A stretch of DNA of 27,678 bases from Myxococcota bacterium (GCA_041288095.1 JBGGMJ010000106.1:1-27678), one strand, 5' to 3'. Shown: positions 1 through 27,678, counted from the first letter of the stretch. Made by a program: numbers and translations. Notes: generated from the sequence alone by a model not told the origin.

Positions 1-333
1 CGGCCGCGCATCGTAGCCGGGCGCGAACATCGCGATGGTGCCCCCCTGATGACCGACGGGCGACCACTGGGTTTCGACGATGAAGCCGCGCTCGACCCAG
101 CGCTGAACGAAGTCACGTGGCAGCGGTCCAATGAGCTCCCCTACCGAGGCGGCGAGCTGTGGCAGCGGCCCCTGTACCCCCAGCAAGGCGAGGGCGACGC
201 TCGAGACCTCGCCCTCCTGATCCTCGCTGATCTGCAGGAAGGGCTCGCGTCGAATGGCGCGTCGGATCCCGTAGAACTGGGCCAACGACGCCAGGGCATC
301 GGGGCTGTGCTCGACATCGGCGTGCATGCGCAT
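1..333 (-). CDS. Hypothetical protein, truncated at window edge (MRMHADVEHSPDALASLAQFYGIRR...)
   Basis: Manual translation shows an open minus-strand frame from ATG 333 (or 327) to position 1 with no stop. It is co-oriented with, and 33 nt after, the SCP2-like gene. It is absent from the ORF track because it has no stop codon in the window. Confidence 0.6.
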   Translation of the reverse strand, partial: MRMHADVEHSPDALASLAQFYGIRRAIRREPFLQISEDQEGEVSSVALALLGVQGPLPQLAASVGELIGPLPRDFVQRWVERGFIVETQWSPVGHQGGTIAMFAPGYDARP

Positions 334-366
334 GGCGGATCCATGCGTACAGCCGGAAAAGGTTTC

Positions 367-717
367 CTAAAGGCAGCGAACGTCGAGCGGTCCCAGGCGC
401 CGTGGCGCGGCGGCGTCCCGGAGGACCACCAACGCCCCGCGGTCACCTTCGCAGAGTAGGGGCTCGTCCGGACCGAGCGTCGAGTCACCGGTAGCCAGCA
501 AGCGCAGGAGCGTCTTGGGCCGGCAAGTGAGGGTCAGCGCCACGTCGATGGGCGCTTCGGGCGCGAACAACTGGCCCGGCCGTCTGGGATCGAACACCCA
601 GGTGCGGGCGGTGACGTCGAGCATCGCGAAGGCGATACGCACCCGCGCGACCCCGCGTTCTCGAGCGCCCCGGCACAGCTCTTCGAGCAGACCAAAGACG
701 ACGACGTCACTGTCCAT
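367..717 (-). CDS. Small protein with probable SCP2 (sterol carrier/lipid-transfer)-like fold
   Basis: The ATG at 717 (MDSDVVVF) overlaps the end of the upstream gene by 11 nt. The pattern TWVFD...DVALTLTC...LLRLLATG...LLCEGDRGAL resembles SCP2 domains. Confidence 0.55.
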   Translation of the reverse strand: MDSDVVVFGLLEELCRGARERGVARVRIAFAMLDVTARTWVFDPRRPGQLFAPEAPIDVALTLTCRPKTLLRLLATGDSTLGPDEPLLCEGDRGALVVLRDAAAPRRLGPLDVRCL

Positions 718-1930
718 CGACGGTTCCCGAGCGGCGTGTACGCATGGCCTGGGCGTCGGCGATGATCCTGCCTTTGACGCCGGGATCACGTCCCTCCGGC
801 ACGCGCGCGCCTTTGACGCGCTCCAGGAGATGACCGAGCAGATCGTCGATGGGAGCCGCGGCTGCCCGTGGGAGCTTAGCGAGCAGCGCGAGCTGACGAA
901 CGTCGTCTTCGTAGAAGGTCGCGTCGCGCAGGCGCGGGTGCTTCGTGTTGCCGGCAAGCTTGGCTTCGAGCGCCTTGGCGATGTCGTCGATCGCTTCGTT
1001 CACGCTCCGCTGAAACGCGGCGGCCTCCGGGCCCAGGGAGCGCGCGGCGAGGCGCTCGATGTGTTCGAACAGGTCGGCGTTGCTCGCGACCAGCTGGTTG
1101 CGAGCGAGCTGCACGAAGAGCTCACGACAGCCAACCGGCCCGAGGGTGTCCGCTCGCCGGCCGATGGCCCCGATGACTTCGTCGACCGCGGCGACGGTAG
1201 CCATTCCCTTCAGCGCCATGGCGCGAATCGCGCCGACCTCCGCGCGCGCGACGAGCTCTGGACCGGGCAGGGCCGTCAGCTCCGCGGCGATGTCCGACAG
1301 GGTCTGCTTCGGCGCACGGCGTGCTATAGCGAACAGATACATGCGTTGCAGCGCGTCTTGGTAGGTGGTGACGCCAACGAGCTCGCGGCGAAACAGGTCC
1401 GCGAGGTCACCGACCACGAGCGACGACCCCGAAGAGCTTTCGAGCCAATGTTTGATCGCCGGCTCGACGAGATCGGCGCTCGGCTCGAAGATCGCCGTGA
1501 AGGTCTTTTCGATGCGGGCGGCCCCCGCGAAGTTGCCTGACTTGATGTGCAGCAAATAGCCCTCGGTGACGTTCCGCTCCGCCACCAGCGGATGAATGCC
1601 CTGCAGATCCTCGAGGCGTGTCGCCGTGTCGACCCGGAGTCCGGCGTCGGCGTCGTGGAGCTTCACGATGAAGGCGTCGAGTCGCTGTGCCGCGTCGCCG
1701 CTGTGCAGATCGATCGTGATGCCAAAGAGCCGCGCCGCGTGCTCGACCGCCAGGTGTCGCAGCGCAGCGGCCTCGTCGGGGGGACAGCCCGCCGGAACCT
1801 TCCCCGTGCGCATGAGAACATCGACGTCGCGGGCCCGCACTTTCGCATCCGGCGGGGCCACTTCCCCGGCATGGGCACCAACGAGGTTACGGAGCTTCGC
1901 GAGGGTCAGACCGGTCGAGGTGAGGGCCAT
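707..1930 (-). CDS. Hypothetical, probably alpha-helical protein (~407 aa)
   Basis: Long ORF with protein-like composition. The ATG at 1930 is preceded by GAGGTG, so it is preferred over GTG 1948. No motif recognised. Confidence 0.75.
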   Translation of the reverse strand: MALTSTGLTLAKLRNLVGAHAGEVAPPDAKVRARDVDVLMRTGKVPAGCPPDEAAALRHLAVEHAARLFGITIDLHSGDAAQRLDAFIVKLHDADAGLRVDTATRLEDLQGIHPLVAERNVTEGYLLHIKSGNFAGAARIEKTFTAIFEPSADLVEPAIKHWLESSSGSSLVVGDLADLFRRELVGVTTYQDALQRMYLFAIARRAPKQTLSDIAAELTALPGPELVARAEVGAIRAMALKGMATVAAVDEVIGAIGRRADTLGPVGCRELFVQLARNQLVASNADLFEHIERLAARSLGPEAAAFQRSVNEAIDDIAKALEAKLAGNTKHPRLRDATFYEDDVRQLALLAKLPRAAAAPIDDLLGHLLERVKGARVPEGRDPGVKGRIIADAQAMRTRRSGTVDGQ

Positions 1931-1969
1931 GCCCACCTCATGCGCCACTCGCTCCGATCTTTCCTCGGC

Positions 1970-2839
1970 TCAGCGCCGCGCCACACAAAGCCCGTAGAAT
2001 TTGCCTATGTGCAGTGACGGATGCTCCGTGACCGGGATCGCGTACGCCTGCTCTAGCTCCTCGGCGTGGTAGTCGCGAATTACCGTGAGGCCCATCGGCT
2101 CGAGGTGCTCCTGCAACGTCCCGAAGTGAATGCCGAACTGGAAGGGCTCGCCCCGCGCGGCCACCGCCTTGCGTGTCTTCTTGGCCTCGCGGTCCTTCGT
2201 GGTGCCGTCCGCTGTAGCGGCGTCGATGTAGTCGAAGACGATGCTCGAGCCGGGCGCGCACTCGCCGGCGACAAAGCCGAGTAGGGCGTAGATGGCCGGT
2301 GGCTTGACGTAGAAGGAGAAGCCCTCGGCGATGACGCAGGTGCGCTCTTCGCGCTTGAAGCCTTGCTGCGCGAGCACGTCGCCCAAGCGTCCGCGATTGA
2401 AGTCGAACGAGACGTACTGCGTGCCGTTGGCCGTGGGATCGAGCTTGGCGGCGACGAGCCGCTCGCGTTTGAACGTCTGCGTGAGCACTTGGTCGATCTC
2501 GAAGACGGTGAGGCCGGGCTTTGCGAAGCGCAGCGCCCGCGTATCGAGCCCCGCGCCGATGACGACGAGCTGGGTCGCACCCTCGGAGATGGCTTGGCGC
2601 ACATGCTCGTCGATGACCCGCGTTCGGGCGTAGACGAAGCCGTAGGCACCGGGCATCCGTCGCACCATGAACCAGCGGACGATGTGCCGGATGAATGGCC
2701 AGATGAGCCGCCGCGCCTTGGCCGGTAGGAGCTTGCGCACCACGTCGTCGGTGCCGGGCTCCGGGAATCGTTGGTCGATGACGGCGGACGCCCGCGCCAA
2801 AGCGGCCAACACCGCTGTTTCACTCGCACGCTCTGTCAT
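1970..2839 (-). CDS. Class I SAM-dependent methyltransferase, leucine carboxyl methyltransferase (LCM)-like family
   Basis: Motifs ASETA..AALARA, ARTRVID, QLVVIGAGLDTRALR, VFEID, IAEGFSFY and GEPFQFG. Confidence 0.92.
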   Translation of the reverse strand: MTERASETAVLAALARASAVIDQRFPEPGTDDVVRKLLPAKARRLIWPFIRHIVRWFMVRRMPGAYGFVYARTRVIDEHVRQAISEGATQLVVIGAGLDTRALRFAKPGLTVFEIDQVLTQTFKRERLVAAKLDPTANGTQYVSFDFNRGRLGDVLAQQGFKREERTCVIAEGFSFYVKPPAIYALLGFVAGECAPGSSIVFDYIDAATADGTTKDREAKKTRKAVAARGEPFQFGIHFGTLQEHLEPMGLTVIRDYHAEELEQAYAIPVTEHPSLHIGKFYGLCVARR

Positions 2840-2879
2840 GAGCGCGCGACTATGTCACAAAGCACGCGCCGGGCGAACG

Positions 2880-3113
2880 TCAGGCGAGCGGCTTGCTGAC
2901 GGCGCTCTCGTAGGCCGCGAGGACCTCCGCGAACGGACCGCTCGCGCCACTTTGCAGGACGCGGGTGGCGGCGGCCCTTTCCGAGGCGCTCATGGCGCCG
3001 AACAGGCGCGCGCGGGCGGTCGAGTCCGCTTGAACGGAGCCCGGACCGCGGGCGTCGGTGGTCGATTGGGGTTGAGCTGGTGCTGCAACGGGCGGCGCTT
3101 TGGTGGTGGACAT
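2880..3113 (-). CDS. Small hypothetical protein (77 aa) with Pro/Ala/Thr-rich N-terminus
   Basis: ATG-started ORF that fills the gap between co-oriented genes and has a helical-looking C-terminal half. Confidence 0.55.
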   Translation of the reverse strand: MSTTKAPPVAAPAQPQSTTDARGPGSVQADSTARARLFGAMSASERAAATRVLQSGASGPFAEVLAAYESAVSKPLA

Positions 3114-3202
3114 GCCCTATAGATAAACCACGTCCCGCGGAAATCTGCAGATCAAACGCGGCGCCAGCGAGTCACCGCCACGAACGACGCTTTTCTCTTG
3201 CG

Positions 3203-3475
3203 TCACCCGTCGCTGGGAAACTTCTCGAGCATTGCGCGCAGCGCCTCGACGTTGCGTCTCAACATTTCGCGGAGGTCGGCGTGACTCAAGGGGGGAGCTT
3301 CCTCGAGGAGCTTGGCGGCAGCGGCCTGCTCGCTGTCGCCGATGTTCATGGCAAGCGCGCGTCGCGCCGGTGACTCGTTGCGAACGGGCTCGCCGGTCGC
3401 GCCTCCGGCCGGCGTGGGCTCGCCCGTGGCTCCTGGGGTAGGAGGGAGGCCGCCTGGTGGTAGCTCAGCGCCCAT
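3203..3475 (-). CDS. Small hypothetical protein (90 aa) with Pro/Gly-rich N-terminus and helical C-terminus
   Basis: ATG at 3475 with AGGT upstream. Contains a GATGEP repeat and an amphipathic C-terminus. Divergent from rpoB. Confidence 0.6.
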   Translation of the reverse strand: MGAELPPGGLPPTPGATGEPTPAGGATGEPVRNESPARRALAMNIGDSEQAAAAKLLEEAPPLSHADLREMLRRNVEALRAMLEKFPSDG

Positions 3476-3545
3476 TCGCTACCTATGCAGCTGCCCGCGC
3501 GGGGGCTGGAAATAACGGCCCGCCAACCGATCATGTCTTTTTTTC

Positions 3546-3573
3546 TTGCATCCCGCGAAATCATGTGTATCTT
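3546..3573 (+). promoter_or_regulatory. Predicted sigma70 promoter for rpoBC: TTGCAT-N16-TATCTT
   Basis: -35/-10-like hexamers at 3546-3551 and 3568-3573, preceded by a T-tract, in an AT-rich patch of a GC-rich region. Confidence 0.55.
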
Positions 3574-3593
3574 GCGCATCGGTTCGAAAACCA

Positions 3594-3675
3594 GGGGTCG
3601 CCCGCCAGGGCACCAACGCAAAGTCGGCTGCGGTCGACGAAGGCGGTTAGGTGCGTTGGCGGGCTATCCTTTTTT
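3594..3675 (+). terminator. Attenuator/terminator-like long hairpin plus T6 in the rpoB leader
   Basis: Nested pairings GCCCGCCA/TGGCGGGC, GCACC/GGTGC and GTCGGC-tgcg-GTCGAC, followed by CCTTTTTTGCGC. Confidence 0.55.
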
Positions 3676-4044
3676 GCGCCCCAAAGCCCCCCAAGGCCCC
3701 AAGCGCAGGTAATCGAATCAGGCGGATTGTAGCTATCGTCGAGTGAGTCGAAGTCCGGAAGGCGGCCGGGCGACGTTCAGTTGGGTTCCTGCGACGAAAC
3801 CCGAATGAACGATCCAGTGGTGGCCCCCATTACGGCAATTTGGATCGGGAACGCTTTTTTATTGCGCATTTCTGCTTGCGTCACCTTGCCATCAAGGCGG
3901 GTCACGCGTAGTAGGGCCGCGCGTTTAGCGTTCGTGGACCAATTGTTGCCGTTAGCGGTGGGCTCACGAAACGTTGCTGCGAGTACGCCAAGCGCGGCGC
4001 CAAACCTGGCGCGCGTGAACCAAGGCCGTGGAGCGAATACGTAG

Positions 4045-8247
<4,203 letters not shown>

Positions 8248-8291
8248 CCTTTCGAACAAAACGTTATAACGGACTGAGTGGAGTGTAGAAC

Positions 8292-12464
<4,173 letters not shown>

Positions 12465-12483
12465 CTGCTAGTCTCTAACACTC

Positions 12484-12527
12484 GAAGCCCGGGTCGAGCT
12501 TTGGTTCGACCTGGGCTTTCTGTTTTT
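12484..12527 (+). terminator. Intrinsic terminator of rpoBC
   Basis: Stem-loop AAGCCCGGGTCGAGC-tttg-GTTCGACCTGGGCTT followed by TCTGTTTTT, about 20 nt after the rpoC stop. Confidence 0.85.
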
Positions 12528-12543
12528 CAATACGGAGTGAACC

Positions 12544-12729
12544 TTGAGCAGCCCAGGCTTTGGCAAGCGCCAGAAGGAAATGCGTCGCAAGGACAAGCAG
12601 GACGAGAAGGCCGCCAAGAAGGCGGTTCGTAAGATCGAGTCCGAGAAGCGCGCGGAAATCGCGCGTGAGACGGGCGAAGATCCGGACCTCATCGGCATCG
12701 TGCCGGGGCCGCAGCCACCGCTGTTCTAG
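12544..12729 (+). CDS. Small basic, charged helical protein (61 aa) ending EDPDLIGIVPGPQP
   Basis: TTG start with GGAG RBS. Strong codon bias (AAG, CGT, GAG) similar to rpoBC. Confidence 0.75.
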   Translation: MSSPGFGKRQKEMRRKDKQDEKAAKKAVRKIESEKRAEIARETGEDPDLIGIVPGPQPPLF

Positions 12730-12759
12730 CGGCGGAACGCCCTGGCTGAATCGCCACGG

Positions 12760-13155
12760 CTATTGGATCAACGCCGCTCTGACATCGGTTCGCCGAAAGT
12801 CATCGCCGACGAACAAAAGCACGTCGTCGCGGACCGCTGCGAGCGCGTAGGCGAAGCAGTCGCCGAAGTTGAGCCCAGCGACGTGTCGGCCTTTGCCGTA
12901 GCGACGAAAGGCGTCACAGGCGGCCAGATATTGCTCGGCGTCGAACGCGACGGCCTCGATTCGCAGGCGCTTCACGAATGCATCGAGGATGCGGTCGGCG
13001 CCGGTGGCACGACGGCTCTCGAGCACGATGGTCGTCTCCAGCATGGTGGCGCACGACATGAGACGGTCATCGGTCCGCTCCAGCGCACTCGTGAGCGCCG
13101 CGCTCTGGGGCTCGTCGAACAACATGGCGACGACCGCGGAGGTGTCGATGACCAT
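12760..13155 (-). CDS. vapC: Type II toxin-antitoxin VapC toxin (PIN-domain ribonuclease)
   Basis: Motifs MVIDTSA, E in ATMLE, RYGKGRH..GLNFGDCFAYA and LLFVGDDF. TGATG coupling with the antitoxin gene. Confidence 0.95.
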   Translation of the reverse strand: MVIDTSAVVAMLFDEPQSAALTSALERTDDRLMSCATMLETTIVLESRRATGADRILDAFVKRLRIEAVAFDAEQYLAACDAFRRYGKGRHVAGLNFGDCFAYALAAVRDDVLLFVGDDFRRTDVRAALIQ

Positions 13156-13409
13156 CAGCGTGGCAACCCGTGCTCGTCGTAGCCCAATAATTCGTCGGGG
13201 GTACGCGGATCGGCGACAGGGTAGGCGCGATACCGCGCGGAGAGATCGTGCACCTCATCGGCGAGCGACCTCTTGCGCTTGGCCTGACGGACCCGCGCCA
13301 AGCGCTCGCGTAGCGCCGTAGCAATCGATCCGGTGATGCTTTCACCCGTTTCTCGCGCGAGCTCACGGGCGAGCTCTTCGGTTGTCGGGTCTTTGATGCT
13401 CAATGGCAT
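13155..13409 (-). CDS. vapB: Type II antitoxin VapB (Rv0623-like, ribbon-helix-helix)
   Basis: MPLSIKDP..EELARELARETGESIT..I..ALRERL and C-terminal LGYDEHGLP are typical of this family. Confidence 0.93.
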   Translation of the reverse strand: MPLSIKDPTTEELARELARETGESITGSIATALRERLARVRQAKRKRSLADEVHDLSARYRAYPVADPRTPDELLGYDEHGLPR

Positions 13410-13411
13410 GA

Positions 13412-13446
13412 AGTATATACTAATGGGAAGAAAGGTATAAAATCAA
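13412..13446 (-). promoter_or_regulatory. vapBC promoter TTGATT-N18-TAGTAT with overlapping palindrome AGTATATACT (candidate operator)
   Basis: -35 at 13446-13441 and -10 at 13422-13417, 7 nt from the ATG. Perfect 10-bp palindrome at 13412-13421. Confidence 0.65.
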
Positions 13447-13523
13447 CTGCGGGGCCTACCAGACCAACGCTGGCGCCTGCGGCGTTTGTTGCTGACCTCG
13501 GATCGCCCGGCTACGTTCTTCGT

Positions 13524-15209
13524 GTGGTTGGGCGGCGGCGTATCATCTGCTTCATCGTGCTCGCGCTGGCTGGCTGCCAAACGCGGGCGCGGTCCCTCGC
13601 GCCGGTAGAGCCAAGCGTGGAGCACCTCGTCTTCGATCTCGGCACGCCATGTTCGGCCGAGGGCGATTGTGTCTCCGGCTTCTGTGTTGACGGTGTCTGC
13701 TGCGACAGCGCGTGCGGCGGCGGCGTGCGTGACCTGCTGTCGTGCTCGAGCGTCTACGGCGCGGTGAATGGCTTGGTCGATGGCAGCTGCACCACGCTCC
13801 GCCGCGGCGACCCATGTGGCGTGGTCATTGCCGCCGAGCCCTGCCTCTGGCTCGGCTCGCGCGTGAACGGCGGTGGTCACTGTACGCCTCCCAGCGAAAC
13901 CGTAGGGAGCGCCTGTTTCCCGTGTGTCAACGCCGCGGATTGCGGCGGCGCGTTTCCGGTCTGCGTCGATGGTGCCTGCGGGGGGTGCGATGGCAACTTT
14001 GGCGACGGGACATCGGCTGCCTGTCCCGTCGCCAGCCCTGTTTGCAATAACGGACAGTGCGGTGGGTGCGGTGACTGCGCTGGCCTCGCGCCAGCGTGCG
14101 ACGGCCTGACCGGTATGTGCTCGCCGTGCAATGGCGATTACGGGTCCGACGCAACCCTGCCGTGTCCTCGCGGCGAGAGCCCTGCGTGCCTTGGCAACGG
14201 CGCTTGCGCGAGTTGCTCGGCGACCAACACGACTGCCTGCGAAGGCGCGACGCCAGCGTGCGACACGGCGACGAGCTCATGCGCGAGCTGCAACGGCGAC
14301 TACGGCTCGGCGGCGACGCGGGCGTGCGCTGACCTCGATGCGCCGCTATGCCTCGCCGGAGGGGGCTGCGGTCGTTGCAACACTAGCGCCGACTGCAATG
14401 GCGGTGATGTCTGTCTCCCGGCTCTGGGCACCTGCGGGCCGCCGTGCGCCAGCGATGCGCAGTGCGCGACCGGCGCGTGGTGTGCCGTGGGCGTGTGCAC
14501 GCCGAAGCTTCCGAACGGTAGCGCCTTGCCGGCGGCCGCGCTCGGTGCGGGTACGTGCGTCGACAAGCATGCCGCCCGCGCCTGCCTCTCCGGCACCTGC
14601 AGCGACACCGATCAGGTTTGCGGCTTGCCGAACGACACCAGCTGTTCCGCCGACTCCGAGTGCATCTCCGCGAAGTGCTTCGAGGCCGACCTCCGCTGCG
14701 GCATGCCGTTCCTCGAGGCTTGCTCCACGCCGGCGGTCTGCCGCTCGCGCAATTGCTCGCCTCTCAACACCTGCGGCGAGTGCCGCACCGACGCCGACTG
14801 CGGTGACGCCGATAGCGGCATCATCTGCGACGGCGTCGATCGCACGTGCAAGCCCGGCTGCAGGGGCGAAGAGGGCAATGGCTGCGCGGGCGGCCGGATC
14901 TGCAGCTCGACCGATGAGCGCGTTGGCAAGTGCTCCCAGTGCATCGACGACGCCGGCTGCGGCGGCGCCGCGTCGGGGCGCGTGTGTAACGAATCGCGCG
15001 CCTGCGTGAACGGCTGCCGCGGCGAGGGTGGCAATGGTTGCGGACCCGAGTCGGTGTGCTCCTCGAGCGACGGCACCATTGGGACCTGTAGCAGCGACGG
15101 CCCCGCGAGTTGCTCGTCCTCGGGTGGTTCGGACTTGTCGTTGGCCGTCGGCGGGCTCGCGGTGTTCGCTATCGCGGTCGCGAGGCGGTTGAAGCGCCGG
15201 TCTAGTTAG
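13524..15209 (+). CDS. Cysteine-rich repeat surface protein with N-terminal lipobox-like signal and MYXO-CTERM-like C-terminal anchor
   Basis: N-terminus RRRIICFIVLALAGC. Repeats C(N/D)G(D/N)(Y/F)G x3 and GCRGE.GNGC x2. C-terminus ASCSSSGG-hydrophobic-RRLKRR. Confidence 0.85.
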   Translation: MVGRRRIICFIVLALAGCQTRARSLAPVEPSVEHLVFDLGTPCSAEGDCVSGFCVDGVCCDSACGGGVRDLLSCSSVYGAVNGLVDGSCTTLRRGDPCGVVIAAEPCLWLGSRVNGGGHCTPPSETVGSACFPCVNAADCGGAFPVCVDGACGGCDGNFGDGTSAACPVASPVCNNGQCGGCGDCAGLAPACDGLTGMCSPCNGDYGSDATLPCPRGESPACLGNGACASCSATNTTACEGATPACDTATSSCASCNGDYGSAATRACADLDAPLCLAGGGCGRCNTSADCNGGDVCLPALGTCGPPCASDAQCATGAWCAVGVCTPKLPNGSALPAAALGAGTCVDKHAARACLSGTCSDTDQVCGLPNDTSCSADSECISAKCFEADLRCGMPFLEACSTPAVCRSRNCSPLNTCGECRTDADCGDADSGIICDGVDRTCKPGCRGEEGNGCAGGRICSSTDERVGKCSQCIDDAGCGGAASGRVCNESRACVNGCRGEGGNGCGPESVCSSSDGTIGTCSSDGPASCSSSGGSDLSLAVGGLAVFAIAVARRLKRRSS

Positions 15210-18157
15210 CCGCGCGGCGGCCTCGCGCGGATCGGCGCCGGCAGATTGCGGGTGAGAGCTCCGGTCACCGGGTCGACGTAGGCCTCCGCGCGCTCGAGGC
15301 CGGTGGCGGGATACACCTCGCCCTTGAGCGGATCGATGTTGATGTAGATGTACTGCCGCGCGTGCACGGGCGCGTCGGGGTTGATGAGGATCCGCGCCTG
15401 CACGAAGTTGTGGGCGAACAGGGCGCTGCCGTCTTCGCCGTTGCCCAGCATGTTGTTGGCGAACGGGCCACGCAGGACTTCGCGGAACTCGATGTCGGGG
15501 AACGTGTTCGCAAGCAGCGTGCCCAAGCTCGCGGTGAGCGGGCCGCAGGTGTCGTTGCTGTTGAAGCCGAGCGCCCGGAGCAGCGTCGAATTCTCCGCGA
15601 AGAACGTCTCCATGTTGTTGAACCAGGCCCAACCCGCCGAGCCATAGCCGAAGGTCACGGTGCCCGATGGGGTCGCGATTGAGTAGGCCGGGCGATTGTT
15701 GCCGCTGTCGATCTGCTGCGTCATGAACTGACCGAGCGCCGTGCGGAACACGCTCATCGCTTGCTGCTCGGTGAGGTCGCGCAGGCGGCCGTCGGGATCG
15801 TTGCGCCCGAGCCAACCGAGAACGCGATCGACGGGCGAGCCCAAGATCCCGTTAGCGTTCCCGGCGACGTTCAAGGGGCCGCTCGCGGCGAGCTCATCGG
15901 CGAGATACTGCTCCACTTCGGCAGGGGTGAGCCCGAGCGCGAGGAAGATTTGGGCGTCGTCGGCTGAGACGTTCATCTGCGCGAAGGTCTCGAGGTGGGT
16001 CGCGACCTCCGCCGGCGTGAAGGGGCTGACCTCCGCGGCGGGCGTGGTTCCGGTTGTTGGGCCGGGCAGGCGATCGAGATTGCCCGTCGGGTCGTAGGGG
16101 AAGGTGCCGTCGCGATTGGTCAGCGTGAAGGTGCCGTCGGGATTCATCGTGATGATCTCGTCACCACGCCGCATCAAGATGGTGCTGCCGTCTTGGCCCT
16201 CGATCACCATGATGTCGGTGCCGTCTTCGGTATGGATCCACGGGTCGCCGCCCGAGGGAGTCGCCGCGACACCCAGCGCCGCGACGAGATCCGCTGGGCT
16301 GAGGCGTCCGCCATTGGCGACAAGCGCCGCCCCGAGGTTACCGAGGATGCGCGCGCCGCGCTGATCACCGAACAGGTCGCGCAGCGACTGACCCAAGTCG
16401 GAGCTCGCGGTGAAGTTGGTGATGAAGCCGCCCGCCGCGCCACCCAGGGCCGAGATGAGCAGTGCGTCGCCGTTCAAGCGGCCGTCGGTGATGAGCTGAC
16501 GAACCACCGAGGCGCCGAAGTTGTTGGCGGCGCCGGCGAGAGCGCTGGTGAGAGCCGGGGTCAGCGCTCCCTGGAAGGTCTGCGTCACCCAGGCGCCAAA
16601 CTCGGCACCGACGACACCGCCGAGATAGGCAGCGACGCCGGCACGCAGCGCATCGAGGAAGGTGCCGCCATCCGCGAGGGTGATGGCGGCGCTCACCGCG
16701 GCGGCGACCACTGGCCCACCGACCACGCCGGCGACAATCGAGATGATGGCGCGACCGACAGGGCCTTCGAAGAAGCCCTGGCGACGCGCGTTGTTGGTCT
16801 CGATGGCCGCGGCGATGAATTCGCGGTTCGCGAGGATGCCGAAGCGCTCGTCGTAGCGGAACAGCATGTCGCGGACGGCTTCTTGCTGCTCTGGTGTCGT
16901 GGCGCCGCAGTCTTCGAAGATGTCCTCGAGCATCTTGCCGATGTCGTCGCCTAGCGGACCGATGTCGCCGATTTGCACCCATTCAGCAGCGAGGTGATCG
17001 TCGACGAGGGCGACGTAGGCGCGCTCGGGGCCGCCGCGCGTCGTAACGTCGGTGTCGGCATGCGAGTGGTCGAGCCAGGCATCGCCGGAGCCCGAGCCCG
17101 AGTTGTTGAAGGAGATCTGCAAATCGAGCGGCGCGTCTTCGGGGAGGCCGATGGCGCGGATGTAGTCGGCGCGTGTTCCGTAGGTCGGCCCGTAGGTGCC
17201 ACCGTCGTCGCCGCCGTTGTTGCCACCCGGCGCGAGCATGAAGCGCTCGTGCGTGTCGAGGTACTCGGCGATTTGCGCGGCGGTCTTTCCTTGCTCCGTT
17301 AAAGCGGCGATGGCTTCGTCGCGCGACAGGTACGTCGTCTCGAACGCGTATTGCGCGTTGTCGTGGAGGTGCTGCTGAAGGCTCGTGACTTCGTCGCTCG
17401 CGGCGAGGAGGTAGTGGCCGTGCGTGCTTGCTTGGCCACGCGCGGTGACGAGGGCCGAGAGCCACTCGTAGATCGAGTCTTGGCCGGTGCGTCCGCTGTC
17501 GCCGACGCCGTAGAACCAACCGCCTGGGGGCTCCGTCTGGAACGTACTGTCGAAGTGTGGATTGGCGGGGAGGAAGATTGGGGCGTCGATGGTGACTGGG
17601 GATACTCCCAGGTCGCTGAGCAACTGCGCGATGAGCGGCTCGAGCTCACTGCGCATGCGCTCGGCTTGGTCCGGCAGTCCTTGAGCGATGAGCTCGTCGA
17701 TGGACGCCATAGCGTTCAGCATGTTGTTGACGCGAAGCTCTAGCGCGTCGGGAATAGTGACGCCGTCGAGCTGCGCCAGAAGATCGCTTTGGCAGGGTCC
17801 GGGTTGGTCGCGCGTGAGTGATGGGTCGGAGCTTGGGTCTTCCTCGCCCTCGGGCAACAAGATGAGCGCGGCGTTGGCCTGCCGCGCCGCCTCGGCTTGC
17901 GCTCGTGCTTTCTCTTGTGCCGCCTCGGCTTCCGCTGCCGCGCAGGCGATCTTTACCGAGAGGTCTTCCGCGATAGCGGCTTGGTTCTCCCTGTTCTCCA
18001 GTCGCGCCTCGGCGAGGAGCCGCTGAGCGTCGAGACCCTCGGTCCCTTGATCAAGCGGCGGCAGGTACAAAGCCAACTCCCATGCAGAGGCTCCATCAAA
18101 ACTACCGACGGCGCCGGGAGGTGGCTGGACCCGTCGCTGACAGGGTGGCGGGGCCAA
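15206..18157 (-). CDS. Large modular hypothetical protein (983 aa): shared core, Gly-rich hydrophobic region and putative Cys-His-Asp enzyme domain; candidate effector
   Basis: Long ORF with clear paralogy to 18191-22441. C-terminal DTCG...AHNFV...YINIDP. The TTG start is uncertain. Confidence 0.85.
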   Translation of the reverse strand: MAPPPCQRRVQPPPGAVGSFDGASAWELALYLPPLDQGTEGLDAQRLLAEARLENRENQAAIAEDLSVKIACAAAEAEAAQEKARAQAEAARQANAALILLPEGEEDPSSDPSLTRDQPGPCQSDLLAQLDGVTIPDALELRVNNMLNAMASIDELIAQGLPDQAERMRSELEPLIAQLLSDLGVSPVTIDAPIFLPANPHFDSTFQTEPPGGWFYGVGDSGRTGQDSIYEWLSALVTARGQASTHGHYLLAASDEVTSLQQHLHDNAQYAFETTYLSRDEAIAALTEQGKTAAQIAEYLDTHERFMLAPGGNNGGDDGGTYGPTYGTRADYIRAIGLPEDAPLDLQISFNNSGSGSGDAWLDHSHADTDVTTRGGPERAYVALVDDHLAAEWVQIGDIGPLGDDIGKMLEDIFEDCGATTPEQQEAVRDMLFRYDERFGILANREFIAAAIETNNARRQGFFEGPVGRAIISIVAGVVGGPVVAAAVSAAITLADGGTFLDALRAGVAAYLGGVVGAEFGAWVTQTFQGALTPALTSALAGAANNFGASVVRQLITDGRLNGDALLISALGGAAGGFITNFTASSDLGQSLRDLFGDQRGARILGNLGAALVANGGRLSPADLVAALGVAATPSGGDPWIHTEDGTDIMVIEGQDGSTILMRRGDEIITMNPDGTFTLTNRDGTFPYDPTGNLDRLPGPTTGTTPAAEVSPFTPAEVATHLETFAQMNVSADDAQIFLALGLTPAEVEQYLADELAASGPLNVAGNANGILGSPVDRVLGWLGRNDPDGRLRDLTEQQAMSVFRTALGQFMTQQIDSGNNRPAYSIATPSGTVTFGYGSAGWAWFNNMETFFAENSTLLRALGFNSNDTCGPLTASLGTLLANTFPDIEFREVLRGPFANNMLGNGEDGSALFAHNFVQARILINPDAPVHARQYIYINIDPLKGEVYPATGLERAEAYVDPVTGALTRNLPAPIRARPPRG

Positions 18158-18190
18158 GTTGTTAACCAGACAGGCTCACGAATGACGTCG

Positions 18191-21100
18191 TTACTGACGG
18201 TTCACCGGGCCGGCGCGGTAGAGCAACCAGTAGAGAGACGCAAACGCATTGATGTGAGAGATGAAGCTCGTGCCCAGCCTCTGATTGGTGAGCGCGCGGG
18301 TACTGTCCTGCGCTTGCGACGTAGCGAGCACGCCGACCACCTGAATGCTGCCGTCGGGGAGCTTCACGAGCACCGGGCCGCCGCTCATGCCCGCGATAAC
18401 GGGCGGATTGCTGGCGCTCGCCGCCACGCCGGTGGTGACGACACCGTTGGTGCCGCCGGTCGCTCTGCCTGCCGCGCCCACGAGGTTCGTGCCGGTGTAC
18501 TGGCCGGCTACGTTGACGTTGCCCCAGGCGGCAAAGCCGAACTCGTAGACCGCGGCGCCGACGTTCGGGGGCGGACCAACCCGCGGGAGGTTCGCGAGCG
18601 AGGCACCCGGGCGCAGGGCGTTCAACGTCTCGGGTGAGAGAGTGACGAGGTAGCCGTCACTCGCCGCCGTCGAGCCCATGGCCACGCGACCGTTGTCGCC
18701 GGCGATGCCTGTCGACAGCATGGTCTGACCGTCGAACGGGATCTGCACGAGCCGACCCATGGTATCGCGCGCCGAGAGCACGGTGCTCTCGCCGGGCCTC
18801 ACGACGTGATTGGCGGTGATGAGCACGGCGCGATCGACGCCGTCGATGTTGGCGACCGCGAGCACCCCCGACGCGGAGTCACGACCCACTTGGCCGGGCT
18901 CGGACGTGTGAATCGCCACGGTGGCGAGCTGACCCGTGGCCACGACGTCGGCGGGGATGGTGCTGGCGACGAGCGACTGACCCGCCACGGCGCGGTCGGC
19001 CCAGAGACGCGCGGTATCGTGCGGTATGCCATAGCGGGCAGCATCGTTCACGTACTCCGTCGTGGTGCGCAGCTGGTCGGGATAGGAGACCGAGACGAAG
19101 ACGCCGTCTTGATAGTTGTACTGGACGGCTGGTTGTCCGGCGCTCGTGATCAAGATCTGCTGCGTGCCGGTGCGATAGTTGTTCGTCGCGTTGATGCTCA
19201 GGTTCGGGTTGGCGCGCAGCTCGTCGGCCATCGTACTGACCTGTTGCATCCTGGCGCCGGTGCCGGTTGCGACCCGGTCCAGGTTGGTTCGCACTCCCAT
19301 GAGCTCGCCGTTCATGAAGGCGTAGGTCACCTGCGTGCCTTCGCGCGTCCAGATGTCGATGATCTGAGCGCCTTGAGGTGTCTGATTGATCTCGACCGTG
19401 AGGTTCGGGTTCGAGGAGAGCGTGTTGAACGCGTTGCCCACCGCCATCATCCGGCGGGTCTTGGGGTCCGTCGGGATGACTTGAATGCCTGCCTCTTCCG
19501 CGGGTGGGACCTCGCCGCGTTGGACCTCTGGCGCGGCTCCCGGCGTGATGCCCATCGAGCGCAGCACTTCGGCTTCCTCGCTCGTGTAGCCGCGCGCTTC
19601 GTAGTCGCTGATGGCCGCGTCGGCCGGCGTCGCGCCATCGACGACCAGACTGCCTCCCGTGTCGTTTACCGAGCCGCTGCCGAGCACCAGCAGCGCGCTC
19701 TCCAAGTTGAGCTCGCCGCTGCCGGCGAGGCTGCCGGCTTGCGTGCCGATGAGGCGCGCCGTGGTGCCTGGAGCGAGGGCGAGCGAGCTGTCGACGTTCG
19801 CCACGATATCGGTGCCACTGACCGCCGTCGTCACCGCGCCGCCGACACCACCGGCAACTCCCGACATCAGCAGCGCGTCGCCGTCGATGCGGCCCGTTGC
19901 GATGAGCTGGCTCGTGAACGAGCTACTCACGCCCTGCGCAAAGCCGCTGGCCGCGGCGACCGTGGTCGCGCTCAAGCTGGAGCTCGCGAGCGACGAGGTC
20001 ACTGCGCCGCCGACACCGGCACCAGCCACGCCGCCGGCGTAGGCCGCGGCTCCCGCCGTCACGATGTCTCCGAGCGAGCCACCATCGTAGGCGGTGAAGG
20101 CCGCGCTCACGCCAGCAGCGAGCACGGGGCCGCCGACGACGGTCGCTACCACGGTCACCAGGGCGCGTCCGATGGCGCTCTGGAAGAAGCCATTGCCGCC
20201 GCGATTGTTGTTCATCTCCACCGCGGCTTTGACCAGGTCGCGGTTGGCGATGACGCCGTAGTTGGGGTCGTAGCGGAACAGCAAGCCTCGGACGATCTCT
20301 TGCTTCTCGGGCGTGTCGGCGCCGAACTGGCCGTAGACGTCGCCCAACATATTCGCGACGTCGTCGTAGATCGGACCCTTGTCGCCGATCTGAACCCATT
20401 CGCCAGCGAGCGCGTCGTTGGCGACCGCGTGGTAGGCGCGCGCAGCTGTAGCGCTGGGCTGTGTCAGATCCAACGTGCGGCGCGAGGTGTCGAGGTACGC
20501 GTCACCGCCGCGGGCGCGCGAGTTGTTGAATGAGATGGTCAGGTCGCGTGGCGTGTCCGCCGACAAGCCGATGACTCCGAAGTACGTTGCCTGGCTGCCG
20601 ATGCGCGCGGGGTAGAAGATGTCGCCGCTCTCGCCGCTGTATTGCGTGGGAGCGCCCACGACGTAAGCGCGGTCGGCGTCGGACGGGGCGCGCTGCTCGG
20701 CGGCTTCGAAGGCGGCACGCGTGCCGACCGTGCCGTCGGAGAGGAGGTAACCGCGGTTCGCCTCCGCGTATGCGGCGAGACCCGCGCCCGATAGACCCAG
20801 CTCGACCGCGGCTTGGAAGGTCGGCACGGCGACCGGTCGCGCGACTTGGACCATCGACATGCCGCCTTCGCCGTAGTTGTCGCCGGTAGCTTCGACGACG
20901 AGCTTCTCGACGAAGACCATCGCCTGCTCGTCTAGGTGCGCCTGCACGGTCGTTACCTGGTCGCTCGACGCGAGCAACACGTGCCCGCCGGTGCTCGCCT
21001 GCGCCGCGGCGATGACGTCGGCGGGGAGCCACTCGTAGACTCCGAGGTCGTGACCGGCGGCGCGGAGGTGCTGCGGTGCGGTACCGTAGACCGCGGGCGT

Positions 21101-22441
21101 GACGTAGTTGCCACTCTCGTCGGAGCCCATCACGGTTTCGGGTCGCAGGAGGTAAGCGCGGTCCGCCGCGCTCGGCGCCCGACCGTGCGCTGCTTCGAAC
21201 TCGGCACGCGTGCCGGTGGCGTGGTTGTTGATCATGTAGACGCCGTTTTGCTCGAGGTAGGCGGCGGCTTGCGCTGCGTCGAGGTTACGCTCGCGGGCCG
21301 CTTCGCCGATCGACACGGTGAACTGGCGCTCGACCTGGACCGTGGTGGCGTAGCTACTTTCGCCAACCTCCGTGTAGTGCATTTCGTCGACCGTGCGCGT
21401 GACGAGAACGAGCGCCTTGTCCTGGATGTATTGCTCGGCGGTGATCGCCTGGCCGGCGACGCTCTGTTGGCCGGTGGCGCCGGCATCGCCGATTGCCCAG
21501 AAAGGGTTGCCTTGCACCGCGACAGGAGCTGGCGGCGAGGGCGCGCTGATGTCCGCTGGAGCGGGCGCCGTTGGCGGAGCGGTCTCCGCCAGTCGAGCCG
21601 CCGTCGCCGCCTCGTCGAGCCAGGTGCCCGCGGCGAGGTGTTGTTCGGCGATGTTCGACCAGTAAGCGAGCGGTGCCGCGAGTTGCGCCGCGGTCGTCGG
21701 GTTGTAGTTGGCGGCGATCTGCGCCAGCGCGCTCGCGGTGAGCTCGGCAGCGGCTTGGTTGTCCGCCACGAAGCTGGGCGAGACGAGCCGCGCCGCGAGC
21801 GCTGCCGCGTGCTCGATCGGCGACTGTTGTGGCTCTTCAATGAGCACCGCGGCGTCCGCGCCGGTCGCGCTCGCCGCGGTCTCGCTCAGCACTTCTGCTT
21901 GCGCCATGGCGACGTCCGCTTGGGCGGCCGCGCTCATCGCAAACTGCGCGACCATCTCCGCTGACGCACCGCAATCCACCGCGAGCTCGCTCATTTCCTG
22001 CGCGACTGCCGCGGCCTCACTGGCGCCGGCGGCTGCGTCGAATGCGTACGCGTCGTACTGACCGGCGTCGGCGTTCATGGCCATCTGCGCCATCACCTGC
22101 GCCTCGCGGAAGCGCTCCATGGCGGCGTTGTACTGGGCGACCATGTCCTGCATCCGCGCGGCCGCGTTGAGGGCGCGCTCTTTGACGTCGTCGGAGCGCT
22201 CTTGCTGCGCTTCGGTGATGATGCGTTGGATGTCGAGCGCCAGGGCCGAGTCGTCGAAGTCCGGCAGGCGGCTCGGCGCGGGGGAGGCACCACCGAAGGC
22301 GCTGTATTGCCCACCGTCGTAGGTCAGCACGTCGAGCGACGCCTGCTGCTGCGGATCTGGTTGTGGCGATGACGCGTACGTGTCCGCGTCGACGGACTGG
22401 ATGCGAACCGAGGATGCGGAGTCGATGCGGGTGTCGCTCAT
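18191..22441 (-). CDS. Large modular protein (1416 aa): shared core, Gly-rich hydrophobic region and C-terminal trypsin-like serine protease; candidate effector
   Basis: ATG with GGAGA RBS. Triad motifs LITANHVV, SDGYLV and GMSGGPV near the C-terminus. Confidence 0.9.
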   Translation of the reverse strand: MSDTRIDSASSVRIQSVDADTYASSPQPDPQQQASLDVLTYDGGQYSAFGGASPAPSRLPDFDDSALALDIQRIITEAQQERSDDVKERALNAAARMQDMVAQYNAAMERFREAQVMAQMAMNADAGQYDAYAFDAAAGASEAAAVAQEMSELAVDCGASAEMVAQFAMSAAAQADVAMAQAEVLSETAASATGADAAVLIEEPQQSPIEHAAALAARLVSPSFVADNQAAAELTASALAQIAANYNPTTAAQLAAPLAYWSNIAEQHLAAGTWLDEAATAARLAETAPPTAPAPADISAPSPPAPVAVQGNPFWAIGDAGATGQQSVAGQAITAEQYIQDKALVLVTRTVDEMHYTEVGESSYATTVQVERQFTVSIGEAARERNLDAAQAAAYLEQNGVYMINNHATGTRAEFEAAHGRAPSAADRAYLLRPETVMGSDESGNYVTPAVYGTAPQHLRAAGHDLGVYEWLPADVIAAAQASTGGHVLLASSDQVTTVQAHLDEQAMVFVEKLVVEATGDNYGEGGMSMVQVARPVAVPTFQAAVELGLSGAGLAAYAEANRGYLLSDGTVGTRAAFEAAEQRAPSDADRAYVVGAPTQYSGESGDIFYPARIGSQATYFGVIGLSADTPRDLTISFNNSRARGGDAYLDTSRRTLDLTQPSATAARAYHAVANDALAGEWVQIGDKGPIYDDVANMLGDVYGQFGADTPEKQEIVRGLLFRYDPNYGVIANRDLVKAAVEMNNNRGGNGFFQSAIGRALVTVVATVVGGPVLAAGVSAAFTAYDGGSLGDIVTAGAAAYAGGVAGAGVGGAVTSSLASSSLSATTVAAASGFAQGVSSSFTSQLIATGRIDGDALLMSGVAGGVGGAVTTAVSGTDIVANVDSSLALAPGTTARLIGTQAGSLAGSGELNLESALLVLGSGSVNDTGGSLVVDGATPADAAISDYEARGYTSEEAEVLRSMGITPGAAPEVQRGEVPPAEEAGIQVIPTDPKTRRMMAVGNAFNTLSSNPNLTVEINQTPQGAQIIDIWTREGTQVTYAFMNGELMGVRTNLDRVATGTGARMQQVSTMADELRANPNLSINATNNYRTGTQQILITSAGQPAVQYNYQDGVFVSVSYPDQLRTTTEYVNDAARYGIPHDTARLWADRAVAGQSLVASTIPADVVATGQLATVAIHTSEPGQVGRDSASGVLAVANIDGVDRAVLITANHVVRPGESTVLSARDTMGRLVQIPFDGQTMLSTGIAGDNGRVAMGSTAASDGYLVTLSPETLNALRPGASLANLPRVGPPPNVGAAVYEFGFAAWGNVNVAGQYTGTNLVGAAGRATGGTNGVVTTGVAASASNPPVIAGMSGGPVLVKLPDGSIQVVGVLATSQAQDSTRALTNQRLGTSFISHINAFASLYWLLYRAGPVNRQ

Positions 22442-22537
22442 GGGTCAGGTGTCTCCGCCTGGGCGTACGCAGGTGTGTCGCACGCTGGCCGACAGCTTTC
22501 GTTGACGCTGGGCCAGGGACTAAATCGATCCACCCGG

Positions 22538-22554
22538 GGGGACGAGTCGTCCCC
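22538..22554. repeat. Perfect inverted repeat GGGGACGA-g-TCGTCCCC
   Basis: 8-bp arms with a 1-nt spacer, at the ATP-grasp stop and about 100 nt upstream of the 1416-aa gene. Confidence 0.6.
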
Positions 22555-23519
22555 TAGGGCGCGCGCTCGGAAGGCCGTGCGAAGAGGGCGTCGAGCATGT
22601 GCCGGTAGAATGACGGGTGCAGCAGCGGGTTGCAGTTGGCTTCGAGAAACCAGACCCGACCTTCTTGGTCGAGCACGGCGTCGAGCGAAAACGCAACGCC
22701 GGGTCGCAGCTCGGCGGGGATGGCGTCGAAGCATGCGCGTCCCGCGCTCTGCAGCTCGGCTTCGAGACGCGTTCCGGCGATGCTCTTGCGCACGTCGTGG
22801 TCGATGCTGATCGCGGGGTTCATCGGCGACATGTATTGATAGTCCGCGAAGGCGACCTGGCGATCCGTCAAGACGGACTCCGGGTCGAGGCCCTGGAGCT
22901 TCGCGACATTGGCGAAGTGCCGTGGCAGCGCCACGCCCGCGTCGAGGCGAGCGGCAACGAGGTCACCCAGCGTTTGTTGCCCGTCACCCTGCACCATGGG
23001 CATGGCGACGTGTTCGGCGACCACGAGCTCGGCATCCCAGTACCAGGCCTTCACCAAGCTCCCGAAGATGAAGCGCTCGCAGAATTCGCCGGGCGCGAGC
23101 TGCACCGGGGTGCCCGCGGCGAACGGGCCGCGCTGACCTTGGCCGAGGGACGACCTACTGGTCTTGACGATGAAGGGAGCGGCGAGCGGTGTGTCGGCCC
23201 ATGAGTCCGGAGTTGGGATGTTGTGGGTGCGGGCGAAGGCCTTGAAGGCGGCTTTGTCTTGGGCGATCGGCCAGCCTTTGGCGGGGTAGGGCAGCCAGCT
23301 TACGAAGCCGATGACGCTGGGCTTGAGATCGCGGGCAAAGCTGACGGTGCCATCGGGCTTCAACTCGAAGAACTGGGGAGTGAATCTGTGGGTGGTGCCG
23401 TCGCAGGTGATCTCGAGGTGCAGGGTGACCGGATTGATGCCGCCACCGGCGCGGTGGGTGGTCATCCACTGAGCCACGGCTTCCACGTGGCGGAGGAAGT
23501 TGCGCTTGAAGGCCTCCAT
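22554..23519 (-). CDS. ATP-grasp fold ligase (321 aa)
   Basis: Motifs QDKAAFK...IPTP, PFIVK...SLGQG, CERFIFG, VQGDGQQTL and FSLDAV...WFLEANCNP. Start trimmed to ATG 23519 (MEAFKRN) because the longer ORF overlaps the kinase gene. Confidence 0.8.
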   Translation of the reverse strand: MEAFKRNFLRHVEAVAQWMTTHRAGGGINPVTLHLEITCDGTTHRFTPQFFELKPDGTVSFARDLKPSVIGFVSWLPYPAKGWPIAQDKAAFKAFARTHNIPTPDSWADTPLAAPFIVKTSRSSLGQGQRGPFAAGTPVQLAPGEFCERFIFGSLVKAWYWDAELVVAEHVAMPMVQGDGQQTLGDLVAARLDAGVALPRHFANVAKLQGLDPESVLTDRQVAFADYQYMSPMNPAISIDHDVRKSIAGTRLEAELQSAGRACFDAIPAELRPGVAFSLDAVLDQEGRVWFLEANCNPLLHPSFYRHMLDALFARPSERAP

Positions 23520-23640
23520 GGGTGCATAGCGTACACCAGATCGTCGTACGACGCGGGAAGGGCGGCGCGTCGTAGCGAATCGAGTAGACTCTGATTCGTT
23601 AACGAGGCTCGAAGGCGAAGCTAGTGGTTGGGGGACAACG

Positions 23641-24921
23641 GTGGAGAGGACTGGAAATCGTTTGGCTTCGGACAAACCTGCAGCGCGTTGGTCGGTGAGT
23701 GCGCCGGTGGTGCCGCGGACCTCAACGCTGCGCCCCGAGTGGAGCACCTTCAACATCAGCGAGACCGGGATGTTCGTCTCGGGCTCGCCGCTGTTGCGTC
23801 CAGGCTCGGTGGTCGACGTCGGCATCACCTTGGGGCCGTCACTCGAGATCACGAGTCGTGTGGAGGTGGTGTGGACGCGCGGACAGCCTGACGCGAGCCG
23901 CAACCGTCCCGCCGGCATGGGCATGCGCTTCCTGGGCATCGACGCCCGCATGCATGCCGAGCTCAGGGCCTACCTCGCCCAGCTCCCAACGCGTCAAGGC
24001 AACACGGCGGCGCAGGTGGCGAAGACCGTCGTCGAGGCGCGTCCGCCACCGCCGCCCCCTCCAGCTGACGTGTCGCGTGCCGTGCAGAAAGGCGCAAAGC
24101 TCGGCAGGTACACCATCGTCGACCGCATCGGGTCGGGCGGGATGGGCGACGTATTTCTCGCCGAGCACACGCTGCTCGGCCGTCGCGTCGCGCTCAAGCT
24201 CCTGAAGGAAGAGCACGTCCACGACCGCGCTGCCTTGCGACGCCTCTACGATGAAGCGCGGCTCGTCAATCAGATCTCCCACGACAGCATCGTGCAGATC
24301 ACCGACCTCGTGGTCGAAGATGCCTACGTGTTCATCGTCATGGAGCTGTTGGTCGGCCAGAACTTGAGCGAGGTGCTGCTCCGAGGTGGTCCGCTGCCGC
24401 TATCGCGGATTGTGCCCATCGGCCAGCAGATCTGCAGCGTCCTCGATGCCGTCCACCGCGCCGGCATCGTCCACCGCGACCTCAAGCCCCAGAACATCAT
24501 GCTGGTGCGCCACACCCTCGCCCCCGACTTCGTGAAGCTCCTCGATTTCGGCATCGCAAAGCTCCGCAGCGCAATGGCGCCCGACGGACCGGAGACGATG
24601 GCCGGCGAGGTGGTGGGCTCGCCGGGCTACACGGCTCCCGAGCAGCTCAATGGCGGGCCGGTCGACGCGCGGACGGACATTTACAGTTTGGGCGGAGTGC
24701 TGTTCGCGATGCTCACGGCGCAGCTGCCGTTCAAAGCATCGGGATGGGCGGAGATGGTCGTGCGGCAGATGCAAGAGCCGCCGCGGCCGCCGAGCTCGGT
24801 GATCGGGAAGGGCGTGCCGAAGGTGCTCGACGAGTTGGTTGTGCGGTGCTTGGATCGGGATCCGAACAAGCGACCGGCGAGCGCGGCGGAGGTTGCGGCG
24901 GTGTTGCGGCAGGTGGGGTGA
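23641..24921 (+). CDS. PilZ-like domain fused to a Hanks-type Ser/Thr protein kinase
   Basis: PilZ part NISETGMFV...EVVW...GMGMRF, then a Pro-rich linker, then GSGGMG, VALK, HRDLKPQN, DFG and APE. Confidence 0.92.
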   Translation: MERTGNRLASDKPAARWSVSAPVVPRTSTLRPEWSTFNISETGMFVSGSPLLRPGSVVDVGITLGPSLEITSRVEVVWTRGQPDASRNRPAGMGMRFLGIDARMHAELRAYLAQLPTRQGNTAAQVAKTVVEARPPPPPPPADVSRAVQKGAKLGRYTIVDRIGSGGMGDVFLAEHTLLGRRVALKLLKEEHVHDRAALRRLYDEARLVNQISHDSIVQITDLVVEDAYVFIVMELLVGQNLSEVLLRGGPLPLSRIVPIGQQICSVLDAVHRAGIVHRDLKPQNIMLVRHTLAPDFVKLLDFGIAKLRSAMAPDGPETMAGEVVGSPGYTAPEQLNGGPVDARTDIYSLGGVLFAMLTAQLPFKASGWAEMVVRQMQEPPRPPSSVIGKGVPKVLDELVVRCLDRDPNKRPASAAEVAAVLRQVG

Positions 24922-24924
24922 GGC

Positions 24925-25890
24925 TTACTTGGCGACCCAGGCGACGGTGCCGCCGCGATTGGTCCAGTAGACCGCGATACGTGTGACCACGAGATTCATC
25001 GGACGGTCTTGATCCGAAGCGATGGCGACGGAGCCTGCACCTGGGGCGAGCTTCATCACCGTGCCGCCGGTGGTGTTGGTCCAATAGAGGTTGCCGTCGT
25101 CGATGGCGATGGCGTGGGCGCCTAGCTGGCCGGTGGCGAGGGGTTCAGCGGGCCCACCAGCGAGCGGGATGCGGATGATGCCGCCGTGATCAGCGTGGTT
25201 GTCGGCGACGTAGACGAATGAGTCGTCCGCTATAACGCCCCATGGGCCCGCCGCTTCGGTCGTCGCGATCAGCTCCGGCTCGCCACCGGTCGTCGCGATG
25301 CGGCTGACAGTGCCGGGCAGCCAGTCGGTGAAGTAGACCCAGCCATCGCGGACGGTGATGATGCCGCTGCCTGTGCCTGGGGTGCCGAGCCCTTCGGGGT
25401 TAGCGCTCGAGCCGAGCTGCCACTTGCTGATGACGGGAGCGGTGAGGCTGGCGGCGTTGCTCCAGTAGAGGTGGGCGCCATCGACGGCGAGGGTCATGCA
25501 GGGGTTCGTCGCGATGGTTGCCGGGTCACCGCCGGCGAGCGGGATGCGCTGGATGAGACCGCGTTGGCTGTCGCATTGGTAGACGCCATCGTCCGCTACG
25601 GCGAGTCCGTAGACCGGAGTTTGTGTGCCGCGCGAGGGGAGGAGGGTCTGCGCGGGAGCGCCTGAGAGCGGGATGGCGTGGACTGAGCCGTTGTCGAAGT
25701 CGTGCCAGTAGACGGCGGTGTCGTCGGCGGTGATGGCGAAGGGGAAGGTGCCGGTGGCGAGGACCTCGGGAGTTTCTGGGGCGGGGGGAGTGTCGTCGGG
25801 CGCTGCGAGGTCGGGAAGAGAGGAGCGACCACACGCGGTTACGCAGAGGAGCAGCGCACTGCACCATTGGTATGCCCGAGTCGTGCGCAC
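24925..25890 (-). CDS. Beta-propeller lipoprotein with YW(T/S)-type repeats
   Basis: Lipobox-like VTAC. About 7 repeats of roughly 40 aa (AVYWHD, HLYWSN, WVYFTD, NLYWTN, AVYWTN; RIPLAGG). Confidence 0.85.
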   Translation of the reverse strand: MRTTRAYQWCSALLLCVTACGRSSLPDLAAPDDTPPAPETPEVLATGTFPFAITADDTAVYWHDFDNGSVHAIPLSGAPAQTLLPSRGTQTPVYGLAVADDGVYQCDSQRGLIQRIPLAGGDPATIATNPCMTLAVDGAHLYWSNAASLTAPVISKWQLGSSANPEGLGTPGTGSGIITVRDGWVYFTDWLPGTVSRIATTGGEPELIATTEAAGPWGVIADDSFVYVADNHADHGGIIRIPLAGGPAEPLATGQLGAHAIAIDDGNLYWTNTTGGTVMKLAPGAGSVAIASDQDRPMNLVVTRIAVYWTNRGGTVAWVAK

Positions 25891-25899
25891 GTCGGCATT

Positions 25900-26268
25900 C
25901 TACTCGTTTTGCCTCTCCACGCCGCCGGGAACGCCAGCCTGAGTTTCTTCTTCTGTTTGTTCGAGCGCAGCCTGCTGTCCGTTATTGGCGCCAGGAGTGC
26001 TCTGCACGAAGTCGGCGTAGTTCAGCGACTCGCCCGACCCGTAGCCGCCGACGCCCCAGCCGCCGTCCAGGTCATCGGCGTAGGGCACCCGCCACTGCTG
26101 CTGCTCCGCAGCCAGTGGTTGCGTGTCGGTGCTCTGCTCCTCTGGCCATGTCTCGAATGAGACCGCCGGCCCGACCTGTCGATACCGCGTCACGGCAAAC
26201 GCGAGTAGCAGGCAACTGAGAACCGCCGCGGCTCCAACGGCGGCCAGAACGTTTTTGCGCACACGCAT
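25900..26268 (-). CDS. Hypothetical membrane-anchored protein (~122 aa) with acidic Gln/Gly-rich tail
   Basis: ATG 26268 is preceded by GGGAGG. Basic N-terminus followed by one hydrophobic helix. Confidence 0.65.
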   Translation of the reverse strand: MRVRKNVLAAVGAAAVLSCLLLAFAVTRYRQVGPAVSFETWPEEQSTDTQPLAAEQQQWRVPYADDLDGGWGVGGYGSGESLNYADFVQSTPGANNGQQAALEQTEEETQAGVPGGVERQNE

Positions 26269-26338
26269 CACTGGCCTCCCGGGGGTTAAGTTGGAGACCC
26301 GCTGTGCCGGGGGCAACAGCCATCGTCAGTGGCCCCGT

Positions 26339-26725
26339 TCACGCCTCGTGCAACGCCGCCCCGACGATGTTTGGCTGCCCGAGGAGGGCCTTGAAGAACG
26401 CAGGTGTCGCTTCGATCGAGATGGCCGACGTAAGCCAGAAGACGTTGGTGCTCGCGGGCGACTCACCCGAGGCTTGGCGAGCCGCGTCGATGGCTCTGGC
26501 GATGGTCTCGAGGTTCGACTGCGCGGCTTGCTCTTGCCGCGCGCTCAACGTGCTCGTCGGACCGGGGGGAACGGGCGTGCTCGCGAAGCGCACGACGACT
26601 TTCAGGAGGGCCGCTGGGTCTTTGCCCAAGAGCTGGCCTAGCCGCCCCTCCAAGCGCGGCATGTCCGCTGAAGCGTTCTCTCCCGAAGCAACAATCGAGG
26701 CACCGGGTACTTCTGGATAGTGCAT
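26339..26725 (-). CDS. Small protein resembling a subtilase propeptide/I9 inhibitor domain
   Basis: Pattern VVVRF...helix...FWLTSAISIEATPAFFKALLGQPNI. An alternative start exists at ATG 26662. Confidence 0.55.
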   Translation of the reverse strand: MHYPEVPGASIVASGENASADMPRLEGRLGQLLGKDPAALLKVVVRFASTPVPPGPTSTLSARQEQAAQSNLETIARAIDAARQASGESPASTNVFWLTSAISIEATPAFFKALLGQPNIVGAALHEA

Positions 26726-26913
26726 GGACCGGTTTTTCGGCGGAGTCCGCCGCGCGTTGCGCGGGCCTTCGCTCGGCGGACTGCCGCCACCGCGTCAGGT
26801 GGCCCCATTTCTCCCGCCGCCGGCCGCTTCGGTCTTAGCGAACGAGCCCGGGTCCTGCTACGGTAGGACCCGCGCCGTTTCGCGTTTCCCCCCGGATACC
26901 TATAGGATTGGCT

Positions 26914-27675
26914 ATGACGCCCAGACTCCTCCCTGCAGCGTTGTTGTTGCTGGCCGCTCATGCCGTCGGTTGTGGCGGCAGTGGCGCTCCGGACGATGAC
27001 GATGATCCGATCGACACCACACCGACGTTGATCTACGACGGCAACGGCAGCACCGGCGGCACGCCGCCCGAGGCGGTGGACTATGCCGAAGGCGACAATG
27101 TGTCCGCGGCCTCGCCGGGCGACTTGGTGCTCGCGGGCTCCTGCTTCGCCTTCTGGAGCACGAAGGCGGATCGAAGCGGCGCCAACTACTTGGTTGGCCA
27201 ACAGATCACGATCGGCGCAACGGACGTGACGCTGTACGCCCAGTGGAACACGACCCCGACTCTCTACCTCGGCCCGACCGAGGCCGGCGCCAGCGCTTCC
27301 CGCACCAGCGCTGTCGGCGACACATTCGTCGCTGCCATCTCGGTGGCTGACCGCGACTTCGCGATCGACGGCTCGTACACGATGGACCTCAACATCACGT
27401 TGAACAACTCCGGTCTACCCGCGGCGCAGCTCGACACCGCCTTCATTCAAGGCCTCATCGACGCGCAAACCGGGATGACGGTGACGACTCTTTCGGCGAC
27501 CGTCCTCGATGTCACGGGCAAGCTGAGCGCCATCAACGCCGTGGCGACCGCGGCGCGCCTGGTAGCACCGCTGGCCACCGGGACCATCAGCTTGGATGTG
27601 ACCGTGCACGATAACGGACATGTCGGCGGCTGCGAGCTCACGGACGCGACGACGATCAACGTTACGTACAACTAG
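26914..27675 (+). CDS. Lipoprotein with an InlB B-repeat (Listeria-Bacteroides/Flg_new) domain and a cadherin/Ig-like domain
   Basis: Lipobox AVGC. B-repeat YDGNGSTGG...FAFWSTKAD.SG...DVTLYAQW. Second domain ISVAD...TGKLSAINA...VTVHDNG. ATG 26914 is preferred over TTG 26908. Confidence 0.85.
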   Translation: MTPRLLPAALLLLAAHAVGCGGSGAPDDDDDPIDTTPTLIYDGNGSTGGTPPEAVDYAEGDNVSAASPGDLVLAGSCFAFWSTKADRSGANYLVGQQITIGATDVTLYAQWNTTPTLYLGPTEAGASASRTSAVGDTFVAAISVADRDFAIDGSYTMDLNITLNNSGLPAAQLDTAFIQGLIDAQTGMTVTTLSATVLDVTGKLSAINAVATAARLVAPLATGTISLDVTVHDNGHVGGCELTDATTINVTYN

Positions 27676-27678
27676 CCG

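Follow-up and report, generated by a model that had tools for sequence, protein, structure and literature searches.

Two adjacent genes, W1416 and W983, are paralogues, and we judge, with slightly better than even confidence, that their products belong to a rare, genus-restricted family of polymorphic effectors, in which a conserved body carries exchangeable enzyme tips. Both are located in the window, i.e., the whole 27,678-nucleotide stretch of Myxococcota DNA that was analysed. The family could be regarded as a variant of the polymorphic toxins with a new type of carrier; one body with swapped ends, here protease-like, is the hallmark of bacterial polymorphic toxins. The features discussed below are collected in Table 1.

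Table 1. Genes and protein segments of the pair and its upstream neighbour, with their positions in the window.
Feature	Residues	Position	Strand	Description
Gene W1416		18191..22441	minus	1416 aa plus stop; clade A member (ORF list, translation)
Gene W983		15206..18157	minus	983 aa from TTG 18157; clade B member
Upstream gene		22554..23951	minus	ORF of 465 aa, probably about 325 aa; weak ATP-grasp match
W1416 N-terminus	1-300	21542..22441	minus	Hydrophilic N-terminus, then Ala/Gln/Glu-rich helical region
W1416 core	305-749	20195..21529	minus	Soluble alpha/beta core with internal duplication (BLASTP to W983, alignment A1)
W1416 module	750-935	19637..20194	minus	Gly/Ala-rich hydrophobic module (alignment A7, hhalign to Rhs-type fragments)
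W1416 linker	936-1134	19040..19636	minus	Clade-A-specific linker region before the tip
W1416 tip	1135-1416	18194..19039	minus	Protease tip of divergent trypsin-like type; His1212, Asp1262, and Ser1353 as predicted triad
W983 core	205-470	16748..17545	minus	Soluble alpha/beta core (AlphaFold2 model)
W983 module	461-633	16259..16777	minus	Gly/Ala-rich hydrophobic module
W983 linker	634-715	16013..16258	minus	Short linker common to C90; tip junction at its end
W983 tip	716-983	15209..16012	minus	Tip without relatives; papain-like Cys-His enzyme as a lead only

The gene pair and its shared body

As the initial annotation had stated, the two large ORFs are co-oriented and 33 nt apart, provided that the TTG at 18157 is the W983 start (ORF list). 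The gene callers of two collections place this start at residues 28 and 30, and a protein of 954 aa, beginning at the TTG at residue 30 (18070), is more likely on sequence grounds. This second TTG has GGGAG 6 nt upstream, whereas no ribosome-binding site precedes the one at 18157. The 'FDGAS' part of the N-terminal motif lies upstream of the likelier start.

The paralogy relies on a BLASTP alignment with compositional adjustment, in which residues 468-909 of W1416 and 229-616 of W983 are identical at 172 of 442 positions (39%, E 6e-69). The aligned stretch includes the core blocks YEWL, ISFNNS, EWVQIGD, and LFRYD, as well as the Gly/Ala hydrophobic region, and these parts of the initial description are confirmed. 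The N-terminal motif, also described as shared, holds only in part: its pairwise E value is 2.0 (BLASTP) and it is left unaligned by MAFFT, although similar strings (LP..D..LD..R(I/L)(I/L).EA-like) recur in most long homologues. The N-terminus of W1416 is 56-59% identical to those of C194, L013, and L015, and residues 65-715 of W983 are 63% identical to the paralogue C90. Past the shared part, no alignment between the two tips was obtained with either program. A short helical motif (EEAEVLRSMGITP versus DDAQIFLALGLTP), previously taken to be common to both proteins, was aligned by neither BLASTP nor MAFFT; it sits past residue 715, where the C90 match to W983 ends, and is rejected as a chance likeness.

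Four parts make up the shared body: its N-terminus is helical, and an alpha/beta core, a Gly/Ala-rich hydrophobic module, and a short linker follow. The first 300 residues of W1416 are conserved across clade A and gave no Pfam match at E <= 5 beyond noise; no hydrophobic N-terminal signal peptide is visible in the W1416 or W983 translations. The core alignment (A1) contains 82 invariant columns over 8 proteins. In W1416, the core is made of two repeats, at about residues 330-470 (21032-21454) and 490-630 (20552-20974), which are 38% identical over 133 aa (E 9e-22). The AlphaFold2 model of the W983 core, built from a 20-row alignment, has a mean pLDDT of 82.7 and a pTM of 0.76; no structural match was found for it, and no Pfam, NCBIfam, PHROG, or PDB family matched the body. 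The W1416 linker, devoid of any Pfam match, is kept in C194, P0008, L013, L015, and P0011, and is absent from clade B. The W983 linker is delimited by its match to C90, which stops at residue 715, with alignment A1 as a consistent basis.

The two whole proteins matched no Pfam family at E <= 0.01 and no NCBIfam family at E <= 0.1, and their segments matched no Pfam trafficking domain at E <= 5. The initial annotation was therefore right that they carry no RHS, haemagglutinin, LXG, PAAR, VgrG, or MIX marker recognizable by Pfam or NCBIfam.

Tips, tip exchange, and extent of the family

The W1416 tip is predicted to be a divergent trypsin-like serine protease. In the alignment of the protease tips (A3), H78, D128, and S219 are invariant in all five sequences, with the motif G-(M/S)-S-G-G, and the W1416-type tip presents the His, Asp, Ser order and the G-x-S-G-G of chymotrypsin-fold peptidases. 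A PDB profile search with the protease tip returned four matches (E 0.026-0.076), all of them chymotrypsin-type serine proteases or their zymogens by entry name. In both printed alignments, the G-x-S-G-G of the tips falls over the GDSGGP of the PDB chain. Pfam Trypsin_2 (PF13365) was detected in two of the five protease tips (best E 2.4e-4), the W1416 tip itself giving no Pfam match, Trypsin_2 included.

The W983 tip has no homologue in the 400 other genomes of the phylum, in two word-index searches, or among PDB sequences. A papain-like Cys-His enzyme is a possible lead: among the Atlas feature neighbours of the tip, none of which reaches 0.9, are clusters of papain-fold toxins, transglutaminase-like proteins, and Peptidase_C71, and the Atlas structure rows Cif, Josephin, and UCH, based on a poor Atlas model (pLDDT 0.41), have TM values of 0.27-0.34, all under the tool's bar. 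The putative Cys and His are known from that single sequence, with no relative to compare. A His..Cys motif is found in the tips of C90, for which the Atlas lead is Peptidase_C80 (below 0.9), and of P0005, and an HExxH motif in that of C105. The exchangeable C-terminal domains of the family appear to be mostly protease-like.

Tip exchange is observed in clade B (support 99/98 in the core tree), whose five proteins carry four tip types, in a distribution incongruent with the core tree. For example, C105 and L012 have 78% core identity, yet one carries the HExxH tip and the other the protease tip; W983 and C90, with 68% core identity, also have different tips, while C90 and P0005 have the same tip on different branches. 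The tip junctions are sharp and placed after the shared linker. In clade A (support 100/100), which comprises six of the 12 long forms, W1416 included, all six keep the same tip. The proposal of a conserved chassis with a variable C-terminus therefore stands for clade B but not for clade A, where the tip is invariant.

The genome from which the window originates contains five family copies (W1416, W983, C90, C105, and C194), with intact open frames of 983-1499 aa, free of internal stops. Among 401 genomes of the phylum, the core profile matched three, all of the same genus, and none of the 397 outside it; tipped relatives were found in this genus only, where each carrier genome has two to five divergent copies, and the copies are conserved over three genomes of the genus. 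A search of 1.84 billion representatives with the same profile yielded 31 proteins at E <= 1e-3.

Pre-toxin and phage homologies

In the hydrophobic module of W1416, a single stretch is strongly hydrophobic, with a KD19 maximum of 2.1 at window centres 764-777, and the module of W983, predicted as helices with low confidence, peaks at 2.3 (window centres 474-493); the scan gave only one segment with KD19 above 2 per protein. In profile comparisons, the hairpin that opens the module appears homologous to the one in the pre-toxin region of Rhs-type and DUF637-bearing proteins. The first 56 residues or so of the module match P0024 with an hhalign probability of 96.5% (E 9e-10), the module matches P0031 with a probability of 92.7%, and a profile search reaches P0024 at E 1.2e-6. 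The same hydrophobic module is carried by P0030, an RHS/SpvB/TcdB protein, in its C-terminal region. P0024 matches Pfam DUF637 (PF04830) with 33.7 bits (cut-off 26.6) over profile positions 94-168, and DUF637 is listed among the pre-toxin domains in PMC3482391. The DUF637-like hairpin of W1416 and W983 is thus suggested by a transitive link only, via P0024, the DUF637 model itself giving no match on the hydrophobic segments at E <= 5 and none genome-wide, in their own genome, at E <= 10. The other pre-toxin element, PT-TG (Pfam), is present in one of the 12 long forms, the sister-genome paralogue L014/P0012, where it scores 35 bits, the cut-off being 23.5. In the own genome, no family locus has it, and a single sub-threshold row was found on contig C149 (E 1.87, 11.1 bits). 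The view that the body is devoid of known toxin markers therefore needs amending: it holds for trafficking domains, but probably not for the start of the module.

The core and the hydrophobic module are also shared with tip-less short forms on three IMG/VR contigs; none of the eight aligned short forms has the N-terminal extension or a tip. The phage gene order is conserved: lysis genes and a gene of unknown function come before the homologue, and three genes of small or middle size separate it, on all three contigs, from a giant protein or from the contig end. On L027, this giant protein matches phrog_2206 (virion RNA polymerase); on L029, it matches the polyvalent-protein domains LPD5 and LPD1, as well as phrog_616. 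The major capsid protein of these contigs is of the N4 gp56 type. The short forms are encoded in the late block of N4-like podophages, beside a giant injected protein, and their putative role is read from this gene position. According to the description in PMC13434306, the genes that adjoin the virion polymerase in N4 code for ejection proteins that insert into membranes and for a tail plug that has a hydrophobic knot. Comparison of the phage homologue with N4 gp51 and gp53 gave hhalign probabilities of 1.0%, 0.3%, and 0.7%, which is uninformative because the N4 and DEV counterparts are themselves reported as less than 10% identical (PMC13434306). The phage homologues did not figure in the initial annotation.

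The family can be compared with several known systems. It resembles the polymorphic toxins described by Zhang et al. 2012 (PMC3482391), among them the Rhs/YD, CdiA, LXG, and PAAR-linked toxins, in its constant N-terminal and central region followed by swappable C-terminal enzymes, its several paralogues per genome, its peptidase-type tips, and its candidate pre-toxin elements, namely PT-TG in one paralogue and the hairpin in all. Unlike them, it has no known trafficking domain, no linked secretion genes, and no adjacent immunity gene in four of the five own copies, its central core fold is unmatched, and half of the long forms keep one tip. In the MuF polymorphic toxins of temperate phages, a phage virion-associated domain likewise constitutes the conserved toxin part (PMC5576092). 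Nevertheless, W1416 and W983 have no MuF domain (Phage_Mu_F) by Pfam, and the tipped forms are chromosomal, among housekeeping genes rather than in a prophage, the phage forms being tip-less. As with DUF637 of CdiA/FHA-type toxins and the start of the Rhs C-terminal region, the hairpin lies upstream of a variable toxin domain; but the Pfam model is unmatched here, only its C-terminal part is involved, and about 130 more Gly/Ala-rich residues follow the hairpin. Finally, the phage short forms resemble the gp50-gp53 cassette of Schitoviridae N4 (PMC13434306) in their late-block position beside a giant injected protein, and gp53 and gp51 in joining a soluble part to C-terminal hydrophobic helices. 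They differ in showing no detectable sequence homology to gp51 and gp53 and in a gene order that departs from that of N4 by one gene.

Gene neighbourhoods and competing readings

Nothing is common to the neighbourhoods of the five own copies; cellular genes such as rpoB, rpoC, and one for a kinase lie next to them, and no phage gene flanks any of them. W1416 is followed by W983, and convergent genes follow W983 (a Cys-rich ORF of 561 aa), C90 (a FecR protein), and C194 (a TPR protein), so that no candidate immunity gene was found downstream of four of the five copies. C105 is followed by a same-strand ORF of 298 aa, to which no family is assigned, the sole same-strand unknown follower. As for the T3SS, Tad, T6SS, and eCIS loci proposed earlier for a co-occurrence check, no secretion system was found in the neighbourhoods of the own copies, and none of the four genus genomes yielded VipB, Phage_sheath_1, or VirB4.

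We infer that the family proteins are secreted, insert into a membrane, and are toxic to a target. The N-terminal region may serve export or assembly, and the hydrophobic module would insert into, or cross, the target membrane, so that the enzyme at the C-terminus would reach its substrate inside a competitor or prey cell. If this is correct, the family offers a new type of carrier for polymorphic toxins, which lacks any known trafficking domain, is built on a core of unmatched fold, and occurs in a phylum of predators about whose killing factors little is known. It would tie together an uncharacterised N4-like phage protein, the likewise uncharacterised Rhs/DUF637-type pre-toxin hairpin, and protease-tipped bacterial proteins, and the hairpin function (membrane insertion or translocation) would become directly testable with small constructs. 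Its reach is limited by its rarity: tipped forms were found in one uncultured soil genus only, and their ecological weight is probably small.

The single strongly hydrophobic segment also fits a simple membrane anchor, and the missing export signal and immunity genes, together with the invariant clade A tip, are further counterpoints to the effector reading. They are the points on which an alternative relies, one we hold to be unlikely, in which these are membrane proteins of the producing cell. The hydrophobic stretch would be a signal anchor that leaves the first 450-750 residues in the cytoplasm, and the protease would act in the periplasm of the producing cell, where it could maintain the envelope, signal, or process proteins, with no delivery; the lack of a linked secretion system suits it equally. 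It is disfavoured because the exchange of tips among close paralogues, PT-TG in a paralogue, the hairpin homologous to Rhs-/DUF637-type pre-toxin segments, tip-less homologues within a phage late-gene block, and the presence, confined to one genus, of two to five divergent copies in each genome are unusual for housekeeping membrane proteases.

A more specific form of the effector reading, which we consider quite unlikely, takes the body for a domesticated podophage tail-plug or ejection protein. By virtue of its alpha/beta core and hydrophobic knot, it would exit the producing cell and insert unaided into the prey envelope, carrying an exchangeable protease across without a T3SS, T4SS, T6SS, or contractile injection system, as a toxin chassis of phage origin that translocates itself. 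The hairpin would be identical in kind to the mobile translocation element in front of the Rhs and CdiA toxin domains. The pre-toxin hairpin would then be given a function for the first time.

That the genes are simply domesticated or decaying phage structural genes, descended from such a tail-plug or ejection protein, with lysis-type or virion-associated tips left over from a phage ancestry and no effector role, seems improbable. The homology of the core and module to proteins on three viral contigs is consistent with it, as is the core tree, where the long forms make up one clade (93/95) beside the phage and short forms. It sits poorly with five own copies lacking flanking phage genes, with frames that are intact and kept over three genomes of the genus, and with an N-terminal extension and tips that the short forms lack. 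Lastly, a chance or compositional likeness of two Ala/Gly-rich, possibly mis-called ORFs, for which the many long spurious ORFs of a 67% GC genome and the low-complexity N-terminal regions could be invoked, is refuted by the BLASTP E value despite compositional adjustment, the invariant alignment columns, and the homologues in other genomes and phages, and is also at odds with the confident core model.

The gene upstream of the pair matches Pfam ATPgrasp_YheCD with 22.3 bits, under the cut-off of 26.8. Over residues 141-457, its product is 77% identical to that of the gene which immediately precedes L015, in the same orientation, in a sister genome, and by this comparison it is syntenic with its orthologue there.

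The paired genes, their shared body and their distribution

W1416 and W983, the large genes of 1416 and 983 aa in the window (27,678 bases, GC about 67%), can be aligned by BLASTP over residues 468-909 of the former and 229-616 of the latter, with 172 of 442 positions identical (39%, E 6e-69). Beyond this stretch, their C-terminal regions show no BLASTP alignment, which bears out the divergence into different C-terminal domains (tips) described in the initial annotation. Five shared blocks had also been proposed there: the core blocks and the Gly/Ala-rich region lie inside the alignment, but the N-terminal motif reaches only a pairwise BLASTP E-value of 2.0, and both BLASTP and MAFFT fail to align the short 'helical motif' that precedes the tips. 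W983 may start at TTG 18157, which has no ribosome-binding site, or at TTG 18070 (residue 30), with GGGAG 6 nt upstream; the two recorded gene calls begin at residues 28 and 30. A start at 18070 would make the intergenic gap 120 nt, not 33, and leave the 'FDGAS' string untranslated.

Features of the window and their positions
Feature	Position	Strand	Remarks
rpoB + rpoC		plus	
561-aa ORF with repeated Cys motifs	13524-15209	plus	convergent with W983; 4-nt overlap of the W983 stop codon
W983 (983 aa)	15206-18157	minus	from ORF list and translation
W1416 (1416 aa)	18191-22441	minus	from ORF list and translation
Arg/Gly/Pro-rich ends	15209-15240 and 18194-18225		long forms L009-L015, P0005, P0008 and P0011 inspected
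ATP-grasp-like gene	22554-23951	minus	directly upstream of W1416
Ser/Thr protein kinase, N-terminal PilZ	23641-24921	plus	Pfam Pkinase 167 bits, PilZ 48.5 bits

The architecture was read from an alignment of eight long forms (homologues with a tip) and comprises six parts: (a) an N-terminus that is hydrophilic and lacks a signal peptide, followed by 150-300 residues of Ala/Gln/Glu-rich helical region; (b) the alpha/beta core, in which the motifs Y.WL, ISFN, WVQIGD.GP..DD, LF(R/K)YD..(F/Y)G and NN.R..GFF are strongly conserved; (c) the hydrophobic module, Gly/Ala-rich and about 180 residues long; (d) the short linker; (e) the tip itself; and (f) the last ten residues, Arg/Gly/Pro-rich in most members. 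Strong hydrophobicity is confined to the first stretch of the module (KD19 maximum 2.3 in W983, 2.1 in W1416). In W1416, a core sub-domain is duplicated internally (38% identity over 133 aa, E 9e-22). Searches of whole proteins and segments against Pfam, NCBIfam and PHROGs yielded no family for the body. The AlphaFold2 model of the W983 core (residues 205-475, 20-row alignment) has a mean pLDDT of 82.7 and a pTM of 0.76, and the module is predicted, with low confidence, as helices. Using Foldseek, the core model found no convincing match in the PDB (best E 1.5) or BFVD (best E 0.6), nor any adhesin, S-layer or toxin-carrier fold in either; a new fold is not thereby proven.

The same genome (5.85 Mb, 212 contigs, 90% complete) holds five copies: W1416, W983 and, on other contigs, C90 (1337 aa), C105 (1499 aa) and C194 (1260 aa). 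Elsewhere, the distribution of the family is very narrow. A word-index search over 5.8 billion proteins gave 6 matches, and when the core profile was run in full with HMMER against 1.84 billion representatives, 31 matched at E <= 1e-3 (17 at <= 1e-10). Among 401 genomes of the phylum, the profile is present in three, this one and two of the three others of its genus, and in none of the 397 outside the genus. The named records with family members comprise one MAG called 'Myxococcota bacterium', in which there are three copies, and one under the label 'uncultured Bdellovibrionales'; none of ten family proteins looked up has a name beyond 'hypothetical protein', a label carried by one. The core scan of metagenome contigs returned 590 pattern matches and no relatives. 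The window DNA is present in three DNA runs, all from one soil study, and no RNA run is listed as containing it.

Candidate enzymes and their exchange between bodies

Among the five W1416-type tips, alignment shows a His, an Asp and a Ser, in this order, that never vary, together with a G-(M/S)-S-G-G motif. Their profile matches four PDB entries, namely a fibrinolytic enzyme, an elastase, proproteinase E and a subunit filed under procarboxypeptidase A-S6 (E 0.026-0.076), all of which, judged by entry name, we take to be chymotrypsin-type serine proteases or zymogens; in the two alignments shown, the motif falls on the GDSGGP of the PDB chain. Pfam Trypsin_2 is found in two of the five tips (best E 2.4e-4), W1416's own not among them. 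Because of the invariant residues, the PDB profile matches and Trypsin_2, the W1416 tip is likely a divergent trypsin-like protease. The lipase matches of a single-sequence PDB search with this tip were discarded as noise.

The tip of W983 (residues 716-983) has no relative in the 400 other phylum genomes or, by word-index search, among longer and near-length proteins, and nothing matches it among PDB sequences at E <= 10. Among the Atlas feature neighbours of W983 are clusters of papain-fold toxin, transglutaminase-like and Peptidase_C71 type, none reaching 0.9; the structure rows Cif, Josephin and UCH (TM 0.27-0.34, all under the tool's bar) derive from the Atlas's own poor model of W983. 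By eye, one Cys-then-His arrangement in the tip is compatible with a papain-like enzyme; the Atlas neighbours and structure rows serve as leads only. The tips of C90 and the profile match P0005 are of one type, 60% identical, in which H-G and A-C motifs are invariant, and an Atlas lead for C90 goes to Peptidase_C80 at 0.84. The C105 tip shows an HExxH motif, with no support from Pfam and noise only in the PDB search. The protease tip of L012, a locus outside this genome, is a second and distant one, with 31% identity to that of W1416.

A third long-form lineage consists of L014:9122-14497 in a sister genome (protein P0012) and P0029; its N-terminus differs, with a repeated 'tested-by-V..D.NN..(I/V)G.VDG' type segment. 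The L014 tail, of about 1000 residues, matches Pfam PT-TG (35 bits, cut-off 23.5) and, over 32 residues, a kinase-like ATP-binding protein in the PDB (E 0.75). Its C-terminal motif bears a weak resemblance to the catalytic loop of kinases of the ABC1/UbiB type, and a kinase-like motif here is a weak lead only.

A maximum-likelihood tree was built from the conserved 295 residues in 21 rows (12 long forms and 9 tip-less short forms), leaving out only the fragments P0003, P0007, P0009, P0013 and P0019, which are partial or duplicate the copies of this genome. The long forms group in a single clade (support 93/95), which splits in two. Clade A (100/100) unites W1416, C194, L013, L015, P0008 and P0011; since all six carry the same protease type, its tip is called invariant. 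Clade B (99/98) comprises W983 + C90 (100/98) and P0005 + C105 + L012 (99/99; C105 + L012, 100/99), and its tips are incongruent with the core tree. The cores of C105 and L012 are 78% identical, with HExxH and protease tips, respectively; those of W983 and C90 are 68% identical, again with differing tips, their similarity ending sharply at W983 residue 715, and the tip common to C90 and P0005 spans the two branches. The polymorphic-effector pattern proposed in the initial annotation is borne by clade B but not by clade A, and is limited to half of the family. W1416 and W983, whose cores are 49% identical, sit in different clades and did not arise by a recent tandem duplication.

Relatives of the body in phages and toxin carriers

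Eight short forms (P0014-P0018 and P0020-P0022, 395-660 aa) consist of the core and hydrophobic module, without the helical N-terminus and tip; a ninth match, P0029 (796 aa), keeps only part of the core. An IMG/VR scan found three loci on phage contigs (L027-L029), two corresponding, by source and length of the contig, to P0014 and P0017 and the third near-identical to P0015 in the tree. All three share one order: after the tail genes come endolysin and spanin (found on L028 and L029), an uncharacterised gene (385-846 aa), the homologue and three genes of 152-399 aa. Next in order, on two of the three, comes a giant protein, which matches a virion-RNA-polymerase PHROG in L027 and the polyvalent-protein domains LPD5 and LPD1 in L029. 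Their capsid protein belongs to the N4 gp56 type.

In coliphage N4, according to an excerpt of PMC13434306, genes neighbouring the virion polymerase encode membrane-inserting ejection proteins, and the tail plug gp53 closes the tube by means of a 'hydrophobic knot' of short helices. Polyvalent proteins are described (PMC5512222) as entering with the DNA. Because of its gene position, the phage homologue is plausibly a plug or ejection component. Profile comparison detects nothing between the short forms and N4 gp51 or gp53, and P0016 and P0017 have no tblastn match in 50,697 GenBank phage records. Pseudoalteromonas phage vB_Pun_Y3 (L030, record 24147-37521) is a relative of the phage contigs by its capsid protein; its 519-aa protein in a similar position is unrelated (hhalign 0.6%). 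Downstream of the gene for its giant protein (3421 aa), this phage has one for a protein of 1027 aa with the annotation ADP-ribosyltransferase, a further case in this phage group of large enzyme-bearing proteins that are probably injected.

The weak tail of core-profile matches (E 5e-9 to 8e-4) covers the hydrophobic module only. In a Pfam scan of 27 of the 31 profile matches, P0024 scored 33.7 bits against DUF637 (cut-off 26.6) and P0023 24.6 bits, just under it. Aligned by hhalign, the module (12-row alignment) matches P0024 at 96.5% (E 9e-10, 56 columns) and P0031 at 92.7%; in both, the match begins directly after a D-P-x-G motif, which we take to be the end marker of Rhs cores. In P0030, a 2188-aa RHS/SpvB/TcdB protein, the core-profile match lies in the C-terminal region (1951-2037). 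DUF637 is listed among the pre-toxin domains of Zhang et al. 2012 (excerpt of PMC3482391) and is described, in a Pseudomonas CDI paper (PMC4725963), as a small helical domain of unknown function. The Pfam DUF637 model matches nothing in the window's proteins or the genome; the matched part of the module is, therefore, a related hairpin rather than a DUF637 member. Four metagenome proteins of 151-283 aa (P0023, P0027, P0032 and P0033) form a separate set in which the hairpin is combined with a helix pattern, acidic and conserved, at the N-terminus, and P0035 and P0036 have the hairpin inside longer proteins. From these sequences, the hairpin looks like a mobile module used in many unrelated architectures.

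Gene neighbourhood, possible role and export

The neighbours of the five copies are unrelated (rpoBC, PilZ-kinase, FecR, BNR, radical SAM, Ada, dehydrogenase, TPR and LPG synthase), no phage genes surround them, and none but C105 has a small same-strand gene on its 3' side. The ATP-grasp-like gene has an orthologue (77% identity) at L015:7557-8507 in a sister genome, directly upstream of the W1416 orthologue; it is absent near L013. In the window, its ORF shares about 310 nt with the PilZ-kinase gene, and its true start is, therefore, probably near residue 141. The Cys-rich 561-aa ORF has no Pfam or NCBIfam family and is unrelated to the convergent 560-aa gene by C194, so that neither qualifies as a conserved partner.

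The reading towards which we lean is that of polymorphic effectors with a phage-related body, a membrane-engaging module and an exchangeable, mostly protease-like enzyme. The hydrophobic module of the body would engage or cross the target membrane, and the body would then present the enzyme at its C-terminus. Polymorphic toxins are a known kind, whose pattern the tip exchange in clade B follows, and a phage virion domain as toxin carrier is already known from MuF toxins (PMC5576092). Unlike classical polymorphic toxins, the copies of this genome have no candidate immunity genes downstream, apart from the one same-strand gene that follows C105; this counts against the classical definition and fits enzymes acting on non-self targets or outside the cell. 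That the proteins are periplasmic enzymes anchored in the bacterium's own membrane is considered unlikely, and that they are domesticated phage structural genes without effector role, decidedly improbable; the remaining probability is given to no reading.

The homologies stand on firm ground and the hypotheses lend themselves to testing; the range is very narrow, and effector activity and export are predictions. The literature searched holds no description of the family, which is weak evidence of absence, as text is not searchable by sequence. The body is undescribed there, as are its relatives in phages, its apparent lack of any fold or trafficking domain already known, and the hairpin as an Rhs/DUF637 pre-toxin element.

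VipB (T6SS), Phage_sheath_1 and VirB4 were each detected in none of the four genus genomes; FHIPEP is found in all four and flagellin in three. The second FHIPEP copy of this genome (C31:3248-5395) was rejected as a type III locus, being solitary, with no recognisable type III cluster around. In G030, G066 and G086, flagellin genes stand beside one FHIPEP copy and the second is solitary; this assembly, 90% complete, has only the solitary copy and no flagellin. Type III-type export would be compatible with the unstructured N-terminus, which is only a guess. Whatever the tip type, 9 of 12 long forms inspected by eye end in an Arg/Gly/Pro-rich stretch (for example R-G-G-K-P, R-R-P-G-G or R-A-R-P-P-R-G), the exceptions being L014, L015 and P0011. 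Possibly, the tail serves as a signal for sorting or processing. Five of the eight phage-type short forms end in K/R-G(-G).
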